Notes under the pieces: model-generated | Told to the model about the DNA's origin: nothing | Seen by the model: the letters and a program-made list of their open reading frames with translations, nothing else | Database searches by the model: none | Shown: positions 1 to 64,000 of the stretch, piece by piece | How the letters are laid out: each line of letters begins with the position of its first letter | Position numbering within the stretch: position 1 is the stretch's first letter | Translations under genes and position numbers: made by a program | Assembly: GCA_902787375.1 (NCBI GenBank) | Contig: CADAGD010000004.1 | Span: 28,018 to 92,017, forward strand | Direction of reading: 5' to 3' | Length of the DNA stretch: 64,000 nt | From: an uncultured Eubacteriales bacterium | GTDB lineage: Bacteria > Bacillota > Clostridia > Christensenellales > CAG-138

Positions 1-3
1 CGC

Positions 4-432
4 ATGGAAGAGAACAGATGTACTCTATTTTCATTCATGAGCGGAAATGTATTTGCCGCCATACTGCATTTTATCTGCGCGCTTTCGGGTTGGTGCGCCT
101 TTGTGTTCCCGATACTCTGCGTGATACTGTTCCTTATAGAAAAGGAGCCTCATGCCCGCATAGCCTGCATACATACGGGCGTAGTGTGCATAGTGCTTGA
201 TGTGCTGGCGTTTGTGCCGGTCGTGCTTTGGCTCATAATAAGGGCGATAACCGGTGCGTCGGGTGTTTTCTTCGTGTTCTGCACGGTTATGTTCGCGGCG
301 ATAATTCTTATACTGTGGTTTGTACTGCTGATCGTAGAGGTCGCATGCGCGGTCAAATCACTCAAGAACGAGCCAGTAGAGGTTCCGTTTATAACAAACT
401 GGGTGCTTAAAGTCGCGGAAAAGGTAGCCTGA
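4..432 (+). CDS. small multi-pass membrane protein, function unknown
   Basis: 142-aa ORF consisting almost entirely of 4 hydrophobic stretches. The ATG lies at the window edge, so the true start is uncertain. Confidence 0.5.
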   Translation: MEENRCTLFSFMSGNVFAAILHFICALSGWCAFVFPILCVILFLIEKEPHARIACIHTGVVCIVLDVLAFVPVVLWLIIRAITGASGVFFVFCTVMFAAIILILWFVLLIVEVACAVKSLKNEPVEVPFITNWVLKVAEKVA

Positions 433-583
433 ATTTAATAAAATGAGCTTCAGCGGAGGGGCGTCGGTTACACCTTCTCCGCTATGATGATATATGTTTA
501 CTTTTAATCATAATTTTCTTGCATGTTGATAGAGATTATGATAGAATACCTTAATAATTGTATAGCTGTTTGGGGGATGCACC

Positions 584-2818
584 TTGGCTCAGGATAAAGA
601 AACAAAGAAAAGGCGGACGGGCCTTGTAATAACGCTAATTGTTAATATACTCATTGTTGTATATATAGCCATGACGGAGTTCGGCAATAGTGAGGTTGAG
701 AATGTGAAAGCGTCGGATATAAATATACTATATCTGGCTTTCGGCGTACTCTGTTTTGGAATAGCGGTATTGGCGGATTATCTCAAATACCGTCGTATGC
801 TCATGCTGACTGAGGGAAGATTTGACCGCAAGGGAGCCCTGGAGTGCGCACTGCTCGGTAAATACTATGATAATGTCACACCGTTTGGGGCGGGAGGACA
901 GCCCTTCCAGATACACTATCTGAAAAAGCGCGGCTATTCTTCGGGAACAAGCGCGGCGGCTCCCGCGATGGGCTTTTTAACACAGCAGATAGCATTTGTA
1001 ATAGCCGGAGCTGTTGTATTCATATCCAACAGGAGCGTTATGCAGTTTGTTCCTCTGCTTAACATAACGGCGTATGTGGGACTGCTGCTCTATACTCTGC
1101 TTCCGATAGCCATAATCATGTTCGCGTTTATCCCAAGGCCTTTTAAGGCGATGGTAAGGGGCATAGTCAAGATTGGCGGATGGCTCCATCTCATAAAGGA
1201 TGTTGACGCCACCTGTGAAAAATGGCTTGCGGGCATCGACGAATACATACAGTGCATAAGGCTTTTTGCAAGTCATCCCATGGTATTTATAAAGCTGATA
1301 CTTTTCTCGCTTATGTATCAGGTTGCCATACTGTCAATACCGTTCTTCATGCTCAGGGCATTCGGCGGAGCAAGCGATTGGTGGACGGTATTTTCGCTTG
1401 TCGTGTACATATACGCCGCGATAACGGTCGTTCCCACACCGGGCAATGCGGGCGCGGCGGAGGGCTCCTTCTATGCGGTTTTCTCGTCACTCAATGGCGG
1501 TATGCTGTTCTGGGCGATGATAGCTTGGCGCATACTGGTCTATTACTCATGGCTTGTATGCGGCATTGTACTCATCGCGAGGAGTACGGTTGAGCCAAAG
1601 GCAAGGCTGAAAACCCCTCCCAAGAATGGAAGTTTGAGTGTAGGTCTGTTTACGGATATATTCTATCCTGCAGTCGATGGCGTTATTCGCACGGTTGACG
1701 CGTATGCGAGGCATATAAACGGGTCAGGCAATGAGGCATTCGTCGTATGTCCCAAGCAGAGTAAACATGACGATGACAGCAAGATTTCCTATGAGGTTTA
1801 CAGGACAGGCTCATTCAGGATACCGGGATTCTTTGCGATACCGTTTGACCTTTCCTCGAAGAAGCTTAAGGAAAGATTTGCGACGAACCCTCCCGATGTG
1901 ATACATGCTCACTCCCCGTTCTCGGTTGGCAAAATGGCTCTGAGACTGGGAAGGAAGTACCACATACCGGTTGTGGCTACGTTCCATAGTAAGTATTATG
2001 ATGACGCTTATAATGTCACTCACAGCAAGCTTGCCGCAAAGATTATGGTGGACTCCGTCGTGAACTTCTACACAAAGGCGGATTATGTATGGGCTTGCAG
2101 CAGGGCTACGGCGGAAACGCTGAGAAGCTATGGCTATAACGGTGAGATATACGTTATGGAAAACGGTATCGAAATGGCGGAAATACCCCAAAACATAGAC
2201 GAACTCAAGGAGGAGGCCGCCCGCGAGTTTTCAATACCGAAAAACAGAAAGGTGCTTCTCTTTGTCGGTCAGATGATATGGCAAAAGAACCTGAAGCTGA
2301 TACTTGACACATTAAAGCTGCTGGTCGAGAAGGACGATTCATACTATCTGCTGCTTGCCGGAGCGGGCTACAACGAACATGCCATAAAGGAGTATGCCGC
2401 CGAGATAGGCTTAGTGGAGCATACGCACTTCCTCGGAAAGATAGTCAAGCGCGACCTGCTGTTCGGCGTGTACGCGAACGCGGATATACTGTTCTTCCCG
2501 TCGCTGTATGATAACGCTCCTCTCGTACTGCGCGAGGCGGCGGCGGTGGGCGTCCCGTCCCTGCTGTCAAGGGGTTCGAACTCAGCCGAAATCGTGGAAG
2601 ACGGAGTGAACGGCTATACCGCCGAGCATGATCCGGAGAGCATGGCGGCAAGGATAGAAAAAGCCTATGCCGATAACAGCATACTGCCCGTCGGTGAAAG
2701 GGCGAAAGCCACGATACCCGTCGATTGGCAGGTCATAATCGAAAGAGCTGTAACGGCATATCGCTCCGGCTCAAGGGAAGGGCATAGGGATATGCTCAAG
2801 AACATATTCAACGATTGA
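584..2818 (+). CDS. fusion protein: N-terminal flippase-like / lysyl-PG-synthase-type TM region (UPF0104-like) plus C-terminal GT4 glycosyltransferase
   Basis: About 340 aa of multi-TM sequence (GAGGQPFQIHYL, TPGNAGAAEG), then a GT4-like catalytic part (HAHSPFSVG...FHSKYYDD, FFPSLYDNAPLVLREAAAVGVPSL). TTG start with GGGGGA upstream. Confidence 0.8.
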   Translation: MAQDKETKKRRTGLVITLIVNILIVVYIAMTEFGNSEVENVKASDINILYLAFGVLCFGIAVLADYLKYRRMLMLTEGRFDRKGALECALLGKYYDNVTPFGAGGQPFQIHYLKKRGYSSGTSAAAPAMGFLTQQIAFVIAGAVVFISNRSVMQFVPLLNITAYVGLLLYTLLPIAIIMFAFIPRPFKAMVRGIVKIGGWLHLIKDVDATCEKWLAGIDEYIQCIRLFASHPMVFIKLILFSLMYQVAILSIPFFMLRAFGGASDWWTVFSLVVYIYAAITVVPTPGNAGAAEGSFYAVFSSLNGGMLFWAMIAWRILVYYSWLVCGIVLIARSTVEPKARLKTPPKNGSLSVGLFTDIFYPAVDGVIRTVDAYARHINGSGNEAFVVCPKQSKHDDDSKISYEVYRTGSFRIPGFFAIPFDLSSKKLKERFATNPPDVIHAHSPFSVGKMALRLGRKYHIPVVATFHSKYYDDAYNVTHSKLAAKIMVDSVVNFYTKADYVWACSRATAETLRSYGYNGEIYVMENGIEMAEIPQNIDELKEEAAREFSIPKNRKVLLFVGQMIWQKNLKLILDTLKLLVEKDDSYYLLLAGAGYNEHAIKEYAAEIGLVEHTHFLGKIVKRDLLFGVYANADILFFPSLYDNAPLVLREAAAVGVPSLLSRGSNSAEIVEDGVNGYTAEHDPESMAARIEKAYADNSILPVGERAKATIPVDWQVIIERAVTAYRSGSREGHRDMLKNIFND

Positions 2819-2876
2819 TACTTCCGATGTGCATTTCGGAATATTGATAAGAACACAAGAACATTCGGAGAAAAAT

Positions 2877-3749
2877 ATGAAGAAAGCATTGATTCTCATA
2901 CTCTCTGCGCTCGTGGTTGCTGCGGCAGCGGGCTGTAATGATCCCAAGGAGAGTACCAATACCGATCCCACGCAGCAGGCGGCGGAAACGGAGCAGCAAA
3001 CGCAGGCAACTGCGGATACAGCTAATACCAATACCGATAAGCATGATTATTCCGTATTGCGTACCTTCTTTGAGCAGAAGGATGAGGAAGGAATCACAAA
3101 CGGCAAAAAGTGCTTTCCCAACTACGATCCGGAAGATACCTCAACTTGGTATGACGGCAGCGACGGCTATGACAATTATGTGCGCTTTGATGCTGACGGC
3201 AATGTGACGCAGCTCAATCTCAAGCAGCCGGATGGCACAACGGCAGAGCTTGTCGGAAAGCTTGACCTGTCCGGGCTTGCTTCACTTGCGACAGTTGATA
3301 CATGGAATGTCATATTTGACGAAGTAAACGCGACGGAGCTTCCCATAGCGGCAAAGCAGAACAATGCCGTGATGCGTTTCCCCATGGTGCAGGGAGAAGC
3401 AAAGCTCTCCGGCGGGTTTGTCGAAAGGGTCTATATGCTTTCCGCATCCCACACTCTGTGTGATATAACGGGTGAAGCGGAAACGGAGCTGTCGGAGCTG
3501 CCTTCCTTCAAGCTTGATGTCAATGTTGATGGAGAGGGATATGCCGGTGTTTCTGCTTGGAGCGGCGGGAGCTGCTATGAGGTACACGCGGTGGCGCAGC
3601 CCATCGAGGGAAAGAGCTTTGTCGGTTGGTTCGATGCGCAGGGAAATCTCGTTTCCGAGGACGCCGATTATGAGCTTTTCGGTCAGAACAGCGGCAATAA
3701 TGCGGACGGCGCACATGCAAGCTTCGCTCTTACAGCAAGGTTTGAATAA
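2877..3749 (+). CDS. putative lipoprotein with C-terminal InlB-B-repeat-like segment
   Basis: GGAG RBS plus ATG at 2877. Signal peptide and lipobox (LVVAAAAG|C). C-terminal FVGWFDAQGNLV motif. The start is trimmed relative to the track ORF. Confidence 0.75.
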   Translation: MKKALILILSALVVAAAAGCNDPKESTNTDPTQQAAETEQQTQATADTANTNTDKHDYSVLRTFFEQKDEEGITNGKKCFPNYDPEDTSTWYDGSDGYDNYVRFDADGNVTQLNLKQPDGTTAELVGKLDLSGLASLATVDTWNVIFDEVNATELPIAAKQNNAVMRFPMVQGEAKLSGGFVERVYMLSASHTLCDITGEAETELSELPSFKLDVNVDGEGYAGVSAWSGGSCYEVHAVAQPIEGKSFVGWFDAQGNLVSEDADYELFGQNSGNNADGAHASFALTARFE

Positions 3750-3946
3750 AAAGCCTTGAATGTATTAAAGTATAGGTGATGATTGATAATCGAAACATCA
3801 AGCCGGGAGGGATGCCTCTCGGCTTTTTCTGAGTCGGTATATTGTAAAGAGCAATCCAAATGCGTTTGACTTTGGAATTGCTGTGTGATAAAATACATTG
3901 CGGATTTTTTCCGTTATGGATTTGAAAGGAGTTTTACCGTACTATA

Positions 3947-4906
3947 ATGAAGAAAGCACTTTGTACTGTCATAGCCGCCGCGCTTCTTGCAGGAGCTGTC
4001 GGATGCACGAATGACAATGAAATAATAGATATTGATTCCGAGCCTGTTCAGACTCAGACCGCTTTGACGACGGATGCGCCCGTGAGCGAAAGCCCGGAGC
4101 CTGTTTCCGCCGAGCCTACCGAGGTTGCGGAGATTACCGACGCGCCCGTGCCTACCGAGAGCCAGACAGCCGCGATCGTCACGCCCGCTCCTACGGCTGA
4201 GTCACAGCTTCCCGAAGGTCAGGTTCTGCGGCTCAATACCATGTCAACCGATTTGCAGGGGCTTTCCGAGGCGGAGGCGGAGGAATGGTTCTCCGACGCG
4301 GTATTCGTGGGCGACTCCATAATGCTCGGCTGGAAGAACTACAATAACAATAAACTCAGCACCAATCCTAAATTCTTCGGACAGACACGCTTCCTCTGCG
4401 AGGGCAGTTACGGCACGGGTCATGCGCTGGAACCTGTCACAGCAAACAGCCTGCATCCGCTATATCAGGGGCAGCAGCACCTGATTTGGGATTCCATCCA
4501 GATGATGGGAGCCAAGAAGGTTTTCATCTGCTTCGGACTTAACGACGTCGCCATTTACGGCGTTGACGGCACGGCTGAGAATTTCGGCAAGCTCTGCAAA
4601 AACATAACCGATAAGACACCCGACGCGAAGATTTACATAATCAGCGCGATGTACCTCATCGACGATTCCAACATGAAGGCGTTGACAAATGTCAATCTGC
4701 GTGCGCTCAACCAAAAGCTGCGTGATCTGTGCAATGAGAGGGGCTATGGTTTCGTTGATATAGCAAGCCACCTCGTCGGCGCGGACGGCTATCTCAAGGC
4801 TGAGTATTGCAGCGATAACTATGTGCATCAGACGGCTGCCGCTTATGACATTTGGGCGCAGGTTCTGCGCGGAGTGGCGGCAACCGCGATTAAATCAGGT
4901 AACTAA
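3947..4906 (+). CDS. SGNH/GDSL-family hydrolase or acyltransferase lipoprotein
   Basis: Lipobox LLAGAVG|C and a Pro/Thr/Glu linker. Block I motif FVGDSIMLGW, GLND block, C-terminal DNYVH. Confidence 0.8.
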   Translation: MKKALCTVIAAALLAGAVGCTNDNEIIDIDSEPVQTQTALTTDAPVSESPEPVSAEPTEVAEITDAPVPTESQTAAIVTPAPTAESQLPEGQVLRLNTMSTDLQGLSEAEAEEWFSDAVFVGDSIMLGWKNYNNNKLSTNPKFFGQTRFLCEGSYGTGHALEPVTANSLHPLYQGQQHLIWDSIQMMGAKKVFICFGLNDVAIYGVDGTAENFGKLCKNITDKTPDAKIYIISAMYLIDDSNMKALTNVNLRALNQKLRDLCNERGYGFVDIASHLVGADGYLKAEYCSDNYVHQTAAAYDIWAQVLRGVAATAIKSGN

Positions 4907-4933
4907 TTTTTTAAATACGAAAGGAATATTACT

Positions 4934-5419
4934 ATGAAAAGAATTGTATCCGTATTCACACTTGTTATGATGGCTCTTGCACTCATGCTCACAGCCTGCA
5001 GCGGCTCCTCCGAGAAGGAGAAGCAGGTTACAAAGTCGGCGGCTGAGATTTACACCGCTGTCAGCGAAGCGGGCAAGCTTGAAGCTATGACGGCTGTTCC
5101 CTCCCGCGATTTCAGCGACGTATATGGCATCGACGCCGCAATGATAGAGGATTCCGCATGGTATATGTCCGAGAATCCCTCCCTCAATGCCGATGAGGTC
5201 GCCATTTTCAAGCTCAGCAGCGAGGAGTATGCAAAGACGCTTGCCACGCTGCTCAAGGACAGGATTGCCCGTCAGCTTCAGGTAGCCGAAATATACAGCC
5301 CAGAAGAGGCTGCTAAGATAAAGGCTGCTGAGGTCGTAACCGTCGGCAACTGGGTTTACTACTGCATAGGAACCGAGAATGCCGCCATGATGAATGTTCT
5401 CAGGGCTGAGATCGGCTGA
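4934..5419 (+). CDS. DUF4358-like lipoprotein
   Basis: Lipobox LMLTA|C. The size and the motif NADEVAIFKL resemble the DUF4358 proteins commonly next to MBOAT genes in Clostridia (recall-based). Confidence 0.65.
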   Translation: MKRIVSVFTLVMMALALMLTACSGSSEKEKQVTKSAAEIYTAVSEAGKLEAMTAVPSRDFSDVYGIDAAMIEDSAWYMSENPSLNADEVAIFKLSSEEYAKTLATLLKDRIARQLQVAEIYSPEEAAKIKAAEVVTVGNWVYYCIGTENAAMMNVLRAEIG

Positions 5420-6900
5420 TGACTTTTTCCAGCTTGCTGTTTCTTTCGGTATTCTTTGTTGCGGTACTGTTCTTCTATTACATAGTACCCAATAGACTTT
5501 ACCGCAACATAATACTGTGTATCACAAGTCTGTTCTTCTATGCTTGGGGCGAGCCGATATGCGTCATATTGATGATATTCTCAATACTGATGAACTATAC
5601 GGCAGGGCTTATCATGGGCAGATGCAGACGGAAGGGCAATGGCAGAGGAGCCAAGATCGCGCTCGTTGTGTCGGTGGTGTTGAATCTGCTCATGCTCGGT
5701 GTGTTCAAGTACACTCCGTTCGTGTTCGATACCGTAAAGGGGCTGATACCCTCCATGGCGAACATGCCCGCGCCCATTGCCAAGGATGTGCTTTATAAGA
5801 GCCTAAGCGGAATAATTCCTCAGCTCAAGAATGTCAACATAGGGGTTGAGGGGATGCTGCCGATAGGAATATCCTTCTACACGTTCCAGGCTATGAGCTA
5901 TGTTATAGACGTGTATCGCGGCGATACCGGGGTTCAGAAGAATCCCATGCTGTTCGGAACTTATGTCGCTCTGTTTCCACAGCTCATCGCCGGCCCCATT
6001 GTGCGTTACAAGGATATTGAGGATCAGCTCAAGGGAAGGCACGAGAGCGTAGCTCAGTTTGCTTCAGGTATAAAGCTTTTCATGGTGGGTCTTGCCAAGA
6101 AGATACTGATAGCGAATCAGGTCGCCCTGCTGTGGAATGGATTGAGAGCCGACGCCATGTCAAACGGCGTGCTTGGCTCATGGGTCGGCATAATTTCCTA
6201 CACGCTCCAGATTTACTTCGATTTCAGCGGTTATTCCGATATGGCGATAGGTCTTGGAAGAATGTTCGGATTCGAGTTCCTCAAGAATTTCGATTATCCG
6301 TATATCTCCCAAAGCGTAACGGAGTTTTGGCGCAGATGGCATATATCCCTCGGAACATGGTTCCGCGAGTATGTGTATATACCCCTCGGCGGAAACCGAA
6401 AGGGTATGCCGCGTCAGATATTCAATCTTGCCGTCGTATGGGCTCTCACGGGACTGTGGCACGGCGCAAGCTGGAACTTCGTACTGTGGGGAATCTGGCA
6501 TGGCTTCTTTGTAGTCATGGAGAAGCTTTTCCTCGGCAAGTGGCTCAAGAAATGGCCCAAGGCTCTGCGTCATGTATATGCCATGCTTGTCGCGGTACTC
6601 GGCTGGGCATTGTTCGATTTCACCGATCTGTCAAAGCTCTTTGAGTTTCTCGGATCGCTGTTCGACTTTTCGTCGGGAATTATATCCCACGACGCGCTTA
6701 CGCTCGTCATCTCGTTCCTGCCCCTGCTTGTTGTTGCGATAATCGCTTCAACCCCCCTCGGCGCAAACATCAGGCATAAGTTCGACGATAAACCTTGGGC
6801 TGAATGGCTCGATATAGTTTTCGTGCTTGTCGCGCTCCTGTTCTGTATCGCGTCGCTTGTCGCAAGCGGATATAATCCGTTTATTTACTTCAGATTCTGA
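5419..6900 (+). CDS. MBOAT family O-acyltransferase (AlgI/DltB/PatA-like)
   Basis: FYTFQAMSYVIDVYRG, FWRRWHISLGTWFREYVYIPLGGNR and the conserved His region. TGATG overlap with the upstream gene. Confidence 0.92.
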   Translation: MTFSSLLFLSVFFVAVLFFYYIVPNRLYRNIILCITSLFFYAWGEPICVILMIFSILMNYTAGLIMGRCRRKGNGRGAKIALVVSVVLNLLMLGVFKYTPFVFDTVKGLIPSMANMPAPIAKDVLYKSLSGIIPQLKNVNIGVEGMLPIGISFYTFQAMSYVIDVYRGDTGVQKNPMLFGTYVALFPQLIAGPIVRYKDIEDQLKGRHESVAQFASGIKLFMVGLAKKILIANQVALLWNGLRADAMSNGVLGSWVGIISYTLQIYFDFSGYSDMAIGLGRMFGFEFLKNFDYPYISQSVTEFWRRWHISLGTWFREYVYIPLGGNRKGMPRQIFNLAVVWALTGLWHGASWNFVLWGIWHGFFVVMEKLFLGKWLKKWPKALRHVYAMLVAVLGWALFDFTDLSKLFEFLGSLFDFSSGIISHDALTLVISFLPLLVVAIIASTPLGANIRHKFDDKPWAEWLDIVFVLVALLFCIASLVASGYNPFIYFRF

Positions 6901-7116
6901 TACCGCCTCCGACTTTATTGTATGGTTTGGATAACGGTATAATGGGTGCTTAAAAGACTGCCGTTCAACATGGATTGGCAGTCTTTTGTTATACGCTCGA
7001 TTGTTTTCCAAAGCCTTTGAGCAGCTTCCGCCAAGCTTTTCGGCTTATTGCGGGCGGATACCCCTGCGCGGCGAGTGCCATGTATGCTGCCTGTCTTGCC
7101 TGTTATTGCAGTGCTT

Positions 7117-8046
7117 TTATTGATGCTTTGTGCGCAGCGCGTTTTCAATCTGTTTTGAAGAAAACGTGCAAAGCTCCCTTCCGCCTGTCTTTACATTGCG
7201 CCGAACCTTATTGACGGCGGGATAGCCCCAACCGTTTAGAAATCCGCGTGGGCCGGAAATGCTCCCTGCGGGCGGCTCATTCGCAATTATATAGGGCAGG
7301 GAGAGCGCGGACTTTTCGGGGGAGTTGAAAAGCCCTCCGAGAACTGTCGCCAGATGCCCAACGACCTTTCCGAAAGCCTCGGTGCCGAGCGGAGTGATGG
7401 CAATGCCCGGATGACTCATCAGTATGTGGACATGGCTGTCCTTATTCCGCTGTGATATGTAATAGGTATACTTAGCAAGACAAAGCTTGGAGCGGGCGTA
7501 TACCGCAAAGCTGTTGTAGTGCTTGCGATAAAAGAAATCGCTGTAATCGACAGTTCCTATTTTGTGGATTATCGAGATGGTATTGATATAAATGACCTCA
7601 TGCGCCAAGCCTTCAAGATAGGGCAGCACCATTTCGGTAAGATAGTACGAGCCCAGATAGTTGGTTCCCATAACCAGCTCAAAGCCGTCCTTGGTAGTTT
7701 GTCCGGGCTTGCGGAATATTCCGGCGTTGTTCAGGAATATGTCCACATCGACATTGCCGCTTTTTAAATCCTCGACAAACGCGCCGATGGATGAGGTGTC
7801 GGAAATGTCAAGCGACATTATGTCAATGAGGGCTTTTGGATAATCGCGCAGCAGATTTGCTTTTGCGGCTTGGGCTTTTTTTATATTTCTGCAAGCCATT
7901 ATGACGTTTGCGCCAAGGTATGCCATAAGCTCCGATGCTTTGAAGCCTATGCCGCTGTTCGCGCCTGTTATAAGCACGGTTTTGCCGTTAAAGCTTACGT
8001 TACAGTTTTTTTCAAGCCATTTCTTTGTCTTCTTGTTGAGTGACAT
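7117..8046 (-). CDS. short-chain dehydrogenase/reductase (SDR) family oxidoreductase
   Basis: TGANSGIG cofactor motif, NNAG, and Y-x3-K (YARSK). Confidence 0.9.
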   Translation of the reverse strand: MSLNKKTKKWLEKNCNVSFNGKTVLITGANSGIGFKASELMAYLGANVIMACRNIKKAQAAKANLLRDYPKALIDIMSLDISDTSSIGAFVEDLKSGNVDVDIFLNNAGIFRKPGQTTKDGFELVMGTNYLGSYYLTEMVLPYLEGLAHEVIYINTISIIHKIGTVDYSDFFYRKHYNSFAVYARSKLCLAKYTYYISQRNKDSHVHILMSHPGIAITPLGTEAFGKVVGHLATVLGGLFNSPEKSALSLPYIIANEPPAGSISGPRGFLNGWGYPAVNKVRRNVKTGGRELCTFSSKQIENALRTKHQ

Positions 8047-8074
8047 TTTTCCTCAGATTGCCTCCGCCTCAATG

Positions 8075-8107
8075 AAACCGACCGCCGGAAATGCCGACGG
8101 TCGGTTT
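8075..8107 (-). terminator. stem-loop downstream of groEL
   Basis: AAACCGACCG ... CGGTCGGTTT inverted repeat directly after the groEL stop. The T-run is weak. Confidence 0.5.
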
Positions 8108-8128
8108 AATATCATGGATTATTGCTTA

Positions 8129-9778
<1,650 letters not shown>

Positions 9779-10066
9779 TTAGTCCTCGACAACAGCGAGA
9801 ATATCATTCTGACGGACGATGATGTACTCAACGCCATCCACCTTAACTTCGGTTCCTGCGTACTTGGAATAGAATACCCTGTCGCCGGGAGCTACGTTCA
9901 TTGTAACTTCCTTGCCATCGACCACACCGCCGGGACCTACGGCGATGACCTCAGCCATCTGGGGCTTTTCCTTGGCGTTGCCGGCGAGTATGAATCCGCT
10001 TGCGGTCGTCTCCTCGGCTTCCAGAGATTTGATAACCACTCTGTCAGAAAGAGGTCTGAGTTTCAT
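9779..10066 (-). CDS. groS: co-chaperonin GroES
   Basis: 95 aa, [13 protein letters not shown]...; located immediately upstream of groEL. Confidence 0.98.
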
Positions 10067-10169
10067 TGTGCTTTTCCTCCTATAGTAAATTGTTTTTAAA
10101 CATAATTAATTCGGAAGGAGTCGGAATAAGCGCACCGACTGATGCACAGCCGTATCCGAAACCGTCCTG

Positions 10170-10196
10170 TTAGCACTCATTTTACTTGAGTGCTAA
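10170..10196. promoter_or_regulatory. CIRCE operator (HrcA binding site)
   Basis: Perfect TTAGCACTC-N9-GAGTGCTAA in the groES 5' leader. Confidence 0.92.
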
Positions 10197-10204
10197 CGAA
10201 GCTA

Positions 10205-10233
10205 ATTATATGCGCAAATATCCTTCCTGTCAA
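10205..10233 (-). promoter_or_regulatory. sigma-A type promoter of groESL
   Basis: On the minus strand, TTGACA-N17-TATAAT just upstream of CIRCE. Confidence 0.65.
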
Positions 10234-10284
10234 CACTTGTGAGCGCAAAGTGAATAATATATTTAAGTTTTTTGTTTAACCCCT

Positions 10285-10312
10285 TGCAAAAGTTGGAAAA
10301 ATGTTGTATAGT
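10285..10312 (+). promoter_or_regulatory. candidate promoter for the leader peptide / ABC operon
   Basis: TTGCAA-N16-TATAGT. Confidence 0.45.
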
Positions 10313-10345
10313 CAATAAGAAAAAAAACGAAAGGAGGTTGCGCAG

Positions 10346-10426
10346 ATGCGTTATTTGAATAGTGTAAAGGTTATGAATATCATTCCCGAAGTAGCGGTGC
10401 GCAGCCTGACCGTCGTAACGGATTAA
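10346..10426 (+). CDS. candidate 26-codon leader peptide (MRYLNSVKVMNIIPEVAVRSLTVVTD)
   Basis: AGGAGG 8 nt upstream of the ATG. It sits between a promoter and an intrinsic terminator, ahead of the ABC genes. Not in the ORF track because it is under 60 aa. Confidence 0.45.
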   Translation: MRYLNSVKVMNIIPEVAVRSLTVVTD

Positions 10427-10449
10427 TACTGTTAGGTTATGCGTATTGG

Positions 10450-10486
10450 TACCGCGGGTCTGCATCACCTGCGGTATTTTTATTTT
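10450..10486 (+). terminator. intrinsic terminator / attenuator in the ABC operon leader
   Basis: TACCGCGGGT...ACCTGCGGTA stem followed by TTTTTATTTT, 20 nt before the RBS of the ABC gene. Confidence 0.6.
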
Positions 10487-10507
10487 GGACAATATAAAGG
10501 AGGTTTT

Positions 10508-12391
10508 ATGCAAAGCGGAGATAAAAACAAAAACACGGGAAAAAAGCCGAGAACGCCCATCAATTATAAGCTTGTAAGCAGTATAATGAGGGGAACGCGG
10601 AGGTATTTTGTAATATCCGTGCTGGGACTTATTGCGGCGATAATCACGTCGTACATGATACCCATAGTAACGAGCTTCACAATAGACTATGTGCTGCTGC
10701 CATATGCCGAGGAGGGCTATGAGGCGGGGCGCACAATGGTTCCCGAAGCGGTGATGCAATGGATAGAGAGCATAGGCGGACGAGGCTTTTTGCTTGAGCA
10801 TCTCTACATAATGGGAATACTGCTCGTCATAATAACGGCGGTGAACGCGATAAGCACATTCCTGCGCAGAAGCTATGCGGCATATGCCGGAGAGGGAATA
10901 GCCAAGAACATCCGTGATGATCTTTACACGCATCTTGCGAATGTTCCGTATGATTATTTCAAGCATGTTTCGACGGGCGATATAGTACAAAGATGCACCT
11001 CGGATGTTGACGGTGTAAGGAGGTTCATTCAGAACCAGCTTCTTGAGATACTGAGAACCGTGCTGATGGTGATAACGGCGGCAGTCATAATGCTGAGGAT
11101 AGATTCGCTTCTGACGCTCTGGTCGGTCATGCTGATGCCGTTCCTCGCGCTGTCATCCTTCATCTATTTCAGAAAGGTCAAGAGCAGCTTTACCGAAGCC
11201 GATGAGGCTGAGGGTGCGCTTTCCGCCGCCATTCAGGAGAATCTGACGGGCGTAAGGGTCGTCAGGGCATTCGGACAGCAGAAGCGTGAGCTTGATAATT
11301 TCACCGAAAAGAACTCCGATCACAGGAAGAAGAATCTGCGCCTGACATACCTCATGGCATATTACTGGTCGGCTTCGGACGCATTCGGATACCTGCAAAT
11401 AATGATCTCCCTCTGCGTCGGCGCGTACTTTGTGATAACGGGGCGCATATCCGTCGGAGAGATGCTGGTATTCACCTCATATACGGCAATGCTGACATGG
11501 CCAGTGCGCCAGCTCGGAAGGATACTTGCCGATCTGGGCAAAGCATCGGTATCCCTCGGCAGGATAGATGAGATAATGTCGGCTCCGCTTGAGGAGGAGC
11601 CGGGCAAGGCGCTTAGTCCCACAATAACGGGAGAGGTGGAGTTCAGGCATGTCGGTTTCAAATACGCGGACAGCACGGTTCCGGTGCTTTCCGATATAAG
11701 CTTTACGGCGAAGAAGGGAGAGACAATCGCCATACTCGGCTCTACGGGAAGCGGCAAATCGACGCTTGTTCAGCTCATGCAAAGGCTCTACTGCGCGACC
11801 GAGGGTGAGATACTGATAGACGGCGTGAACATAAACGACATTGAGCGGCATCATCTGCGCAAAGGGATAAGCATAGTGCTTCAGGAGCCGTTCCTTTATT
11901 CAAGAACGATTATGGAAAATATCCGAATAGTCGATCCTGATATGCCGGAGGAGGCGGTCTATGAGGCGGCGCGTGTTGCCGCCATACACGACGTCGTCAA
12001 GGAGTTTGAGAAGGGCTATGATACGGTCGTGGGCGAGCGCGGTGTTACGCTTTCGGGCGGACAAAAACAGCGCGTGGCAATCGCGCGTATGCTGACACAG
12101 AACGCGCCCATAATCATACTCGACGATTCGATGTCGGCGGTCGATACCGAAACGGACGCGGCGATCCGCGAAGCATTGTCAGGAAGCAGGGGCAGCCGTA
12201 CAACATTCATAATATCTCACCGCATAACAACTCTGCGTGAGGCGGATAAGATACTCGTGCTTGAACACGGACGCCTTGTTCAGCAGGGGACGCATGATGA
12301 GCTTATGAGGACGGACGGACTTTACAGAAGAATAGCGGATATTCAGAACATGCTCGGCGATGAGCTTATATCGGAAGGAGGTGAAGCCTGA
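10508..12391 (+). CDS. ABC exporter, fused permease/ATPase, heterodimer subunit 1
   Basis: AAAGGAGG RBS plus ATG at 10508 (trimmed from the track start). Six-TM domain, Walker A GSTGSGKST, signature LSGGQKQR, Walker B IIILDD. Confidence 0.9.
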   Translation: MQSGDKNKNTGKKPRTPINYKLVSSIMRGTRRYFVISVLGLIAAIITSYMIPIVTSFTIDYVLLPYAEEGYEAGRTMVPEAVMQWIESIGGRGFLLEHLYIMGILLVIITAVNAISTFLRRSYAAYAGEGIAKNIRDDLYTHLANVPYDYFKHVSTGDIVQRCTSDVDGVRRFIQNQLLEILRTVLMVITAAVIMLRIDSLLTLWSVMLMPFLALSSFIYFRKVKSSFTEADEAEGALSAAIQENLTGVRVVRAFGQQKRELDNFTEKNSDHRKKNLRLTYLMAYYWSASDAFGYLQIMISLCVGAYFVITGRISVGEMLVFTSYTAMLTWPVRQLGRILADLGKASVSLGRIDEIMSAPLEEEPGKALSPTITGEVEFRHVGFKYADSTVPVLSDISFTAKKGETIAILGSTGSGKSTLVQLMQRLYCATEGEILIDGVNINDIERHHLRKGISIVLQEPFLYSRTIMENIRIVDPDMPEEAVYEAARVAAIHDVVKEFEKGYDTVVGERGVTLSGGQKQRVAIARMLTQNAPIIILDDSMSAVDTETDAAIREALSGSRGSRTTFIISHRITTLREADKILVLEHGRLVQQGTHDELMRTDGLYRRIADIQNMLGDELISEGGEA

Positions 12392-14244
12392 TGGAACAGC
12401 TTGAAGTTTCTGCTCTTCAAGAGGAGGAGTTTGATAAAAAGGTTGATTTTAAGCTCTGGAAAAGGCTTGTTAAATACGCTCTGAGATCCAGGGGAACGGT
12501 TGCGTTTACAATACTTGCCAACATATTTGTGGCACTTGTGGATATAGTCTATCCGCTGCTTTCACGCTATGTGATAGACAACATAATACCGTCCGGAAAT
12601 CCCCAAAGCCTTGTACCGTTCGGGTTCGTGTATGCCGGCTTCATACTGATACAGGGGCTCGGAGTAATGGGCTTTATAATGGCTTCGGGAAAGCTTGAAA
12701 CGATGATAGCGTATGACATACGTCAGGACAGCTTCAAACACTTGCAGGAGCTTTCGTTTTCCTATTACGATAAAACGGCGGTCGGCTATATAATGGCGCG
12801 CATGGTTTCGGACGTCGGAAGAATATCCGAGCTTATAGCATGGGGATTGATCGACCTGCTGTGGTCGCTTGCGTATGTCGTCGGAATAATGGTAATGATG
12901 TTCGTAATGAAGTGGCAGCTCGCACTAATAGTGCTTGCGGTAATACCGCCCCTTGCGGTGATATGCGTATACTTCCAGAAGAAGATACTGAGGCACTACC
13001 GTGACGTCAGGAAGCAGAATTCCAAAATAACCGGTGCGCTGAACGAGGGCATAATGGGCGCGGTAACGACCAAGACGCTCGTCCGAGAGGAGCGCAATAC
13101 CGAGGAATTCAAAGCCGAAACGGGAAGAATGCGCAAATCCGCGATCCGAGCGGCGGTGCTTTCCGCAATGTTCACACCGATAGTCATGTGCCTCGGCTCC
13201 GTTGGCACGGGACTTGCGCTGTATGCAGGCGGAATAAGCGTTGTCGGCAAATGGGCGGGCATAGGCGTGATAACCGTCGGAACGCTCAGCACATTCATAT
13301 CGTATTCAACGGGAATATTCGACCCCATACAGCAGCTTGCGGGAATATTTGCGGAGATGCAGAGCGCACAGGCGTCGGCAGAGCGAGTTATCGCGCTCAT
13401 TGATACGCCGCTTGAGATTCGGGACAGCGACGAGGTCATAGCTAAATACGGCGACAGCTTCTTCCCGAAGAGGGAGAACTGGGAGGATATAAGGGGCGAT
13501 ATAGTATTCGACGATGTGAGCTTCGCCTATAAGGAGGGCGAAAAGGTGCTTTCACACTTCAACCTCGACGTCAAGGCGGGGCAGACGATAGCGCTTGTAG
13601 GCGAAACAGGCGCTGGCAAGAGTACGATAGTCAACCTCGTCTGCCGCTTCTATGAGCCGACCGAGGGACGTATACTTATAGACGGAGTGGATTACAGAGA
13701 GCGCAGTCAGCTCTGGCTTCAGGACAGGCTCGGATATGTGCTTCAGCAGCCGCACCTGTTTTCGGGGAACATAATGGAGAATATCCGCTATGGAAGACCG
13801 GACGCCACCGATGAGGAGGTCTATGCCGCGGCAGCTCTCGTTCACGCCGATGAGTTCATAAACAATCTCGACGACGGATATAAGACCGAGGTTGGCGAGG
13901 GCGGAGCAAGGCTCTCCACGGGTCAGAAGCAGCTCATAAGCTTCGCAAGGGTAATACTTGCCAATCCCCGCGTGTTCGTACTCGATGAGGCGACAAGCTC
14001 AATAGACACCGAAACGGAACAGCTCATCCAGAACGCCATAACGAAGGTGCTGGAGAACCGAACCAGCTTCATTGTCGCACACAGGCTTTCAACAATACGC
14101 TCCGCCGACAGGATACTCGTCATAAGGGGCGGAAAAGTGATCGAGTCAGGTACGCACCGCGAGCTGCTTGCGCTCAAGGGCTATTACTATGATCTGTATA
14201 CGACGCAGTTCAGAAAGGACGCGCTGAAGAACGTGCTCGATTGA
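12391..14244 (+). CDS. ABC exporter, fused permease/ATPase, heterodimer subunit 2
   Basis: TGATG-coupled to subunit 1. Walker A GETGAGKST, signature LSTGQKQL, Walker B VFVLDEATS. Confidence 0.92.
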   Translation: MEQLEVSALQEEEFDKKVDFKLWKRLVKYALRSRGTVAFTILANIFVALVDIVYPLLSRYVIDNIIPSGNPQSLVPFGFVYAGFILIQGLGVMGFIMASGKLETMIAYDIRQDSFKHLQELSFSYYDKTAVGYIMARMVSDVGRISELIAWGLIDLLWSLAYVVGIMVMMFVMKWQLALIVLAVIPPLAVICVYFQKKILRHYRDVRKQNSKITGALNEGIMGAVTTKTLVREERNTEEFKAETGRMRKSAIRAAVLSAMFTPIVMCLGSVGTGLALYAGGISVVGKWAGIGVITVGTLSTFISYSTGIFDPIQQLAGIFAEMQSAQASAERVIALIDTPLEIRDSDEVIAKYGDSFFPKRENWEDIRGDIVFDDVSFAYKEGEKVLSHFNLDVKAGQTIALVGETGAGKSTIVNLVCRFYEPTEGRILIDGVDYRERSQLWLQDRLGYVLQQPHLFSGNIMENIRYGRPDATDEEVYAAAALVHADEFINNLDDGYKTEVGEGGARLSTGQKQLISFARVILANPRVFVLDEATSSIDTETEQLIQNAITKVLENRTSFIVAHRLSTIRSADRILVIRGGKVIESGTHRELLALKGYYYDLYTTQFRKDALKNVLD

Positions 14245-14275
14245 TAAAAGCGTGATATTCATTTATACAAAAAAG

Positions 14276-14309
14276 GCTGACGCTTGCTTTTTTCAGGCGT
14301 CAGCTTTTT
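14276..14309. terminator. bidirectional intrinsic terminator
   Basis: GCTGACGC...GCGTCAGC stem flanked by an A-run and a T-run, between convergent genes. Confidence 0.75.
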
Positions 14310-14323
14310 ATGTATTATACCGA

Positions 14324-15040
14324 TTATTTATCCAATGTGCTGAAAAGCGAGGTGTACTCGTTAAGGTCGTATACCCTGAAGCCTCCGAATTCGGAGAAAC
14401 GATCCACTTCACCATTGAGCAATCTGTTTGCAAGCAGCTCGTCATCGACGCTGATGTTTTGAGCAAGCTCGGAAAGAAGCTCCTGACTATTGACATTGTT
14501 GAGCTTTATATCCTTATATTTATCCTCGGTATTGTAGCTGAACAGCATACGATAATCTATAAGATAAGAGTGACCGTCGCTTGCGTTTGCGATATAGAGA
14601 GCGGATATATCGGAGTGAACAAGCGCGTATGCGTTGTCATAATCGGGAGTGTCGTATTTGAGAAGGAATACGAGCAGCCTGTTGCCGTGCGTGTATATGG
14701 GGAATACGGAGGGGGAGGTTGAGCTTCCGAGCTGACAGAAGTTTATGGTATCGGGCAATTCACCCTTGTATACCTTATCAACCTTCGCGCTGTGACATGT
14801 AAACACGTCGTTCTCCGAAAGCCAGCTTTCAATGGTGATCTCACATACTGCGTCGGCTTCCTTGTAATCATCCACAAGCGAGGGGAAGCCGAGAATCTTT
14901 GAATCCGCAGCTATGCCCTGTTTACACTCCCTTTCGGGCGGGAGGGTATAACCGCTTTTTTTGGAGTCGCATCCTAAAAGAAGACATGCCATGCTTAACA
15001 GTATGACAGCAACAGGTAATAATTTAGTGACGTTTTTCAT
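14324..15040 (-). CDS. putative lipoprotein, function unknown
   Basis: AAGGAG RBS plus ATG at 15040. Signal peptide with lipobox LLLG|C. Confidence 0.7.
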   Translation of the reverse strand: MKNVTKLLPVAVILLSMACLLLGCDSKKSGYTLPPERECKQGIAADSKILGFPSLVDDYKEADAVCEITIESWLSENDVFTCHSAKVDKVYKGELPDTINFCQLGSSTSPSVFPIYTHGNRLLVFLLKYDTPDYDNAYALVHSDISALYIANASDGHSYLIDYRMLFSYNTEDKYKDIKLNNVNSQELLSELAQNISVDDELLANRLLNGEVDRFSEFGGFRVYDLNEYTSLFSTLDK

Positions 15041-15297
15041 TTTTCTCTCCTTTTTATACAATATTTGGCGTTTACGCCTCTAACTTATATAATACCAAGT
15101 TGCGTGTGATTTGTCAACGAGAAAACCATGCTTTTAAAAAAAGTAAAAAACCACTTTTAATGAAATCATCCCTTTTTATAAAACTCAAGAACAATATACA
15201 AAAGCCGAAACTTTAAGGGTTTGACTGCCGCCGAAAAATGCTATATAATATTGTTGGTCTAATGACGATACCACCCCTATGAGGAAAGGAGTTAATT

Positions 15298-16230
15298 GTG
15301 AAAAAGAGGTTTTTTGCGATAACGGCGATAATTATATGTGTGCTTATGCTGACGATCAGCATGAGTGCGCTTGCCGATTTCGGCGGATTCAGCGGTGATT
15401 CGGACTATGGCGGGGACTGGGGCGGAAGCTCGGATTCCGATTGGGGTTCAAGCGGAAGCAGCTCCGGCGGTGGATTCTGGATATTTGACGGCGGCTCGGA
15501 CAGCGATTACAGGGATGGGAACCTGTCGTCCGGGGATGTTATAATAGTTATAATAATCGTTGCGGTTATACTTTTCTATATCTGGAGAAAGAACAAGGGT
15601 CAGCAGCAACAGCAGACGCCGGTCGTTACGACCGTACAGCGCACCGATGATGAGCTTCTGAGCTCCATTGACGAATACACGAAGATAGACGAGGGCTTCA
15701 ATGCCGCAAGGCTTCAGACCAAGCTCGGCAATCTCTATGTGCAGATGCAGAACTGCTGGACGGCAAGGGATATAACCTCCCTGCGTCCTTACCTGACCGA
15801 CGAGCTTTACAGCCAGACCGAAAGACAGCTTGACAGCTACGTTAAAGGAGGGCAGACGCCCCATGTTGACAACATAGCTGTGCTGGGAGTAAATCTCCGC
15901 GGATTCTACCAAATGGAGTGCATGGATCATATCATAGTGGAGCTCAGCTCGCGTATCACCACATATACAACGGACGACGCCACGGGCGCGGTCGTTAAGG
16001 GCAGCCGTGACAGGGAAAAGTTTATGACGTATGAATGGGACCTCTGCCGCACTTCGGGAATTACGACGGCGGGAGAGGACGAGTTCAAGACGGTAAACTG
16101 CCCCAACTGCGGTGCGCCTCTTAGCATCAATAAGAGCGCGAAATGCCCCTACTGCGAATCCGTCATAACCCTCGACGAGCATGATTGGCTCCTGTTCTCG
16201 ATAAAGGGCTTGAGCCAGAGGACACAGTAA
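15298..16230 (+). CDS. membrane protein with Tim44-like domain and C-terminal zinc ribbon
   Basis: GTG start with GGAG RBS. Signal/TM segment, Gly/Ser/Asp-rich stretch, second TM, Tim44-like core (recall-based), CPNCGAP...CPYC. Confidence 0.7.
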   Translation: MKKRFFAITAIIICVLMLTISMSALADFGGFSGDSDYGGDWGGSSDSDWGSSGSSSGGGFWIFDGGSDSDYRDGNLSSGDVIIVIIIVAVILFYIWRKNKGQQQQQTPVVTTVQRTDDELLSSIDEYTKIDEGFNAARLQTKLGNLYVQMQNCWTARDITSLRPYLTDELYSQTERQLDSYVKGGQTPHVDNIAVLGVNLRGFYQMECMDHIIVELSSRITTYTTDDATGAVVKGSRDREKFMTYEWDLCRTSGITTAGEDEFKTVNCPNCGAPLSINKSAKCPYCESVITLDEHDWLLFSIKGLSQRTQ

Positions 16231-16241
16231 TACAAAAGCCA

Positions 16242-16283
16242 AAGCAGGCATGATATGGCTGAAAGCTCATACCGTGCCTGCTT
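16242..16283. terminator. stem-loop between convergent genes
   Basis: AAGCAGGCA...TGCCTGCTT 9-bp stem. Confidence 0.5.
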
Positions 16284-16295
16284 CTTTACATTTAT

Positions 16296-16604
16296 TTACT
16301 CGGCGTATTCCTGCGGACAGCCGTCGAATACCACCTTAATCGTTCCAACATCCTCAGGTGCAGGACTTGCCGCCTGCTGCTTTATAAGCTCAAAGACAAG
16401 CTTTGCCGCCGATATTCGGTCGGTCGCTTTTACGCTCTCGTCCGTCAATACCTGCTCAAGGCTGTCCAATGCCGTTTGCGCAAGCCTCCTGAGCCTTCGG
16501 TTGATGCCGACCGTTCCGGCTTTGCGATTGCCCGATGTCGGCTCATTTATGCTCGGTTGTTCTATTATATCATCTCCTTTGCTTATATTCTGTTGAGCGT
16601 GCAT
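16296..16604 (-). CDS. hypothetical protein (102 aa)
   Basis: ORF only. Its helical, basic N-half vaguely resembles small phage DNA-binding proteins; this is not supported further. Confidence 0.45.
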   Translation of the reverse strand: MHAQQNISKGDDIIEQPSINEPTSGNRKAGTVGINRRLRRLAQTALDSLEQVLTDESVKATDRISAAKLVFELIKQQAASPAPEDVGTIKVVFDGCPQEYAE

Positions 16605-16768
16605 GGGTTTTTTACCCTCCCATAACTATATTATAACACATTTATTCCGATAAATCAAATTGCGATTTTACACTGATTTTGCGGAATGAGCTTGACATGT
16701 TATATGATATTTGATATAGTTTGTTTGTGGCAGTCATATACTTTTTACAATACTAAGGAGGTATTACT

Positions 16769-17350
16769 ATGAGAATGGTTCGTGTCATTAAAAGCGGCAC
16801 GCTTACCGCGGCTTTTCTTGCCGTGCTGCTCACCGTGTTTGCCTGCACGGGAGTGGGCTTCAGGCTTGTTTCGTCATATGAGGAAATCCAACGCAGATTC
16901 AGTATCGACGCGAAGCCCGGAGTGGTCTATCCCGATCTGACGCCGCTTAATTTTGAAAAGTCAAGCGTCGAGTATATGTTTTGGCCGGTTTCGCAGACCG
17001 ATAACAATTCCTCGGCTAAAGAATATACTATAAGCGGCAGCAGCATCCTCGGCGGGAAAAAAGTCATATGCACATTCAGTTGCAGCAAGAACTTGCTCGA
17101 TTGCGCGAATATACATGACCCCATAATCTATAACGGCGTTGAGGTAGGGGAGTTTATTGAAGAATTTAACGGTCACTATAGTGATGGCTATGGCGTATAT
17201 ATAAACGATTGCGAGTATGAGGTATCTACATTGCTGGAGAAGGACAAGAGGCTTTCGGAAAGTGAGGTCGAGAAGATTCGTTCCGAGATTCGTGATGTTT
17301 TGTACTCGTTTATTTGCGGCATAGTCGATGAGGCACAGGGACAATCATAA
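16769..17350 (+). CDS. membrane-anchored hypothetical protein
   Basis: AAGGAGG RBS, N-terminal signal/TM segment, TTGACA-N17-TATAGT promoter at about 16697-16725, stem-loop after the stop. Confidence 0.6.
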   Translation: MRMVRVIKSGTLTAAFLAVLLTVFACTGVGFRLVSSYEEIQRRFSIDAKPGVVYPDLTPLNFEKSSVEYMFWPVSQTDNNSSAKEYTISGSSILGGKKVICTFSCSKNLLDCANIHDPIIYNGVEVGEFIEEFNGHYSDGYGVYINDCEYEVSTLLEKDKRLSESEVEKIRSEIRDVLYSFICGIVDEAQGQS

Positions 17351-17533
17351 AGCAAATCTTTCGATAATCAAACAATCGAATTGCAGAGGCGAAAGGCTTG
17401 TTCACAGCGTATAGCTGAGGACAAGCCCTTTTATTATCATATCCATCTATTATTGTCAGTCAACACAAAAACACGTTAAGGCACATTTTTAGCACTTTAT
17501 GCCCATTAAAAACTAATTTACGACAAAGAAAAA

Positions 17534-17549
17534 CAGAACTAACGTTCTC
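17534..17549. promoter_or_regulatory. LexA (SOS/Cheo) box 1
   Basis: AGAACTAACGTTCT is a perfect GAAC-N4-GTTC palindrome abutting the -35 element. Confidence 0.7.
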
Positions 17550-17556
17550 AAAATCG

Positions 17557-17586
17557 TTGACAACAGAACGAATGTTTTGGTATAAT
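17557..17586 (+). promoter_or_regulatory. sigma-A type promoter with an embedded second LexA-like box
   Basis: TTGACA-N18-TATAAT. The spacer contains GAACGAATGTTT (17566-17577), one mismatch from GAAC-N4-GTTC. Confidence 0.65.
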
Positions 17587-17658
17587 AAATATGCGGGATA
17601 AAAACCTGCCGAAAAAAATAAGTCAACGCTTCAAAAAAACATCAGGGAGGGCAATCAA

Positions 17659-17889
17659 ATGGAAAAAGAAAACGAACGCCTCACCCGGACGGTACTGGCG
17701 GGGAAACCCGCCGACCGTCCATGGGAGGGGTGCATAAACTCCGTGGTATACCGCGTACCGAGGGGCGTACCTGTTGAGCTGCCGGAGTTTATTGCGGAGC
17801 ATATAAGAAGGACGGAGGCTGAGCGGGAGCAGGCAGAGAGGAGGGCGGAGCAGTATTCAAAGGCGGCAAGCAGGCTCATGAGGGATTGA
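17659..17889 (+). CDS. hypothetical protein (76 aa), first gene of the SOS-box cassette
   Basis: GGGAGGG RBS. Arg/Glu-rich helical C-terminus. Confidence 0.6.
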   Translation: MEKENERLTRTVLAGKPADRPWEGCINSVVYRVPRGVPVELPEFIAEHIRRTEAEREQAERRAEQYSKAASRLMRD

Positions 17890-17934
17890 CGGGCGCGGGA
17901 GGCGTGACACGCTGAATGTATAAGGAGGATTTTA

Positions 17935-18471
17935 ATGACGCTTAATGACATTATAGTATCGGCGCTTGCCCAGCTTGACAGGGGGCATGACGCGCAGACG
18001 ATGGACACATTCAGGGCAAGGCTTACGGACTTTGCCAATGACGCGCAATCGGATATAGCGCGCGCCATAAGCTTTACAAGGACGGATACCGTTCAGCCTT
18101 CCAATGGAATTGTGGAGCTTACACAGCTTGAAAGGGATTGCATAAAGGTGACAAAGACCATGCAATTAGGTCACGAGGTCAAATTCATGCGCGGGGACAC
18201 GGGAGTTATCGCGCTTCCGTATAACTCATCCGCAGAGATAACATACATATGTGAGCCTAAGCCGCTCGTTGCGTCAACGGATGTCAGCGAGCTTCCGGCA
18301 TATACGCACGGACTTATAGTCAGCTATGTTGTCGGAAGGGAACGAATGTCCGGCGACACATCCACTCAGAGGGGAGCCAACATATACCTTTCAATGTACG
18401 AGGCTGCAAAAAACAAGCTCCGTCCGCACTATGGCGATTCGGAAAGCTACAGGATACAGAACAGGTACTGA
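17935..18471 (+). CDS. phage virion-associated protein-like (178 aa), possible head-tail/tail accessory factor
   Basis: AAGGAGG RBS. Tight spacing with neighbours. Size and position resemble small podovirus adaptor proteins (recall-based, weak). Confidence 0.6.
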   Translation: MTLNDIIVSALAQLDRGHDAQTMDTFRARLTDFANDAQSDIARAISFTRTDTVQPSNGIVELTQLERDCIKVTKTMQLGHEVKFMRGDTGVIALPYNSSAEITYICEPKPLVASTDVSELPAYTHGLIVSYVVGRERMSGDTSTQRGANIYLSMYEAAKNKLRPHYGDSESYRIQNRY

Positions 18472-18480
18472 GGAGAAAAT

Positions 18481-19908
18481 ATGGCAAGCTATACTTACAG
18501 AATCGAGGGCTTTGCCGGCATCGACCAGTCGAGGGACGAGAGCTACATATCCCCGTCATACTCGCCCGATGCGATGAACATGGATACCTCGGACGGCAAT
18601 CTGGCTGTATGCAAGGGCTTTACGAAGCTGCTGCCCGCTCCCGTGCCTGCGGAAAGCACGAGCGGAATAGACTGCGTTTGCTTCTTCAGGGACGCCTCAA
18701 GGGACATCCCGATGGCAATTTCGGGAGGCTATATTTACACATATGATGAAGAGGATGAGGAGTGGACGCAGGCATATGAATACTCCCTCGTGCTTGCCAC
18801 AAGGCATTACTCGGTGCTTATGACTAGGATTGGCACGACGGATACCATGCTGATAGCCGACGGAGCGAATCAAATACTCAAATTTGACGGAACCGACTTT
18901 TCGGCGTTCGGCTCCTCCGAGGGATGCTCCGACATAGCGGTGAGCTGCATCGCCATGTACCGAGGCAGGCTTTTTGCGGCGGGAGATTATCAGAACCCGA
19001 ACAGACTGTATTATTCCAAGCTCCCCGGAGGGGACAGAACAATAGAGGATTGGGGCTATGACGCCGACTCGCCCGCCGTCGAGGGCGGACATGTGGAGAT
19101 AGGAACCACGAGCGGCGATCCGATAACCGCGATATGCGCCATGAGCAATCAGCTTCTCATATTCAAAAAGAACTCGATTTACAGGCTCATAGGCGACAGA
19201 CCGGGCAATTTCACGATTGAGCTGATAGTTAGCGACTCCACGTTTGTCACCGATACCGCAACGGCTGTATACCGCGACGTCATCTACTATGTGACGGAGG
19301 GGGGACTGCATTGCTTCAACGGCGTTGACGCGGCTCCGATGCCGGATGCCCGCCTCATCAAGCGCATAATGGATGGCGCGGACACAAGCGATACCCGCGT
19401 CGCGGTAGTGGGGGACAGGCTCTATTTCACGATCAAGAAGGACGATTATACAAGGCTCATCGAGTATGACCTCAAGACAAGGCATTATATGCAGTACGGA
19501 GGCTTCAAGCTTTACGATATAAACAGCCTTGACGGAAAGCTGATCATCACCACCGACAGCAGGTATCTTGAAAAATGGGGCGAGGGAAACAGCTTCGACG
19601 GTCAGCCCATAGAGGCTTACTGGACTACACCGCTGACCGACCTCGGAGAAAAATCCGCAGTCAAATCCATGCGCGAGCTGTTCCTGCGAGGCAGAGCCGA
19701 TTCGCCGCTCATAGTCGATATGAATGTGGGCGGCAAGCGCGATACATACCGCGTACTGCTTCCCGAAACCCTTGACGACGTGCTTGAGGTTCCGCTTAAA
19801 AATGAGGGGCGAACCATGAATCTCAAAATCAGCAATGAGAACGGCGGCGGGTTCAGCATTGTCGGAGGAATGGAGATAGAGATGAACGTCAGGCGCAGAA
19901 CCCGCTGA
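18481..19908 (+). CDS. phage structural protein-like (475 aa), beta-propeller-like repeats
   Basis: Follows the 178-aa ORF after a 9-nt gap. Recurrent G-x-L-Y/F strand motifs (GRLFAAGD, IYRLIGD, GGLHCFNG, DRLYFTI). Size resembles the P22 gp10-type stabilisation protein (recall-based). Confidence 0.65.
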   Translation: MASYTYRIEGFAGIDQSRDESYISPSYSPDAMNMDTSDGNLAVCKGFTKLLPAPVPAESTSGIDCVCFFRDASRDIPMAISGGYIYTYDEEDEEWTQAYEYSLVLATRHYSVLMTRIGTTDTMLIADGANQILKFDGTDFSAFGSSEGCSDIAVSCIAMYRGRLFAAGDYQNPNRLYYSKLPGGDRTIEDWGYDADSPAVEGGHVEIGTTSGDPITAICAMSNQLLIFKKNSIYRLIGDRPGNFTIELIVSDSTFVTDTATAVYRDVIYYVTEGGLHCFNGVDAAPMPDARLIKRIMDGADTSDTRVAVVGDRLYFTIKKDDYTRLIEYDLKTRHYMQYGGFKLYDINSLDGKLIITTDSRYLEKWGEGNSFDGQPIEAYWTTPLTDLGEKSAVKSMRELFLRGRADSPLIVDMNVGGKRDTYRVLLPETLDDVLEVPLKNEGRTMNLKISNENGGGFSIVGGMEIEMNVRRRTR

Positions 19909-20326
19909 GCCGCATTTTGGAGAAGCGATTAACTCAGTTAAGCTCCAAAGTGATAAATCTGCGACCAAAGGGAGCCACGTGGGCGTGGAGTGTTAAGGAA
20001 TCGCAACGGTGTTGCGATTTTAACGGAACGCCGAAGCTGCTGTGCAGAGAGGGAAGCGTACGCGCCGCACCGAACTTGGTTAAGCAATTACTCAATGCAA
20101 CCCTCAGGGCGAACCCAGTCGCCCGTTATCAACCTTTTTGACCTTTCACCGGATGGTCAAAATCGTGAAACGACCGGTTGATAACCTCCTGCGAGAAATA
20201 TCCGTATAATTATTGAAGAAAGGCATAGCAGAACAGTTGAGATTGATTGAAATCTATACGCTTCTAATTTGGCAGTTGCCAAAAGCGTTAATTGATCATT
20301 GTATACTTTTGAGGAGGTATTGAGCT
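19909..20326 (+). ncRNA. candidate structured non-coding region (class unknown)
   Basis: 418 nt with no convincing ORF and at least five perfect hairpins (see findings). Strand assignment is tentative. Confidence 0.3.
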
Positions 20327-20536
20327 TTGGAAATGCGTTCGCTTTATAATGTCAGTCTTCCCACCGAGAGGGACGACAATGACGACAGGAAGACCCATGA
20401 CGATTGGGTTAAAAAGAACGAAAGCTGTTTGAATATGAATTTCGGTCTTATATCCGATAAGCTCTATGAACTGGAGCTGAGAATGGCTGTGCTTGAAGCC
20501 GCCGTTGAAAATATAGGCTCAAGCGGTTCAAGCTGA
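20327..20536 (+). CDS. hypothetical small protein (69 aa), predicted coiled-coil C-half
   Basis: GAGGAGG RBS 9 nt upstream of a TTG start. Terminator follows. Confidence 0.5.
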   Translation: MEMRSLYNVSLPTERDDNDDRKTHDDWVKKNESCLNMNFGLISDKLYELELRMAVLEAAVENIGSSGSS

Positions 20537-20560
20537 TAACAGGAATATTTGATGCAAAAT

Positions 20561-20610
20561 CGGGACGTCGTGTGGAGCCCTTTAAGCTCATATGCGGCGT
20601 CCCGTTTGTT
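20561..20610 (+). terminator. intrinsic terminator
   Basis: CGGGACGTCG...CGGCGTCCCG stem followed by TTTGTT. Confidence 0.55.
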
Positions 20611-20679
20611 ATGTTTGTTGATTAAATGTCATATAGCATACTGCGACCAAAAAAGACTAAATAAAGTTTGTGATAACTA

Positions 20680-20708
20680 TTGAAAAGAATGGTAAAAAGC
20701 AGTATAAT
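20680..20708 (+). promoter_or_regulatory. orphan near-consensus sigma-A promoter
   Basis: TTGAAA-N17-TATAAT. No SD-preceded ORF in the following 370 nt. Confidence 0.55.
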
Positions 20709-20793
20709 AATAAATGAAAGCTGAACTCTGCCGTATCATTTAAATGATATGGTCAAACCTCTGACAAACCCCAAATGCGCCGGAAATACCTGC

Positions 20794-20942
20794 CTTCCCC
20801 TCACAGGGGAAGGGGGACCGCCGCCTCAGCGGTGGTGGATGAGGTGGCAAAAAACTCAATAAGCACTTAGTTTTTTTGATAACGCCATTGTTTCCACCTC
20901 ATCAGTCAGACTTCGTCTGACAGCTTCCCCTCAAAGGGGAAG
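20794..20942. repeat. inverted pair of about 55-nt hairpin modules
   Basis: CTTCCCCT-CAC-AGGGGAAG + GC hairpin + GATGAGGTGG, then a 46-bp spacer, then CCACCTCATC + GTCAGAC-TTC-GTCTGAC + CTTCCCCT-CAA-AGGGGAAG. Confidence 0.75.
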
Positions 20943-21077
20943 CCAAGAAAAGCAGGCTTTGTCCGTAGTCTGAGCCTGAGTTACCAAAACTCAGGCTTTG
21001 AAATACTTGATGTCTCTCATGCTGCCGTGGTATAATGCTCACAGTAAAGGACGGTTTTACAGCAAAGGAGGAACAAT

Positions 21078-22073
21078 ATGAAAAAAACAAACACGATTAT
21101 AGCATCATCAATACTTGTGGCGGCAATGGCTTTCTCGTCCTGCGTTCCCGCAAAGACGGAGGCTGACGATGTAACTGAATCCATCAATCCAACGGAAGTC
21201 ACCGCCCTTGCATCCCCCGAAACAAACAATACAGAGTCTGCCGATTTGCCTGATTCGACCGAGTGCATTGAGACTTCCGGTGAAAAAGTGCTGCTCATAG
21301 ATAACGGTACTCTTGGAGAAAGTGAGTTTGATTACAGCTATGATATTACCAAGACCATAATTGAAACTGTTGATGAAAGCAAGGTTGGAACCGAAAAGAC
21401 TATTGAGTTTATGGGCAAGCAATATAAGCTGTTATATGAAAGGACTCGCTATGGCGTTTTGCTTAGCATTAAAGTTGATGATTATAAAATAGTAGAAGCT
21501 GAAGGCGAGTATGCCGATGAAATTGGTTATATTGATTTATTGCCCGATGGTACAATTTATTCAATTATAGCAAATCCTATATTCTCGATAGATATTCAGA
21601 GCTGCAAAAGCGGAGAGGACGTTAGGGCTTTAGTTGAAGAAAGCCTGAAGGATGAAATTGATTTCAGCAAATATGAACACTACTCAATAGTCGAGCCGGA
21701 CGAAGAAGCAGCCTTTTACTTCTATTCTATAAGTTGGAATAACAGTATTGACAATATAACGCTGTGTGATTCTGCGGCAGTCATGGTAGATACTGAAGGC
21801 GGTATTAGGGGTATACGCATGAAGGATAGGGTAGATTTTGGCTATGACACACTTCCCGATGATCTGAGCCTTGACGATTATCTCCCTCAGATAGAGAGCA
21901 AGCTAAAGAAAATCTATGGTGACGCATTTGTCGATTATGAGGTCAAATCCTCATTTGTGGGAAACATCGACGGTAATCTCTGCATAATCTGCGATGTTGA
22001 TGCCGACTACAACGATAAGCAAAACGAAAAAACCTATGATCAGATCGAGCTGGCGGTATTCATAAATCAATAA
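21078..22073 (+). CDS. lipoprotein, family A copy 1
   Basis: AAAGGAGG RBS. Signal peptide and lipobox AFSS|C. Paralogous to 23067-24032 along its full length. Confidence 0.8.
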   Translation: MKKTNTIIASSILVAAMAFSSCVPAKTEADDVTESINPTEVTALASPETNNTESADLPDSTECIETSGEKVLLIDNGTLGESEFDYSYDITKTIIETVDESKVGTEKTIEFMGKQYKLLYERTRYGVLLSIKVDDYKIVEAEGEYADEIGYIDLLPDGTIYSIIANPIFSIDIQSCKSGEDVRALVEESLKDEIDFSKYEHYSIVEPDEEAAFYFYSISWNNSIDNITLCDSAAVMVDTEGGIRGIRMKDRVDFGYDTLPDDLSLDDYLPQIESKLKKIYGDAFVDYEVKSSFVGNIDGNLCIICDVDADYNDKQNEKTYDQIELAVFINQ

Positions 22074-22192
22074 AATACACGGCATTAAAGCCTGAATTAT
22101 CAGAAGTTCAGATTTTGAAATACTTGATGTTTCTATGATATAATACTTGTGGGAATCAAAAGATTTACAATAAAAAAAGATGGAGGTGCTTT

Positions 22193-23070
22193 GTGAAACG
22201 TGCAGCCGTAATTCTATTCTGCTTTATTATGCTTTCGTTATTTGGATGTACAGTCAGTCCTAAAACATCCCTTGCTGTACTTGAGGTCAATAAACTGCCG
22301 CTATCCGATTCGGATTTGAGGATCAGCGAGTTGGAGATAAACCAAAACGCGGGTTCGGATTTGATAAGCAGGTCAGCCATGGTATTTGAAACCTCGGCAG
22401 CAGACGTGGATGAAGAATACTTAGATTCATTCAAAAAAAGTATTGGCTTTGGAGAATGTACCATGGCCGATGATGACGAAGCAATGAGTATTACGGACGA
22501 TAAGGGCAATTTCCTTACGGTGTTCAAGGCTTCGGGAACAATAACCTATTACAGCACTCCGGAGGGAGGGGATACACCCGTTGATGAATCCTCTGAGCTG
22601 CTTTCTGATGAAGAATACATGAGAATCGCAAGCGACTGGCTGAGCCATACGGGACTGCTTACGGATGAATACACCGAGAAGGATGCCGTCGTTGCCGACA
22701 ACGGTTTTGTAACAAAGACAGATGATGACGGTACTTCGCAGTTGACGTTACATTGGATGGACGGATAAAGAATGTTGTAAAGATTCAGAGGGAGTATAAA
22801 CCACTTGCGGAATATCCTCTGCAAAGCATAGAGAAAGCAATTCGTAAACTTAAGGACGGAGAGGGCGTGTTCTATGTTTCCGACAATGCAGGACAAAAAG
22901 GTATTATTGAGAATGTGAAGCTGGCATATTATAACACGGATGTTATGGACGATTGCCCGTATCTGCTCCCTGTTTATATATTTGAAGGAACAAGCGAAGG
23001 CTCTCAGTTTACGGCAATGGTCTATGCGCTTGAGGAGGATTGCTATACTGTAACAGGAGGCACAACGTGA
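22193..23070 (+). pseudogene. lipoprotein gene split by a +1 frameshift (ORFs 22193-22768 and 22753-23070)
   Basis: The first ORF has a lipobox (SLFG|C). The second ORF has no SD and only a TTG start. The frames overlap at ACGTTACATTGGATGG, where one extra T would fuse them. Confidence 0.5.
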
Positions 23071-24032
23071 AAAAAACAAATTCAATTTTAGCATCATCAA
23101 TGCTTGCGGCGGCAATAGCTTTCTCGTCCTGCGCTCCGAGTACAGAAAACACACCGGCAGACACTATTGCTCCGAGTGCTTCACAGGGGATTGTGACGAC
23201 AGCTCCCGAAGAAACCGAAAAAAACGCTTCGCTGACGGACGGTCAGGTATTGCTGATAAACAACGGACAATGCGGGGAGTCTGGTATTGAATATGTCTTT
23301 GATTATGAAGATATGATTATGACGGTCGATGAGAACAAGGTGGGAACCGAGAAAACGGTTGAGTTCTTGGGCAAGCAATACGGGCTTGTTTATAATCAGA
23401 CAGTCACATATGTTACTCACAATGCAACGGTTGACGAGTATTGCTTAACCGGGGATATGAAGCTTAACCGTTACGGAAATGAAAACCATATACGTCTATT
23501 GCCCGATGATTCGGTTTTTTCAATCTCATTAGACCCGATATTGAAGATTGATATAGCGGAGAATGAAAGCGTTGAGGATATCCGGGCTGATGTTGAAAAA
23601 GCCCTGCAAAATGAGATAGATTTTGATAAGTTTGAGTTCTGCAATGTTACAGAGCCGAATGAGGAAGCGGGCTACGACTACTATACGTTGACATGGTTCA
23701 ATAAGAAAAATGATATTCCTATGTCTGATACGGTCAGGATATATATGCTGTACGATGGTGATATAACAACCATTTGGATGAATAATAAGGTTGACCTCGG
23801 TCTTAATTCGGTTCGTGGTGATTTCGACATTGAGAGTTATCTGCCGCATATAGAGAAAAAGCTGCGAGAGATTTTCAAGGAAGCCTATGTAAGCTATGAG
23901 ATCAAGTCCTCAATAATCGGAAATATCGACGGTAAACCCTGTATAGTTTGTGACATCAGCACCGTGTATAATGATGGAAATGGTGATGATTTGCACGATC
24001 TGATTGAAATGGCAATATTCATAAACCAATGA
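23067..24032 (+). CDS. lipoprotein, family A copy 2
   Basis: GTG start at 23067 (VKKTNSILASS...), lipobox AFSS|C; paralog of 21078-22073. Confidence 0.8.
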   Translation: MKKTNSILASSMLAAAIAFSSCAPSTENTPADTIAPSASQGIVTTAPEETEKNASLTDGQVLLINNGQCGESGIEYVFDYEDMIMTVDENKVGTEKTVEFLGKQYGLVYNQTVTYVTHNATVDEYCLTGDMKLNRYGNENHIRLLPDDSVFSISLDPILKIDIAENESVEDIRADVEKALQNEIDFDKFEFCNVTEPNEEAGYDYYTLTWFNKKNDIPMSDTVRIYMLYDGDITTIWMNNKVDLGLNSVRGDFDIESYLPHIEKKLREIFKEAYVSYEIKSSIIGNIDGKPCIVCDISTVYNDGNGDDLHDLIEMAIFINQ

Positions 24033-24048
24033 AACACACGGCATTAAA

Positions 24049-24078
24049 GCCTGAGTTGTCAAAAGCTCAGGCTTTTAC
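24049..24078 (+). terminator. intrinsic terminator
   Basis: AGCCTGAG-N10-CTCAGGCT followed by TTTT. Confidence 0.75.
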
Positions 24079-24362
24079 AGTGCCGGAGTCATTCCGTTTT
24101 AAAGCGAAATAATAACCCGGTTCTTCAATATTATATGCTCTTTTACAAAAAAAGCCCTTTTCGGTGAAATATACAATAAATTGTAGCAATTCGTTATGGA
24201 ATAAATATGCTTAATGTGTTATACTTTATGTTGGTTGATGATAGGGAAAATCTGCCTGTGGCTGAAAAGAGGCGTAACGCCTTTAAAAAGCGGGCGGATA
24301 TGCCCTTGAATCGACTTAAACCCACTAATTTTTCCGCTAAAAGCGGTACAAGGAGGACTGTC

Positions 24363-24857
24363 ATGGCAAAACAAATCACGGCAATTCCCTTTAAGGGCAC
24401 TCCTGAGCAGGAAAAGCAGCTCATGGATGTTATCGCCACTTGGAAGGGTAAGGACGGCGCGACAATGCCCGTTCTTCAGAAGGCACAGGAAATCTACGGG
24501 TATCTGCCCATAGAGGTTCAGAAGATGGTAGCTGACGGACTCGGCCGTTCCCTTGAGGAGATTTACGGCGTTTCCACATTCTATTCCATGTTCAATCTTG
24601 AGCCCAGAGGCGAGCATGTCATCAGGGTATGTCTTGGCACAGCTTGTTACGTTAAGGGCTCCCAGAACATTCTGGACGAGCTTGCCCGCGTTCTCAATGT
24701 AGAGCCCGGTCACACCACAAGCGACGGTAAGTTCACCCTTGAGCCCACCCGTTGTCTCGGCTGCTGCGGTCTTGCTCCCGTTATGACTATCGACGGCGAG
24801 GTTTACGGTCGCCTCGTTCCTGCCGACGTCAGGGACATCATCGCAAAGTATCAATAA
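24363..24857 (+). CDS. hydC: NuoE-like [2Fe-2S] subunit of bifurcating [FeFe]-hydrogenase (HydC)
   Basis: AGGAGG RBS plus ATG at 24363. Thioredoxin-like 2Fe-2S motifs C-x4-C (CLGTAC) and CLGCCGLAP. Confidence 0.9.
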   Translation: MAKQITAIPFKGTPEQEKQLMDVIATWKGKDGATMPVLQKAQEIYGYLPIEVQKMVADGLGRSLEEIYGVSTFYSMFNLEPRGEHVIRVCLGTACYVKGSQNILDELARVLNVEPGHTTSDGKFTLEPTRCLGCCGLAPVMTIDGEVYGRLVPADVRDIIAKYQ

Positions 24858-24894
24858 TTAATAAGCGTCAATCTGAAAAAGGAGAACCGCCAAT

Positions 24895-25266
24895 ATGAAG
24901 ATCAGCGAAGTGGCAGAAATACTGGAAGCCGTCGTATTGACCGGCGGTCAAATGCTTGATGAGGAAGTTCATTCCGCCTGCGGAAGCGACATGATGAGCG
25001 ATGTGCTGGCATTTGTCAAGGATCAGGGCGTGCTGCTCACAGGGCTTATAAACGTGCAGGTCATAAGAACTCTGCTTATGATGGATATGAACTGTGTGGT
25101 TTTCGTAAGAGGAAAGGTGCCGCCCGAAGGCATTGTTGAATTTGCCGAGGAAAGCGGCGTGGCAGTTCTTCAAACAAAGCTGCCAATGTTTGAGGCCTGC
25201 GGAAGGCTCTACTCCCGCGGTCTTGGACGCGGCGATATGAAAACGGAAGGCAATGCCCATGAATGA
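24895..25266 (+). CDS. DRTGG domain protein
   Basis: 123 aa, SDMMSDVLAFV...LLTGL pattern typical of DRTGG proteins (recall-based). Confidence 0.7.
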   Translation: MKISEVAEILEAVVLTGGQMLDEEVHSACGSDMMSDVLAFVKDQGVLLTGLINVQVIRTLLMMDMNCVVFVRGKVPPEGIVEFAEESGVAVLQTKLPMFEACGRLYSRGLGRGDMKTEGNAHE

Positions 25267-25684
25267 AGCGCTCCATTACCATTTCGATGTTGACGGCGCG
25301 AACTTCTCAAATGCCGGCAGAGCGTCGGTCGAAACAAAGAAGCTTCTGAGGCAGTTGGGCGTACCGCCTGAAATTATACGCCGTATATCCGTCGCCATGT
25401 ATGAGGGTGAGATAAATATGGTGATCCACGCTCATGGCGGCGACGCGGACGTCTATATCACCGAGGATACCGTGCTGATCACATTGAAGGATGTGGGGCC
25501 GGGAATCCGAGACGTCGAGGAAGCAATGAAGGAGGGGTTCTCAACCGCTCCTGAGAATATACGCGCGCTCGGTTTCGGCGCGGGTATGGGTCTTCCCAAT
25601 ATGAAGCGATATTCGGATGAAATGCACATCGACACGAAGGTTGGCGTCGGTACGAGCATAGAACTCTGGTATCACTTGAAATGA
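25253..25684 (+). CDS. GHKL-type ATPase / anti-sigma-factor-like Ser/Thr kinase (SpoIIAB/RsbW-like)
   Basis: 143 aa with DVGPGI (G1-like) and GFGAGMGL (G2-like) boxes. Confidence 0.75.
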   Translation: MPMNEALHYHFDVDGANFSNAGRASVETKKLLRQLGVPPEIIRRISVAMYEGEINMVIHAHGGDADVYITEDTVLITLKDVGPGIRDVEEAMKEGFSTAPENIRALGFGAGMGLPNMKRYSDEMHIDTKVGVGTSIELWYHLK

Positions 25685-25733
25685 TCCGCTCTTGTGCGGA
25701 AAAGTATTATTCCTCTGAGGAAGGGAGGCTGTC

Positions 25734-27011
25734 ATGGCTGTATACACCCATTCGGTCTATGTCGATCCCGAAAGATGTACCGGATGCACAAACTGCCTTA
25801 GAAGATGCCCCGTCGAGGCGATAAGAATAAGGCAGGAAAAGGCTGTCATAAATGCGCTCAAGTGTATTGACTGCGGCGAATGTATTAGAGCCTGCAAGCA
25901 TAACGCCAAGCGCGCCTCTTACGATAAGCTTTCCGATCTGGATTTTTCAAAGCATCTCATCGCGCTGCCCGCTCCGTCATTGTTCGGACAGTTCAATCAT
26001 CTTGATGAGGCTGAGTATGTGATAAACGGACTCCTCGAAATGGGGTTCAAGGAGGTATATGAGGTGGCAAGAGCCGCCGAGTATGTCACCGACCTGACGA
26101 GGATATATCTCAACAGTCCAAAGGCGAAGAAGCCCGCGATAAGCTCGGCTTGTCCTGTGATAGTAAGGCTCATAAAGCTGAGGTTCCCGACATTGTGCGA
26201 TCAGCTTGTGCCGATTCTGCCTCCATATGAGCTGGCAGGCAAGCTTGCAAGGGAAAGAGCCCTGCGCGAGCATCCGGAGCTTTCACCGGATGATATTAAG
26301 ACCGTTTTCATCTCACCCTGCCCTGCCAAGGTAAGTTGGGCAAAGAGCATTATGGACGGACAGACCGTGCATGTCGATTATGTGACAAGCATGAACGACG
26401 TCTATATGGAGCTTCTGAAAAAGATGAAGCGCGATGAAGACTGTAACGGGAACGTCGTTTCCGAAGCGGGCATAGTCGGAATGAGTTGGGCTACCACGAG
26501 CGGCGAGGCTGCCTCGCTTATGAATGAGGGCTATCTCGCTGCCGACGGCATTGATAACGTAATAAAGGTTCTTGACGATCTTGAAAGCGGTACGCTGAGC
26601 GAAATTAATTTTGTGGAGCTGAATGCGTGCAGCCCCGGCTGTGTCGGCGGCGTGCTTGCGCCCACAAATGGATTTATTGCAAGGCTCAGACTTCAAAACC
26701 TGCGCAAAAGCAGCGGAATGGTCGTCAAGCCCAATGATATTGCGGATATTGAGAAGGGTGACAGGCTTAAAGGCGGCGTCATACCGCCCGAATACATCGA
26801 GTCAGACGCCTTTACATACATGCCGGAGGGTGCTCCAAACATGCTTGCTATGATGCTTGCGATGAAGAAGGCGGATGCGCTTGCGGAAAAACTCCCCAAA
26901 AAGGACTGCGGAGCGTGCGGTTCACCCACATGCAAGGCGTTTGCCCTGGATGTCGTAAACGGCGACGCTCAGCTTTCCGACTGCGTACTCAGGTCTCAGA
27001 TGGAGGGCTGA
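25734..27011 (+). CDS. [FeFe]-hydrogenase-like Fe-S protein (H-domain-like, non-canonical motifs; putative sensor)
   Basis: Two ferredoxin CxxCxxCxxxCP motifs at the N-terminus. H-cluster-like motifs SSACP, SPCPAK and ELNACSPGCVGG. C-terminal CGACGSPTC Fe-S motif. Confidence 0.85.
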   Translation: MAVYTHSVYVDPERCTGCTNCLRRCPVEAIRIRQEKAVINALKCIDCGECIRACKHNAKRASYDKLSDLDFSKHLIALPAPSLFGQFNHLDEAEYVINGLLEMGFKEVYEVARAAEYVTDLTRIYLNSPKAKKPAISSACPVIVRLIKLRFPTLCDQLVPILPPYELAGKLARERALREHPELSPDDIKTVFISPCPAKVSWAKSIMDGQTVHVDYVTSMNDVYMELLKKMKRDEDCNGNVVSEAGIVGMSWATTSGEAASLMNEGYLAADGIDNVIKVLDDLESGTLSEINFVELNACSPGCVGGVLAPTNGFIARLRLQNLRKSSGMVVKPNDIADIEKGDRLKGGVIPPEYIESDAFTYMPEGAPNMLAMMLAMKKADALAEKLPKKDCGACGSPTCKAFALDVVNGDAQLSDCVLRSQMEG

Positions 27012-27051
27012 CGCCCAAGGCATTAAACCTTACCGTTCAAAGGAGAAAACA

Positions 27052-27408
27052 ATGCTGACTGTTGAAAAACTGATGGATAAGCTTGAGCTTGCGCCCATTG
27101 AGCTGCCGGATGGCACGCGCCGGATAACCGGCGGCTATGCCGGAGACCTTTTAAGCTGGGTCATGGGCAGGGCAAATGAGGGCGACGCATGGGTGACTAT
27201 AATGACAAACATGAATGTCGCCGCTGTCGCGCAGCTTACCGACGTGGCTTGCGTAATATTCGCGGAGGGCGTTGAGCCCGATAAAGAAACGGTGCTTAAG
27301 GCAAGAATGCACGGTATAAACCTGCTTGGAAGCCCCAAGGGCATTTTCGAGCTTTGCGGTCTTATCAGCGAAGCCATGCTTGCCGATGAGCATGAGGAAA
27401 GGAACTGA
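27052..27408 (+). CDS. DRTGG domain protein
   Basis: 118 aa, GGYAGDLLSWVM...TNMNVAAVA pattern (recall-based). Confidence 0.7.
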   Translation: MLTVEKLMDKLELAPIELPDGTRRITGGYAGDLLSWVMGRANEGDAWVTIMTNMNVAAVAQLTDVACVIFAEGVEPDKETVLKARMHGINLLGSPKGIFELCGLISEAMLADEHEERN

Positions 27409-27411
27409 CAA

Positions 27412-28125
27412 ATGGCTCTTTTTACCTACGATTTGCATGTACATTCCTGTCTGTCGCCCTGTGGCGACGACGATATGACACCGTGCAATATTGCGGGTAT
27501 GGCAATGATTGCCGGGGTCAAAATAGTGGCGTTAACCGATCATAATTCCTGCAAGAACTGTGAGGCGTTCTTCATGGCTTGCGAGGACTACGGCATAACG
27601 CCTGTCGCGGGATGTGAGCTGACCACCTCTGAGGAGATTCACATGGTGTGCCTGTTTGAAGGCCTGAAACAGGCTATGGCCTTCGACAAGACGATACAGC
27701 CTTACAGAATGCCGTTAAAGAACCGTGTGGAGATATTCGGTTCACAGCCCATAATGGGAAGGGACGATGAGATAATAGGGGAGGAGCCATGGTTTCTGCC
27801 CGCCGCCACATCACTTTCACTCAACGAAGCTGCGGAGCTTGTCAGAAGCATGGGAGGATTAGCCTATCCCGCTCATATTGACAGGGAATCAAACGGGCTG
27901 CTTGCGATACTGGGAACGTTCCCCGATGAGCCGGTTTTCGAGCTGTGCGAGGTCAGGGACAAGGAAAACGCTCAGAAGCTTGCAGGCGGAAGGCGCGTTG
28001 TGGTATCGAGCGACGCGCACAGGCTTACGGATTTTGCCGTCACGCTCAATCATATTGAGCTGGATTGCGAACCCGATTCGCCGCCGGAGATTATCCGCAA
28101 AGCATTGTTCAAAAAACTATCATAA
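27412..28125 (+). CDS. PHP (polymerase/histidinol phosphatase) domain protein
   Basis: DLHVHS near the N-terminus, LTDHN, AHIDRE and SDAH metal-ligand motifs. Confidence 0.8.
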   Translation: MALFTYDLHVHSCLSPCGDDDMTPCNIAGMAMIAGVKIVALTDHNSCKNCEAFFMACEDYGITPVAGCELTTSEEIHMVCLFEGLKQAMAFDKTIQPYRMPLKNRVEIFGSQPIMGRDDEIIGEEPWFLPAATSLSLNEAAELVRSMGGLAYPAHIDRESNGLLAILGTFPDEPVFELCEVRDKENAQKLAGGRRVVVSSDAHRLTDFAVTLNHIELDCEPDSPPEIIRKALFKKLS

Positions 28126-28140
28126 AGAAGGGGACGCCGT

Positions 28141-28692
28141 ATGAAGGAATTATCACTCAACATACTGGATATCGCGCAGAACTCCATACACGCGGAGGCA
28201 AGGCTTGTCCGTATTCTGATAACGGAATCGGATGAAACGCTCAAGCTTGAGATAATGGATGACGGCAAGGGTATGAGCGAGGAATTTCTTAACCGAGTGA
28301 CCGATCCGTTCTCCACGACCAGAACGACCCGCAAGGTCGGAATGGGGCTGCCGCTTTTAAAGCTGGCGGCGGAGCAGACGGGAGGCTCAATGAGTGTCAC
28401 ATCCCGTGAAAGGGCGCTGTACCCGGAAACTCACGGGACTGAGGTAACGGCTGTCTTTTATAAAAAACATCTTGATTTTACCCCGCTCGGCGATGTCATA
28501 TCGACCGTCGTTTCACTTGTGCAGGGAAGTCCCGAAGTGGATTTTCTGTTCGTGCATGAGCTTGGAGAAAAAAGAGTCGAGCTTGACACAAGGGACATAC
28601 GCGAGGTGCTGGGGGACGTACCCTTAAGCTCACCCGACGTCCTTGTGTGGATAAGGGAATCGCTTATCGAGCAGTACGGATACAGCGAATAA
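28141..28692 (+). CDS. GHKL (histidine-kinase-like) ATPase domain protein
   Basis: N-box-like LNILDIAQNSI, DDGKGM, GMGLPLLK. Confidence 0.75.
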   Translation: MKELSLNILDIAQNSIHAEARLVRILITESDETLKLEIMDDGKGMSEEFLNRVTDPFSTTRTTRKVGMGLPLLKLAAEQTGGSMSVTSRERALYPETHGTEVTAVFYKKHLDFTPLGDVISTVVSLVQGSPEVDFLFVHELGEKRVELDTRDIREVLGDVPLSSPDVLVWIRESLIEQYGYSE

Positions 28693-28764
28693 TGTAACAA
28701 AATCCCGGAGCGTTTTCCGGGAACAACTGAAAATCAAATCACCTGATGAAAGGAAAAAGTGATT

Positions 28765-29133
28765 ATGAAATCTTTGGAAGAACTCAAAGCAATCCGCGAG
28801 AGAATGCAGAACAAGGTCATTCTCCGTGAGGGCGGCGCTGAGAAGCGCATAGTAGTCGGCATGGCGACATGCGGCATCGCGGCAGGTGCAAGACCGGTTC
28901 TCAACACATTCGTTGAGGAAATCGCAAACCGCGGTCTGACAGGCAGCGTTGAAGTAAGTCAGACAGGCTGCATCGGCATGTGCCGTTTTGAGCCGATCGT
29001 TGAGGTTTTTGAGGGCGAGCAGCGTGTAACATACGTTCATGTCGATCCCGCCAAGGCCAAGGAGATCGTTGAGAAGCATATCGTGGGCGGCGAGCCCATT
29101 GTTGAGTACACCGTCGGTTCGGCGGAAAAATAA
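28765..29133 (+). CDS. thioredoxin-like [2Fe-2S] ferredoxin (HydD-type small subunit)
   Basis: MATCGIAAGA and CIGMCRFEP motifs. ATG at 28765 preferred over the GTG at 28759. Confidence 0.8.
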   Translation: MKSLEELKAIRERMQNKVILREGGAEKRIVVGMATCGIAAGARPVLNTFVEEIANRGLTGSVEVSQTGCIGMCRFEPIVEVFEGEQRVTYVHVDPAKAKEIVEKHIVGGEPIVEYTVGSAEK

Positions 29134-29148
29134 CGGAGGGTTAGTTTA

Positions 29149-30942
29149 ATGATTCGTACACACGTTTTGATTTGCGGCGGTACAGGCTGCACCAGCGGAG
29201 GCAGTCAGGCGATTGCCGACGGTCTCAAGGTAGAGCTTGAGAGGCTCGGTCTTCAGGACGAGGTTCAGGTCATCAGGACGGGCTGCTTCGGTCTTTGCGC
29301 CATGGGCCCCATCATGATAGTTTATCCCGAAGGCACATACTACAGCCGTGTTAAGCCCGAAGATGTCAAGGAGATCGCTGAGGAGCATTTCCTCAAGGGA
29401 CGCGTAGTAGAGCGTCTTGTTCATAAGGAAGAAGCCGGTCAGAAGCTTGAGGACGTTCCCGCTCTCGGCGAAACCAACTTCTATAAGACACAGATGCGTG
29501 TCGCTCTCCGTAACTGCGGTGTTATCAATCCTGAGAACATCGAGGAGTACATCGCCATGGACGGTTATGCCGCTCTCGGCAAGGTTCTTACGGAGATGAC
29601 TCCCCAGCAGGTTATCGACACCATGAAGGCGTCCGGTCTGCGCGGCAGAGGCGGCGCGGGCTTCCCCACCGGCATGAAGTGGCAGTTTGCTGCGGCAAAT
29701 CAGGCTGATCAGAAGTACGTCGTATGTAACGCCGACGAGGGCGACCCCGGCGCGTTCATGGATCGTTCCATACTTGAGGGCGACCCCCATGCCGTTCTTG
29801 AGGCTATGGCTATCGCGGGTTACGCTATCGGCGCATCCAAGGGCTATGTATATGTCCGTGCCGAGTACCCCATTGCCGTTGACCGTCTTCAGATAGCTAT
29901 CGACCAGGCCCGTGAGTACGGTCTGCTCGGTGAGGACATATTCGGCACAGGCTTCAACTTTGACGTTGAGATTCGTCTTGGCGCAGGCGCGTTCGTTTGC
30001 GGCGAGGAAACGGCTCTGCTGACCTCCATCGAGGGCAATCGCGGCGAGCCCCGCAATAAGCCCCCGTTCCCCGCTAACAAGGGTCTGTTCGGCAAGCCCA
30101 CCATCATCAACAACGTTGAAACTCTTGCAAATATCCCCCAGATATTCATGAAGGGTGCCGAGTGGTTCGCCTCCATGGGTACAGAGGACTCCAAGGGTAC
30201 AAAGGTCTTCGCTCTTGGCGGAGCTATCAACAACACAGGTCTTGTTGAGATTCCTCTTGGCACAACACTTCGTCATATCATCTATGATATCGGCGGCGGT
30301 ATCCCCAAGGGCAGGAAGTTCAAGGCTGTACAGACCGGCGGCCCCTCCGGCGGATGTATTCCCGCTCAGTTCCTCGATACCCCCATCGACTACGCCAACC
30401 TCACCAAGATCGGTGCTATGATGGGCTCCGGCGGCATGATAGTTACCGACGATTCCACATGTATGGTAGACTTCGCAAGGTTCTTCCTTGACTTCACCGT
30501 TGACGAGTCCTGCGGCAAATGCACACCCTGCCGTATAGGTACACGCCGTCTTCTTGAGCTGCTCCAGAAGATTACAGATGGCCGCGGAGAGCCTGAGGAT
30601 CTCGATAAGCTCGAAGAACTCTGCTATTACATCAAGGCCAACGCGCTCTGCGCACTCGGTCAGACCGCTCCCAACCCCGTACTCTCCACGCTGAAGTATT
30701 TCCGCGATGAGTATGAGGCACATGTTATCGAGAAGCGTTGTCCCGCCGGCGTCTGCAAGAACCTCATGCACTATGAGATTCAGCCCGACGTCTGCCGCGG
30801 TTGTACCGCCTGCGCACGCAAGTGTCCCGTTGGCGCTATCAGCGGAACGGTCAAGCAGCCTCACACAATCGACGTCAATAAGTGCATCAAGTGCGGCGCC
30901 TGCATCGAGACCTGTAAGTTCAACGCCATAGTCAAGAAATAA
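29149..30942 (+). CDS. hydB: NuoF-like NAD(P)H/FMN/Fe-S subunit of bifurcating [FeFe]-hydrogenase (HydB)
   Basis: N-terminal 2Fe-2S domain, GRGGAGFPTG FMN site, ESCGKCTPCR, C-terminal 2x CxxCxxCxxxC. Confidence 0.95.
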   Translation: MIRTHVLICGGTGCTSGGSQAIADGLKVELERLGLQDEVQVIRTGCFGLCAMGPIMIVYPEGTYYSRVKPEDVKEIAEEHFLKGRVVERLVHKEEAGQKLEDVPALGETNFYKTQMRVALRNCGVINPENIEEYIAMDGYAALGKVLTEMTPQQVIDTMKASGLRGRGGAGFPTGMKWQFAAANQADQKYVVCNADEGDPGAFMDRSILEGDPHAVLEAMAIAGYAIGASKGYVYVRAEYPIAVDRLQIAIDQAREYGLLGEDIFGTGFNFDVEIRLGAGAFVCGEETALLTSIEGNRGEPRNKPPFPANKGLFGKPTIINNVETLANIPQIFMKGAEWFASMGTEDSKGTKVFALGGAINNTGLVEIPLGTTLRHIIYDIGGGIPKGRKFKAVQTGGPSGGCIPAQFLDTPIDYANLTKIGAMMGSGGMIVTDDSTCMVDFARFFLDFTVDESCGKCTPCRIGTRRLLELLQKITDGRGEPEDLDKLEELCYYIKANALCALGQTAPNPVLSTLKYFRDEYEAHVIEKRCPAGVCKNLMHYEIQPDVCRGCTACARKCPVGAISGTVKQPHTIDVNKCIKCGACIETCKFNAIVKK

Positions 30943-30954
30943 GGAGTCAGCAAT

Positions 30955-32703
30955 ATGGAAATGATCAACATGACAATCAACGGACAGGCCGTTCAGGTTC
31001 CTGCCGATTACACAATACTCCAGGCTGCCGAGTCCGTCGGCATCCGCATCCCCACCCTTTGCTACCTCAAGGACGTCAATGCCATCGGCGCATGCCGTAT
31101 GTGCGTTGTCGAGGTTGAAAAGGCAAGAAGCAACCCCGTCGCCTGCTTGCAGCAGGTAGCCGAGGGCATGGTCGTAAGAACCAATACCCCCGCTCTGCGT
31201 CAGGCACGCAAGACCACCCTTGAGCTGATGCTGTCCAACCATCGTATGGACTGCCTCGGCTGCTCAAGAAGCACCAACTGCGAGCTTCAGACACTTGCTC
31301 AGGAGTATGGCTGCGAGAACCATAAGTTTGAGTTCGGCGAGCCCATGAAGCCCGACATCGACGATTCCGCCATCCACCTTGTAAGGGATAACTCCAAGTG
31401 CATACTGTGCCGCCGCTGCGTCGCTGTATGTAAGCATAACCAGCATTGCGCCGTCATCGGCCCCAACCAGCGCGGATTCAAGACCCACATTGCTTCCGCT
31501 TTCGAGATGGATCTCGATGAAACCGCCTGCATCAACTGCGGTCAGTGTATCGCTGTCTGCCCCACAGGCGCGCTCACCGAAAGGGACGATACCAAGAAGG
31601 TTTGGGCGGCTATTGCCGATCCCGCGAAGCACGTTGTCGTCGCTCCCGCTCCCTCCGTCCGCGTACAGCTCGGTGAGGAGTTCGGTATGCCCATCGGCTC
31701 CAATGTTGAGGGCAAGCTGATTGCCGCTCTGAGGCGTCTGGGCTTTGATCGCGTATTCGACGTTGACAACGCCGCTGACGTTACAATCATGGAGGAAGGC
31801 ACGGAGTTCATCCATCGCGTACAGAATGGCGGTAAGCTTCCCCTTATCACCTCCTGCTCACCCGGATGGGTCAAGTTCTGTGAAACCTACTATCCTGAGT
31901 TCATCGAGAACCTGTCCTCCTGCCGCAGCCCCCAGGGCATGTTCGGCGCTCTCGTCAAGTCCTACTATGCCGAGAAGGCGGGCATCGATCCCAAGGACAT
32001 CGTTGTTGTCAGCATAATGCCCTGCACAGCCAAGAAGTTCGAGGCTGCGCGCGACGAGCTTTCCACAAACGGTCTGAGGACAATCGACGTATCCCTCACA
32101 ACCCGTGAGCTCGGCAAGATGATAAAGGAAGCCGGCATTAAGTTCACAGAGCTTCCCGATGAGGAGTGCGATCCCTTCCTCGGCATCGCTTCCGGCGCGG
32201 GTCACATATTCGGCGCAACCGGCGGTGTTATGGAAGCCGCTCTCAGAACCGTTTATGAGATACTCGAAGGCAAGCCTCTTGAGAACCTCGACATTCACGC
32301 CGTCCGCGGCACCGAGGCTATCAAGGAAGCCACGATCAAGGTTGCCGGTATGGACGTCAATGTTGCCGTTACCAGCGGTCTTGAGAACGCAAGCAAGCTG
32401 CTCGATATGGTCAAGTCCGGCGAGAAGAATTATCACTTCATCGAAGTCATGGCTTGTCCCGGTGGCTGCGTAAACGGCGGCGGTCAGCCCCATCAGCCCG
32501 GCTTCGTCCGCAACTTCAAAGACCTGCGCGCTGTTCGCGCCTCCGGTCTGTACTCTGAGGACGCCGCTATGACGCTCAGGAAGTCCCATGAGAACCCCGA
32601 AGTCAAGGAGCTGTATGACAACTACCTTGAGAAGCCTGGCTCCCATAAGGCACATGAGCTGCTCCACACCAACTATCAGAAGCGTCCCATGTACCGCGAC
32701 TGA
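30955..32703 (+). CDS. hydA: [FeFe]-hydrogenase catalytic subunit (HydA, trimeric/bifurcating type)
   Basis: N-terminal 2Fe-2S plus His-ligated and 2x[4Fe-4S] domains. L2 MPCTAKKFE, L3 EVMACPGGCVNGGGQP. L1 reads TSCSPGW (see findings). Confidence 0.95.
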   Translation: MEMINMTINGQAVQVPADYTILQAAESVGIRIPTLCYLKDVNAIGACRMCVVEVEKARSNPVACLQQVAEGMVVRTNTPALRQARKTTLELMLSNHRMDCLGCSRSTNCELQTLAQEYGCENHKFEFGEPMKPDIDDSAIHLVRDNSKCILCRRCVAVCKHNQHCAVIGPNQRGFKTHIASAFEMDLDETACINCGQCIAVCPTGALTERDDTKKVWAAIADPAKHVVVAPAPSVRVQLGEEFGMPIGSNVEGKLIAALRRLGFDRVFDVDNAADVTIMEEGTEFIHRVQNGGKLPLITSCSPGWVKFCETYYPEFIENLSSCRSPQGMFGALVKSYYAEKAGIDPKDIVVVSIMPCTAKKFEAARDELSTNGLRTIDVSLTTRELGKMIKEAGIKFTELPDEECDPFLGIASGAGHIFGATGGVMEAALRTVYEILEGKPLENLDIHAVRGTEAIKEATIKVAGMDVNVAVTSGLENASKLLDMVKSGEKNYHFIEVMACPGGCVNGGGQPHQPGFVRNFKDLRAVRASGLYSEDAAMTLRKSHENPEVKELYDNYLEKPGSHKAHELLHTNYQKRPMYRD

Positions 32704-33320
32704 TAAAGCTTAAATAATCTCACGTTTGAGAATTGCTGTTTCTCAACGTGATGAGAAAGGGGCTGTTGCCTGCAAGTAAATTGCATGTGCAATAGCCCCG
32801 TTCAATTCCCGTTTGGAGAAATAATGGATTTTTTGACAGCATTAGTTTTACGGATTTCTTCTTTAATACATATCCGGGATATTTCCTGCAACTGATTCCT
32901 ATAACTTTAATTACCGGAATGATATATTATCTTGTTGCACTACGCAAGAATAAGGAAATACCTTCATACCGAAAAATAGCCCGTGTATTGTTGTCTGTTA
33001 TATCTTTGGGTTTTTAGGCTTAACGCTGTTTATAGACCGAATAGGCGATATTTGGTATTGGATACTTTTTCAGACAGGGTCAGGACGTGTATACTACCCT
33101 CGACATTGTTTTTTCTGATTTCCAAAGCCATAAGGGTTAGCAGGAACAAGAGAATACCATGAAAGCGTATCGGGAGGCCGTATTGTACCTTCCGATTTTA
33201 TATGGGGAATAAATACCATACTGACTATTGCTTATAAGATGCAAGTATGAGATAATGGAAACAGCAGAGAAAACAATCTGAAAATCACAATAACAAAGCA
33301 TTGCATAGTCAGGAGAAAAA

Positions 33321-34058
33321 ATGGAGTTACTTGCACCGAGGATAATTGTATTTGCGGCAATCGCTGTAATATCGCTTGCGGCATTTCTGCTTGTATATTT
33401 TAAGACCAAATCAAGCAAATCGTTCATATTGCTCTGCGTTTGCGCTGTTGCTCTGATATGTTTTGTGTACAGCATATTGCCGCACGGTGCTGAGCTTATG
33501 CTCGACGCGGATAAGGTCGATTTTAATATTGAGAGCATTGATAAAGCCGCGGACCTAATAAACGCGGCTTGCGAGCTTGAGGATGATGAGATTGCGGAGT
33601 ATTTAAAGAAGGGCAAGCTGACCAATCTTACGCTGAACAGATTTAAAATGAGCTTTTCAAACGGAAAATTCAAGCAACTGAAGACGGATATAATAGTACC
33701 GCTTGATGATTCGCTGGCTCGTAAGACGATAAATATTCAGGGCAACGGCAGCTTATCCAAGGGAACGGAGCAGATAGGCATAAAGGGCTCATTGTCACTC
33801 GGCGTTCTTAGGGAAATGCTTCGCGCGTTGAGCGATTCGGAAATAATAAAGGAGTTTACCGATGGGAATGCCACATTAAGCGGAATGGAAACGATAAGCA
33901 TTAAGGCGGATACTCCAGTGGAGAATACATATGTGCTGTCGGAAGGAAAGCTTGTGAAGTTTGAAGCGCAGGATGGGTGCTATTACAGCTTTGAACTTGT
34001 CGGCAGGGAGAGCCGCTATCAAATCATAATACCGAATCCCCAAAGGCTTTACATTTGA
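33321..34058 (+). CDS. membrane-anchored hypothetical protein
   Basis: GGAGAAAAAATG RBS/start. Two N-terminal TM helices. Preferred over the overlapping antisense ORF 33137-33673. Confidence 0.6.
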   Translation: MELLAPRIIVFAAIAVISLAAFLLVYFKTKSSKSFILLCVCAVALICFVYSILPHGAELMLDADKVDFNIESIDKAADLINAACELEDDEIAEYLKKGKLTNLTLNRFKMSFSNGKFKQLKTDIIVPLDDSLARKTINIQGNGSLSKGTEQIGIKGSLSLGVLREMLRALSDSEIIKEFTDGNATLSGMETISIKADTPVENTYVLSEGKLVKFEAQDGCYYSFELVGRESRYQIIIPNPQRLYI

Positions 34059-34367
34059 TGCTTGGAAAATTCAGAGGGTTACGCTATATAGAGGAAGTCC
34101 CGCGTTGCTCCTATAAGTCAAACAATCGGATTTACAAGGCTGTACCATTGGAACAGTACCTGTGGTTGTATTTGAAAAACAAGTGGAGTAAAGGATTGAT
34201 TTGGCAAAACATGATCATGGTTTTAAAGGTTGGGAGGTGTTTCCATACCTCCCGATTTTTACACGATAAACTATATATAATATTCAACCTATTGCCAACA
34301 AGCTGAGGGTATGAGATAATATGAATAAGGACAGGGATGTCCAAAAAAATAAAAAGGAGAGAGAAGT

Positions 34368-36389
34368 ATGAAATCAAGGAAGCTTTTGTCAATAGTATTG
34401 ACAATCCTGATGCTGCTTGCGGTCATTCCCGTTTCGGCATTGGCGGACGCTGCCGCGGCAAGCGTTATGCACCGTAAAATGTGGAATGATACGGACGCCA
34501 TATGGGATCGCATAGACGCTCAAGTCAAGCTCATGGATTCCCAGGGAGCGTCAAAGAAGGAGATACTCGAAGCCATTTATGATATTGCGGCAAACGGCGA
34601 GGGAATAATCTCCTGCGAATGGGATGATGAGAATACATTCCACTTTGTCCATGAGAGCGGCATGGTAAACGGCTATGATTGGCGCGTCAATCATTCCGAC
34701 ACGGCAATTCCCCATGACGCAAGTCAGGACTATGTTCTGACGTCAATGCGCAGCCTTACGACCGCTACCGATCTGGACGCGATACTGCTTGGGCCGTATT
34801 ACGGACAGGATTCATCCTTTACCAATCAGTACCGCAATGAGGTTCAGGCGGTTGCCAACTACACAGAGGGAAACTATACGATCTATTCGGGAACCAACGT
34901 CAACGCCGACGCCTGCCGTGCTATTGAGGATTACGGTGTGGTATTCTTTGACAGCCATGGCACATGCCTGGGCGGCAAGAGCTACCTCTGCCTGACAACG
35001 AACAACGGCTTCACGAACGAGGACTTCACTTCAGGCCGTGCCGCCAGAAGCGGAAGCGAAGCACTTGTAACAGGTGCATTCTGGGAGTATTACTGCCCCA
35101 ACATGAAGGCTTCAATGGTTTGGATGGCTATTTGCGAGGGCATGATGACGAATACGCTCGCTTATCCGCTTATGAACGCCGGTGCTGCCTGCGTATACGG
35201 ATATTCCCAGTCCGTCACATTCGCGGGCGAATACATTTATTCGGCAACATTCTGGAATCATATGAAGCAGGGTGAAAACGTAGCCGAGTCGTATGCCGCC
35301 ATGGTAAGCACCCACGGCGTATGCGATCCTCATGGCGACGCATATCCTGTCGTCGTGTCCGAGGACGACGCATATCCCTCGAATCCCGATTCGCCTCAGA
35401 CGGTAAATTGCGAGTGGCATCTTCCCAAGCCCTCCGATCTCGTCATAACCGACGCCGAGAGCGTGTATTTTGAGAATGACGAATATGGCATCGCGCCCAC
35501 ATTCTCCGAGAAGCTGATACCTGTAGTCAACCCGGAGGGAGCCAATAACTACACCTCCGTATGGGAGAGCAGCGATACGAGCGTTGCCACCGTTGACCGC
35601 AGGGGAGTTGTTAAAGCACTCAGGGAAGGAACTGCGACAATCACATATACGATAACCTCCACAGAGAACAGCAATACGCAGTATACCTACTCCGCTTCCA
35701 CAGTAGTAAGGGTTTCCAACCGTTATCTGCCTGAGGAGGAGATGTACGTTGCCACAAACGAGATGGTTCCCGGTGAAACATATCTTATCGGCTATTGCTC
35801 CGGAAATCAGACCGTGGTCATGGGCAATGTCTATAATGATACAAATAATAACCGCACACTCAAATCCGTCGCCGTTACGGTCGGCGAGGTTTCGGGCGTT
35901 AAGTGTATCACAAGTGCTGTTGACGAGGGTATGCAGTGGGAATGGAACTCCAACGGATACATCAAGAACGTCGAAAACGGCAAGTATCTGAATCTCACGG
36001 GCAATTACCTGACGATGGGCAATACCCCCGTGGTCTGGACGTTCACCCCAACCACCGATGCGCAGACCGGCACGATCACAAATAACGCGAACAGCAACTT
36101 CAAATATCTCGGCGTCAGCAATAGTCTCACATACTTCAGCGTATTCCTCAAGGGCTATGAGCTGCAGCTTTTCCGCAAGCTCACCCGCGAGGCAGGGGAG
36201 CATGTTCCCGGCGATGCTGACGGTAATGGAGTTCTTGAGCTTGCCGATGTACTCATGCTCATCCGTCATGCTATGAATATCGAGAAGATTCCCGATGAGA
36301 GCCTGACTGCCTGTGACCTCAATAACAACGGCACTATTGACATGGACGATGCGCTTATAGCTATGCGTATGGTGCTTGGCTCAAGGTGA
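34368..36389 (+). CDS. secreted dockerin-containing protein with Big_2 domain and a possible caspase-fold (clan CD-like) peptidase domain
   Basis: Signal peptide. VVFFDSHG and MVWMAICEG strand-His/strand-Cys patterns. Big_2 (VWESSDTSVATVD...ATITYTI). C-terminal type-I dockerin duplicate (GDADGNGVLELADV / DLNNNGTIDMDDA). Confidence 0.85.
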   Translation: MKSRKLLSIVLTILMLLAVIPVSALADAAAASVMHRKMWNDTDAIWDRIDAQVKLMDSQGASKKEILEAIYDIAANGEGIISCEWDDENTFHFVHESGMVNGYDWRVNHSDTAIPHDASQDYVLTSMRSLTTATDLDAILLGPYYGQDSSFTNQYRNEVQAVANYTEGNYTIYSGTNVNADACRAIEDYGVVFFDSHGTCLGGKSYLCLTTNNGFTNEDFTSGRAARSGSEALVTGAFWEYYCPNMKASMVWMAICEGMMTNTLAYPLMNAGAACVYGYSQSVTFAGEYIYSATFWNHMKQGENVAESYAAMVSTHGVCDPHGDAYPVVVSEDDAYPSNPDSPQTVNCEWHLPKPSDLVITDAESVYFENDEYGIAPTFSEKLIPVVNPEGANNYTSVWESSDTSVATVDRRGVVKALREGTATITYTITSTENSNTQYTYSASTVVRVSNRYLPEEEMYVATNEMVPGETYLIGYCSGNQTVVMGNVYNDTNNNRTLKSVAVTVGEVSGVKCITSAVDEGMQWEWNSNGYIKNVENGKYLNLTGNYLTMGNTPVVWTFTPTTDAQTGTITNNANSNFKYLGVSNSLTYFSVFLKGYELQLFRKLTREAGEHVPGDADGNGVLELADVLMLIRHAMNIEKIPDESLTACDLNNNGTIDMDDALIAMRMVLGSR

Positions 36390-36420
36390 TCGAATAAACA
36401 ACTGATTTGATAAGACAAGG

Positions 36421-36439
36421 CCGGGAGCGACGCTCCCGG
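36421..36439. terminator. bidirectional stem-loop between convergent genes
   Basis: CCGGGAGCG-A-CGCTCCCGG, followed by TGATTTTC on the plus strand. Confidence 0.65.
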
Positions 36440-36455
36440 CTGATTTTCATAATCT

Positions 36456-37535
36456 TTATTTGTTGCTTGCTTTGCTGTAAACCCGCATAAACCGAGGACT
36501 TTTCCGCTCATACAGCAGCTCCGCCATGCGGTCGGCGTTTTGGATAACGGATTGTTCATGGACGCATTGCACATGAGGAACCTCGTGCATATTGCCCGTC
36601 ATGCTGAAATTAAGGCAGGCGCAATGGTGACGGCAGCGTTTTGCAAGCGTACAGCCATCGCAGCTTGCTTCGGGCAACAGCGACATTTGGTATATGCGCT
36701 CGCGTGCCTGTTCGTCAATGCCGCTGCTGACGCTGCCTATGCGGTATTCGGGGATATTGAGGAACTGATTGCAGGGGTATATGGAGCCGTCGGGAGCGAT
36801 CGACGGCTGCTTGTAGCCAAGACGGCATTCGATACAGGAGCGGGATTCCAAATGGCAGGCTATTTTGGACTCGAAATTCAGGTAATGCAGAGGCCGTTCA
36901 TCATCAAAATGAGAGGCACAGAACTCGGCAAGGATGCCGTACTGGGCGTCCAGCTCCTCCATGGAATTATCATCCCATGCGTTGTTCGGTCGGCAGTCTA
37001 TGGCTGTGTTCACACGCGAAAAGCCGCGAGCGTAGAGCCATTCCACCGACTCTGCAAGCCTGCCGACATTTTCGGGAAGTACGGTCATCATGGCGATGGC
37101 ATTAGGCTGAAGCTTCAAGAGCAGGTCTATCTTAGGCTCAAGAAGCCGTGAAGTGCCTCTGCCATCGGGAAAGACACGCTGAGCGTCCTGCAAAACGCCA
37201 TCATGGGAGAGGGCTATCTCCAGCTTATGCCTGTTGGCGGTTTCGATAAAGGCTTCGTCGAGCAGCAAACCGTTTGTGGTCATCTTGTATGACAGGGATG
37301 CACCGTGAGCTCGGTTCAGCTCCTCGCAGTATTCAAGTACCCGAATGATGGTTTTACGACACAAAAGGGGTTCCCCACCGAAAAAGGAGAACCCGTTTTT
37401 TTTATGCCCGTATGAAAACATCAGCTCGCAGGCGGAGAGAGCCGTTTCGGTACTCATGCGCGCATGGGAGTGCTTTTCATAGCAGTAGCGACAGCTTAAA
37501 TTGCAGTCGGCTGTTAAATGCAGAGTAAAGTTCAT
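36456..37535 (-). CDS. radical SAM enzyme with C-terminal SPASM/twitch-type auxiliary-cluster domain (AnSME-like architecture)
   Basis: CNLSCRYC (CX3CX2C) at residues about 11-18, GGEPLL. C-terminal Cys series C-x2-C...C...CDGC-x5-C-x3-C-x-C. Confidence 0.9.
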   Translation of the reverse strand: MNFTLHLTADCNLSCRYCYEKHSHARMSTETALSACELMFSYGHKKNGFSFFGGEPLLCRKTIIRVLEYCEELNRAHGASLSYKMTTNGLLLDEAFIETANRHKLEIALSHDGVLQDAQRVFPDGRGTSRLLEPKIDLLLKLQPNAIAMMTVLPENVGRLAESVEWLYARGFSRVNTAIDCRPNNAWDDNSMEELDAQYGILAEFCASHFDDERPLHYLNFESKIACHLESRSCIECRLGYKQPSIAPDGSIYPCNQFLNIPEYRIGSVSSGIDEQARERIYQMSLLPEASCDGCTLAKRCRHHCACLNFSMTGNMHEVPHVQCVHEQSVIQNADRMAELLYERKSPRFMRVYSKASNK

Positions 37536-37954
37536 CTGTTTTGACCGTTGCTGCCGTCGCCTGCATATGTGGGATTGGGGAGGTAATTGCCTGCGGGAGC
37601 TTCGTCGGCGGAGCCGTCGCCATCTATGGTGGAGGGATCGGGAAGTATATCGCCCATCAGCTCAGGGTCATCGTCTTCCGGCGGTTCAAGTATAATTCCC
37701 GTAGTGGATACCTCGCCGCCTGTCAATTCGGATGGATCGACTTCAATATCCCCTTCAATCGCAACGTCACCGGGTTCGGTTTCACAGATGGTGGAGGGGT
37801 CTGCAAGGGGTTCTCCTCCCAGTTCGGGCTTGCCGCAGCCGACAGCCGTTCCCGCGGCAAGCACCGCCGCTGCCGTGAGAATGCCGACCTTGCCCGGAAG
37901 AGAACGCTTGGACGGATAGCTCGGAGCGTATTCGGTCTTCTTTGATACCTTCAT
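37532..37954 (-). CDS. acidic lipobox-bearing repeat protein; candidate substrate/partner of the radical SAM enzyme
   Basis: GAGGAGG RBS. Basic n-region, hydrophobic core and TAVG|C lipobox. The mature part is rich in Asp/Glu/Pro/Gly with a repeated (D/N)P(S/T)x(I/L/Y) motif. ATGA overlap with the rSAM gene. Confidence 0.7.
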   Translation of the reverse strand: MKVSKKTEYAPSYPSKRSLPGKVGILTAAAVLAAGTAVGCGKPELGGEPLADPSTICETEPGDVAIEGDIEVDPSELTGGEVSTTGIILEPPEDDDPELMGDILPDPSTIDGDGSADEAPAGNYLPNPTYAGDGSNGQNR

Positions 37955-38032
37955 AATAATGCCTCCTCATGCAGTGAGAATGGATGATACACCTTCTGAC
38001 TATATAACGAACGAAAGCTCCAAAAGGTTGCA

Positions 38033-39070
38033 TCAATCTTCGTCGGAAATGTCGCGTGCGCTGTCGGTAAGCTCAACGACGCATTCGGCAGTACCCATTA
38101 TGGCACGGAGCTTGGATTCTATCTCGGCAGCGACCTCAGGATTATCGCGCAGGAACTGCTTGGCGTTCTCGCGTCCCTGACCTATGCGCATATCGCCGTA
38201 TGAGAACCATGCGCCCGTCTTGGAAATTATCTTGTTGGTAACGCCCATATCGAGCAGCGAACCCTCCTTTGAGAAGCCCTCGCCATACATGAGGTCTACC
38301 TCGGCAACGCGGAAGGGAGGAGCGACCTTGTTCTTGACTACCTTTATGCGGACGCGGTTGCCGACCGCTTCGCCGCCCTGCTTGAGAACATCCACTTTGC
38401 GAACATCCAGCCTTATTGTGGCGAAGAATTTGAGAGCGCGTCCGCCCGTAGTGGTTTCGGGATTGCCGAACATGACTCCGACCTTCTCACGAAGCTGGTT
38501 GATGAATATTACGCAGCAGTTGGATTTGCCCACTATTCCGGCAAGCTTGCGCAAAGCCTGGCTCATAAGCCTTGCCTGAAGACCCACATGGGAATCGCCC
38601 ATATCGCCCTCAAGCTCCGCCTTGGGAACAAGGGCTGCAACCGAGTCGATGACTATTATATCGACCGCGCCGCTTCGGACGAGGGTATCGGCAATATCGA
38701 GTGCCTGTTCGCCGTTGTCGGGCTGGGATACGAAAAGGGCGTTGAGGTCAACGCCGAGCTTGGCGGCGTAAACGGGATCGAGGGCGTGTTCGGCGTCGAT
38801 GAAAACAGCCATGCCGCCGAGCTTCTGTGCCTCGGCTATCATGTGCAGGGCAAGCGTCGTCTTGCCGGAGGATTCGGGGCCGTAAACCTCTATTATCCTG
38901 CCTCTCGGAATGCCTCCGACACCGAGAGCGTTGTCCAGCTCGATACATCCCGTGGGTATGACCGAAACCTGTATCTTCTGCGCGGCGTCGCCCATGAGCA
39001 TTATCGCGCCCTTACCGAACTCCTTCTCTATCTGTGACAGAGCGAGATCCAATGCTTTTTCCTTATCCAT
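38033..39070 (-). CDS. recA: recombinase RecA
   Basis: [12 protein letters not shown] Walker [10 protein letters not shown], full-length 345 aa. Confidence 0.99.
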
Positions 39071-39102
39071 ACTATTCCTCCGTTTATTGTAAATGTTTGT
39101 TT

Positions 39103-39612
39103 TTAGATCGTTTTAGCTAATTTATACAGCAATTTGAGAGCTTCATACACGGCTTGACGTCGTATCTCGGTTCGGGAGCCTGATAGATTCAGCTCGCGTG
39201 TAACGAAGCCCTTGGAGGTTGAGCCGCCTATGAATACCAATCCGGCGTCGCGCCCAAGCTCATCTTTGCCCGGCCCCGCAAGCCCCGTCGTGGAGACGGC
39301 TATATCCGCACCCGATGTTTTACGCATACCCTCAGCCATCATCTTGGCTACAGGACGGCTTACGGCGGTATGCCTTTCTATAATGGAAGGGTCGCAGAGG
39401 AGCCTTGAAGCCTTTGCGCAGTTGGAATATGTCACCGCGCCTTCAAGGAACCACTTTGATACTCCGGGAACGGAAACTATCTCGGAGGCGATAAGCCCTC
39501 CGGTAAGGCTTTCGGCTGTTGCGGCGGTTGCTCCTTTGGCGATGAGTATGCCTGATATGGCGGCAGTCAGCTCTGAGCAAACCCTGTGAAATACTGTTTC
39601 ATCTTCAAACAT
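39103..39612 (-). CDS. CinA-family C-terminal domain protein (nicotinamide-nucleotide amidohydrolase PncC-like)
   Basis: 169 aa, [10 protein letters not shown] motif; conserved position upstream of recA. Confidence 0.85.
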
Positions 39613-39618
39613 ACAGCA

Positions 39619-40218
39619 TCACCTGTCGCTGAAAAGATTTTTGCTCTTTATTGTGTAATCCGCGCCTGACCAAATGGTCATTATAACGGATGCCGCCACG
39701 AGTATGAAATCGAGCGGAACGCCGACGGCACGGCATATCGGCCCCAATATCAATACAACGGGAAGCGCGATGCTCTGGAGAGTGGTCTTTATTTTACCGA
39801 GCTTTCCGGCTGCCATGACGACGCCCTTGCTTGCGGCTACAAGACGGATGCCGCTTATAAGAAACTCCCTGCCAATTACAATCACCGTGAATATGGGCAT
39901 GAGAAAGTCACAGCAGCTCATAAGACCACGACCTATCAGCATTACCATGCAGGCGGAGGTCAGGAGCTTATCCGCAATGGGATCCATAAGCTTCCCGAAG
40001 TCCGTTATAAGGGCGTTCTTTCGAGCTATATGCCCGTCGAGAGCGTCGGTGATGTAGGCAAGTATGAAAATGATTGCGGCAATTATGTATTTAACATAGA
40101 GCTTCGCGCCCAATACCTCAAAAAGCACCCAATCGGGCAGATAGAAGCAGATGATAAAAAAGGGTATTGCGGCAATGCGCGCCACGGTGAGCTTGTTCGG
40201 AAGATTCATTTGAAACAT
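39619..40218 (-). CDS. pgsA: CDP-diacylglycerol--glycerol-3-phosphate 3-phosphatidyltransferase
   Basis: CDP-alcohol phosphatidyltransferase motif DALDGHIAR...GKLMDPIADK. Confidence 0.92.
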   Translation of the reverse strand: MFQMNLPNKLTVARIAAIPFFIICFYLPDWVLFEVLGAKLYVKYIIAAIIFILAYITDALDGHIARKNALITDFGKLMDPIADKLLTSACMVMLIGRGLMSCCDFLMPIFTVIVIGREFLISGIRLVAASKGVVMAAGKLGKIKTTLQSIALPVVLILGPICRAVGVPLDFILVAASVIMTIWSGADYTIKSKNLFSDR

Positions 40219-40225
40219 CTCCTGT

Positions 40226-41551
40226 TCATGGGTTTATAGGTTCGGCGTCGAGATCATATGTTTCCGCGCCTGTTATGCGCACATTTATGTAGTCGCCGCA
40301 TTTGATTTTGCTCACGTCGGACAGCCTCACCCTGATAAAGCCGTCAACCTCGGCAGCCTCGGCATAGGAGCGGCAGAAAGCGACGCCGTCAGATATTTCA
40401 TCGACAAGCACCTCGCAGATACTTCCGATGCGCCTTTTATTCGCGGCAAGCGAAACCGCCATCTGATCCCGCATAAGCCTGTCAAGGCGGTGTTGCCTGA
40501 CCTTTTCCGGAACCTGATTATCCATTGCGGCAGCGGGAGTGCCGTCCTCAGGAGAATAAGTGAACGCGCCCAAACGGTCATAGGGATGCGCTTTGAAGAA
40601 CTCACGAAGCGCATCGAACTGAGCGTCCGTTTCGCCGGGGAAGCCTACTATCGCGGTGGTTCTCAATATGAAATCGGGATTGGCGTTCCTTATGTAATCC
40701 GTTATACTGCGTATATGCTCGGCTGTGCCGTGACGGTTCATGGCGCGAAGTATATCCGGGTCGATATGCTGTATCGGCATGTCGATGTAATTGCATATCT
40801 TGGGATTGGCGTTTATGGTATCAATGAGCTTTTCATCGACCGTGTTGGGGTATGTGTACAGAAGTCTTATCCAATGCAGCTTTTCAATATCCGCAAGCGC
40901 GGTGAGAAGCTCGGCAAGCTTAGGCTTGCCGTAAATATCAATGCCATAGGCGGAGGTATCCTGCGCTATTACTGTCAGCTCGGTAACGCCGCCTTCTGCA
41001 AGCTCCTTTGCCTCAGCTATGAGCTGCTCCATAGGATAGCTCCTTCTGCCGCCCCTGATAATGGGTATGGCGCAGTAGGTGCAGCGATTGTCACAGCCGT
41101 CCGCAATGCGCAGATAGGCGCGGTAGGAGGGAGTTGTTAGTATGCGCGAGGATTTTGGAGAATGGGCGCAGGCGGAAAGCCCGTATGCGGAAAAACCGAG
41201 CCGCTGCTCAATGGCGTCCGCAAGCCCGCTGTGATCCCTGACGCCCCATATGAGGTCGGCTTCGGGAAGCTCCTCGCGCAGCTCATCATAATATCTCTCG
41301 GTCAAGCAGCCGCATACCACAAGCAGACGGCAGGACGCCTCATTCTTATATTTTACCATGTCAAAAACCGTGTCGAGCGAATCGACCTTCGCGCTTTCTA
41401 TGAAGCCACAGGTGTTGACGATAATCACCTCGGCGTCCTCCGGAGAGCTTACGGGCGTGAAGCCGCGTCTTACAAGCTCTCCCAATATCTCCTCGGAATC
41501 GACCCTGTTTTTGGAGCAGCCGAGGGAAACCATACCTACCTTACATTCCAT
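40226..41551 (-). CDS. rimO: ribosomal protein S12 methylthiotransferase RimO
   Basis: UPF0004 N-domain (SLGCSKN), radical SAM CDNRCTYC, C-terminal TRAM domain. Confidence 0.93.
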   Translation of the reverse strand: MECKVGMVSLGCSKNRVDSEEILGELVRRGFTPVSSPEDAEVIIVNTCGFIESAKVDSLDTVFDMVKYKNEASCRLLVVCGCLTERYYDELREELPEADLIWGVRDHSGLADAIEQRLGFSAYGLSACAHSPKSSRILTTPSYRAYLRIADGCDNRCTYCAIPIIRGGRRSYPMEQLIAEAKELAEGGVTELTVIAQDTSAYGIDIYGKPKLAELLTALADIEKLHWIRLLYTYPNTVDEKLIDTINANPKICNYIDMPIQHIDPDILRAMNRHGTAEHIRSITDYIRNANPDFILRTTAIVGFPGETDAQFDALREFFKAHPYDRLGAFTYSPEDGTPAAAMDNQVPEKVRQHRLDRLMRDQMAVSLAANKRRIGSICEVLVDEISDGVAFCRSYAEAAEVDGFIRVRLSDVSKIKCGDYINVRITGAETYDLDAEPINP

Positions 41552-41577
41552 ACATTACCTCTGTATAAAAACCAAAC

Positions 41578-44412
41578 CTAAATTATACTATTATCTCCAA
41601 ACAATTCACGATAGCCCGCCTCGTCAATAAGCACCTTTCGGGGCTTACTGCCGTCGAAGCCGGAAACGAGCTTCATCTGTTCCATTATATCAACGAGCCT
41701 TGCCGCTCTTGCGTAACCAACGCGAAGACGCCGCTGAATCATGGAGATGGAGGCGGAGCCTGAGTCCATGACGATCCTTACCGCGTCGGGGAGCAGCTCA
41801 TCCTCCTGCTTGCCGTTGCCCTGTCCCGTGGGCGCGGTCAGATCGGGTATGGCGTCGAGAACATTGTTGTTCTGGGGTACTTCTATCTGATGGTCAACGA
41901 AGAATTGCATTATGTTTTCAACTTCTTCGTCGCTGACATACGCGCCCTGCGCCCTTGTGGGCTTTGCCGCGCCGTTGGGATGGAAGAGCATATCACCGTG
42001 GCCGAGCAGCTTTTCCGCGCCGCTGCCGTCGAGTATGACGCGGGAGTCGATCGCGCTTGAAACGGCAAACGCGATTCTTGAGGGGATGTTGGTCTTTATA
42101 AGACCTGTTATGACGTCAACGGACGGACGCTGGGTCGCAACTATGAGGTGTATGCCGCAGGCGCGGCCGAGCTGTGCAAGACGCGCTATGGATTCCTCGA
42201 CATCCTTGGCGGAAACAATCATCAGATCAGCCAGCTCGTCTATGATTATCATAAGACGGGGCATCCTGTTTTCCGGCTCTGTCTGGAGGGAATTGAAGCG
42301 GGCAAGATCGCGTGCGTTGACCTTGCTCATCTTGGAGTAACGCTGATCCATCTCATTGCACGCCCACTTGAGTACGCCCGCCGCCTTTTTGGGATCGGTA
42401 ACGACAGGGCAGTAGAGGTGCGGAACAGGCGCGAAAATCGAAAGCTCAACCACCTTGGGGTCAATGAGTATCATACGCACCTCATCGGGCGAAGACTTAT
42501 AGAGCGTTGAGAGTATTATGCTGTTTATGCAGACGGATTTACCGGAACCCGTCGCGCCGGCTATCAGCATATGGGGCATCTTTTCAAGATTGGCATATAC
42601 GGGCTTGCCGGCTATATCCTTGCCGAGAGCGAATGTCAGCGGAGATGACGCCGTGGCAAATTCCCTTGTATCCAGAACCTCGCGCAGGCGTACCATTGCG
42701 GTATCCTTGTTGGGTATCTCTATGCCTATCGCCGCCTTTCCGGGTATGGGCGCCTCTATTCTGACGCGGGGAGCGGCAAGCGCGAGAGCTATATCGTTGC
42801 TCAGAGAGGTTATCCTGTTGACTCTTATTCCCTGCGCGGGCTGTATCTCGAATCGTGTTATGACTGGACCAACGGATATGTTAATGACCTTCGCGCTGAT
42901 ATTGAAGCTTGCGAGGGTTTCTATGAGCAGCCTTGCCTTTTCCGAGGGGGAGTCATTGGCTATGGACTCGCTCCTGTCAGGCAGACGCAGCAGGGATATG
43001 GGAGGCTTTTGATAGACCTGAACCGCAGGCGGAGCCTCAAGCCCATCCGGCTCATCGTCATTATCGCCAGAGGCTTTTTTTGAGGACTCAACGGCAGGCT
43101 TTGCGGGCGCGTCCGTAGCCGTGTCGGATGCTTTGGGCACATCGGGTTCATCCTCGTCAAGGCTGCTCAAGCTCTCGTCGGGTATTATCTCTATTGTTTC
43201 ATATGGATCGTATTCCGTAATAACGGGCTTCGCGGGAGCGGGCGTCCGACCCGATGCGGAGCCGTGCATCCTGTATTCATAGGGAATGGCTCCCGAAGCC
43301 GGCAGCACGTCAAGTCCGCTTTCCGTATCGACCGCGTTGTTGATAACGGAGTCGAGGTCGGAAAGCTCGACCGTCATATTCATACTGCCGCGCTTGTGTC
43401 CCTTAAAGCTGCCGCGCAGCCTGTCGCCGTCCTCACCGATTTTAAGCTCTTCGTCGGCATTGTCGGCGGATACATCCGACATGGCGGGGAAGGGCTCGTT
43501 GAAAGCGATATTCGTGACGTCAGGGGCGGCAGAGGAGGTATGCTCGGCAGAGCCGCTTTTTGCGTGTGGCGTGTGAGCGTTATTTATTTCTCTATCTGTG
43601 TCGTAGCAGGAGTCGTATTCAAGCTTTCCGGCGTATATGCGCGCCTTACGGCGATCTTCCATCGCATCCATTTTGGCGACTATCTTCATGCCGGCGGAGC
43701 GAAGGGAAACCCTCGTTGCGAGCAGTAGCAGTACAAGAGCGGCGGCAATGAATATAACTATCGCGCCGCTTACCGTAACAAGCTGCGAGAGCGCATAGGA
43801 GGGTATGGCGGACAGCAGACCGCCGCCCTGACCTTCCTTGCCAAAGTTGAATGCGTCGGAAAGAAAATCACCGAATGCGATACCGCTTACAGGGAATGTA
43901 AACAGATGCGCTATGCAGTCTATACAGAACATGGAGCCGGAAAGCATTATAATAGCTCCCGTACCCACCTGACGTTTTGGAACGAATATGAGTATTACTC
44001 CGAATACGCAGAGCAAAACGGGTATGGCATATTGAAGTATGCCGACAAGACCGCACAAAAAACCGACAACGGCTTTAAAAACCGCGTTGGAATTGGTATA
44101 AGTCAGTATGCCCGAAACTATTCCGAGGGCTATAAGTATGATACCGACAAGCTCGTCGATATGATCGTAGCGAGGACGCGGCGATTTGCGCTTTTCGGGC
44201 AGGGGCTCTGAAGACGGAGCGGCTTTATCCCTTCCCGATGCCTTGACGGCAGGTTTGGGACCTGTTTTATGAGGTGCTTTATCGGTTGTCTTCCTGACGG
44301 TCTTTTGAGACGCCTTGCCGGAGGCTTTGACGACCGAAGTCGTAAGCTCCGTTTTTGTATTCTTTTTTGCGGACGTCGTTTTTTTCGGTGTGTTGCTTTT
44401 CTTATTCTCCAT
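41578..44412 (-). CDS. ftsK: DNA translocase FtsK/SpoIIIE
   Basis: N-terminal TM domain, long linker, motor with Walker A GATGSGKS, C-terminal gamma winged-helix domain. Confidence 0.95.
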   Translation of the reverse strand: MENKKSNTPKKTTSAKKNTKTELTTSVVKASGKASQKTVRKTTDKAPHKTGPKPAVKASGRDKAAPSSEPLPEKRKSPRPRYDHIDELVGIILIALGIVSGILTYTNSNAVFKAVVGFLCGLVGILQYAIPVLLCVFGVILIFVPKRQVGTGAIIMLSGSMFCIDCIAHLFTFPVSGIAFGDFLSDAFNFGKEGQGGGLLSAIPSYALSQLVTVSGAIVIFIAAALVLLLLATRVSLRSAGMKIVAKMDAMEDRRKARIYAGKLEYDSCYDTDREINNAHTPHAKSGSAEHTSSAAPDVTNIAFNEPFPAMSDVSADNADEELKIGEDGDRLRGSFKGHKRGSMNMTVELSDLDSVINNAVDTESGLDVLPASGAIPYEYRMHGSASGRTPAPAKPVITEYDPYETIEIIPDESLSSLDEDEPDVPKASDTATDAPAKPAVESSKKASGDNDDEPDGLEAPPAVQVYQKPPISLLRLPDRSESIANDSPSEKARLLIETLASFNISAKVINISVGPVITRFEIQPAQGIRVNRITSLSNDIALALAAPRVRIEAPIPGKAAIGIEIPNKDTAMVRLREVLDTREFATASSPLTFALGKDIAGKPVYANLEKMPHMLIAGATGSGKSVCINSIILSTLYKSSPDEVRMILIDPKVVELSIFAPVPHLYCPVVTDPKKAAGVLKWACNEMDQRYSKMSKVNARDLARFNSLQTEPENRMPRLMIIIDELADLMIVSAKDVEESIARLAQLGRACGIHLIVATQRPSVDVITGLIKTNIPSRIAFAVSSAIDSRVILDGSGAEKLLGHGDMLFHPNGAAKPTRAQGAYVSDEEVENIMQFFVDHQIEVPQNNNVLDAIPDLTAPTGQGNGKQEDELLPDAVRIVMDSGSASISMIQRRLRVGYARAARLVDIMEQMKLVSGFDGSKPRKVLIDEAGYRELFGDNSII

Positions 44413-46666
44413 TACCGGGTTCCTCCGTTGAGGGTGCCTGTGTCAACGCGGGGTAGGCGCTCTCGGTGCTTATAAGCTCCCTTGCTATATCGAATTTGAT
44501 ATACTTGTATTCGTCTTCAGTCGGCAGTTCGAGCATTACAAGGACAAGAAGCTCGTCCTCAGGGGCGACGTTAACGCGGTAGCCGACGAACCATGATATC
44601 TCTCGTTTCTTATCCGAGCCTATTTCGGCAGTTCCCGTCTTGCCGGCAACGGTGCAGCCCCTTGCCTTAAGACGGTAGCCCGTACCGTTGTACTTCGTAC
44701 TCATAATACCCTCAAGCATGGGCTCAAGAGTTTCTATTGTGGATTTCTGTATGGCATTTTTGATCCAGGGAGTACTCTCGAATGTCTTATAGGGCTTGTA
44801 CACGCCGTCGTTATCGCTGTAGAGAGCCTTTGTCAGTATGGGGGTGGGCATATCTCCCTCATTGCGGAAGGCACAGAACATCGAGGCAAGCTGCAATGGC
44901 GATATTGTTACCTGACCTTGACCGTAGCCGGTCTCGGCTATGCTTCGAAGGTTCCAATCGGTCGGCGAATCTGCCTTTATCTTGAGCGTGGATTTGGCAA
45001 CGCTCAGCTCGAAGGGCATACTCTGCTCCATACCGATGCCGCGCAGATATGTGAGAAATTTCTCCTCGCCCATCATAAGAGCGAGATCGGCAAAGTATAT
45101 GTTGTCCGAATGTATCATCGCGTTGAACATATTGAGCGGCAGTCCGCGATCGCTTATCTTTGTACGCTTTATGGGCGGCCATATCCATTTGCCGTAGTTT
45201 GTCGGAGTCCAATAGTCGCTCTCGATATTGCCGGTGAACACATGCTCCGAGGTTACATAATTCATCTCAAGCGCGGCGGAGGCGGTAAATACCTTGAATG
45301 CCGATCCGGGAGGATAAAGACCGAGCGTGGAACGATTCTGAAGCGGCTTGTTTGCCTGATCGGCAAGCCGGTTATAGTATTCCGTATCCGCTGATATGGC
45401 AAGCTTGTTGAGGTCATAGGCGGGATAGGAGACCATTGCCTTTATCTCACCCGTCTTGGGGTTCATGGCGACTACCGAACCGGCGGTGTTATCTCCCCAG
45501 AGAACCAGATCCATGACCTTTTCGGCCTTTTTTTGAAGGTCGAGGTCAATAGTCAAATGCACATCGGAACCGTGCTGGACGGGCTTGCTGTAAATGGTCG
45601 ATACAGTCTTGCCGGAAGCGTCCCTTATAACTATGTTTATGCCGTCCTTGCCGCGGAGCGTTGTTTCATAGGAGCGTTCAATACCGGATCTTCCGACTAT
45701 GGAGTGGGTGGTGTAAAGACCGTCGGCCTCGGTGCGCCCCTGATTGAGAGTGGGAAGCTCGTCCTCCCCGACATAACCGACATAACCTATCGTATGTGCC
45801 AACAGTTCGTTTTCGGGATAGTATCTGTATGTCCCGTAGTTTCCGAGTATGGTTATGCCGTCGATATTGTCAAGGGCTTCATGTATATCGGGGGTAAGTT
45901 CTATCTCGTTGAGCTGAGCTATTATTACCGACTTGCTTTCCGACTTGGTGATGGCTTCGATAATATCAAGCGGATTCTTTGAAATAAGATTGCCGATTTC
46001 TGTTGAGAAATCGCCGAGATCGTCTATCTTTTCAACATCCGCGACAATGGCGTTCAGGTCGATGGTGCGTGCAAGAAGCTTACCGTCCGCGAGTATGTCT
46101 CCGCGCTTTGCGGCTATCGGAACGATTCTCACCGTGCTGCCCCAAGTCATGTCGGGGAATATGAGAGAGGGATCCCAATCAACATACCAGCTCCCGTCCT
46201 CAACAATGAGATTCATTTCGTAGCTGTTGGAAAGCACACCGTATTCAGAGGTGGTGTAGTTGGCGGTATAATAAACCGTTTTGCGCTCGCTGTTGACGGG
46301 TGTAACGACTACATTGCTGTATTCAACGGAGCTTATGCCAAGCCCGCTGAATATCGAATAGTATTTCTTAACAAAGTCAGTCCGTGTTATGAACTGAGCG
46401 GGACTTTCCGTGGGAGCCTGAGCGGAGGTATTGTCAAGCTCGCTGACGCCTAAGTTATCAGCGGGCATTGTTGTGCATTTGGATGAAAGCTGTGAAAACG
46501 CGCTCTCATAATCAAGCTCGGAAATGGATTTCATAAACTGTACATAGCAGTCAGTATTGAGATATTCCATTTTTTTGCGGTTGCAGCCGCATATTGGAAG
46601 CAGGGTGGCAAACGCCAGAACAAAGGATATTATGCTTTTATATAAATGATTCATGATCGACCTCAC
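44402..46666 (-). CDS. class B penicillin-binding protein with N-terminal NTF2-like (MecA_N-type) domain
   Basis: Lipobox-like PICG|C; transpeptidase motifs SAFK, SDN and KTGT. Overlaps the ftsK start by 11 nt; an alternative start at 46654 is possible. Confidence 0.9.
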   Translation of the reverse strand: MRSIMNHLYKSIISFVLAFATLLPICGCNRKKMEYLNTDCYVQFMKSISELDYESAFSQLSSKCTTMPADNLGVSELDNTSAQAPTESPAQFITRTDFVKKYYSIFSGLGISSVEYSNVVVTPVNSERKTVYYTANYTTSEYGVLSNSYEMNLIVEDGSWYVDWDPSLIFPDMTWGSTVRIVPIAAKRGDILADGKLLARTIDLNAIVADVEKIDDLGDFSTEIGNLISKNPLDIIEAITKSESKSVIIAQLNEIELTPDIHEALDNIDGITILGNYGTYRYYPENELLAHTIGYVGYVGEDELPTLNQGRTEADGLYTTHSIVGRSGIERSYETTLRGKDGINIVIRDASGKTVSTIYSKPVQHGSDVHLTIDLDLQKKAEKVMDLVLWGDNTAGSVVAMNPKTGEIKAMVSYPAYDLNKLAISADTEYYNRLADQANKPLQNRSTLGLYPPGSAFKVFTASAALEMNYVTSEHVFTGNIESDYWTPTNYGKWIWPPIKRTKISDRGLPLNMFNAMIHSDNIYFADLALMMGEEKFLTYLRGIGMEQSMPFELSVAKSTLKIKADSPTDWNLRSIAETGYGQGQVTISPLQLASMFCAFRNEGDMPTPILTKALYSDNDGVYKPYKTFESTPWIKNAIQKSTIETLEPMLEGIMSTKYNGTGYRLKARGCTVAGKTGTAEIGSDKKREISWFVGYRVNVAPEDELLVLVMLELPTEDEYKYIKFDIARELISTESAYPALTQAPSTEEPGNGE

Positions 46667-46823
46667 AGCTTAAAATCACAGATTATGCCTGCTGACACAG
46701 CACTTAAAGCCTCTGCCGTAAAAGCATGGGCGGCATAAAAAGTGGGTACTTTATACCAATTATATTATAACAGGTCGAGTCGGAAATGTAAAGCTTGATG
46801 CGGAGCAAAAAACACGAAAGCGC

Positions 46824-46858
46824 AAAAAACAGGACGCCACGAGCAGGCTCATGGCGTC
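46824..46858 (-). terminator. intrinsic terminator downstream of guaB
   Basis: On the minus strand, GACGCCATGAGCCTGCTCGTGGCGTC followed by CTGTTTTTT. Confidence 0.75.
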
Positions 46859-46916
46859 TGTAAACATGGTATTAGGTAGTGATTAACTCAGCAAAGCTCT
46901 GAGAGTGCTGAGGAGT

Positions 46917-48368
46917 TTATTTCTTTATACCGAAAGCCTTCTGTTCCTTGAGTACGACGTCATGTGCGCCGCCCTCGACAATGGAGGTCGGGGAAACAAG
47001 GGTGAGCCTTGCGGTATTCCTGAGCTGTTCTATCGTGAGCGAGCCGCAGTTGCACATTGTGGAACGAACCTTGGCGAGTGTCACGATTATATTGTCATGA
47101 AGTGAACCGGCATAGGGAACATAAGAATCGACGCCTTCCTCGAAGCTGAGCTTTGAACCGCCGCCCATATCGTAACGCTGCCAGTTGCGGGCGCGAGCGG
47201 AGCCCTCGCCCCAGTATTCCTTCATGTAGGTTCCGCCGACCATGACCTTGTTTGTGGGGGACTCGTCAAATCTTGCGAAGTAGCGTCCGAGCATACAGAA
47301 ATCGGCCCCCATCGCAAGCGCGAGGGTTATATGGTAGTCCATTACGATTCCGCCGTCGGCGCAGATGGGAACGTAAATGCCGGTCTTTTCAAAGTATTCG
47401 TCACGGGCTTTGGCGACTTCCATGACGGCGGTTGCCTGACCGCGTCCGATACCCTTTGTTTCGCGGGTTATGCAGATGGAGTCACGGTCAACGACGTTGC
47501 CCGCGCCGCACTTGACCTTATCGCCGTATTTTTCACGGATAAAGGCAAGGGTTTTTGCCTGCCATGCTGTATAGCCCTCGGAGGAGTCTATACATAGCAC
47601 GTCAACACCGGCGTCAACAAGTGCGGGAACACGCTCGGCGTAATCGCGGGAGTTGATGCCCGCGCCGACAACATAACGCTTGTTGCCGTCGAGCAGCTCC
47701 ATGGGGTTTTCCTTATGAACATCGTAATCCTTGCGGAAGACAAAGGCAACAAGATTGCCGTCGTCGTCGATTATGGGAAGCGAGTTGAGCTTGTGATCCC
47801 AGATAATGTCATTGGCTTCCTTGAGCGAAACGCCTTCCTTCGCGGTGACAAGACGCTCGATGGGAGTCATGAAGCTTTTGACCTTCGCATCATGGGATAT
47901 GCGGCTGATGCGATAGTCACGGCTTGTGACAACGCCCAGGAGCTTGCCGGTAGCCGAGCCGTCATGGGTTACGGCGACCGTGGAATGACCGGTCTTTTCC
48001 TTCAGAGCAATGAGATCCTCAACGGTCTGGTCGGGTGTTACGCAGGAGTCGCTTATTGAGAAGCCCGCCTTGTAAGCCTTGACCTTCTTGACCATATCGG
48101 CCTGCTTTTCGATACTCTGGGAGCCGTATATGAATGAGACTCCGCCCTCACGCGCAAGCGCGACGGCAAGGGTATCGTTGGAAACGGACTGCATTATAGC
48201 CGATACAAGAGGTATGTTGAGGGATATAGGAGCATCCTCGCCCTTCCTGAATTTGACGAGGGGAGTCTTTAGACTTGTGTTCTGTGGGGTACATTCCTCA
48301 GAGGTGTAATTGGGTATCAGCAGATATTCCCCAAACGTATGGGAGGGTTCGTCATAGATAAACGGCAT
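46917..48368 (-). CDS. guaB: IMP dehydrogenase (with tandem CBS domains), apparently lacking a core segment
   Basis: IMPDH N-terminus, CBS pair, SICITRE catalytic-Cys loop, CADGGI, MLGRYFA. The region between GNVVD and SICITRE is only 2 aa (see findings). Confidence 0.88.
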
Positions 48369-48393
48369 TTTGAAGCTGCTCCTTTCAGGTTTT

Positions 48394-49149
48394 TTATATC
48401 TTACGTCTTACGACGTGATGCGCTACGGTGCCTTCAACGCAGAATTGGCGTGAATACATTATGGGCTTTCCGTCAAAATCGTAATCGACTTCATCCAGTT
48501 GGAGTAACGGAGTTCCGTCGGGAACGGAAAGACTCTTTGCGATATTACCCGACGCGCTGACAGCGTGCACCTCACGCACGTCAGTACACGGCTCAAGCCC
48601 GCAGAATACGCCGAGAAAGTGGCGTATCGGCTTTTCGAGATCGGCGTCCGTATATCCGCCGCGCCGTATGAGCCGCTTGGGGATATGCTCCTCACAGTAG
48701 ACGGCGGGCTTGCCGTTCGCCGTTATGATGCGCGAAACGTAGAGAAGCTCGTCCAGTCTGCCGGTTCCCATCTTTTCGGACGCCTGAGCCGAGCGCAGTA
48801 TGCCCGACCTGATGAGAAGCATTTTCGGCTCTCGTCCGGATTTTTGTATCATATCCTCATAGCCCATGTCGATGTCCATTCGCGTCGAAAGATAAAGCAC
48901 ATGGCGATTTATAATCGTGCCAACCCCTTGGCGGCGGCTTATGACTCCATCATGATACAGCTCGGCAAGCGTGTCGCGCAGTTGAGTGCGGCTTATATTA
49001 AGCGCCTTAGCAAGAAGCGATTCGCATGGAAGCTTGGCGGCGTTCTTATAACACCCGAAGCGCATTTCATACAAAAGCCGCTCCTGAATGCTTTGTACAT
49101 TGGGAGCCGCAGTTGCTTCTATATTAAGGTTTTTATCAAGCTCGTCCAA
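48394..49149 (-). CDS. GntR/HutC-family transcriptional regulator (wHTH plus UTRA domain)
   Basis: [42 protein letters not shown] followed by a UTRA-like C-domain. TTG start. Confidence 0.85.
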
Positions 49150-49290
49150 TTCGCCTCCGGAGGGCTGCGCCGCTCAATGCGTATTATTAATACAATGGTA
49201 ATACCTTTCATAAGGATACCACTTTCGACGGATTATGTAAAGAGAAAACCGAAAAATATATTAAATTCCACTCAAGACATATGCAGATAA

Positions 49291-49382
49291 CGATTAACTA
49301 ACATCGTTTCTTAACACTACACGCCCACACGGCTCTCTTTGGTCGCAAATTCAACACCCTCATTGCGTTGCTGAGTTAATCG
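49291..49382. repeat. 92-bp element bounded by perfect 9-bp inverted repeats (CGATTAACT / AGTTAATCG)
   Basis: Located 18 nt downstream of the rsmA stop. Its core matches 19960-19998 at about 34/39 by eye (in reverse orientation). Confidence 0.65.
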
Positions 49383-49400
49383 GCGTTTACCTATATCACG

Positions 49401-50219
49401 TCAATCTGAGTTTTCAAGCTCTAAGACTTGAGCGAGAGATACAAACTGCTCCGGGGAAAGCTCCTCCGCTCTTGCGGAAGGAGGAATATCCGATTTTTCA
49501 AGGAGTGACGCGGAGGTTTTTCTGTCAAGTCCCATAGCGGAGAGGTTATTGACGAGCGTCTTCCTGCGCATGGCGAACGCGCATTTCAAAAGTCGCGGCA
49601 GGTTTGACGGAAGCTGAAATCCTCTGCTTTCAAATCGGAGAACGCGGGAGGCTACATCCGGCTGCGGATAATAAGACGCGGGGGAGAGGTCTAATAAGGA
49701 AGTGATGTCAAAGCGCAGGCGGGCAAGTATTGCGAGCGGCACATAGTTCTTGTCCTTGGGCTGAGCCGTGAATCTGTCCGCCGCCTCCTTCTGCATCATA
49801 AGCGTCATACTGCGGATGGGAAGGGCTGAGGTGACAAGCCGCATACATATGGGACTTGTGATATAGTAGGGCAGATTGCCTACAACGGAAAGCTCCCCGC
49901 CGCCAAGCTCCCGATGGATGGCGGAAAGATCGGCCTTCATAAAATCGACATTTATGACCTTGGCGTTTTTGGGAAGCTGCCCTTCAAGTACGGAACAGAG
50001 GTTGCTGTCAAGCTCTATTGCGGCGAGCGGAAGCCCTGATTCTGCAAGCGGGAGCGTGAGTGCGCCAAGCCCCGGCCCTATCTCGATAATGGGAAGCAAG
50101 GGAGCCGTCGCGGAGGAAACTATACTTTCGATTGCGCTTTCGTCAATCAGGAAATTCTGCCCCAAGGCCTTGTTGGGGGAAATGCCAAGCTCGTTTACGG
50201 ATTCTCTTGATGTTTTCAT
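49401..50219 (-). CDS. rsmA: 16S rRNA (adenine1518/1519-N6)-dimethyltransferase RsmA/KsgA
   Basis: LGQNFL, EIGPGLGALT SAM motif, GNLPYYI. Confidence 0.93.
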   Translation of the reverse strand: MKTSRESVNELGISPNKALGQNFLIDESAIESIVSSATAPLLPIIEIGPGLGALTLPLAESGLPLAAIELDSNLCSVLEGQLPKNAKVINVDFMKADLSAIHRELGGGELSVVGNLPYYITSPICMRLVTSALPIRSMTLMMQKEAADRFTAQPKDKNYVPLAILARLRFDITSLLDLSPASYYPQPDVASRVLRFESRGFQLPSNLPRLLKCAFAMRRKTLVNNLSAMGLDRKTSASLLEKSDIPPSARAEELSPEQFVSLAQVLELENSD

Positions 50220-50228
50220 ATACTGCTC

Positions 50229-51542
50229 TTAATTGATATAAAGCCCTTTGGGAATATGGTTTTTCAGCGTACCGTCAACAGCTTTTCCAAAGCCTATGGG
50301 AAACGCACCGTGTTCGGTGTTCACAGTAACACGGCAGTAACCGCGAAGCTCGTTCGGGCAGGGAACGGTGTTGCCGGAAAGAAATCTGAAAAGCTCCGAC
50401 GAATCGGAAGGGAATCCCACCTCGCGGCTGAATCCTTCCAATGCCGCCATGAAGAAAGTATGCGACGGTTCAAAGCGTCCTTTGCGAGGCTCCCCAAGCT
50501 CGATTCCGCAGGTGACGGGGTGGAGCTTCAATACCTCGGCGGGCATGTCGTGCGGTATGAGCCTGATTTTGCCGCCTGCCATGTGTATTATTCCGTCGGG
50601 AAGCCCATTTTCGAGCATGTCCGACATGAAGTCGTCAAGGAGCCGGAGTGTCGCTTTATCTTTAAGGGGCGGTATGCCTGCACGGGCTTCAAAGGAATTT
50701 CCGTCCCGCCTCATGCGGCAGACAAAATGCCCTTCTCCGCAGGAGGTGTGAGGATACAGACGCTCCGAGAACTCGACCGAAAAATCATCGTGACGGCTCA
50801 AAAAGCTTTCTATCACACTCTCGTTCTCCTCCTCGGAGAATGTGCAGGTGGAATAGACGATACATCCGCCGCCGCGCACGCATTCCGCCGCGCTTTCAAG
50901 TATCAAGCTCTGCCTTTCGGCGCAGGCTTTGACATGCTCAGGCGACCATTCGGCAATGGCACCGACGTCCTTGCGAAACATGCCCTCGCCTGAGCATGGA
51001 GCGTCAACCATGACGATGTCAAAGAAGCGGGGGAGAGCCGATGCGATGGCTTCGGGATGCGCGTTTATGACGGAAGCATTGGTGACGCCAAGACGTTCCA
51101 TGTTCTGAGCCAGCAGACGCGCGCGCTTTGGAACTATCTCGTTGGCAACAAGAATGCCCCGACCGCGCATCTTGGCTGCAACGCCGCCCGTCTTTCCGCC
51201 CGGAGCGGCGCATAGATCGAGTACGCGCAGCCCGGAGCCGTCCGCGGGGCTTGCCGCGACCGCGCTCATAGCGGAAGGCTCCTGCATGTAAAACAGTCCT
51301 GCGACATGATATGGATGCCGTCCGACATTGTCCGCGCCGTGAACGATAAAACCCTCGTCGAGTATGTGCGTCGGCTCAAGTCTCCACGGACTTATGTCAA
51401 AAAAGCTTTCGGCGTCGATGCGAAGCGTGTTGACGCGCAGACCGCGAACGGGGGGATTGTTATAGCAGCTTATGAATGCGTCATATTCGCCGCCCAGAAG
51501 CGTCCTCATGCGCGATGTGAATTTTTCGGGAAGCTCTGTCAT
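50229..51542 (-). CDS. NOL1/NOP2/Sun-family rRNA m5C methyltransferase (RsmB/RsmF-like)
   Basis: DLCAAPGGKT SAM motif, DAPCSGEG catalytic motif, YSTCT. Confidence 0.85.
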   Translation of the reverse strand: MTELPEKFTSRMRTLLGGEYDAFISCYNNPPVRGLRVNTLRIDAESFFDISPWRLEPTHILDEGFIVHGADNVGRHPYHVAGLFYMQEPSAMSAVAASPADGSGLRVLDLCAAPGGKTGGVAAKMRGRGILVANEIVPKRARLLAQNMERLGVTNASVINAHPEAIASALPRFFDIVMVDAPCSGEGMFRKDVGAIAEWSPEHVKACAERQSLILESAAECVRGGGCIVYSTCTFSEEENESVIESFLSRHDDFSVEFSERLYPHTSCGEGHFVCRMRRDGNSFEARAGIPPLKDKATLRLLDDFMSDMLENGLPDGIIHMAGGKIRLIPHDMPAEVLKLHPVTCGIELGEPRKGRFEPSHTFFMAALEGFSREVGFPSDSSELFRFLSGNTVPCPNELRGYCRVTVNTEHGAFPIGFGKAVDGTLKNHIPKGLYIN

Positions 51543-51693
51543 TGGTGTTCTCCGTGATTTTTGTTGCTGTAATTATAGTATTAAACCGCGAAAAGGTCAA
51601 CAGGCAAAAGCCTTGCGAATAACAAAAGCCCGCCTGTTGGAAGCGAGCTTTGCAAGTCAACATCATATTATTCGGGGTTAAAAGCTGCCGTAA

Positions 51694-51936
51694 TTACTCG
51701 GCAACGTAGGGCAGAAGAGCAACCTGACGAGCGGTCTTGATGGCCTTTGCAAGTGTCCTCTGATGCTCGGCGCAGACGCCGCTCATACGACGGGGCATTA
51801 TTTTGCCGCGCTCGGTGATGAATTTGCGCAGACGCGCAGTATCCTTATAATCAATATGCTCAACCTTATCCACGCAAAACTGGCAAACCTTGCGCCTGCT
51901 CTTCTTGGGACGGGGCTTCATTTTACGATCTTCCAT
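51694..51936 (-). CDS. rpsR: 30S ribosomal protein S18
   Basis: AAGGAG RBS plus ATG at 51936 (trimmed from the GTG at 51954). CQFC...IDYKD...[11 protein letters not shown]. Confidence 0.95.
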
Positions 51937-51958
51937 GACAGTATCTCCTTTCACAAAA

Positions 51959-52462
51959 TCAGAATGGCAAATCGGAATCGGTTATTTCGGTAAAGCCGCC
52001 GGAAATATCACCGAAGGCAGTACCGGTCATATTATCGTTGGAGGGGGTATCGTTCCAACCGGAGCCCTGACGACGCTCGCCGTAGCCTGTGGGAGTACCC
52101 TGCTGGCTCTGGGGATAGCCACCCTGCTGACCATAACCTGACGACTCACGGGGGCTGAGGAACTCAACCTCATCCGCTGTCACCTCAAGGGAAGCGCGCA
52201 TGGAGCCATCCTTGCCCTCGTATGCGCGGGCGGAAACCTCGCCTATAACGCAGACCTTCTTGCCCTTGGCAAGATAACGGCTGCAGTTTTCGCCAAGCTG
52301 CCTCCAGGCGGCGACTCTGAAGAAGTCGGTCTGGCGCTCATCCTTGTTTGACGAATAGCGGCGGTTTACCGCGACGGTGAATGTGCAGACGCTTATTCCC
52401 GAAGGTATAGTGCGAAGTTCGGGATCAGCCGTGAGATTACCGATTATTGTAAGTTTGTTCAT
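51959..52462 (-). CDS. ssb: single-stranded DNA-binding protein
   Basis: [19 protein letters not shown]-fold, Gly/Gln-rich tail ending in DLPF. Confidence 0.95.
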
Positions 52463-52507
52463 TACGGTTCCTTTCTAAAAGACGTATATCCAAAGGATAT
52501 TGAAAGC

Positions 52508-52798
52508 TTACCTGCGCTCGACTATATAACGCATGATGCGCTCGTCATTCTTAAGGTTACGCTGCAGCTCGGCGGGAACCTCACCCTCGGACTCGAAGAG
52601 TACCAGTACATAGTAACCCTCGGTCTTGTAGTTGATGGGGTATGCAAGACGGCGCTTGCCCCACTCGTCGATCTGCTCGATTTCACCGCCGTTATCGGTG
52701 ATGACCTTTGCGAACTTCTCGATTACGGATTTGATCTCCTCCTCGGTCAGCTCAGCATTGATGACGTACAGATTTTCATACTTATTCACAATTTTCAC
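52508..52798 (-). CDS. rpsF: 30S ribosomal protein S6
   Basis: YENLYVIN...WGKRRLAYPI. Confidence 0.95.
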   Translation of the reverse strand: MKIVNKYENLYVINAELTEEEIKSVIEKFAKVITDNGGEIEQIDEWGKRRLAYPINYKTEGYYVLVLFESEGEVPAELQRNLKNDERIMRYIVERR

Positions 52799-52976
52799 CT
52801 CCTTGTGGTCTGTTGACCCCTTTTATGTAAGGGGTAAGTATGGTGTTGACGACGCATTATACCATAATACGGCGGAGCTTACAAGAGCAAAAATGCCCGT
52901 ATGCACAGTATATTTTACCGACGAAAAAAACGAGGCATTTCCGCTCGGGATACGCCTCGTTAAAACAATATACAGA

Positions 52977-53945
52977 TTATGCGTCAAGCCCCTCTGTGCC
53001 GCAGACGACCCTTGAGGTTATCTCGCCGCTTTCCCAGCCGATTATCAGGCATCCGATCGCGTCGGGCATGACGATTTTTATTTTACCCTCTCCGTCCTTT
53101 GTCAATATCAGAGTGCGCCCGTATGGGATATATACGCTGCTGTCGGGTTCCTTCCCGTTTATTGCAATATGCGTCGCATCGTCGAACGTAAAATACCTTC
53201 CGTCGGCCGCTGCTTCTTCAAATATTTCATCATCATATTTTATCGTTTCTATGGGCTTCGTATGGTTCTCGTCCTCATAGAATGTGATGGTGCCGGGTGT
53301 TAAGGTTATTTTTTCCGCCGTCCCGTCACGGTCGATGTCGATATTTACAGTCATCACGGTATCAGCGTCTGTGCTTCCAATGCCGAGGAAGTTAAGCTCG
53401 AATACAGCACCGTTGTCAATGTAATCCTCTACTGAATCACAATGCTTTAAATCGTCCACGGAATCGGAGAATAAAACCATATCGCGGCCTAAAAATCTCC
53501 AGTAATCAGTAGGCGCGGATAAACCCGATACAACTATCGCGTTCGAAAGCTCGAAACCTTTGGGCTCTACATCGTCTTCGGGTACGAGAGTGACGTCACG
53601 GTAGGACAGTGACTCGGTTCCCATGCTTGCGATGTCGATCCTTTTATCGAATAGATTCACGAACCATGCCTCGGTATTATTGCTGACACGATAATACATA
53701 TCCTCTCCGTCGATGAATATTGAATAGGATTCACCGAAATACTCGTTTTTTTCAGCCGTGAGCTTGTTCTTTACACCGTCGCCGTCAATATCAATTTCAA
53801 GACCGCTCTCAATAAGTGTATCCACATCGACACGCACCTTCTCGCCCTCAAGTACGCGAGCCTCAATGCTTTTGTCCTTTTGGCATCCCCAAAACGCGGA
53901 CAGCATTGATAATGATACCATAAGACATATAGCTTTTGTTTTCAT
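52977..53945 (-). CDS. putative lipoprotein with DxDxDG calcium-binding-like motifs
   Basis: ATG at 53945 (MKTKAICLMV..., lipobox FWG|C). Motifs DIDGDGVKN and DIDRDGTAE. Confidence 0.7.
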   Translation of the reverse strand: MKTKAICLMVSLSMLSAFWGCQKDKSIEARVLEGEKVRVDVDTLIESGLEIDIDGDGVKNKLTAEKNEYFGESYSIFIDGEDMYYRVSNNTEAWFVNLFDKRIDIASMGTESLSYRDVTLVPEDDVEPKGFELSNAIVVSGLSAPTDYWRFLGRDMVLFSDSVDDLKHCDSVEDYIDNGAVFELNFLGIGSTDADTVMTVNIDIDRDGTAEKITLTPGTITFYEDENHTKPIETIKYDDEIFEEAAADGRYFTFDDATHIAINGKEPDSSVYIPYGRTLILTKDGEGKIKIVMPDAIGCLIIGWESGEITSRVVCGTEGLDA

Positions 53946-54124
53946 ATAAAATACCCTACCTTTCAAGGAATTAAAGACATTATACAATATTTTCAGGGAA
54001 GGGTCAATACTGTTAGCCGAAAAAAGCTTATATAAATGTTTTAAACAAGAATCCTCCGCTGTTTACAAAAAGCGTCATAGGATGTAAAATAGCGGCATAA
54101 AAGCTTTGAAGGAGGGGCGGCGCG

Positions 54125-54673
54125 ATGAGCAGTATAAGAAGATTTGATGAATCCGAATTTGTGACGAGCGAATGGAGCGGAGGAACCACGACGCAGCTAT
54201 ACATAGACGAGGGCGGATCGTATGCCGAGAGGCGGTTCCGCGTCAGGATAAGCACAGCGACGGTTGATATCGAGGAGTCCGTATTCACGCGGCTTGAGGG
54301 CGTTCGACGATTCCTCACGCCTCTCTGCGCGGGCTTTGAGCTTACCGTGAACAATGCGGATATGAAGCTTGCTCGCGGCGAGGTGCTTGAGTTTTCGGGT
54401 GATGACGATGTAACCTGCCGCGGTTCGGGACGCGACCTGAATCTGATGCTCAAGGATGCCGAGGGCAGAATGTTCATAGCGGATGGGAACGTCGATGTGT
54501 CGGGGTATGAGTATGCCTTCGTGTTTGCGCCGGAGGAGCTTTTCATCGAGGATGCCGACAGCGGCGAAGGGACAAAGCTCGCTGTGTTCTCGTTTGCGAG
54601 GCTGAGGGGCGGAAAATACATATTGTCACGTCCTGCGGTGCTGTTTGTTGCGAATGTAACGCTTGACATTTAA
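54125..54673 (+). CDS. HutD/Ves-family protein
   Basis: W-x-GG-x-T near the N-terminus, FTRLEGVRRFLTPL, DLNLML. Confidence 0.72.
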   Translation: MSSIRRFDESEFVTSEWSGGTTTQLYIDEGGSYAERRFRVRISTATVDIEESVFTRLEGVRRFLTPLCAGFELTVNNADMKLARGEVLEFSGDDDVTCRGSGRDLNLMLKDAEGRMFIADGNVDVSGYEYAFVFAPEELFIEDADSGEGTKLAVFSFARLRGGKYILSRPAVLFVANVTLDI

Positions 54674-54723
54674 ATGGAAAAAGTATATAATTAAAAAAAC
54701 AAAGAATAAATATCCGGGAGGTT

Positions 54724-55332
54724 ATGACAATGAGTAAGCGAATAATAACCGTCAGCAGGCAGTTTGGCAGCGGCGGCAGAACCATAGCAAAGGCAGTCGC
54801 GGAGAGGCTTGGCATAGCCTATTATGATAAGGAGCTTATAAAGAAGGTAGCTGAGAAAACAGGGTTTTCCTCGGAATACATAGAGGAAAACGGCGAATAC
54901 GCTCCGGGCAGGAGCATATTCTCGTTGGCTTCAAGCTATATCGGGGCTCCCCGTGTGATGGGCGGCATGAGCGCGTATGACTATCTGTGGGTGGTTCAGC
55001 GCAACGCCATACTGGAGATAGTGGAGAAGGAGCCCTGCGTCATAGTCGGACGCTGTGCGGACTACATACTCAAGGATCGCAATGACGTGCTTAATGTGTA
55101 TATCCATGCGCCAATGGAGGCGAGAGCGGAGCGAATAGTCAGGCTCTACGGTGAGAGCGAGAAAAAGCCTGAGGACAGGCTCAAGGAAAAGGATTCCAAA
55201 CGCGCCATCAATTATAAGCATTTCACGGGCGAAACATGGGGCGATGCAAGGAACTATGACCTGTGCCTTAACAGCGAGAAGATAGGCATTGAGAAATGCG
55301 TTGAGATGATTATTGAGCTTGCAAAACAGTAA
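54724..55332 (+). CDS. cytidylate kinase-like family (AAA_33-type) protein
   Basis: ITVSRQFGSGGRTIAKAVAERLG P-loop-like N-terminus typical of this family. Confidence 0.8.
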   Translation: MTMSKRIITVSRQFGSGGRTIAKAVAERLGIAYYDKELIKKVAEKTGFSSEYIEENGEYAPGRSIFSLASSYIGAPRVMGGMSAYDYLWVVQRNAILEIVEKEPCVIVGRCADYILKDRNDVLNVYIHAPMEARAERIVRLYGESEKKPEDRLKEKDSKRAINYKHFTGETWGDARNYDLCLNSEKIGIEKCVEMIIELAKQ

Positions 55333-56264
55333 TGAGGGATATCTATTCAATGGAATACCCAAATCACCTGAGAAAAAAGCGGCTTGTCAGGGTACTTTTG
55401 GGAGTGCTTGCGGCAATGCTCCTTTTCTGTGCTTTGGGTTGTTTTGAAATAAAAAACGATGACCAAATGAGCGCATCAATTCCAACACAGCAGCTTACCG
55501 AACAACCGATGCCGGAGCCGACAGAGCAACCGACACAGGAACCGACGCAGGAGCCGACTTTGCAGCCACCGGAGGAGCAGTTCAGATATGAGGATGTTCT
55601 GAGTTTTAAAAAAGCTCCGGTAATAGCGGATACATATTTTACAAACCGCTTAAAATTGGCTTATGAAGCGTTTTCGAAAAAGACTGCTTTTGTTGTTGCA
55701 AAGGTGCTTTCGATTAAATCCTATTATGGCTGGGAGAAGGACTGCAGCGTGTACGGGTGGATGACCGTCGAGGCACTTGTTCTTGAGGTGAAGGATGAGT
55801 TCAATTCCGCCGGAGTTAAGCCCGGAGATGTATTGATGCTGAGAGAGGATTCAAAGATTTGCTTTGAAAAAGCAGAGGATAGATATGCCTTTTTCTCTGA
55901 ACACCATAATACGACAATAGCGAACTATGAAGAGTTTGAGGCACTTACGAATGAGGTTGGGGGCTTTTTCCAAGTGCTGCCGAAGGAAGGTATTGATTAT
56001 AGGCTTTCACTTTGGCCTGATGAATATCCGCTGATAGTTGGCGAAAGGTATGCAATGTTCTGTTGTATGAGTGATGAAACGACGGAATACGGAATGCCGC
56101 AAAGCTTCCTGTTTTATGTATATCCAATGGACAGATGGATCGACCTTGAGGGGCTTGTAAGGGATTATGAATTTGAAATTTGCGATGAATACATAACCGT
56201 ATCCGAACAGCTTGCCGCCTTGTTCAGACATACCGAACACATTGGGGAGAGCATGATAAAATAG
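55332..56264 (+). CDS. lipoprotein, family B copy 1 (Pro/Thr/Glu/Gln linker)
   Basis: Lipobox-like CALG|C and EQPTQEPTQEPT linker. The body is near-identical in long stretches to copy 3. Confidence 0.75.
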   Translation: MRDIYSMEYPNHLRKKRLVRVLLGVLAAMLLFCALGCFEIKNDDQMSASIPTQQLTEQPMPEPTEQPTQEPTQEPTLQPPEEQFRYEDVLSFKKAPVIADTYFTNRLKLAYEAFSKKTAFVVAKVLSIKSYYGWEKDCSVYGWMTVEALVLEVKDEFNSAGVKPGDVLMLREDSKICFEKAEDRYAFFSEHHNTTIANYEEFEALTNEVGGFFQVLPKEGIDYRLSLWPDEYPLIVGERYAMFCCMSDETTEYGMPQSFLFYVYPMDRWIDLEGLVRDYEFEICDEYITVSEQLAALFRHTEHIGESMIK

Positions 56265-56287
56265 TTGACTGAGAAGGGAGCGTAAAT

Positions 56288-57130
56288 GTGAGAAGGCTTT
56301 TGTTGCTGCTTGCGGCGATCGTTCTTGCCGCTTCTGGCTGCGTAAACCGTGAACCCGATAATAATAAAAGCGCGGCTATCCCAACACAGCAGCTTACCAT
56401 TCAGCCGACGCTTGCGCCAACTGAGCAACCAACGCTTGCACCGACCGAGCAGCCAGCGCAAGACGATTCCGAGCTTACCTATGAGGAACTGCTTGATTTG
56501 CCGCGTGTATATGGTAATCCGAGGTATCGCATTGATTATTATTGGACTTTACAGGATGCTTTTGAAGATTATACCGACGCGGTTGTTGCATCACTCGATA
56601 TACTTTCTGTTAAGTTTTACTACGGTTGGGATTATAGTCGTACTGGAACCGGCTATACCATTGTTGAGGCACGCATCAACTCCGTATTGGATGAGTATAA
56701 TACCGCTAATGCAAAGCCGGGCGATATTGTGCAGATATATCAATCAAGCTATATCGTTTTCAGCGAGCGTAAGGACTTATATGCTTTCTTTTCGAAGAAG
56801 TATAATACAACGATAAGCGGAGATGCTGCGTTTATGGAGCTTAAGGAGAGGGAAGAAGGCTTCTTCCGGATAGTCCCGGAAAAGGATAAGGAATATGTGT
56901 ACCATATTGCTGAAGATGAATTTCCTTTTAAAGTGGGAGAAAGCTATACGATGCTCTGCGCATTCGGCGGAAATAAACTGAATGAAGATGGCAAGCCATA
57001 TTGGTACGGCTCATATATATGCCCGGTTAAAAGGGATATGAACCTTATAAATATCGCAGAGAGATACAAGCTTGAGTACGCCGTGGATCGGATAGCGGTA
57101 GCCGAGCAGATTTCCGTGTTGTTCAGGTAG
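56288..57130 (+). CDS. lipoprotein, family B copy 2 (divergent body)
   Basis: GTG start with GGAG RBS, lipobox AASG|C. The 5' end is near-identical to copy 3. Confidence 0.75.
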   Translation: MRRLLLLLAAIVLAASGCVNREPDNNKSAAIPTQQLTIQPTLAPTEQPTLAPTEQPAQDDSELTYEELLDLPRVYGNPRYRIDYYWTLQDAFEDYTDAVVASLDILSVKFYYGWDYSRTGTGYTIVEARINSVLDEYNTANAKPGDIVQIYQSSYIVFSERKDLYAFFSKKYNTTISGDAAFMELKEREEGFFRIVPEKDKEYVYHIAEDEFPFKVGESYTMLCAFGGNKLNEDGKPYWYGSYICPVKRDMNLINIAERYKLEYAVDRIAVAEQISVLFR

Positions 57131-57169
57131 TATTAGAGCAAATGCAGAGTATGGGAAAGGAGCGTAAAA

Positions 57170-58045
57170 GTGAGAAGGCTTTTGTTGTTGCTTGCGGCGA
57201 TGGCTCTTGCCGTTTCGGGCTGCGTAAACCGTGAAACAAACGATAATAAAAACGCCGCGATTCCAACACAGCAGCTTACCGAGCAACCGACGCCGGAGCC
57301 GACAGAGCAACCGACACAGGAACCGACGCAGGAGCCGACTTTGCAGCCACCGGAGGAGCAGTTCAAATATGAGGATGTCATTAATATTAAAAACAAGGTT
57401 CCTAGGATAGTTGATGGTATAGAACCTTATAGTTTGAAAGATGCTTATGGGTTCTCTCCGTCTATCGCTTTTGTTGTCGCAAGAGTACTCTCAATTAAAT
57501 ATTATTTTGGTTGGGAAGAAGATGATTTTTTTGACGGATGGACTACAGTTGAGGCACTTGTTCTTGAGGTGAAGGATGAGTTCAATTCCGCCGGAGTTAA
57601 GCCCGGAGATGTATTGATGCTGAGAGAGGATTCAAATATTTGTTTTGAAAAAAAAGAGGATAGAAATGACTTTTTCTCCGAACACCATAATACGACAATA
57701 GCGAGCAATGAAGAACTTGAGGCACTTATGCACAATGAGTATGGCTTTTTCCAAGTGCTGCCGAAGGAAGGGGTTGATTATATACTTTCACTTTGGCCTG
57801 ATGAATATCCGCTGATAGTTGGCGAAAGGTATGCAATGTTCTGTTGTATGAGTGATGAAACGACGGAATACGGAATGCCGGGAAGTTTACTGTTCAATGT
57901 ATATCCAATGGACAGATGGATCGACCTTGAGGGGCTTGTAAGTAACTATGGATTTGATCTTTGCGATGAATACATAACCGTATCCAAGCAGCTTGCCGCC
58001 TTGTTCAGACATACCGAACACATTGGGGAGAGCATGATAAAATAA
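57170..58045 (+). CDS. lipoprotein, family B copy 3 (mosaic of copies 1 and 2)
   Basis: GTG start with GGAG RBS, lipobox AVSG|C. The linker, body and 3' end match copy 1. Confidence 0.75.
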   Translation: MRRLLLLLAAMALAVSGCVNRETNDNKNAAIPTQQLTEQPTPEPTEQPTQEPTQEPTLQPPEEQFKYEDVINIKNKVPRIVDGIEPYSLKDAYGFSPSIAFVVARVLSIKYYFGWEEDDFFDGWTTVEALVLEVKDEFNSAGVKPGDVLMLREDSNICFEKKEDRNDFFSEHHNTTIASNEELEALMHNEYGFFQVLPKEGVDYILSLWPDEYPLIVGERYAMFCCMSDETTEYGMPGSLLFNVYPMDRWIDLEGLVSNYGFDLCDEYITVSKQLAALFRHTEHIGESMIK

Positions 58046-58075
58046 ACGTAAATTATATTTGGAGGAATTATACAT

Positions 58076-59350
58076 ATGATTAAATGCCCGGAATGCGGGC
58101 GCGAGATATCGCTTGCCGAAGGAATGATCTACTGTCCCTACTGTGCCGCTCAGGCGGCAAGGGGGAAACGCCGCCACAGGGGATGCTTTAAGGCGTTGCT
58201 GTTGGGTATTGGCTGTCTTTTGCTTGCCTGTGCATTGCTGTTTGCTTTTGGCGCGCTTACCGTTTCCAATATGGATAAATCCATGGCGCTGTCCGGGGCA
58301 AAGACGGCGGAGGTTGATCTTTCAATAGAGGATAAGCTCTATTATGTGGGTGATATAGTCAGGGTAAAGACAGAGCTTTATCCTGAAATGGAGGGCATCC
58401 CGCATATCTCATGGAGTTCGTCCGATGAAGCAGTCGCAGTTGTGGATGATATAGGACGCATAGAGTTTGTAGGAAGCGGCAGCGCGGTTATAACGGCGGA
58501 GCTGAATAACGGAGTAAAGGGAAACGTAGAGGTTACGGCATATAAAAAGCCGGAGGCATTAAGCTTTTCGGATATGGAGATAGAGCTTGTCGAGGGCGAA
58601 TCGGTTGAGCTTTCGCCCATAGTGACTCCCGATGACGCCATGTGTGCGCCTTTTGAGTGGGAAAGCTCGGATAAATCCGTTGTAACTGTTGATGAAAACG
58701 GAATTGTCACAGCGGTTTCGGCGGGCAGAGCCGACATAACCGTCAGAACAGCGGAAAAAAGCGCGATGCTGGAGGTCTTTGTATACAAGTATGATTTTGA
58801 CCTGCTTGCTGACCGCATACTGAGAGAGGGCGAGCTTGATGACGAGAGCCGCTGTGTGTTCTATAAGGTGAGCTACGAAGAAACTCCCGATGATGAAGGC
58901 ATGACCGTCTGCAAATATGTCGAGCTTGTCTATTTCCCGGAGGACGGAATAATAACCGTCTGCTGCGACATATATGACAACGCGGTGAATATGTTCTATG
59001 AAACGAATCTTGATTTTGAAAGAGGAAACAAGCGTTACGGGCTTCTTTCATTCCAATGCTCGATAGATAACGGAGAGAACGGACATTCCCATACGACGTT
59101 TTTAACAGCACGGCAACTCACGGCGGGCGGACTTACGGCGCATGGAAATACCAGATTGATGTTTGACAGCTATGCTCCGGGAGATGAAGTAGTTTTCGGC
59201 AGCTTTGATGGGGATGAGCGCATGAGAGATATAGCGCAGCAGGTCGCTTGTTCGATGCTCAAATACAGCCTTGAAACCCTTTCGCAAAAGTGGAAGGACA
59301 TGGACGTCCCCTGCACAATAGAGGACGCACTCGGCATAAAGGGCCTATAA
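58076..59350 (+). CDS. zinc-ribbon / single-TM protein with two Big_2 (bacterial Ig-like) domains
   Basis: CPECG...CPYC, a TM helix, two repeats of the SWSSSDEAVAVVD / WESSDKSVVTVD type, and a C-domain of unknown function. Confidence 0.8.
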   Translation: MIKCPECGREISLAEGMIYCPYCAAQAARGKRRHRGCFKALLLGIGCLLLACALLFAFGALTVSNMDKSMALSGAKTAEVDLSIEDKLYYVGDIVRVKTELYPEMEGIPHISWSSSDEAVAVVDDIGRIEFVGSGSAVITAELNNGVKGNVEVTAYKKPEALSFSDMEIELVEGESVELSPIVTPDDAMCAPFEWESSDKSVVTVDENGIVTAVSAGRADITVRTAEKSAMLEVFVYKYDFDLLADRILREGELDDESRCVFYKVSYEETPDDEGMTVCKYVELVYFPEDGIITVCCDIYDNAVNMFYETNLDFERGNKRYGLLSFQCSIDNGENGHSHTTFLTARQLTAGGLTAHGNTRLMFDSYAPGDEVVFGSFDGDERMRDIAQQVACSMLKYSLETLSQKWKDMDVPCTIEDALGIKGL

Positions 59351-59833
59351 CAGTATTATGCGCCAGCTCTCCTCAAGCGCGTCAAGCCCCATGGCGGCGT
59401 TTGCAGGACTTGTCGAGGGGAGCGCAATGGCGTGAATGCCCGTTTGAGGGTATATGTACCTTTCATAACAGGCGTGGGAGGTTTTCCCGTTGCAGTAAAT
59501 ATTTTTTATCGGAGCCTTCGAGAGAAGCTCCGATATTTTATTCGGCACAACATCCCTTATGCTTGAGTCCGATGAGCCCTCTATGGTGCATGAAGCTATG
59601 CAGTCCCAGAGCGCGATTCCATGCGCAAGCAAGAATGCTCGCCGCCCTTCCGTGTCATCGGGTACTTCACAGCCGTAAAGCCGCTCCATGATACGCCAAA
59701 AGCGGTTGCGCCGATGTCCGTAATAGAACATGACCTCCCGCGACGCGACCGACGGGAATGAGCCGAGTATCAGTATTGTTGAGTTGCCGTCATATACCGG
59801 CGGAAACGGATGGGTTAAACTGCTTCGTTCCAT
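59345..59833 (-). CDS. DNA-deoxyinosine glycosylase (UDG superfamily, hypoxanthine-DNA glycosylase type)
   Basis: ILILGSFPSVAS and FYYGHRRNRFW motifs. ATG at 59833 directly after the NUDIX stop (trimmed from the track start). Confidence 0.8.
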   Translation of the reverse strand: MERSSLTHPFPPVYDGNSTILILGSFPSVASREVMFYYGHRRNRFWRIMERLYGCEVPDDTEGRRAFLLAHGIALWDCIASCTIEGSSDSSIRDVVPNKISELLSKAPIKNIYCNGKTSHACYERYIYPQTGIHAIALPSTSPANAAMGLDALEESWRIILL

Positions 59834-59834
59834 A

Positions 59835-60272
59835 CTATACCTTTCTGCTCCGGTATTCCTCCAACAGATATGGCTGAATATCCGGATATGTCCAAAGTGC
59901 GGGAAGCTCATCGGTGATGATTATGCGCTCTATTTCGCTGTGAAGTTCGGGCTCGAATACTTCGATATCGGCAAAGAATACCATACCGAAAACCTCTCTG
60001 CCGTCGAACTTGTCCGGTGCGGTAACGGAGTACACGAACAGGGGCTGTATGGTAAACTCCAAAGCCCCTGTTTCCTCATACAGCTCCCGACGGGCGGTAA
60101 TGTCTATGGACTCCCCAAACTCCCTGTGTCCGCCGGGCAGCTCCCATGTTTCGCGTTGCTTATGCTTGCAGAATACCCATTTGCCGCGGTGCTTTGCGAT
60201 TATTACCGCGAACTTAAGGGCGGAATCCTCAGCATTGTCATAAAAACGCACCATAACATCAGGCTTGCGCAT
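59835..60272 (-). CDS. NUDIX hydrolase
   Basis: Nudix box GGHREFGESIDITARRELYEETG. Confidence 0.88.
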   Translation of the reverse strand: MRKPDVMVRFYDNAEDSALKFAVIIAKHRGKWVFCKHKQRETWELPGGHREFGESIDITARRELYEETGALEFTIQPLFVYSVTAPDKFDGREVFGMVFFADIEVFEPELHSEIERIIITDELPALWTYPDIQPYLLEEYRSRKV

Positions 60273-60389
60273 AATCGTACCCCCTTATATATTGACGAAT
60301 ACCTGATACGCGGCAGGGATTCGCCTTGCCTATATTATAAAGGAAGGAGCTTATATGCGCAAGTGATTTGACATTACTGCCCGATAAAA

Positions 60390-61247
60390 CTATCGCACAG
60401 TACCTGAAACGGTCAGCGTCACGCTGCCGGGGATTATGGAGGTTGAGCCGTCGGGATTCTGTTCAAAGCTTGCCGCAGGAACCGTGACGACGCCGGCAAC
60501 GGTTGCGAATTCGCCTGTAAGCTCGTCGAACGAATACTCCGTGGGAGCGGCGAGGGCAGCCCCGTCAAGCTGAACTGTTATACCGGATAGAACGGGGGAG
60601 AACGTATCGGTCAGCACAAGATCATAAGTGGCATCCGCGTCAGCGTTGCCCGTGTTCTCGATTACGAATGTATACGTCAGAGTGCCGTTTTCAATGACCT
60701 TGGCAGGACTTATCGCCTTCGTAATGGAAAGCTCAGGCGTGTCGGAAACATGCAGCACAGCCGTATCCGAAAGGGGATTTGATATGGACGGACTCGATGC
60801 ATCAACGGTGCTTGAGATGCTTGAGCCTGCGGCAAGAGGAGCAAACGAGTTTACAATGGTCGTATAGATCAGAACCGCGTTGCTCCCTCCGGGAAGGGAA
60901 ATGTTGCCGAATTCCAGCGGCGATGTCGTTACGATGCTGGGAGTCGGCTGGATAACGCCGTTTATGAAAAGGGATGCTGAACCCTCCTTGTATGTAAGGG
61001 GAATAACGGAAGCTCCGCCGGGCGTTTCGTAAGCACCCAGATTGTCGGTAATCGTAAGGCTCTCTATGGCAGCCTCACCGGAGTTGATAAGGCTTATTGA
61101 GTAGGTTATGCTTTCATCAACGGAATAATTATCCGCAAGCGGGGCTTTGTTAATGCTAAGCGCACCTATTATCTCGCCTGTAACGGTGTTTGATACGGTC
61201 GTTATGCCGTTATATGAAAGCATGGCTTGGTTTGTAAATGCAGCCAT
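60390..61247 (-). CDS. DUF11 / conserved-repeat-domain protein without signal peptide
   Basis: Two repeats of the ITYSISLINSGEA...LTITDNL / LTYTFVIENTGNADA...VLTDTF type. Confidence 0.75.
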   Translation of the reverse strand: MAAFTNQAMLSYNGITTVSNTVTGEIIGALSINKAPLADNYSVDESITYSISLINSGEAAIESLTITDNLGAYETPGGASVIPLTYKEGSASLFINGVIQPTPSIVTTSPLEFGNISLPGGSNAVLIYTTIVNSFAPLAAGSSISSTVDASSPSISNPLSDTAVLHVSDTPELSITKAISPAKVIENGTLTYTFVIENTGNADADATYDLVLTDTFSPVLSGITVQLDGAALAAPTEYSFDELTGEFATVAGVVTVPAASFEQNPDGSTSIIPGSVTLTVSGTVR

Positions 61248-61396
61248 CTTGTCCTCCTTGTGAAATATTGAGATATTGGGAATCTATCCCTTCTTTAATC
61301 TATGTACAACGATGGAGAAATGTGTATTATATATGATTCTGATTAAGAAAAATGATTGCTTTCATGGATTAAGTGTGGTATAATGACGAAACAATC

Positions 61397-61483
61397 GCCG
61401 GTGTGATGGAATTGGCAGACGTGACGGACTCAAAATCCGTTGGTAGCAATACCGTGTGGGTTCGAGTCCCACCACCGGCACCA
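61397..61483 (+). tRNA. tRNA-Leu (anticodon CAA), encoded CCA
   Basis: Acceptor GCCGGTG/CACCGGC, anticodon arm ACGGA-CTCAAAA-TCCGT, long variable arm, GGTTCGAGTCC T-loop, A-CCA 3' end. Confidence 0.93.
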
Positions 61484-61492
61484 AACCAATAT

Positions 61493-61541
61493 AATCCGAA
61501 CCAAGTCTTCTTAGTTGGATATGGGTTCGGATTATTTGTTT
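61493..61541 (+). terminator. stem-loop after tRNA-Leu
   Basis: AATCCGAACC...GGTTCGGATT followed by ATTTGTTT. Confidence 0.6.
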
Positions 61542-61724
61542 ATTTCGAGAGATTTGAGGATACCCATTTCCGCAACGGCGTGGTCAAGCGTCCGGAATCC
61601 AAACCGCGAGGCCCACGGAAACCGAAACGGGGGTGTTCGTGATGGTATAGTCATGAACATTTGCCTCCATTTATGTATGTTATAGCTGATACAAAACTAA
61701 AATTTTCGAAAGGAATCTTTGACT

Positions 61725-61958
61725 ATGAAAAAACTACTTTCCTGCGAGTTCAACATAGATACCGTCTGTGTGGAACTTAAATATGACGACGGTTCGATGA
61801 TCTCGGTTGACTGCACCGCTGTCGAGAATGAACTGGACGCCTCCATGCTCCAGCGCGGCGAATTGGACTGGCTTATCTACAACAAGCCGCTGGAATATGC
61901 CGAGCTTGTCCTAAGCGGCGGCATTGAGGAATATATCAAGCATCGTCTGATGGACTGA
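61725..61958 (+). CDS. small hypothetical protein (DUF6061-like by recall)
   Basis: GAAAGGA RBS plus ATG at 61725, 77 aa. Confidence 0.5.
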   Translation: MKKLLSCEFNIDTVCVELKYDDGSMISVDCTAVENELDASMLQRGELDWLIYNKPLEYAELVLSGGIEEYIKHRLMD

Positions 61959-62150
61959 GCGAATATGCGAACATGGGGCTTAGTGCAACAGCCCCGTCAA
62001 TTCATTTTCAGGCCCCGAATTACTCAGCAAGATCCGAAAGCCGGTTCTCCCGTTTTTTGCGGTGCGGAGCAAAGTTAAAGACTTGTTAAGAATTGATGTG
62101 CTTTAATGATGCCGTAAAATAAACCGCGTGTACAAAAAGAGGTAACGGAT

Positions 62151-64000
62151 ATGATATGGCGCGTTCTGAAAAAAGACCTGACCCGAAAAAGAGTGTTGAA
62201 CTGCATCACTCTGCTGTTCATCATCATGTGTTCCATGTTTGCGGCGGCAAGCGCAAACAACGTCGCCGCCGTAACGCGCGGCATCGATTCCTATTTTGAT
62301 CTGGCGCAGGTTCCTGACGCTGTCGTATATATCAAGGGGGAGACCGATGCGCTGACTGAGATCCGTGCGCTTCCCTCTGTCCGCGAGGTGCAGGAAGATA
62401 CGCATCTCTGCGTATTCGGCTCAAAGTATTTCCGTTTTCAAGGCAAAGCGCTCGACAACTTCATCAACCCCGCGTACATTTACCCCGAGAAGGACCTGCC
62501 GTTCCGCTGCTTCGATGAAGAAAACCGCGTCATCGAACAGGTTCCCGCGGGCTGCTTCTACGCAACGTCACCCTTTACAAACGACACCGATATCCGGGAA
62601 GGCGACGAGGTCACGCTCGAAGTCGGCGATACAAAGCTTACGCTGAAATACCTGGGACTCTTTAAGGGCGCTCTGTTCAATTCCGACATCAGTTTTGCGC
62701 CTCCCCGGCTACTCATTCCTTCCGCCGATTACGATACGCTGGACCGTGAGCCGATGCTTCATCTCTATGACAAACTGACGGACAAAAACTACTACGTGAG
62801 AACCGCGGATCCCGCAGAGCTGATTTCCTACGCGGACAGTCATGAAAAAATATCGGTCTTGACAAAAAACGATTACCGAGCCAATTTCATTTATGATATG
62901 ATCACCGCCTACATCATGATGGCGATCAGCATCCTTCTGATGATTACGGCGTTTGTGGTACTGCACTTTGCGATCGGGTTCACGATCAGCGAGGAGTTCC
63001 GCGAGATCGGCGTGATGAAGGCGGTCGGCATCGACAACGGCAGCATTCGGAGACTGTATATTGTCAAGTATCTCGCGATCGCTGCAATCGGCGCCGCAAT
63101 CGGGTTTTTCTGCTCGATTCCGCTCGGAAACCTGATGTTGAAAACCGCCGTCAAAAACATGGTTCTTTCCAGCACAAACAGCAAGGTTATCGGGCTTTTG
63201 AGCTCCGCTGCCGTGGTCGTCATCATCCTGTTGTTCTGTTACACCTGCACGCGCAGAGTACGGAAGCTTTCGCCGATCGACGCCGTCCGAAACGGTCAGA
63301 CCGGCGAGCGGTTCGGAAGGAAGAGCATTCTCCGTCTGGGCCATTCCAGGCTCCCCTCCACGGTGTTCCTTGCGGCAAACGACATTCTGTCCTCTCCGAA
63401 GCAATTCGGGATCATCACGGCTGTGTTCACGCTCTGCGTGCTGCTGATGATCGTCCTGTCCTGCGCAGCCGTCACGCTGAAAAGCGAAAAGCTCCTGCCC
63501 CTGGTCGGCATTCCTTCCGGTGAAGTTCATGTTCTGGACGCCGAAACACTTGAAAAAGCATTTGCAAAAAGCGACGGCTATCTGGATGTCATCTCGGATA
63601 CGGAAACGCTGCTGAAAGAAAACGGAATCCCGGGCGCCTGCTCGCTCACGATCAGTGCGGAAGCCGAGCTCTTTCGCGGCGATCGGAAAACGGCTACCCG
63701 TGTCAACGCCGTCAAGGGACATACGGAAGGCGCCATCGAAGCCTACAAGGGAAGCACGCCGCAAAAAGAGGATGAGATCATGCTGACGAAGAGCGTGATG
63801 AAAGCCCTCGGCGCGCAGATCGGAGACCGCATCACCGCGCAGATCGGCAGCAGGCAATGCGAATTTATGGTTACGGGAGAGTTCAATTCCTTCAATGGCG
63901 GCGCTTTCCTGTATCGCGATTTTGATTTCCGGGATCAGCTGATCACCGGAAGTATGGGGCTGCAGATTCACTTTGACGGCAATCCCGACGAGGAAACGAT
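62151..64000 (+). CDS. FtsX-family ABC transporter permease (MacB/BceB-like), 3'-truncated by the window end
   Basis: Hand translation from the ATG at 62151 shows no stop through position 64000 (616 codons): N-terminal TM, extracytoplasmic domain, FtsX block (EIGVMKAVG...RRLYIVKYL), further TMs. Absent from the supplied track because it has no in-window stop. Confidence 0.85.
   Translation, partial: MIWRVLKKDLTRKRVLNCITLLFIIMCSMFAAASANNVAAVTRGIDSYFDLAQVPDAVVYIKGETDALTEIRALPSVREVQEDTHLCVFGSKYFRFQGKALDNFINPAYIYPEKDLPFRCFDEENRVIEQVPAGCFYATSPFTNDTDIREGDEVTLEVGDTKLTLKYLGLFKGALFNSDISFAPPRLLIPSADYDTLDREPMLHLYDKLTDKNYYVRTADPAELISYADSHEKISVLTKNDYRANFIYDMITAYIMMAISILLMITAFVVLHFAIGFTISEEFREIGVMKAVGIDNGSIRRLYIVKYLAIAAIGAAIGFFCSIPLGNLMLKTAVKNMVLSSTNSKVIGLLSSAAVVVIILLFCYTCTRRVRKLSPIDAVRNGQTGERFGRKSILRLGHSRLPSTVFLAANDILSSPKQFGIITAVFTLCVLLMIVLSCAAVTLKSEKLLPLVGIPSGEVHVLDAETLEKAFAKSDGYLDVISDTETLLKENGIPGACSLTISAEAELFRGDRKTATRVNAVKGHTEGAIEAYKGSTPQKEDEIMLTKSVMKALGAQIGDRITAQIGSRQCEFMVTGEFNSFNGGAFLYRDFDFRDQLITGSMGLQIHFDGNPDEET

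Follow-up and report, generated by a model that had tools for sequence, protein, structure and literature searches.

What is a short phage-like gene cassette, headed by a strong promoter with two LexA-type boxes, doing among the housekeeping genes of a Christensenellales chromosome? A preliminary description of the 64-kb stretch of DNA analysed here (the window) had offered two answers, a prophage remnant that kept its promoter or a domesticated module induced by DNA damage. The domesticated module fitted best; neither a stand-alone module nor a prophage remnant did, the cassette being one unit of a dispersed head-tail-lysis set. Our preferred reading, to which we assign a probability of about 60% together with its SOS mechanism, is that the cassette represents the tail operon of a GTA-type particle system, derived from a podovirus and fixed in the chromosome, that is Christensenellales-wide and closest to FpGTA of Faecalibacterium prausnitzii. 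This reading builds on what was observed of the protein identities, the dispersal of the genes, the co-occurring loci, purifying selection and a conserved operator layout; that LexA binds, that the SOS response induces the operon and that particles package and transfer DNA are its predictions.

The open reading frames of 76, 178, 475 and 69 aa were confirmed as previously listed, all on the plus strand and each with a GGAGG-type ribosome-binding site. The first gene, g1 (17659–17889), encodes a 76-aa protein with tblastn matches in most related loci and a match to phrog_15239, a family of unknown function (E = 5e-5); in contiguous relatives it lies between the capsid and adaptor genes. The 178-aa product of g2 (17935–18471), earlier likened to P22 gp4, matched the Pfam family PF24175 (SU10_adaptor) with 31.5 bits against a gathering threshold of 27, and the same family was matched by 26 of 27 g2 relatives (best E = 8.6e-12); a single-sequence structure model of g2 reached a pLDDT of 45. 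On this profile evidence, g2 is a predicted SU10-type portal-proximal tail adaptor, a portal-to-nozzle connector in the functional slot of P22 gp4. The 475-aa product of g3 (18481–19908), for which a resemblance to P22 gp10 had been proposed, gave an AF2 model with pLDDT 90.3 and pTM 0.90, and the top 29 Foldseek matches of this model were all podovirus tail chains. The best was the Pa223 tail (9nwi_Y, E = 3.4e-23, TMq 0.77), P22 gp10 (8eap and 8u10) stood among the top, and VP1, Sf6 gp8, the SU10 nozzle and T7 gp12 were also matched. Identity of g3 to solved nozzles was just 8–14%, its match to phrog_3287 had E = 5e-22, and a search of 50,697 phage genomes revealed no close homologue (best match 22% over 70% of the protein). 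The modelled fold is that of a podovirus nozzle or tail-hub protein, a beta-propeller like P22 gp10, Pa223 and T7 gp12. In the virion, nozzles of this class form a hexamer beneath the dodecameric adaptor. The genes g2 and g3 were adjacent in all loci, and the order capsid-g1-g2-g3 recurred in contiguous relatives.

The last gene, g4 (20327–20536, plus strand), starts with TTG and encodes 69 aa with a C-terminal coiled-coil-like segment. It was assigned to the operon because a homologue (36–79% identity) follows the nozzle gene directly in most relatives. Pfam, PHROG and NCBIfam returned no family match for g4; the protein is far shorter than known needles, so it is its position only that suggests a plug or needle. 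The operon ends in a terminator-like hairpin with a U-rich tract (20561–20604, plus strand; MFE -31.3 kcal/mol, z = -4.9).

The absence of integrase, terminase, portal, capsid, fibre and lysis genes, first noted for 10 kb on either side of the cassette, extended to the whole 64 kb in Pfam and tblastn searches. The accompanying idea of a stand-alone cassette did not survive the comparison with related genomes. The full gene set of the element comprises a TerS-like protein, TerL, a P22/SU10-type portal, a scaffold, an N4-gp56-family capsid protein, adaptor, nozzle, fibres encoded by variable genes, endolysin and holin. It is contiguous in some lineages and elsewhere split into at least two loci separated by housekeeping genes (types B and C). 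Two MAGs of the window clade contain a capsid-fibre-lysin-EamA-TerL-portal locus (JAILRE010000044 and JAFZRT010000038) and carry the cassette on separate contigs (JAILRE010000055 and JAFZRT010000018, respectively). This co-occurrence, found in two related MAGs rather than in the window's own genome, indicates that in the window clade the adaptor-nozzle unit is a locus of its own, the rest of the head-tail-lysis set being placed by the contig evidence elsewhere in the chromosome. Of the two outcomes envisaged for sister genomes, a cassette conserved by itself or one embedded in full prophages, the first was thus found in the window clade; in other lineages the cassette was contiguous with head-tail genes, and no full prophage surrounded the chromosomal copies. 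No replication, integration or lysogeny genes lay beside the element in the annotated chromosomal loci, and genes for Cro/CI-type HTH and sigma-like proteins accompanied it in some lineages. A true phage relative from IMG/VR (L088) has primase/helicase, nuclease and regulator genes beside the same module. As its genes are dispersed over several loci, the element would be unable to transfer itself.

A GTA is a particle that carries random pieces of host DNA to recipient cells. The nearest counterpart, FpGTA, is likewise a podovirus-like GTA-type element of gut Clostridia (PMC12946183). Compared by names, order and a shared PDB match, it has the gene order seen here: terminase, portal, scaffold-like protein, N4-gp56-family MCP, small ORF, adaptor, nozzle (P22 gp10, PDB 8eap) and TolA-like protein; the MCP family name agrees, the 8eap match is shared, and our element has a weak TolA-like match. 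FpGTA is likewise distributed over more than one locus of the chromosome and lacks replication and integration genes (PMC12946183). The two differ in host order (Christensenellales here, Oscillospirales for FpGTA), in the site of the split, the adaptor-nozzle unit being separate here and arrangements being lineage-dependent (types A, B and C), and in LexA-type promoter operators, which are present here and unreported for FpGTA. The adaptor and nozzle of FpGTA were detected in purified particles (PMC12946183). RcGTA of Rhodobacter capsulatus and other alphaproteobacterial GTAs are also domesticated phage structural sets that are multi-locus, vertically inherited and host-regulated, and LexA is described as influencing GTA production in Rhodobacter and Dinoroseobacter (PMC5026251; PMC6363796; PMC6473078). 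RcGTA is, however, siphovirus-like and without a homologous adaptor or nozzle, and its regulation runs via CtrA, GafA, quorum sensing and, indirectly, LexA, whereas here the operators lie directly on structural-gene promoters. Among phage tail machines, the P22 gp4/gp10/gp26 order is mirrored by the adaptor, nozzle and small distal protein of the cassette; unlike their counterparts in P22, SU10 (adaptor/nozzle/needle) and T7 (gp11/gp12), the genes here are chromosomal and dispersed.

The same gene set could instead build a PBSX-like or tailocin-like defective particle with a role in killing, programmed lysis or another non-transfer function, the cassette still encoding its tail, an alternative that we regard as rather unlikely. 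Bacteriocin and colicin promoters combine tandem operators with a strong promoter, a design resembled by the tail-operon promoter described below. More broadly, tandem SOS boxes and LexA repression govern lethal or mobile functions in colicin operons, GIL01, CTXphi and coliphage 186 tum, and PBSX can be set beside them; the likeness lies in two adjacent operators over a strong promoter and in a damage-induced function that ends in lysis. Those systems control a toxin, regulator or antirepressor, whereas the operators here lie on virion structural operons. Genes for an endolysin, a holin and variable fibres also belong to the element, and a precedent exists in PBSX of Bacillus subtilis, a damage-inducible particle that packages host DNA and acts as a killer (PMC12946183), although PBSX, unlike the element, is myovirus-like and Xre-controlled. 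Against a non-GTA particle stand the conservation of TerL and portal, which implies that DNA packaging has been retained, and the GTA-like packaging of 4–6 kb DNA fragments (4.1 and 6.3 kb) reported for Christensenellaceae without identified genes; the evidence as a whole is equally compatible with transfer and with killing.

The tail operon is preceded by a sigma-A promoter (17557–17586, plus strand) consisting of TTGACA (17557–17562), an 18-nt spacer and TATAAT (17581–17586), with TG at 17578–17579 forming an extended -10 (TGgTATAAT); it was the sole 12/12 promoter match in 16200–21100. Box 1 (17535–17548), a perfect 14-bp palindrome AGAACTAACGTTCT of the LexA/Cheo operator type, lies 8 nt 5' of the -35, and box 2 (GAACGAATGTTT, 17566–17577) lies within the -35/-10 spacer, the two box centres (17541.5 and 17571.5) being 30 bp apart; neither box was assigned a strand. 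The promoter elements, the boxes and their spacing were therefore as given in the preliminary description, which had also recognized the LexA-type operator and its overlap with the promoter. Box 2 is the GTTT variant of GAAC-N4-GTT[CT] and corresponds to the clostridial operator variant GAACnnnnGTTT; the Firmicute and clostridial LexA operator is GAACnnnnGTTC or its GTTT form, the latter being typical of clostridia (PMC4234289). The layout of box 1, -35, box 2 and -10 was found again in orthologous promoters of 12 other species. Box 1 occurred at the same place with at most one mismatch in 13 of 13 aligned window-clade promoters, box 2 was retained, perfectly or with a single mismatch, in 10 of 13 (L009, L017 and L018 have lost it), TTGAC and TATAAT were near-invariant in the alignment (A4), and the 16-bp clade box consensus was TAGAACATATGTTCTA.

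Two further features were conserved in the leader. A hairpin, GCGGG-AUAAAAA-CCUGC (17593–17609, plus strand), was near-invariant in alignment A4 and showed a C-G to A-U double change of its stem in L010 and L016; its folding energy by itself was not significant. Downstream, the 10-mer GTCAACGCTT (17622–17631, unstranded) was invariant in 13 of 13 promoters, and its reverse complement AAGCGTTGAC occupied the same leader position at the capsid-operon promoter in the clade genomes L168 and L169, and also in L019 and L020. This candidate second operator, in either orientation, suggests an additional, element-specific regulator.

Boxes of this kind were no more frequent in the window than expected (one perfect GAAC-N4-GTTC observed and 0.87 expected; 23 with at most one mismatch observed and 23.6 expected), and hence are not significant by count; their significance derives from placement at the promoter and from conservation at the orthologous promoters. 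The related chromosomal loci, 1.43 Mb in total, contained 29 perfect boxes, of which 15 lay at element promoters. The -35/box/-10 design recurred at promoters of capsid operons (gene c1), and a box was also present 5' of the TerS-like/TerL operon in other lineages. Within clade genomes, the capsid-operon promoter had the same box arrangement as the tail operon, as seen at the capsid-TerL-portal locus of the two clade MAGs, and the gap between EamA and TerL contained no box. A fourth unit is w102 (16296–16604, minus strand), a gene for a conserved small protein (102 aa) of the element with no match in Pfam, PHROG or NCBIfam; in the window clade it points away from the cassette. In 11 of the 13 other window-clade loci (L007–L009, L011–L013, L015–L018 and L087), a homologue on the strand opposite to g1 lay immediately 5' of it, L010 and L014 being without upstream sequence; elsewhere, a homologue lay 3' of the portal gene (L035 and L073) or adjoined TerL (L003). 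The w102 promoter (16630–16658, minus strand; TTGATT and TATAAT separated by 17 nt, with TG) has a degraded LexA-like box GAATAAATGTGT (16636–16647) that abuts the -10 and contains three mismatches in the window copy; the site of relatives, GAACAnnTGTGC, abuts TATAAT with one mismatch. The genes w102 and g1 are separated by a foreign lipoprotein gene. Many lineages were without boxes, among them type B loci (e.g. L001, L003 and L005) and a number of type A loci, so the element is not SOS-wired throughout its range.

Taken with the operator match, this arrangement makes the tail operon probably part of an SOS-controlled system, with LexA as the presumed binder. In the undamaged cell, two LexA dimers would sit on box 1, flanking the -35, and box 2, filling the -35/-10 spacer, and would jointly occlude an otherwise near-consensus promoter. 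Upon DNA damage, active RecA would trigger LexA self-cleavage and the tail operon would fire, together with the capsid/fibre/lysis operon, which has the same box arrangement in clade genomes; the terminase operon, boxed in other lineages, could respond as well. Particles would then assemble, probably package host DNA and exit by lysis of a subpopulation. More tentatively, and at somewhat less than even odds, we propose a vertically inherited podovirus-type GTA common to Christensenellales and scattered into two to four loci, in which each transcription unit (tail, head/fibre/lysis, terminase and w102) would be wired directly to LexA through operators set within a consensus promoter, and a second leader operator would be shared. 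Such a GTA would account genetically for the GTA-like packaging reported for Christensenellaceae, and it would be the first GTA with structural operons as direct members of the SOS regulon.

The boxes might instead be the target of some other repressor, be it specific to the element or a further regulator of the host, with no SOS coupling and with the structural identities unchanged; we judge this unlikely. The recA gene of the window (38033–39070, minus strand) had no box with at most one mismatch within 630 nt upstream, lexA and uvr genes were absent from the window and from all sampled host loci, and the roughly 1.4 Mb of host DNA sampled, which included neither lexA nor another recA, yielded no boxed canonical SOS gene; it is therefore conceivable that a repressor other than LexA uses the operator. 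In the 1.43 Mb, almost all perfect boxes with an AT-rich spacer stood at promoters of the element and none at a recognisable SOS gene, and both the second conserved leader operator and the Cro/CI-type HTH and sigma-like genes beside the element in some lineages would suit a dedicated regulator. LexA is favoured by the consensus TAGAACATATGTTCTA, which equals the canonical Firmicute site, with GTTT variants typical of clostridia (PMC4234289). Moreover, in the window clade the cassette is not accompanied by any gene for a candidate repressor, and the motif is shared by independent units (g1, w102, c1 and TerS), a pattern that a global regulator of the host would produce.

The four-gene unit was present in 79 Christensenellales species representatives, and the g3 family comprised 223 protein clusters, all of about 465–483 aa. 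The cassette is under purifying selection, with a dN/dS of 0.12–0.2 for g3 and no stop codons in 14 orthologues. Housekeeping genes flanked the cassette in the window and in relatives whose contigs measured 70 kb to 1.6 Mb, a hydrogenase operon lay downstream in 9 clade species, and 8 independent assemblies of a single gut species showed an identical locus. Vertical inheritance is accordingly supported by host-lineage distribution, conserved flanks and dN/dS. A decaying prophage remnant with no present function, its promoter kept by chance, could draw on the isolation of the cassette from other phage genes in the 64-kb window, the repeat inserted between g3 and g4, the foreign lipoprotein gene and the degraded w102 box; it is already contradicted by ORFs intact in 79 species, purifying selection, the conserved promoter, operators, leader and chromosomal position, and partner loci in the same genomes (two clade MAGs), and is very improbable. 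Scarcely credible is an ordinary intact prophage whose remainder was lost in assembly or binning: short MAG fragments are common among the related contigs, but the window is contiguous over 64 kb with housekeeping genes on both sides, relatives share these flanks on the long contigs, and the chromosomal copies, in contrast to the phage relative L088, have no neighbouring genes for an integrase or for replication. An ordinary temperate prophage was likewise rejected, neither the window nor the annotated chromosomal relatives containing an integrase, repressor or replication module.

The structured non-coding stretch of about 0.4 kb reported earlier between g3 and g4 (19909–20326, plus strand) was verified, with a folding energy of -131 kcal/mol (z = -3.4). 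It matched no Rfam family and was missing at that junction in all relatives, as a lineage-specific insertion of a repeated element. Other copies were found in the window (49307–49383) and in two loci of relatives (L087, 6783–7021; L014, 4574–4646), and the hairpins of this repeat carry compensatory changes.

We compared the proteins of the four-gene cassette (g1–g4) with family and structure databases. The 178-aa product of g2 (17935–18471) matched the Pfam family SU10_adaptor at 31.5 bits, against a gathering threshold of 27, and 26 of 27 relatives matched the same family (best E = 8.6e-12). Its single-sequence structure model had a pLDDT of 45 and was unusable; the assignment as an adaptor therefore rests on Pfam. 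The 475-aa product of g3 (18481–19908) was modeled with AlphaFold from a 30-sequence alignment (pLDDT 90.3, pTM 0.90), and in a Foldseek search of the PDB the best 29 matches all came from chains of podovirus tail nozzles or hubs. Pa223 was matched with E = 3.4e-23 and a TMq of 0.77, and other matches included VP1, P22 gp10, Sf6 gp8, the SU10 nozzle, and T7 gp12. The preliminary description had likened the two proteins to P22 gp4 and gp10, an analogy that proved right in kind because of the Pfam match of g2 and the nozzle fold of g3. Alignment profiles of g2 and g3 gave no match to PDB sequences, fold comparison alone having succeeded, and a search of g3 against 50,697 deposited phage genomes returned no close homologue, the best being 22% identical over 70% of the protein. 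Family searches returned no informative family for the products of g1 (17659–17889, 76 aa) and g4 (20327–20536, 69 aa). Many nozzle homologues are much longer (550–1070 aa; e.g. 8006–11020 of the related locus L084 and 12132–14090 of L088, a true-phage relative in IMG/VR), with an insertion or N-terminal extension before the conserved C-terminal two thirds; the nozzle family therefore has modular variants.

Checking the sequence features reported earlier for the promoter and operon bore all of them out. Box 1 (AGAACTAACGTTCT, 17535–17548) is followed by a TTGACA −35 element (17557–17562), box 2 (GAACGAATGTTT, 17566–17577), and a TATAAT −10 element (17581–17586); the spacer is 18 nt, a preceding TG makes an extended −10, and the two boxes are centred 30 bp from each other. 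This was the sole 12/12 promoter match in a consensus scan of 16200–21100. Each of the four genes has a GGAGG-type ribosome-binding site (RBS), and a strong hairpin with a U-tract (20561–20604) marks the end of the transcription unit. Perfect GAAC-N4-GTTC sites number 1 in the window (0.87 expected) and sites with at most one mismatch 23 (23.6 expected). These counts are at chance level, and the functional case must therefore rest on position and conservation.

Homologues of g3 formed 223 protein clusters, nearly all of 465–483 aa, and relatives of the cassette were present in 79 GTDB species representatives, under the names Christensenellales, Christensenellaceae, Ca. Pelethousia, Clostridium sp. 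CAG:138, and rumen Clostridia MAGs. The order g1-g2-g3-g4 is a conserved unit, with a g3–g4 gap of about 10–40 nt in relatives, and it occurs in three arrangements. Type A is one operon of the scaffold-like gene c1, capsid, g1–g4, fibres, lysin, and holin, with housekeeping genes, rsmA and ileS among them, on its flanks. Type B comprises c1, capsid, fibres, a peptidoglycan (PG)-binding protein, a small protein, EamA on the opposite strand, and g1–g4, with host Rrf2/IscS/NifU genes and a terminase farther upstream. Type C, found in the window's clade (L007–L018 and L087; g3 identity 60–76%), has w102, a gene for a 102-aa protein, on the opposite strand, followed by g1–g4, and no capsid gene within 10 kb. 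TerL and a P22/SU10-type portal are further members of this gene set, with which they are contiguous in L035, L073, and L082–L085, and L082 also has a P22 gp3-like small terminase. No integrase, repressor, or replication gene adjoined any annotated chromosomal copy. In the 38.5-kb IMG/VR contig L088 the same module lies beside primase/helicase, nuclease, and regulator genes; the closest viral capsids in IMG/VR were at most 62% identical.

The first capsid profile was dominated by one abundant clade, and co-occurrence was tested with a sister-clade capsid query and contig look-ups. This query found two capsid proteins, on JAILRE010000044 and JAFZRT010000038. The former contig belongs to RUI376, which carries its w102/g1–g4 cassette on JAILRE010000055 (L016), and the latter to RGIG8038, with the cassette on JAFZRT010000018 (L012). 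Both partner loci encode c1, capsid, two fibre-like proteins, a PG-binding protein, a small protein, EamA (opposite strand), TerL, and portal, followed by a host flavodiiron gene. Genomes of the clade thus carry complete gene equipment for head, tail, packaging, and lysis, divided between two or more loci, and we infer that the window's cassette is no orphan and that its own genome has a partner locus. The earlier interpretation is supported in part: of its two alternatives, a domesticated module fits better than a prophage remnant, and the cassette does not stand alone, given the partner loci in two clade MAGs. We read the cassette as the tail operon of a domesticated particle system of podovirus type that Christensenellales carry in several loci, with LexA-type operators lying in the promoters. 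We place the probability of this structural identity and dispersal at about 0.85–0.9, and consider a true gene-transfer function an even chance.

A prophage remnant was ruled out by purifying selection, the conserved promoter, and the partner loci: g3 is intact in 14/14 clade orthologues, with a dN/dS of 0.12–0.2 in unsaturated clade pairs. An assembly artefact was ruled out by long contigs with housekeeping flanks, and a satellite or PICI by the lack of integrase, replication, or packaging-redirection genes. In line with domestication, nine clade species, the window included, have a hydrogenase operon 1.6–9 kb downstream of the cassette, and in an abundant human-gut species (L172–L179) an otherwise identical type A locus occupies the same chromosomal place in eight independent assemblies. 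Within that locus, only a collagen-like fibre gene (about 16067–17323) varies, encoding 164 to 418 aa or being missing, a sign of receptor-binding diversification.

The cassette's neighbours in the window are chromosomal; among them are genes for ABC exporters, a Tim44-like protein, lipoproteins, and a PBP, as well as recA, ftsK, and a bifurcating hydrogenase operon. With the relatives' TerS-like, TerL, portal, scaffold, capsid, fibre, and lysin proteins as tblastn queries, only w102 (16296–16604, minus strand) was found besides the cassette in the 64 kb. Between w102 and g1 lies a gene for a predicted 193-aa lipoprotein (16769–17350, plus strand) with its own promoter (16692–16720), which is confined to this genome, having no homologue in any related locus fetched; it is inserted between the w102 and g1 promoters, splitting what in relatives is a single divergent promoter region shared by the two genes. 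Three consecutive plus-strand genes at 21078–24032 (331, 191, and 330 aa, the first with a lipoprotein-type signal) separate the cassette from the hydrogenase operon; their GC content is 41–42%, compared with about 50%, they have no homologue in related loci, and the region looks like a variable insertion hotspot.

Alignment of g1 promoters from 13 clade species revealed a common layout of box 1, TTGAC, box 2, and TG-n-TATAAT, with sequences unalignable upstream of box 1. No more than one mismatch separates box 1 from the motif in 13/13 promoters and box 2 in 10/13, box 2 being lost in L009, L017, and L018. In relatives, w102 has a divergent promoter whose −10 adjoins a third box; in the window this box is degraded. 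Scanning related loci with a matrix made from the clade boxes detected the same −35/box/−10 design before the c1-capsid operon in distant lineages (L035, L069, L039, L067, L063, L020, L034, L053, L056, L061, L062, and L172). In the clade's partner loci, boxes recur at the c1 promoter, in tandem in L168 and within the spacer in L169. A perfect box also lies between the −10 and RBS of a 176-aa HTH/sigma-like gene directly upstream of TerL (L032, 11486–12016; L049, 20864–21394; L027, 21169–end). The product of this gene, with its C-terminal HTH and a weak match resembling sigma-70 region 4, is a candidate TerS-like protein or regulator of the element's late genes. Across 1.43 Mb of related host DNA there were 29 perfect boxes (21.9 expected), 15 of them at element promoters and 3 more probably so. 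Colicin promoters resemble this arrangement of tandem LexA operators on the promoter of a lysis-linked function.

The box consensus, TAGAACATATGTTCTA, agrees with the LexA operator of B. subtilis and clostridia; in clostridia, GTTT variants are normal (PMC4234289). Some findings weigh against LexA. Boxes are absent from many lineages of the element, and none precedes TerL in the partner loci of the window's clade. The window's recA (38033–39070, minus strand), which follows cinA-like and pgsA-like genes, lacks any box of one mismatch or fewer in the 630 nt before it (to 39700), an unusual state for a Firmicute should its LexA recognize the GAAC-N4-GTTC motif. The related loci fetched yielded neither lexA nor another recA, nor any other SOS gene on which the operator could be checked. 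LexA is the probable binder of the boxes, and SOS control of the cassette appears fairly likely.

The clade promoter alignment also revealed a near-invariant hairpin (17593–17609) and an invariant 10-mer (GTCAACGCTT, 17622–17631) in the g1 leader, both better conserved than the LexA-like boxes. No Rfam family matched the leader at gathering and E-value thresholds. The reverse complement of the 10-mer occupies the same leader position at the c1 promoter in L168, L169, L019, and L020 (element at about 2090–2110 in L168 and 515–535 in L169). Because it would work in either orientation, the 10-mer looks like a putative DNA operator for another regulator, suggesting a second DNA-binding regulator common to the dispersed loci.

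The gene transfer agent (GTA) of Faecalibacterium prausnitzii, FpGTA, is a podovirus-like, two-locus element whose first operon encodes terminase, portal, a Prp-like protein, an N4-gp56-family capsid, an ORF, adaptor, a nozzle matched to PDB 8eap, and a TolA-annotated protein (PMC12946183). Both its adaptor and its nozzle were present in the 40-nm particles after purification, and these particles carry host DNA fragments of about 8.5 kb (PMC12946183). From virus-like particles of human faeces, the same 2026 study reported GTA-like packaging of Christensenellaceae DNA in fragments of about 4.1 and 6.3 kb, with the genes unnamed (PMC12946183). The Christensenellales element has the same gene order, a capsid bearing the same NCBI family name (N4-gp56), a nozzle matching the same entry 8eap, and a weakly TolA-like fibre protein. 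FpGTA appears to be the closest described system, by gene order, family name, and PDB match; the view that the element would work like FpGTA is well supported, and it is probably best classed with FpGTA-like GTAs. New aspects are the host order, the lineage-specific scattering that sets adaptor and nozzle apart in their own locus, and the placing of SOS-type operators directly on every unit. RcGTA likewise has a multi-locus organization (PMC5026251).

The element family is a concrete candidate for the Christensenellales GTA-like packaging; its cis-elements are defined, and DNA damage is a trigger that can be tested. Genetic tools are almost entirely lacking for Christensenellales, heritable bacteria of the gut and rumen that are associated with health, and to our knowledge little is known of gene exchange among them. 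If true, our reading would extend podovirus-type GTAs beyond Faecalibacterium and tie gut horizontal gene flow to SOS-inducing stresses such as antibiotics. It would also present a domesticated virus that stays co-regulated despite its scattered genome, because every fragment retains the same operator-in-promoter design. The g2/g3 pair and the N4-gp56-type capsid can serve as markers for such elements, which virus-prediction catalogues have largely missed.

A structured non-coding stretch of 0.4 kb (19909–20326) separates g3 from g4 in the window and is missing from this junction in all relatives; it is an insertion into the operon, outside the ancestral design. Other copies occur at 49307–49383 of the window, 6783–7021 of L087, and 4574–4646 of L014 (all minus strand), and possibly at 1–400 of L169/L170. 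The repeated element is about 250–400 nt long and specific to the window's clade of genomes, and the relatives' copies lie either less than 2 kb from the cassette or immediately before the promoter of the capsid operon. Compensatory changes occur in the hairpins of the repeated element, the stretch folds better than shuffled sequence (z = −3.4), and Rfam gave no family at gathering and E-value thresholds. A decayed gene was ruled out, as tblastx matched only other non-coding copies and the hairpins co-vary; candidate identities are a MITE-like repeat and an RNA not yet described. A different kind of repeat lies beside the element in L028 (about 12080–12260), where units of attgccattcccatagggaattgaaac alternate with short spacers in a CRISPR-array-like pattern.

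Follow-up and report, generated by a model that had tools for sequence, protein, structure and literature searches.

Between two genes of the 64,000-nucleotide stretch of DNA analyzed here (hereafter the window), one encoding a 475-aa protein and the other a conserved 69-aa ORF, lies a region of 418 nt (19909-20326) rich in perfect inverted repeats. What is this sequence, and how did it come to separate the two genes? The initial annotation had proposed a novel phage-associated noncoding RNA, an att/packaging-type site or a decayed mobile element.

Hairpins, neighboring genes and strain alleles

The inverted repeats listed in the initial annotation were all found at their coordinates when the sequence was directly re-read: TTAAC/GTTAA (19929-19941), AATCGCAAC/GTTGCGATT (19999-20019), GGGCGA/TCGCCC (20107-20124) and an outer stem, GTTATCAACC/GGTTGATAAC (20125-20185), which encloses TTTTGACC/GGTCAAAA at 20136-20162. 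When maximal perfect repeats are counted (arms ≥6 nt, loops of 3-45 nt), the region holds nine, with an arm sum of 64, compared with means of 4.0±2.0 repeats and an arm sum of 25.9±13.2 for 418-nt stretches of the same 64 kb (n=636). This arm sum is matched by 8 of the 636 stretches and by none of 300 shuffles. The minimum free energy of the region on the + strand is -131 kcal/mol (z=-3.4 versus dinucleotide shuffles, the - strand being similar); against 305 native stretches, the GC-corrected folding energy gives z=-1.27, and 26 of them fold equally well or better. The density of stems had been said to far exceed that of neighboring intergenic DNA, which is not so: the adjacent gap (20537-21077) is equally stem-dense and has a more stable fold (z about -3.0). 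The hairpin enrichment in 19909-20326 is real and non-random, yet it is not unique.

Upstream of the region, a 178-aa protein with a weak SU10-adaptor match is followed by the 475-aa protein, which matches phrog_3287 ("virion structural protein") and whose gene stops at the TGA at 19906-19908. Downstream, the 69-aa ORF (MEMRSLY...), which is kept in all relatives compared, has a TTG start at 20327 and a GAGGAGG ribosome-binding site at 20311-20317. Together with a 76-aa gene, these genes form a set of four (76, 178, 475 and 69 aa), of which Clostridia contain hundreds of homologs. The set lies at a syntenic chromosomal place beside hydrogenase genes, and it is therefore not an ordinary prophage. 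The ORFs that can be drawn inside 19909-20326 had been judged spurious, and this was borne out, since they have no Pfam match, gene callers place no gene in the region across 16 same-species contigs, and strain variants remove or replace them. When the region was scanned, neither a terminator (either strand) nor a σ70-like promoter (+ strand) was detected. None of the listed stems has five or more T directly after it, and an intrinsic terminator or attenuator (GC-rich hairpin plus U tract) was consequently rejected for 19909-20326.

The spacer between the 475-aa gene and the small ORF measures 5-33 nt in eight related species (55-74% protein identity) and 14-20 nt in five further species. In the window it measures 418 nt, and the element that fills it is missing from the orthologous site in all 13 relatives. 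Once the element is subtracted, the window is left with a spacer of ~26 nt, resembling those of the relatives. This comparison shows that the element was inserted into a former spacer of ~26 nt separating the two genes.

Within the window's species, three alleles of the region are found among strains with flanks of at least 97% identity: one of 256 nt (strains L015, L021, L022 and L024), one of 418 nt (the window, L017 and L018) and one of 548 nt (L016). Common to all three are the left arm, which reaches to about 19975, and the right arm, which begins at 20186; the middles have been swapped. As many as 9 of the 16 same-species contigs break off inside the region, a type of break that is typical of repeats. 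The 548-nt allele carries an extra structured element of 208 nt, named X, a second structured repeat that in the window lies 3' of the 69-aa ORF (20767-20973, + strand); no other 418-nt stretch of the window folds as stably as this site. Element X is 94% identical to L016:3095-3302; in L016 and L013 it is inserted after the position equivalent to 19997, that is, within the region studied here, and in L040 it is found at the same relative position, conserved with compensated hairpins. The genes past the 69-aa ORF also vary by strain (a 331-aa gene, a 758-aa CBM96/Flg_new gene or a 610-aa Metallophos gene), with breakpoints at 20755-21017 and 22089-22877, downstream of and outside the region.

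A dispersed family with a conserved branched core

The 11-mer GATTAACTCAG is found exactly three times in the window (at 19927 on the + strand, 46881 on the + strand and 49381 on the - strand), versus about 0.03 occurrences expected. The last of these belongs to copy B (49290-49392, - strand), a short and internally deleted copy between ksgA and a GntR-family gene, which consists of CGATTAAC, the 5' half of the core and GTTAATCG. Copy B is 78% identical to 19926-20000 (blastn E 1.6e-10; nhmmer E 1.8e-31) and is fixed and almost invariant in the 10 strains examined. Copy C (46868-46915, + strand; nhmmer E 0.0016) is a fragment of the 5' module only, which abuts the stop of guaB (IMPDH) in opposite orientation and is fixed in the strains aligned. 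A paralogous copy, D, is present in strain L024, 3' of the 69-aa ORF.

A longer relative was reached by translating the conserved core and searching a protein collection for mis-called ORFs. This copy, L048:1911-2287 on the - strand (L048W), aligns with window 19927-20307 along 384 nt at 87% identity and sits at an unrelated locus, flanked by a radical-SAM/SPASM gene and an HTH gene. Since L048W matches the nearly full element, the unit that is copied elsewhere is the whole window element (about 19921-20306). In another species, L040:6803-7011 (- strand), located 186 nt upstream of pfk, is 70% identical to window 19984-20204, and a homolog of this window-type middle is also present in L042. 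A profile and then a covariance model, R1, both built on the short "D-type" core, match copies in L001, L038, L039, L040b and L048D at 75-119 bits; R1 misses the W subtype found in the window. The core copies of L001 and L038 adjoin gcvPB, those of L040 and L041 come after spoIID, and the L039 core lies between a 477-aa gene and a small ORF, the same neighborhood as in the window. In total, the family occupies at least 10 unrelated sites in at least five species; five more homologous clusters (L051-L056) were checked and hold no copy. Copies are found in either orientation relative to the neighboring genes, six of eight informative ones being co-directional with the downstream gene, and their neighbors include the small ORF, gntR, pfk, DUF1016, spoIID (on its 3' side), gcvPB (antisense), guaB and radical-SAM genes. 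Judging from these alignments, the family represents an uncatalogued dispersed repeat of uncultured rumen and gut Clostridia, of which the window copy is a member of ~385 nt.

The alignments also delineate the parts of the window copy, all read on the + strand. After a left flank (19909-19920), a remnant of the original short spacer behind the 475-aa stop, the 5' end module (19921-19958) starts with AGAAGC-GATTAACTCAG and continues into a small hairpin region; it contains the left inverted terminal repeat GATTAAC (19927-19933) and is common to copies B, C, D of L024 and L048W. The conserved 5' core that follows, CTGCGACCAAAGGGAGCC (19959-19976), includes the 5' strand of stem P1 (GGGAG, 19970-19974) and is kept in all family members, in at least five species. 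Expansion domain 1 of the W subtype (19975-20068), which is homologous in L040:6795-7125 (- strand) and L048W, consists of hairpins at 19975-19988, 19999-20019 and 20037-20047, then GCGTA, and ends with ACGCGCCGC (20060-20068), a remnant of the 5' arm of P3. The 3' arm of P3 is missing in the W subtype; strain L016 keeps an intact P3. A junction segment, GAACTTGGTTAAGCAATTACTC... (20069-20106), aligns as the homolog of the single-stranded J3/1 of the core (GAAYCTCG...CAAGC). It leads to expansion domain 2 (20107-20185), which is missing from the 256-nt and 548-nt strain alleles and in which the GGGCGA/TCGCCC hairpin (20107-20124) precedes a nested hairpin with an outer stem (20125-20134/20176-20185), an inner stem (20136-20143/20155-20162) and a small stem (20163-20166/20170-20173). 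The conserved 3' core CTCCTGCGAGAAATATCC (20186-20203), which provides the 3' strand of P1 (CTCCT) and an invariant tail, is present in every strain allele and in all other-species copies.

Beyond the core, a 3' arm (20204-20306), common to L048W, L048D, D of L024 and all strain alleles, contains the right inverted terminal repeat GTTAAT(TG)ATC (20287-20297) and ends in ...GTTAATTGATCATTGTATAC. The right flank (20307-20326) is original spacer, with the ribosome-binding site GAGGAGG. Similarity to the L048 copy starts at 19927 and stops at 20306/20307, and the ends of the element read (A/G)GTAAAYGCY-GATTAAMTCAG on the 5' side and GTTAATC..ATTGTMTAC on the 3' side. Together, they form a 7-nt inverted repeat, GATTAAC/GTTAATC, with an exact GTTAATC in copies B, A_short and L048D. 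This terminal repeat is limited to copies of the window's species, and the core-only copies of other species are without it. Just outside the ends, TTTTGGAG (19915-19922) and TTTTGAGGAG (20307-20316) may constitute an imperfect target duplication of the window copy.

The D-type core is predicted to fold into a three-way junction, built from two GC-rich hairpins (P2 and P3) and a closing stem, P1, formed by GGGAGC and GCUCCU. Its invariant single-stranded parts are a 5' segment (GCGACCRAAGG), the junction (GAAYCUCG...CAAGC) and a 3' tail (UGCGAGAMAUAUCC), so that the family core can be described as a 5' GCGACCRAAGGGAGCC segment, P2 and P3 closed by P1, and a 3' CUGCGAGAMAUAUCC tail. P1 covaries, with A-U changed to U-A. 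Aligned with MAFFT, five copies have 94.5% of their cells paired and double changes at five pairs; slid controls reach at most one double change, and none of 500 shuffles attains the observed values. In the model-fitted alignment (eight copies), double changes affect 8 of 18 pairs.

The stems of the W subtype were defined from the window alone and then read in the L040 homolog, where 41 of 46 pairs are kept, eight of them by double changes, and five are broken, slid controls giving at most one double change. The stem at 19999-20019 keeps eight of nine pairs (two double changes) and that at 20037-20047 all four (one double), GGGCGA/TCGCCC (20107-20124) keeps five of six (one double), and in domain 2 the outer stem keeps 7 of 10 (three double), the inner stem all eight (invariant) and the small stem all four (one double). 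The same form, also without the 3' arm of P3, is present at the second locus in L048. Consequently, homologs with compensatory changes do exist, and such changes between copies imply that the stems have been kept by selection. The hairpins noticed at the outset are thus conserved features of the W subtype, which is characterized by its two expansion domains. The 5' module is another matter: copies A and B give an RNAalifold energy of only -7.6 kcal/mol, with single-sequence z values of -1.6 and -0.3, and structural support is therefore confined to the core and the expansion domains. G·U cells number 5 versus 2 A·C cells in one count and 1 versus 1 in the other, which does not discriminate the folding strand, nor RNA from DNA.

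A coding role was also considered, since three of five differences between copies A and B are synonymous in one frame, and was rejected in view of frame-breaking indels, ORF-deleting alleles and the lack of a Pfam match. As had been anticipated, the region belongs to no catalogued RNA family. When the window was searched against Rfam 15 with cmscan, only a tRNA at 61397 reached the gathering score; at E<=10, 19700-20700 gave only chance snoRNA and CRISPR-DR matches of at most 18 bits, and the family members in L001, L016, L024, L038, L039, L040 and L048 had no relevant match. Known Rfam 15 RNAs (riboswitches, ribozymes, group I/II introns, HEARO, OLE, ROOL, GOLLD, Clostridiales-1 and others) could thus be set aside for want of a matching score. 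None of 50,697 phage records matched the region by blastn, and pattern scans returned nothing or chance-level matches only in viral contigs, and none, or two chance matches in coding sequence, in JGI metagenome contigs; at exact-pattern sensitivity, the family is therefore absent from these viral and JGI collections. Of the proposed phage-associated noncoding RNA, what survives is a structured nucleic acid, in keeping with the covariation; the phage link does not, as copies adjoin pfk, spoIID, gcvPB, gntR, guaB and radical-SAM genes or lie within a DUF1016 gene, and none was found in the viral collections.

Mobility and competing explanations

Several copies bear marks of insertion. The short-type copy L048D (L048:4911-5019) interrupts a DUF1016/YhcG gene, leaving an N-terminal ORF of 77 aa and a remainder of 303 aa; a further ORF, P0122, reads into a core. 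The L039 core is flanked by a direct duplication of 78 nt (94% identical), which spans the ribosome-binding site and 17 codons of the small ORF, and the L038 core by one of 223 nt (98% identical), which takes in the final 74 codons of gcvPB and a few further bases; L001 carries a decayed, 60+34 nt version of the L038 event. In both L039 and L038 the duplicate on the 3' side belongs to an intact gene, so that the duplication restores the gene that was interrupted. The 78- and 223-nt duplications could be either a trace of the insertion mechanism or later rescue events. No target duplication was detectable for L048D, L040b and L040rc. To our knowledge, no bacterial MITE has duplications as long as these (78-223 nt). 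We also considered, and rejected, a DGR origin for the gcvPB duplicates of L038, since on neither strand do their five mismatches fall specifically at adenines; nor did gene calling reveal a reverse transcriptase nearby. More generally, the fetched loci contain no transposase gene at all, and no transposase, recombinase or reverse transcriptase with matching ends was found; mobility is accordingly deduced from the distribution of copies only. Within the window's species, copies B and C give no direct sign of recent movement, and the changes seen are allelic rearrangements. The same species is polymorphic for a classical 243-nt MITE, which has a 10-nt duplication (L031); small mobile elements are thus active in this lineage.

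We consider it probable that the region is a structured MITE-like element that is non-autonomous and was inserted between two genes once adjacent to each other. Like a MITE, it is small (110-385 nt across the family), non-coding and present at multiple non-orthologous sites, and like bcr1-type structured mobile repeats, it combines a mobile distribution with compensatory changes that preserve the fold. The earlier idea of a decayed mobile element therefore goes in the right direction, given that the region is one member of a family of dispersed repeats; "decayed" overstates the case, with hairpins that are conserved across species through compensatory changes. At this locus, the element would uncouple the 475-aa gene from the 69-aa ORF while leaving the downstream ribosome-binding site intact, and would then become a substrate for strain-level rearrangements. 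It is probably co-transcribed with the operon, because neither a promoter nor a terminator was detected inside it. The folded single strand may matter to the element itself, for recognition during mobilization or as a transcript structure. Counting against the MITE-like reading are the lack of an enzyme gene with matching ends in the loci covered, the terminal repeats of 7 nt and the target duplications, short and imperfect for the window copy and 78-223 nt for others, as well as the fixation of copies B and C and the co-orientation of six of eight copies, which would also suit a transcribed functional RNA.

That RNA would be a multi-copy functional noncoding RNA, acting in trans as a small RNA or in cis as a leader or processing element, whose three-way-junction fold is kept by the host; locally, the window copy would regulate or stabilize the message of the 69-aa ORF and the variable genes after it. 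Covarying stems together with invariant single-stranded segments are indeed typical of functional RNA architecture, most copies (A, D, B, L039, L040rc and L048W) read in the same direction as the gene that follows, terminator-like hairpins with a U tract follow the core in D of L024, L040b and L038, and copy B hardly varies among 10 strains. We nevertheless judge this explanation rather unlikely. The neighbors (pfk, gntR, DUF1016, spoIID, gcvPB and the small ORF) share no functional theme, the L001 and L038 copies are antisense to the neighboring gene, and other copies interrupt ORFs or are flanked by target duplications. Moreover, the orthologous site is empty in 13 related species, the + strand of the region has no promoter-like site, and the W subtype, which is without the P3 3' arm and escapes the core model, has been copied to a second locus all the same. 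A riboswitch or cis-regulatory leader in particular was rejected, given functionally incoherent neighbor genes and copies that are antisense or inside genes. In a variant that combines transcript and mobility, the core would be the active RNA of a new kind of mobile element, either SINE-like, with a reverse transcriptase acting in trans, or a guide RNA for a recombinase. If true, this route could yield the long variable duplications (78 and 223 nt) that rebuild an interrupted gene end, and we know of no described bacterial MITE that does so; we hold it to be quite improbable.

The exchange of genes after the 69-aa ORF, the second unit copy (D) that L024 carries there and the location of element X on either side of this ORF, depending on the strain, could instead point to an att, cassette or packaging recombination site of the phage-like cluster that drives this exchange. 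This is very improbable: neither the cluster nor its flanks encode an integrase, invertase or terminase, the breakpoints of the variable genes (20755-21017 and 22089-22877) fall downstream of the region, the element is scattered over many loci unrelated to the cluster, and the cluster itself is syntenic in many Clostridia rather than an integrated prophage. For the same reasons, namely no integrase or recombinase domain in the flanking genes and the same sequence at many unrelated loci, an attachment site or integron attC was dismissed, and with it the suggestion of an att/packaging-type site. Finally, the palindromes could have clustered by chance, or the region could be what is left of a protein-coding gene, in either case without conserved structure, as its coding-like GC content (~52% in 19909-20185) and its unremarkable folding energy relative to native stretches (z=-1.27) might suggest. 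The covariation, with eight compensatory double changes in a homolog only 70% identical, excludes such an origin for practical purposes; together with a stem content that 0 of 300 shuffles reach, indels between copies that are not multiples of three and the absence of protein family matches, it leaves this reading scarcely credible.

Relation to described repeats

Classical MITEs have long inverted terminal repeats (26 bp in Correia) and fixed short duplications (TA). Unlike these, the element described here has terminal repeats of 7 nt, found in one lineage, and its conserved part is an internal three-way junction shared across species. Its closest described analogue appears to be the bcr1 class, a small, mobile and transcribed repeat of the Bacillus cereus group, whose RNA fold is kept by compensatory changes (Delihas 2011, PMC3184786); bcr1 is about 155 bp long and cruciform-like, with two stem-loops and flanking 5-bp direct repeats (PMC3184786). 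Both are small, non-coding, dispersed repeats of Firmicutes with a strain-variable distribution and a multi-hairpin fold that undergoes compensatory changes, and in both families some copies have lost structural stability. In contrast to bcr1, our element ranges from ~110 nt (core) to ~385 nt (window subtype) and combines a three-way junction with optional domains, and its target duplications, where present, are either short and imperfect or 78-223 nt in length, a comparison made by description only. Correia/NEMIS, ERIC, RUP and BOX are looser analogues: they too are intergenic, multi-copy sequences of 100-400 nt between operon genes (PMC3184786 and general knowledge), which fold as RNA when co-transcribed and exist as modular, internally deleted variants, such as the A, B and C modules of BOX. 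Compared with all these known analogues, the element stands apart by a branched core common to several species, optional expansion domains, very short terminal repeats and target duplications that are either long or absent.

The candidate phage RNA thus gives way to a defined, uncatalogued repeat family, with a covariance model (R1), two structural subtypes and mapped ends. Its notable features are the branched core, conserved across species with compensatory changes, and the long duplications that restore the interrupted gene; if the latter truly reflect insertion, the chemistry of mobilization would be unusual for bacteria. Such repeats break metagenome assemblies, as in 9 of the 16 contigs here, give rise to spurious ORFs, of which three are in public protein sets (P0121-P0123), and alter the operons of uncultured rumen Clostridia.

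Rickettsia palindromic elements insert in frame and are translated within the host protein. The present element resembles them as a small structured repeat able to enter protein-coding genes (the L048 copy in DUF1016), and differs from them in its effect on the host ORF, which ends up split, truncated or rebuilt by a flanking duplication. REP, BIME and REPIN sequences are mobilized by RAYT transposases (IS200/IS605-like Y1), a REP being a single palindrome of 20-40 nt. The likeness to these consists of GC-rich hairpins beside a short conserved motif; the difference lies in a size of ~110 to 385 nt and a branched fold, no REP-like arrays being present in the window and no RAYT or TnpA gene seen in any locus, and a link between the family and REP/RAYT would be speculative. 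Arrays of a "hairpin + CATATCG" unit do occur in the L040 species, and the invariant 3' tail of the core ends in (A/C)ATATC(C/G).

Gene context of the repeat

The genes surrounding the repeat copy, described as phage-like in the initial annotation, form a conserved four-gene chromosomal module that encodes a 76-aa protein, a 178-aa SU10-adaptor-like protein, a 475-aa phrog_3287-like protein and a 69-aa protein (17591-20536 in the window, and homologous loci). This module, which contains no capsid, portal or terminase genes, is adjoined by hydrogenase genes, and some of its homolog clusters comprise over 1000 sequences. Beyond the 69-aa ORF, gene content varies by strain (20755-22877 in the window; same-species loci L015, L016, L017 and L020): the ORF is followed by a 331-aa gene, by one for a 758-aa CBM96/Flg_new protein or by one for a 610-aa Metallophos protein. 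In related species the position is taken by a Macro-domain gene. The tandem 331-, 320- and 321-aa paralogs have N-terminal and other segments in common, and 21066-21148 is similar to 23055-23137.

Structured repeats and mobile insertions

Element X, the second structured repeat, is a 208-nt sequence with several hairpins (window 20767-20973; L016:3095-3302), and no other stretch of the window folds as stably. It has no match in Rfam. In most strains it lies 3' of the 69-aa ORF, but in L016 and L013 it lies 5' of it, and a homolog with compensated stems is found at an unchanged relative position in another species (L040:11800-12000). The L040 locus also displays arrays of short GC-rich hairpins in both orientations, at 3850-3914(+), 11736-11799(+) and 12116-12220(-), in which each hairpin is followed by (A/C)ATATCG. 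These arrays are similar to REP/BIME arrays, and none of this kind was found in the window. We also note a resemblance between (A/C)ATATCG and the core element's invariant 3' tail, GAGACATATCC.

In three loci from other species, the core element is flanked by long direct duplications of a gene end, of 223 nt in L038 (3552-3774/3961-4183), 60+34 nt in L001 (8944-9003/9151-9210) and 78 nt in L039 (11485-11562/11709-11784), and the intact gene is always on the 3' side of the element. The entries P0121, P0122 and P0123 in public protein sets are annotation artefacts produced by the repeat element, being ORF calls that read across its core in one frame (...RPKGAARVSA.APRQ...). A 243-nt insertion found in one strain, in the IMPDH-PBP spacer of L031 (equivalent to about 46780 in the window), is a classical MITE and is polymorphic among strains of the window's species. 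Its ends are inverted (GGCTCTACTCCC/GGGAGTAGAAC), and CTTTACATTT is present as a 10-nt direct repeat.

Length differences between the window and other strains

At 22735/22736, the window is missing 85 nt that are present in all other same-species contigs (L016, L017, L018 and L020), L018 being otherwise 100% identical to the window. Because of this loss, a 320-aa gene is frameshifted into ORFs 22193-22768 and 22753-23070. Length also differs between strains for guaB (46917-48368, minus strand), whose product, IMPDH, has 503 aa in each of the 10 other strains but 483 aa in the window, an in-frame 60-nt deletion having removed EGFMFLAEAGADFVKVGIGGG directly ahead of the conserved SICITR segment. 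The deletion may reflect an error of assembly, or the allele may be defective.

Follow-up and report, generated by a model that had tools for sequence, protein, structure and literature searches.

What does a radical SAM/SPASM enzyme act on when the gene directly ahead of it encodes a small, lipoprotein-like protein? SPASM radical SAM enzymes are a major source of new peptide chemistry, and to our knowledge nearly all of those characterised take short leader-core peptides as substrates, or else one of a few enzymes such as sulfatases and QhpC. The question is raised by two genes in a 64-kb stretch of DNA from an uncultured Eubacteriales bacterium, the whole of which is referred to here as the window. 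Comparison of these genes with their relatives shows that uncultured rumen Clostridia have a conserved two-gene unit, made up of a radical SAM enzyme and an acidic repeat protein (hereafter the partner); the enzyme probably modifies the partner before export. The pair and its surroundings are laid out as follows.

38033-39070, minus strand: recA (ORF list), 78 nt 5' of the partner gene
37962-37968, minus strand: GAGGAGG ribosome-binding site, read in the sequence, 7 nt before the partner ATG
37532-37954, minus strand: partner gene (ORF), encoding a 140-aa lipoprotein-like precursor with a signal region and an acidic repeat tail
37532-37535, minus strand: ATGA, overlap of partner stop and enzyme start (translational coupling), read in the sequence
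36456-37535, minus strand: radical SAM/SPASM enzyme gene (ORF), 359 aa, without an N-terminal RRE domain
36419-36441, no strand assigned: GC-rich hairpin (10 pairs, 8 of them G-C), with the converging radical SAM and dockerin-protein genes on either side

Both the ATGA overlap and the ribosome-binding site of the 140-aa ORF were found as the initial annotation of this DNA had described them, and its remark that the 78 nt between recA and the pair contain no terminator was borne out, no terminator-like hairpin being found between the recA stop and the partner ATG. It is probable that recA and the pair are co-transcribed, a prediction that applies only to the window's lineage. The hairpin at 36419-36441 is the likely end of the transcript, and its T-tract on the minus strand is weak. 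An Rfam scan of positions 36200-39800 returned nothing meaningful, and no Cheo/LexA box was found near cinA-recA, the sole match in the 64-kb window being at 17536.

The identity of the enzyme was approached through its cysteine motifs, its profile scores and its predicted fold. Two regions carry the motifs.

37482-37505, minus strand: CX3CX2C motif (C11, C15, C18) for the radical SAM [4Fe-4S] cluster, CNLSCRYC at aa 11-18, from motif search and alignment
36564-36836, minus strand: SPASM half with C234, C237, C255, C292, C295, C301, C305, C307 and C324, from invariant alignment columns and a motif regex

A SPASM domain was taken to be defined by the pattern CX9-15GX4C ... CX2CX5CX3C ... C, which corresponds to two auxiliary [4Fe-4S] clusters. 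The enzyme contains the full seven-Cys motif (C237-x12-G-x4-C255, C292-x2-C295-x5-C301-x3-C305 and C324), which is invariant in the family alignment, together with two extra conserved cysteines, C234 and C307; CRHHCACLN, in the SPASM half, is a signature of the enzyme family. On its motifs, the 359-aa protein belongs to the radical SAM enzymes and has a complete SPASM domain, for which two auxiliary clusters are predicted, in agreement with the earlier reading of CNLSCRYC and of a C-terminal SPASM Cys set. Its score against PF04055 (45.4 bits, threshold 29.5) places it in the radical SAM superfamily, while PF13186 by itself stays below threshold (17.2 vs 21.5). The best NCBIfam match is the PapB model NF047865, covered from position 5 to 329 of 330 at 184.7 bits, about half the cutoff of 340 and hence outside the PapB family; ten wider relatives, for which PapB is likewise the best match, score 179-232 bits against the same model. 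The models for the SCIFF maturase (TIGR03974, 128.5 bits, cutoff 425), QhpD (TIGR03906, 115.3 bits, cutoff 453), the anaerobic sulfatase maturase (TIGR03942, 68.2 bits, cutoff 349) and PRK13758 (45.6 bits, cutoff 441) follow, and the cyclophane-forming maturases AmcB and YhhB are weaker matches at 51-52 bits. The top HMM matches all fall among maturases of peptides or proteins. The profile HMM check proposed in the initial annotation places the enzyme outside the sulfatase maturases, the SCIFF maturases and QhpD, every score being below its cutoff. An AF2 model of the enzyme (pLDDT 88) is closest in fold to CteB (TM 0.83), followed by anSME and then ChlB. Because the alignment with CteB begins at CteB residue 99 and spans only residues 99-445, the enzyme lacks an N-terminal RRE domain. 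As far as profile scores and predicted fold can place it, the enzyme is related to, yet outside, the thioether-forming PapB and CteB, and it belongs to no curated family.

The signal region of the window's partner runs from MKVSKK to K22, continues as VGILTAAAVLAAGTAVG and reaches C40. It comprises two elements.

37904-37930, minus strand: n-region motif Y9-A-P11-S-Y13-P14-S-K-R, with the family consensus Y-x-P-x-Y-P-[KR]-K (partner alignment)
37835-37888, minus strand: hydrophobic h-region and lipobox-like T-A-V-G-C40, the Cys being invariant in partners

The Lys-rich n-region, hydrophobic core and TAVG-C lipobox that had been recognised in the 140-aa ORF are all present. The lipoprotein signal region therein described holds, but the invariant Tyr-Pro-containing motif of the n-region had been overlooked. 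This motif is the partner's most conserved part: in the partner alignment no sequence departs from Y13 or P14, conservation of Y9 and P11 is 90% or more, and distant partners keep related forms that include a Tyr at this site. We propose that it serves as a docking or leader-like element for the enzyme. The features of a lipoprotein precursor were found in all 57 partners (57/57): an n-region rich in K/R, a stretch of 15-20 hydrophobic residues, and [G/A]-C. The PROSITE rule PS51257 places the lipoprotein Cys within about the first 35 residues; the invariant Cys of the partners, at position 33-45 (mostly 37, and 40 in the window's partner), departs from this rule, as the conserved motif lengthens the n-region. 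From these features we infer that the partner is lipidated on the conserved Cys.

Of the 101 aa in the mature part of the window's partner, behind the signal region, 25 are Asp or Glu, 2 are Lys or Arg and one is an additional Cys (C57), which matches the composition given in the initial annotation. Four repeats can be read in it.

37787-37816, minus strand: repeat 1, GEPLADPSTI (aa 47-56), by motif reading
37724-37753, minus strand: repeat 2, GDIEVDPSEL (aa 68-77), by motif reading
37625-37654, minus strand: repeat 3, GDILPDPSTI (aa 101-110), by motif reading and partner alignment
37562-37591, minus strand: repeat 4, degenerate, GNYLPNPTYA (aa 122-131), by motif reading

All four of the short motifs first noticed here are present, but the true unit is longer and is centred on an invariant Gly that had been missed. 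Across the family the repeat unit is [L/T]-x-G-[D/E/K]-Φ-x-Φ-[D/E/P], where Φ is hydrophobic, and it occurs in 2-8 copies per partner with the Gly invariant; repeat 3 is the counterpart of the family's best-conserved, C-proximal repeat, L-x-G-x-Φ-x-x-[PD]. Both motifs are commoner than in shuffled sequences: [DN]-P-[ST] occurs four times in the window's partner against 0.29 expected (p ~5e-5), and G-x-Φ-x-Φ occurs 220 times across 57 partners against 58.6 +/- 6.7 in shuffles. The tail is disordered, acidic (19-33% Asp+Glu), Pro/Thr-rich and Cys-poor. The first repeat always lies about 5-12 residues past the Cys and has G-[D/E]; the repeats are Cys-free, and 26 of 40 partners have no Cys other than that of the lipobox. 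Partners range from 76 to 201 aa in length, and one 181-aa allele carries a 41-aa repeat duplication. Codons for invariant residues vary synonymously (TAT/TAC, CCN, TGC/TGT), which is evidence of coding, and an SD-like core precedes 48 of 56 partner genes.

No Pfam or NCBIfam model matched the window's partner or any of the 32 partners scanned. TIGRFAM may include accessions for a 'radical SAM-associated lipoprotein'. A search with the single 140-aa sequence returned only relatives of at least 98% identity plus one duplication allele, and the wider search was made with a profile built from partners in related loci. The view that this protein fits no recognised substrate class is upheld by the lack of a Pfam/NCBIfam match, the absence of a C/S-x-P-x-R motif and the low Cys content. 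When partner and enzyme were modelled by AF2 as a single-chain fusion, with the partner part as a single sequence, pLDDT was below 50 over residues 1-138.

Whether the two genes belong together was addressed by comparing loci, whose neighbouring genes were identified by tblastn with the window's genes, motif scans and gene calls. A partner of the same design lies directly upstream of the enzyme relative, on the same strand, in 41 of 41 informative loci; it should be noted that every locus belongs to one of a set of related Clostridia/Christensenellales MAGs from rumen or gut, and shared ancestry inflates this count. In two loci the strict partner pattern missed the partner, which was recovered by direct reading or with a relaxed pattern. 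Both genes are intact in 39 loci. The gap between the two genes in other loci is 0-60 nt, or the genes overlap, and in about 15 loci two tandem partner paralogues stand ahead of one enzyme. The strict pattern had no match elsewhere in the loci (~3-13 kb each) or in the 64-kb window. In the reverse direction, each of the five partner homologs looked up is followed by a gene at 4-9 nt, which encodes a 359-aa radical SAM protein in four of them and is cut by the contig end in the fifth (L057). The co-occurrence of partner and enzyme, which had been named as a check, was thus found in both directions.

Four or more unrelated gene contexts harbour the pair: cinA-recA-[pair]; prs-[pair]...carD; MFS or ABC transporter-[pair]-esterase; and [pair]-carD-yidC-jag-mnmE. 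A position directly downstream of recA, as first reported, is correct for the window but is a feature of its lineage and not of the module, recA being upstream of the pair only in the closest lineage (about 12 of 43 loci). These differing contexts argue against plain synteny as the cause of the adjacency. Enzymes at 48%, 42% and 38% identity still come with a partner of this design, and at 31-33% identity large unrelated genes stand upstream instead, which marks the limit of the module. The enzyme is 56-73% identical among relatives, whereas partners share only 24-56% with the window's partner. The loci show that the partner is a fast-evolving family found only beside this enzyme clade. With its n-region conserved and its tail variable, it resembles a leader/core arrangement, and the pair has the attributes of RiPP-type systems in that a precursor lies beside a maturase, a conserved recognition region is joined to a variable core, and the precursor is present in multiple copies. 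No conserved protease, transporter or second enzyme was found near the pair, which fits a role in protein maturation. As evidence for a substrate role, the adjacency is correlative.

Taken together, the family scores, the unmatched partner and the constant adjacency give most support to the explanation that the two genes encode an uncharacterised pair of enzyme and substrate, with a lipoprotein-type precursor as the latter. With moderate confidence we read them as a self-contained maturase-substrate module serving a surface lipoprotein, which is presumed to be modified. The tandem partner copies, the repeat duplication and the variable tail are RiPP-like traits and, by analogy, would support such a module. 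In this scenario the enzyme would bind the newly made precursor in the cytoplasm, where the conserved n-region motif would dock, and 5'-deoxyadenosyl radical chemistry would modify each repeat. The modified site might be the acidic residue or one of the two aliphatic residues beside the invariant Gly. The nearest characterised relatives of the enzyme all use Cys thiols, and since the repeats are Cys-free, the chemistry would have to differ from that of every close characterised relative; the product could be a change that needs no Cys, for example epimerisation or a cross-link of the C-C or C-O type. The still-unfolded modified chain would then leave by the Sec route, receive its lipid on the conserved Cys and be cut by signal peptidase II, yielding a lipid-anchored, polyanionic and probably protease-resistant cell-surface peptide. 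In the window's lineage the pair would ride on the recA transcript.

Part of the same evidence can be read in other ways. The enzyme's target might be the N-terminal motif and not the repeats, with a Tyr-centred cyclophane or a Tyr-Lys link formed in Y-x-P-x-Y-P-K-K, a released signal-peptide fragment as the functional product, perhaps in signalling, and a tail that would serve, unmodified, as a carrier or surface protein. In its favour, lipoprotein signal peptides are the source of enterococcal sex pheromones, and RaS-RiPPs of the streptide type are short signals with a cross-link. The motif is indeed the best-conserved part of the partner and unusual in a signal peptide n-region, distant partners retain a Tyr there, and cyclophane formers appear among the weaker HMM matches (AmcB and YhhB, at 51-52 bits). 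We nevertheless consider this reading improbable: it leaves the conserved, multiplied and duplicated G-x-Φ-x-Φ-acidic repeat unexplained, the residue two past Y13 is variable (S, K, Q, M, A, D, G, R) and misfits a three-residue cyclophane site, and the scores of the cyclophane-former models are far short of those for PapB and CteB. We are equally doubtful that the partner is no substrate at all, being an independent small surface lipoprotein or membrane tether in a radical SAM operon whose enzyme acts on another protein, a lipid or a small molecule. The strict and tight juxtaposition through changing neighbourhoods, down to 38% enzyme identity, speaks against this, as do the tandem partners and repeat expansion typical of substrates, the best HMM and fold matches, which are all peptide or protein maturases, and the predicted lack of a folded domain in the partner (AF2, partner as a single sequence) that might serve as an enzyme subunit. 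On the other side, the fused AF2 model, with the partner part as a single sequence, showed no docking, the pair is surrounded by housekeeping genes while the export or protease genes usual for RiPPs are absent, and some SPASM enzymes, such as AhbD, take non-peptide substrates (cf. the title of PMC10452713).

A ranthipeptide-like thioether, in which the invariant Cys stays unlipidated and is linked to the beta or gamma carbon of an Asp/Glu in the first repeat, as by PapB and QhpD, while the hydrophobic segment remains a membrane anchor, would accord with the chemistry of the nearest families (PapB, SCIFF/CteB, QhpD, CXXX-repeat and CcpM), all of which make Cys thioethers. It would also accord with a first repeat about 5-12 residues after the Cys that has G-[D/E], and with the Cys-to-Asp/Glu spacings of 0-6 residues that PapB accepts (PMC9413430). 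However, a single Cys is insufficient for 2-8 conserved repeats, its spacing to the acidic residue varies widely, its surroundings (positive n-region, 15-20 hydrophobic residues, G/A at -1) are those of a lipobox, and the enzyme reaches only about half of the PapB cutoff, all of which render this alternative very unlikely. Slighter still is the chance that the enzyme is an anaerobic sulfatase-maturating enzyme with its sulfatase elsewhere and the small ORF incidental. Such an identity could draw on anSME as the second-best fold (TM 0.75-0.79), on the shared lack of an RRE domain in a protein of about 370 aa, and on a PF00884 gene that follows a distant enzyme relative (L050). That gene is LtaS-like and not a formylglycine sulfatase, no conserved sulfatase gene was found near the pair in the remaining loci of the 59 fetched, the partner has no C/S-x-P-x-R motif, and the scores against TIGR03942 and PRK13758 (68.2 vs 349 and 45.6 vs 441) are well under those for PapB and CteB. 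Sulfatase maturase identity was hence rejected on its HMM scores and on the LtaS-like nature of its only PF00884 neighbour.

Returning to the maturase-substrate module, a more specific version of it is offered tentatively, as a possibility: that the pair represents a new class of radical-SAM-modified lipoprotein, in which the n-region Y-x-P-x-Y-P-K-K acts as a leader recruiting an RRE-less SPASM enzyme, and, ahead of Sec export, each [L/T]-x-G-[D/E]-Φ-x-Φ-[D/E] repeat receives a Cys-independent modification (e.g., epimerisation or a C-C/C-O cross-link at Asp/Glu or Val/Ile). The product might be a lipid-anchored, protease-resistant polyanionic peptide and a core envelope component of rumen Christensenellales-like Clostridia. 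If true, SPASM enzymes would gain a new substrate class, with probably a new reaction as well; a signal peptide of the Sec/lipoprotein type would be seen to double as an enzyme recognition element; and an unrecognised cell-surface component would be indicated in abundant uncultured rumen bacteria. No description of the present system was found in the full-text literature, and no SPASM enzyme dedicated to a lipoprotein-type precursor with Cys-free, aromatic-poor acidic repeats was found in NCBIfam, Pfam or the full-text literature.

Known systems share single aspects of the pair. PapB/PapA, the freyrasin ranthipeptide system, likewise combines a radical SAM/SPASM enzyme with a substrate containing several short Asp/Glu-containing repeats, and PapB abstracts hydrogen adjacent to Asp/Glu carboxylates (PMC9413430). 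The repeats of PapA are C-x3-D and yield a Cys-Asp thioether, whereas those of the partner are Cys-free, and PapA has a plain leader where the partner has a lipoprotein-type signal. CteB, of the CteB/CteA system (PDB 5WGG, 5WHY), comes nearest among solved structures (TM 0.80-0.83, 23% identity, 163 bits by profile) and has in common with the enzyme a radical SAM core and a SPASM domain with two auxiliary clusters. CteB possesses an N-terminal RRE domain, unlike the enzyme, and SCIFF peptides are about 45 aa long with six Cys, in contrast to the Cys-poor partners of 76-201 aa. The closest analogy for a Cys-independent reaction on repeats of the partner's type is provided by the cyclopropyl synthases TvgB and TigE (PDB 8VPO), SPASM enzymes that target the Val or Ile of a short repeat containing Gly, TVGG and TIGSVS respectively (PMC10878394); the number of repeats is variable. 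TigE has an RRE domain and is weakly related to the enzyme (39.6 bits, TM 0.70). In cyclopropyl synthases a GYW motif contributes the Tyr that ligates the Aux I cluster (PMC10878394); this motif is absent from the enzyme, and membership in that group was therefore rejected while the analogy was kept.

ChlB (PDB 9GM3, 9GMC), a 375-aa radical SAM enzyme with a TM score of 0.75 and 19% identity to the enzyme, has, according to the entry title, a crystal structure in complex with its precursor's leader region; it acts on a small peptide, and a paper on triceptide RiPPs mentions it (PMC12912966). The anSME structures (PDB 4K36-4K39) are comparable to the enzyme in size and in being without an RRE domain, and anSME is also similar in its two fully Cys-ligated auxiliary clusters and in acting on a substrate that is exported later. 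QhpD forms Cys-Asp/Glu thioethers, whereas the partner is not Cys-rich, the enzyme falls outside the QhpD family, and no qhp genes (qhpA/qhpC) were found beside the pair in the loci examined. In the QhpD/QhpC system a SPASM enzyme modifies a cytoplasmic protein that is exported afterwards; the partner would follow the same order of events, modification and then export, by way of its lipobox-type peptide.

The 359-aa radical SAM/SPASM enzyme (rSAM) and the 140-aa lipoprotein-like protein encoded upstream of it (the partner) form a conserved and uncharacterised module, and the observation that drew attention to them is real. The features of the window that bear on this pair are:

38033-39070, minus strand: recA, its stop 78 nt ahead of the partner ORF
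37532-37954, minus strand: partner ORF, 140 aa, with GAGGAGG in front
36456-37535, minus strand: rSAM ORF, 359 aa, its start overlapped by the partner stop as ATGA
36419-36441: GC-rich hairpin between the rSAM gene and the converging gene

The initial annotation described this layout and its motifs accurately (ATGA overlap, GAGGAGG, CNLSCRYC, SPASM cysteines, TAVG-C40, acidic tail, no hairpin between recA and the pair), since ORFs, motifs, composition and hairpin search all agree. An Rfam search around the pair (36200-39800) was negative. Antisense or alternative-frame ORFs of 110-203 aa overlapping the pair (36540-37151, 37541-37945 and 37587-37919, all plus strand) are typical for GC-rich coding DNA. 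The converging gene (34368-36389, plus strand), which has the hairpin in common with the rSAM gene, encodes a secreted protein of 673 aa that carries a Big_2 domain at aa 385-431 and, at its C-terminus, a type I dockerin at aa 614-669 (PF00404, 34.4 bits), which suggests that this organism builds a cellulosome-like assembly.

The evidence for pairing is strong. A scan using one genome per species yielded 43 loci with enzyme relatives (53-71% identity), all from rumen or gut Clostridia/Christensenellales MAGs; the taxonomic range of the module is narrow, comprising uncultured organisms only. In 41 of the 41 loci having upstream DNA, a partner-type ORF of 76-160 aa either overlaps the enzyme start or stops 0-60 nt ahead of it, and the strict partner pattern has no match elsewhere in the loci or the 64-kb window. 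A partner profile search recovered 197 unannotated proteins (98-175 aa); the next gene lies 4-9 nt downstream in all five homologs looked up, encoding a 359-aa rSAM in four and being cut by the contig end in one. The question raised initially, whether the partner always sits beside this rSAM clade, is thus answered affirmatively at these loci. Enzymes at 48%, 42% and 38% identity likewise follow a lipobox-bearing protein with a related N-terminal Tyr motif, and G-D/E-Φ-x-Φ motifs (Φ, hydrophobic residue), with tandem copies also seen among them; those at 31-33% have large unrelated genes upstream.

The surroundings of the pair shift between lineages. The order ftsK-rimO-pgsA-cinA-recA (window 38033-44412, minus strand) is kept upstream of the pair in the 12 loci nearest the window, and recA linkage is seen only in these ~12. 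Elsewhere the pair follows RNase J...YlbF-YceG-sigma factor-prs with carD downstream, is flanked by an MFS or ABC transporter on one side and an esterase on the other, or lies ahead of carD-yidC-jag-mnmE. Given these shifting neighbourhoods and adjacency down to 38% identity, the pair is an autonomous two-gene module, and its recA linkage is restricted to one lineage. The co-transcription with recA suggested initially is probable in the window's lineage only; no terminator-like hairpin was found between recA and the pair. No GAACN4GTTC (Cheo/LexA-type) box occurs near cinA-recA, the sole window match being at 17536-17547. Across the loci the pair is not consistently accompanied by any protease, transporter, immunity gene or second modifying enzyme. 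The esterase gene (PF00756 'putative esterase', about 250 aa; downstream of the pair in loci L044-L046, L058 and L059) is present in MFS-/ABC-linked contexts and absent from recA-/prs-linked ones; L044-L046 have an unannotated gene between pair and esterase, coding for about 440 aa (or 241 + 140 aa). In metagenome contig L045 (6332-7425) gene calling splits the rSAM gene into ORFs of 209 and 154 aa, and in L010 (from 2992) its ORF ends after 249 aa; either these genes are frameshifted or pseudogenes, or the assemblies are in error.

The enzyme is of the SPASM maturase type. Pfam detects its radical SAM core; CNLSCRYC occupies residues 11-18, and the SPASM motif is complete (C237-x12-G-x4-C255, C292-x2-C295-x5-C301-x3-C305, C324), with C234 and C307 as two extra conserved cysteines. 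A family-specific signature at residues 300-309 (window about 36609-36638, minus strand), R-C-R-H-H-C-A-C-L-N, places C307 and two conserved His within CX5CX3C, whereas CteB aligns there as C-S-G-G-C-A-A-N. CteB is the closest solved protein by family profile search, and since the alignment is confined to its residues 99-445, the enzyme lacks the N-terminal peptide-recognition (RRE) domain. In structural comparison the AlphaFold model (pLDDT 88, pTM 0.87) lies closest to CteB (TM 0.80-0.83), then to anSME (0.75-0.79), ChlB (0.75), TigE (0.70) and SuiB (0.61). Its sequence lacks GYW, the diagnostic motif of cyclopropyl synthases (PMC10878394). The top NCBIfam model is the PapB ranthipeptide maturase family (184.7 bits; cutoff 340), followed, far under cutoff, by nif11-peptide (TIGR04064, 131 bits), SCIFF, QhpD, CXXX-repeat and other peptide maturases. 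When 1.84 billion cluster representatives were searched exhaustively, 240 clusters had E < 1e-30; these are RRE-less proteins of about 350-390 aa that form a continuum, and PapB was the best model for 10 of 10 sampled clusters (27-48% identity; 179-232 bits). The enzyme is thus one of a sizeable set of PapB-like SPASM maturases that is still uncurated.

The partner is dedicated, co-inherited and tightly linked; its N-terminus is conserved, and its disordered tail, built from repeats, is variable. As initially proposed, it falls outside recognised classes: neither the 140-aa protein nor any of 32 relatives (0/32) matched Pfam or NCBIfam. The window copy begins MKVSKKTEYAPSYPSKRSLPGK, followed by a hydrophobic stretch and TAVG-C40; its 101-residue tail holds 25 Asp+Glu, two Lys+Arg and one extra Cys. 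Across loci the N-terminus reads M-K-x-x-K-x-x-x-Y-x-P-x-Y-P-[KR]-K, then about 15-20 hydrophobic residues and [G/A]-Cys at position 33-45; M1, Y13, P14 and C40 are invariant in the alignment, Y9 and P11 nearly so. The invariant residues are encoded by varying synonymous codons, and a Shine-Dalgarno-like core is present in 48 of 56 genes, which marks the ORFs as genuine coding sequences. Tails are rich in Glu (16%), Pro (15%), Asp (10%), Gly (9%) and Thr (9%), and poor in Lys+Arg (3%), Cys (0.4%) and aromatics. Alignment on every tail Gly gave a repeat with [L/T] at -2, G, [E/D/K] at +1, V/I/P at +2 and +4, and D/E/P at +5 and +6. The tails contain 220 copies of G-x-Φ-x-Φ, compared with 58.6 +/- 6.7 after shuffling. 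The four motifs noted initially (ADPSTI, VDPSEL, PDPSTI, PNPTYA) are the tails of this longer Gly-centred repeat. Both repeats and partner genes are multiple, two tandem paralogues preceding one enzyme gene in about 15 loci (L002, L010, L012, L015, L018-L024, L040, L041, L043, L047, L050). In the prs-linked clade first copies end ...LMGDVA(V/I)xDxxP and second copies ...PALQGKIxVPE(D/E)TPEP; the recurrence of these ends shows that each of the two paralogue types is conserved in its own right. As sole query, the 140-aa protein retrieved only near-identical sequences and a same-species 181-aa allele (P0001), whose 41-aa internal tandem duplication, covering two repeats, shows repeat-number polymorphism.

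We lean towards the partner being the enzyme's substrate. The enzyme would dock on the conserved n-region motif and modify the partner in the cytoplasm, perhaps acting once per repeat, after which the chain would be exported, acquire a lipid on the invariant Cys and be cleaved. ChlB, an rSAM of similar size and fold, was crystallised with its precursor's leader region bound (PDB 9GM3); a fused partner-enzyme AF2 model (partner part single-sequence) gave no docking signal. That the partner is not a substrate is unlikely in view of the strict pairing, tandem partner copies and enzyme class. The Tyr motif, as the partner's most conserved element, could itself be the target, with a released signal-peptide fragment as product; we consider this equally unlikely, as the tail repeats would be left without explanation.

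Any one specific chemistry is far less certain than the substrate assignment. Because the repeats lack Cys and aromatics, the general reaction cannot be the thioether or cyclophane formation known from the nearest relatives; a thioether linking the one invariant Cys with an acidic residue in the first repeat, replacing lipidation, seems improbable. Plausible entry points are hydrogen abstraction beside Asp/Glu or on Val/Ile, epimerases being among the precedents for the latter. PapB abstracts hydrogen adjacent to Asp/Glu (PMC9413430), and TvgB and TigE act on Val/Ile in Gly-containing repeats (PMC10878394). Grouping with sulfatase maturases, which the initial annotation had set against its own reading, can be rejected as highly improbable: those models score 68 and 46 bits (cutoffs 349 and 441), and the sole PF00884 neighbour, a 701-aa protein directly after a 42%-identical rSAM gene (L050, 5233-7338), fits models for lipoteichoic acid synthase (LtaS) rather than formylglycine sulfatases. 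The presence of an envelope-related neighbour here could be significant or fortuitous.

In full-text literature searches we found no earlier account of a lipoprotein-type precursor being paired with an rSAM/SPASM enzyme. The module is of a kind already known, a SPASM maturase with a co-encoded substrate, and is set apart by its lipoprotein-type precursor, its conserved signal-peptide motif and its Cys-free acidic repeats.

Follow-up and report, generated by a model that had tools for sequence, protein, structure and literature searches.

A probable internally deleted copy of a structured, non-coding intergenic insertion element between rsmA and a GntR regulator gene in an uncultured Eubacteriales bacterium

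Pneumococcal BOX elements and the enterobacterial BIME and ERIC sequences are short, non-coding, modular intergenic repeats with stable predicted folds, which occur in tens to hundreds of copies per genome, are usually co-oriented and co-transcribed with the neighboring genes and are suspected to be mobilized in trans. MITEs, such as the Correia/NEMIS elements of Neisseria, are non-autonomous, with inverted-repeat termini, and undergo internal deletions that keep the ends. Other mobile elements carry structured non-coding RNA scaffolds, including the omega-RNA/HEARO of IscB, the reRNA of TnpB and the bridge RNA of IS110. Here, we describe a family of intergenic elements represented by several copies in the window, that is, the whole 64,000-nt stretch of DNA that was analyzed. 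The copy located downstream of rsmA (copy A) is, in our assessment, probably a decayed, internally deleted derivative of a ~390-nt non-coding insertion element that has spread to several intergenic sites of this Clostridia lineage, and the family is a previously undescribed variant of the structured intergenic repeat/MITE kind.

In the preliminary description, A was delimited as a 92-bp unit (49291-49382, minus strand) enclosed by a perfect 9-bp inverted repeat, CGATTAACT at 49291-49299 and AGTTAATCG at 49374-49382, with a related sequence, copy B, at 19925-19998 on the plus strand. Of the four items in that description, three exceed chance expectation. The repeat is present: the window contains 57 perfect inverted pairs of 9-mers with loops of 3-100 nt, compared with ~21 in shuffled sequences, so that the repeat of A is unremarkable by itself. 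The reported recurrence of the core near 19925, after a similar spacing, was borne out by blastn within the window, with 34 of the 38 positions identical to 19960-19997 (E=6e-7) and 77.6% identity between A and B over a single 76-nt HSP (E=2.5e-8); in A and B alike, the core is preceded, at a distance of 22-23 nt, by the 12-mer CGATTAACTCAG. The similarity of A to the rest of the family begins 8 nt outside the 92-bp limits, at GTAAACGC (49390), and in alignments with copies C, F and G runs from there, through the box and a less conserved stretch, to GTGTTAAGAAA. The alignment with C, spanning 67 nt, scores 57, compared with 13.9 +/- 2.2 in shuffles. The other end of the homology is probably at 49283, which gives the following parts:

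49283..49390, minus strand: copy A, internally deleted, ~108 nt (limits from alignments with copies C, F and G)
49348..49390, minus strand: 5' arm of A, consisting of GTAAACGC, the box CGATTAACTCAG and a 23-nt less conserved stretch (multiple alignment)
49306..49347, minus strand: central-domain fragment of A, consisting of the 38-nt core TGCGACC...GTGTTAAG plus AAAC (core match to 19960-19997)
49283..49305, minus strand: probable 3' terminal remnant of A, GATGTTAGTTAATCGTTATCTGC (match to the 3' terminus of copy F)

The remnant includes the right-hand 9-bp inverted repeat, and the last ~20 nt of A (GTTAGTTAATCGTTATCTGC) agree with the 3' end of copy F in 15 of the 18 positions aligned, a local alignment score that was equalled in 19-21 of 2,000 dinucleotide shuffles (p ~0.01, moderately significant). 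The 3' part of A and the 3' arm of B gave no significant local alignment, significance (p ~0.01) being limited to the comparison with F and G. Rather than a 92-bp unit, A appears to be a ~108-nt derivative of the longer element, in which the 5' arm and the initial ~45 nt of the central domain are joined to a probable 3' terminal repeat.

Copy B had been viewed as a phage-adjacent structured region merely sharing the core with A; instead, it is the full-length element, located between two genes that are adjacent in relatives:

19918..20306, plus strand: copy B, full-length, 389 nt (end-to-end alignment with copies F and G)
19958..20218, plus strand: central structured domain of B, ~255 nt (covariation and a 300-bit covariance-model score)

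B sits between a gene encoding a 475-aa protein (stop at 19908) and a 69-aa ORF (start at 20327), the latter positioned 418 nt after the 475-aa gene; with the limits first given, B starts 17 nt past the 475-aa stop. In relatives, a 62-64-aa homolog of the 69-aa ORF comes only 17-20 nt after the homolog of the 475-aa gene (61-74% identity), and B is therefore an insertion that splits an operon junction. No promoter was predicted between B and the small ORF, so that B must be co-transcribed with the operon; a promoter inside B (TTGATA...TATAAT) was considered and dropped, given its 21-nt spacer and the failure of the promoter scan to call the pair. Once translated, the reading frames that cross the element show no conservation between the copy in the window and that on contig L036. 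The 475-aa gene shows weak similarity to phage structural proteins and is preceded by an SU10-adaptor-like gene. The two belong to a four-gene cluster (window 17659-20536) encoding proteins of 73-76 aa, 178 aa (SU10-adaptor-like), 475 aa (virion-structural-like) and 62-69 aa, which is kept at 45-76% identity in many Clostridia MAGs (L037-L041), in ordinary chromosomal neighborhoods without other phage genes, and which has the appearance of a domesticated phage module, not of a prophage. Directly 3' of the 69-aa ORF, the gene content varies between conspecific strains (window 20537-24100; L019-L028), the alternatives being a 331-aa lipoprotein, a 758-aa CBM96/Flg_new protein, a 610-aa metallophosphatase or a 230-aa protein; paralogous lipoprotein genes lie in the window at 21078-22073 and 23040-24032.

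Alignment of B, F and G defines the layout of the ~390-nt element, in which a 5' arm starting with GTAAAYGCYGATTAAMTCAG is followed by the central domain of ~255 nt and by a 3' arm ending with GCGTTAATTRATCATYGYMTAC; the ends can be written as the pattern GTAAAYGCYGATTAA...TTAATYRATCA...TAC. The termini are imperfect inverted repeats centered on GATTAA/TTAATC, a motif pair found at both ends of A (9/9), B, F and G. In F, about 13 of 20 terminal positions are matched (GTAaAtgcTGATTAA and GTAgAcaaTGATTAA), and the 9-bp repeat of A would, on this alignment, be the core of the terminal repeats of the family. The arms of B are 43-72% identical to those of F and G, compared with 95-97% over the central 244 columns, and across the full-length copies the central domain is conserved at 95-99%. 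No target-site duplication consistent in length or sequence was found at A, B, F or G, the flanks being ATATAG / ATATG at A and TTTT / TTTT at B. Neither the window nor any of the loci retrieved contains a transposase or an autonomous partner with the same termini.

The predicted fold of the central domain combines several hairpins with a three-way junction and, at long range, a closing helix. The domains of the window copy and of L036 align throughout, and RNAalifold yields 61 pairs, 14 of which show compensatory double changes. The fold derived from five sequences comprises 79 pairs, with changes on both sides in 17, compared with 3.8 +/- 1.7 in column shuffles and 1-3 when the partners were slid. 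Support is strongest for the AATCGCAAC/GTTGCGATT hairpin, for another hairpin, in which a U-A pair flips to A-U within the species, and for the three-way junction; the closing helix is predicted to form between CGYGGG in the core and CCUGCG near the 3' end. Because of the numerous G-U pairs, the fold was assigned to the strand that is sense to the upstream genes. Covariation among the copies, which the preliminary description had proposed to examine, is thus evident in the full-length domain, whereas A contains none of the covariation-supported helices. The whole-domain covariance model assigns A only 10.7-12.6 bits (10.7 bits corresponding to E of 0.3), and the fold energy of A is no better than that of shuffled sequences (z = -0.5 for the 92 nt and +0.3 with flanks). 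Searches against Rfam, at gathering as well as permissive thresholds, returned no relevant match on A, B, E, F or G, even at E up to 10, and the covariance model identified no further copies of the central domain in the 163 kb searched. Given its better conservation than the ends, the compensatory changes between two species and the lack of an Rfam match, the central domain is a candidate new structured RNA linked to mobile DNA in uncultured rumen Clostridia.

The element is not confined to the loci of A and B: further copies (C, F, G and, in another species, E) were found, and the family occupies at least seven insertion sites or contexts, with presence/absence differences between strains and deletion derivatives. 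A truncated copy (D) and a second, palindromic repeat family (P), into which the element has inserted, were also delineated:

46875..46913, plus strand: copy D, truncated 5'-arm fragment GGTAGTGATTAACTCAGCAAAGCTCTGAGAGTGCTGAGG, abutting the guaB stop codon and antisense to guaB
20767-20973 of the window, downstream of the 69-aa ORF: repeat P, also at 2541-2765 of L019 and at ~3440-3600 of L022/L023

Copy D corresponds to the fragment previously seen at 46881, which is real and longer than reported; its alignments with A (26/31), B and C span 22-31 nt, with scores reached by none of 1,000 shuffles. By contrast, the fragment proposed at 20641 is a chance-level 11-mer (E ~2) that does not extend. 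Self-comparison of the window also showed a tandem duplicated gene pair (57260-58044 and 55479-56263, 86% over ~790 nt).

Strain polymorphism is directly visible at the B locus, where strain contigs present B as a mosaic of three types: the short S-type, which stops at CCAAAGGGA; the W-type, which is the window form; and the L-type, with the 207-bp palindromic repeat P inserted exactly after GTGTTAAG (L019, L014). Repeat P, ~207 bp in length, is one long imperfect palindrome, AAACCCCAAATGCGCCGGAAATACCTGCC...GTCCGTAGTCTG. The L022/L023 strains have a second copy, C, which lies within P and is lacking at that place in L020/L025. Entire blocks, sharply bounded, distinguish the S, W, L and C types. 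Copy E, which is diverged, lies downstream of guaB in another, related species (L035/L036). Copies F (L042) and G (L043) were found by searching a spurious ORF across B against 1.84 billion protein representatives, which returned spurious ORFs called over further copies, two of which were retrieved; both are full-length and have new flanks, on short contigs whose attribution to the same species is uncertain. The 5' end of G provides the upstream gene with its last codons and stop: at L043 1-106, as at L042 1-135, the upstream ORF ends ...VNAD* on the first bases of the element (GTA AAT GCT GAT TAA), and thus the element can replace the last codons and stop of a neighboring gene. The clusters of spurious ORFs occur on contigs of 500-850 nt and at the ends of MAG contigs, and several contigs break inside or beside B. 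These contig breaks and orphan short contigs behave as collapsed repeats do, and the element accounts for the assembly breaks at these loci in these organisms.

A itself is a minus-strand feature, with the rsmA stop (49401) on one side and the promoter of a GntR/UTRA regulator gene (48394-49149) on the other; this gene is followed by guaB and then by a penicillin-binding protein gene. A starts 10-18 nt past the rsmA stop, on the coding strand, and the conserved GntR -35 box is located 42 nt downstream. All 10 strain contigs of the same species that were examined contain A, with three SNPs and an SNP density not clearly below that of the flank; being fixed in all 10, A has no empty site within the species. 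The nearest other relatives, with GntR proteins 58-60% identical, retain the rsmF-rsmA-GntR-guaB synteny, and we compared five of their orthologous spacers, representing three distinct sequence types. The rsmA-GntR spacer is 103-149 nt in these relatives, compared with 251 nt here, and aligns to the promoter-proximal part only (TTTACA, the -10 box and the GGTAATACC palindrome). A therefore has no counterpart in any of the five orthologous spacers, and copies A and B alike are lineage-specific insertions. The region upstream of GntR-guaB that is kept in relatives (49197-49241, minus strand) contains the TTTACA -35 box (49241-49236), a -10 box with TG extension and, at 49197-49205, the GGTAATACC palindrome, which is probably the autoregulatory operator of the GntR/UTRA regulator.

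Neither DNA patterns nor protein searches matched it in IMG/VR, phage and plasmid BLAST found no match, and pattern scans of the JGI metagenomes were also negative. Three pattern matches in the GTDB representative genomes, to Proteobacteria and Acidobacteria, were all due to chance, with no similarity outside the pattern, and a protein-word search with the spurious ORF over B yielded no useful match. By exact-pattern scans, the species is not represented among the GTDB representatives, the JGI metagenomes or IMG/VR.

The strong conservation of the central domain might reflect a role in the host rather than selfish spread. The copies would then be paralogous host ncRNA genes ('sibling' RNAs), spread by duplication and recombination, and A would be a pseudogene. 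The 95-99% conservation of the domain next to diverging arms would be expected of such genes, as would the strong compensatory changes and strand-specific G-U pairs; copies A, B, E and G are, moreover, co-oriented downstream of a gene on its sense strand and so would be transcribed, and the variants share sharp mosaic breakpoints at conserved motifs. We nevertheless consider this explanation unlikely, in view of the inverted-repeat termini, the insertions into an operon junction and within repeat P, the copy that supplies a gene's stop codon, and the S-, L- and C-type variants that lack large parts of the domain within one species, all without a predicted stand-alone gene promoter or terminator. 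The same domain might instead represent a new functional RNA class needed for the spread of the element itself, acting either as a catalytic RNA or as the guide or scaffold of a recombinase or nuclease whose gene lies elsewhere. We rate this as quite unlikely; if true, the arms would be only a delivery frame, the family would be an undescribed RNA-centered mobile element and A would be a dead copy.

Two further possibilities concern A more directly. Its position just past the rsmA stop on the coding strand, its fixation in the 10 strain contigs and a hairpin polymorphism in L008, A to G, which still pairs as G-U on the coding strand, would suit a functional cis-acting RNA or DNA signal, either a terminator or stabilizer of the rsmA transcript or a regulatory site of GntR-guaB. 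However, the orthologous spacers of all relatives have the promoter and the GGTAATACC palindrome without A, A folds no better than shuffled sequences do, its coding strand has no predicted terminator-like site, and the SNP density gives no clear sign of constraint relative to the flank, so that such a role appears very unlikely. Likewise, the earlier proposal of a protein-binding site or discrete sRNA found no support, A being absent from the orthologous spacer of relatives and lacking the covarying helices. The inverted orientation of A and B, ~29 kb apart, and a junction exactly after GTGTTAAG in other strains might suggest recombination sites, namely, phage attL/attR, integron attC-like sites or the ends of a 29-kb composite (19926-49382). 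This reading is extremely improbable: the rsmA-GntR-guaB-PBP synteny is kept across the position of A in relatives without A, the junction after GTGTTAAG (GTTAAG) marks where repeat P has inserted, not a crossover, neither GATTAAC nor GTTAAGG agrees with RYYYAAC/GTTRRRY, an integrase was not seen near either copy, and the phage-like genes form a conserved chromosomal cluster.

Several additional candidates were rejected. The conserved synteny across A excludes a 29-kb composite transposon or an invertible segment bounded by A and B. The differences between A and B are not adenine-specific, as would be required of the template and variable repeats of a diversity-generating retroelement, and all five of those in the open frame alter the amino acid, against a small peptide. 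The GAGCCGU of group II intron domain V is present, without a complementary 3' strand. A purine riboswitch of guaB was dismissed because relatives lack A and because A precedes the promoter, and a riboswitch or leader of GntR-guaB because A is not conserved upstream of the orthologous operon (five spacers).

The explanation that we favor, a decayed insertion, would involve the entry of the element, presumably by transposition, into the rsmA-GntR spacer in this lineage, followed by a deletion that ran from position ~45 of the central domain up to the last ~22 nt, with both ends kept. The remainder would be unable to form any conserved helix and, lacking the supported helices, is most likely inert, a relic within the 3' region of rsmA that travels passively at the 3' end of the rsmA transcript and precedes the conserved promoter and operator of GntR. 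A, the 'phage-adjacent structured region' and the guaB-side fragment are, under this explanation, the deleted, full-length and truncated states of one element. The link between housekeeping 3'-UTRs and a phage-like locus that had been drawn from these occurrences amounts to different insertion sites, and the three states do not connect housekeeping genes with a prophage.

Compared with known systems, the element differs from integron attC sites, which have RYYYAAC/GTTRRRY core sites and a crossover at G|TT, and from phage att sites, which are direct repeats on either side of an integrated element with an integrase; it is set apart by the misfit of the core sites, the inverted arrangement of A and B, and the synteny running across A. 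The PATE elements derived from IS200/IS605 lack terminal repeats, have subterminal hairpins and insert 3' of a fixed target of 4-5 nt; here, terminal repeats are present, and the left flanks (ATAG, TTAG, AATA, TTTT and TCAA) show no fixed motif. ISDge4, a member of the IS66 family (ISBst12 group), has the TIRs GTGACTACTCAGCA / GTAACTGCTCAGCA and an 8-bp direct repeat (PMC12898284). The element described here likewise starts with GTAA, and its box GATTAACTCAGCA resembles the ISDge4 repeat GTAACTGCTCAGCA (PMC12898284); however, the likeness covers only ~12 bases, with no 8-bp duplication and no IS66-type transposase found, and is a lead only.

The non-coding RNA scaffolds of mobile elements provide a parallel for the central domain, in that a conserved structured RNA domain of 150-300 nt shows covariation and is present in multiple copies. 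Unlike in the IscB, TnpB and IS110 systems, no iscB, tnpB or IS110 gene was seen beside any copy, there is no Rfam match, HEARO included, and no guide-like segment varying with the flank was identified.

The family resembles MITEs in its small size without coding capacity (A ~108 nt, B 389 nt), inverted-repeat termini, end-keeping deletions, insertion at gene ends and presence/absence among strains, with copies in unrelated flanks and both filled and empty sites (A, B, C, D, F and G, with E in another species). The original proposal of a small dispersed MITE-like repeat family accordingly holds with respect to the number of sites, the inverted termini, the deletions and the strain polymorphism; no consistent target-site duplication was found at the four copies compared (A, B, F and G). 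The family departs from MITEs in the imperfection of its terminal repeats (~13/20 in F, and 9/9 only in A) and in an interior that is more conserved than the ends, the reverse of the typical pattern.

Finally, like BOX, BIME and ERIC, the element is intergenic and non-coding, consists of modules that are present or absent in individual copies, and has a predicted stable fold; most copies share the orientation of the neighboring gene, with which they would be transcribed, and mobilization in trans may apply here as well. There is no sequence similarity to these repeats, and the ~255-nt multi-helix module, with its three-way junction and compensatory changes, is far more elaborate than the hairpins of BOX, REP and ERIC.
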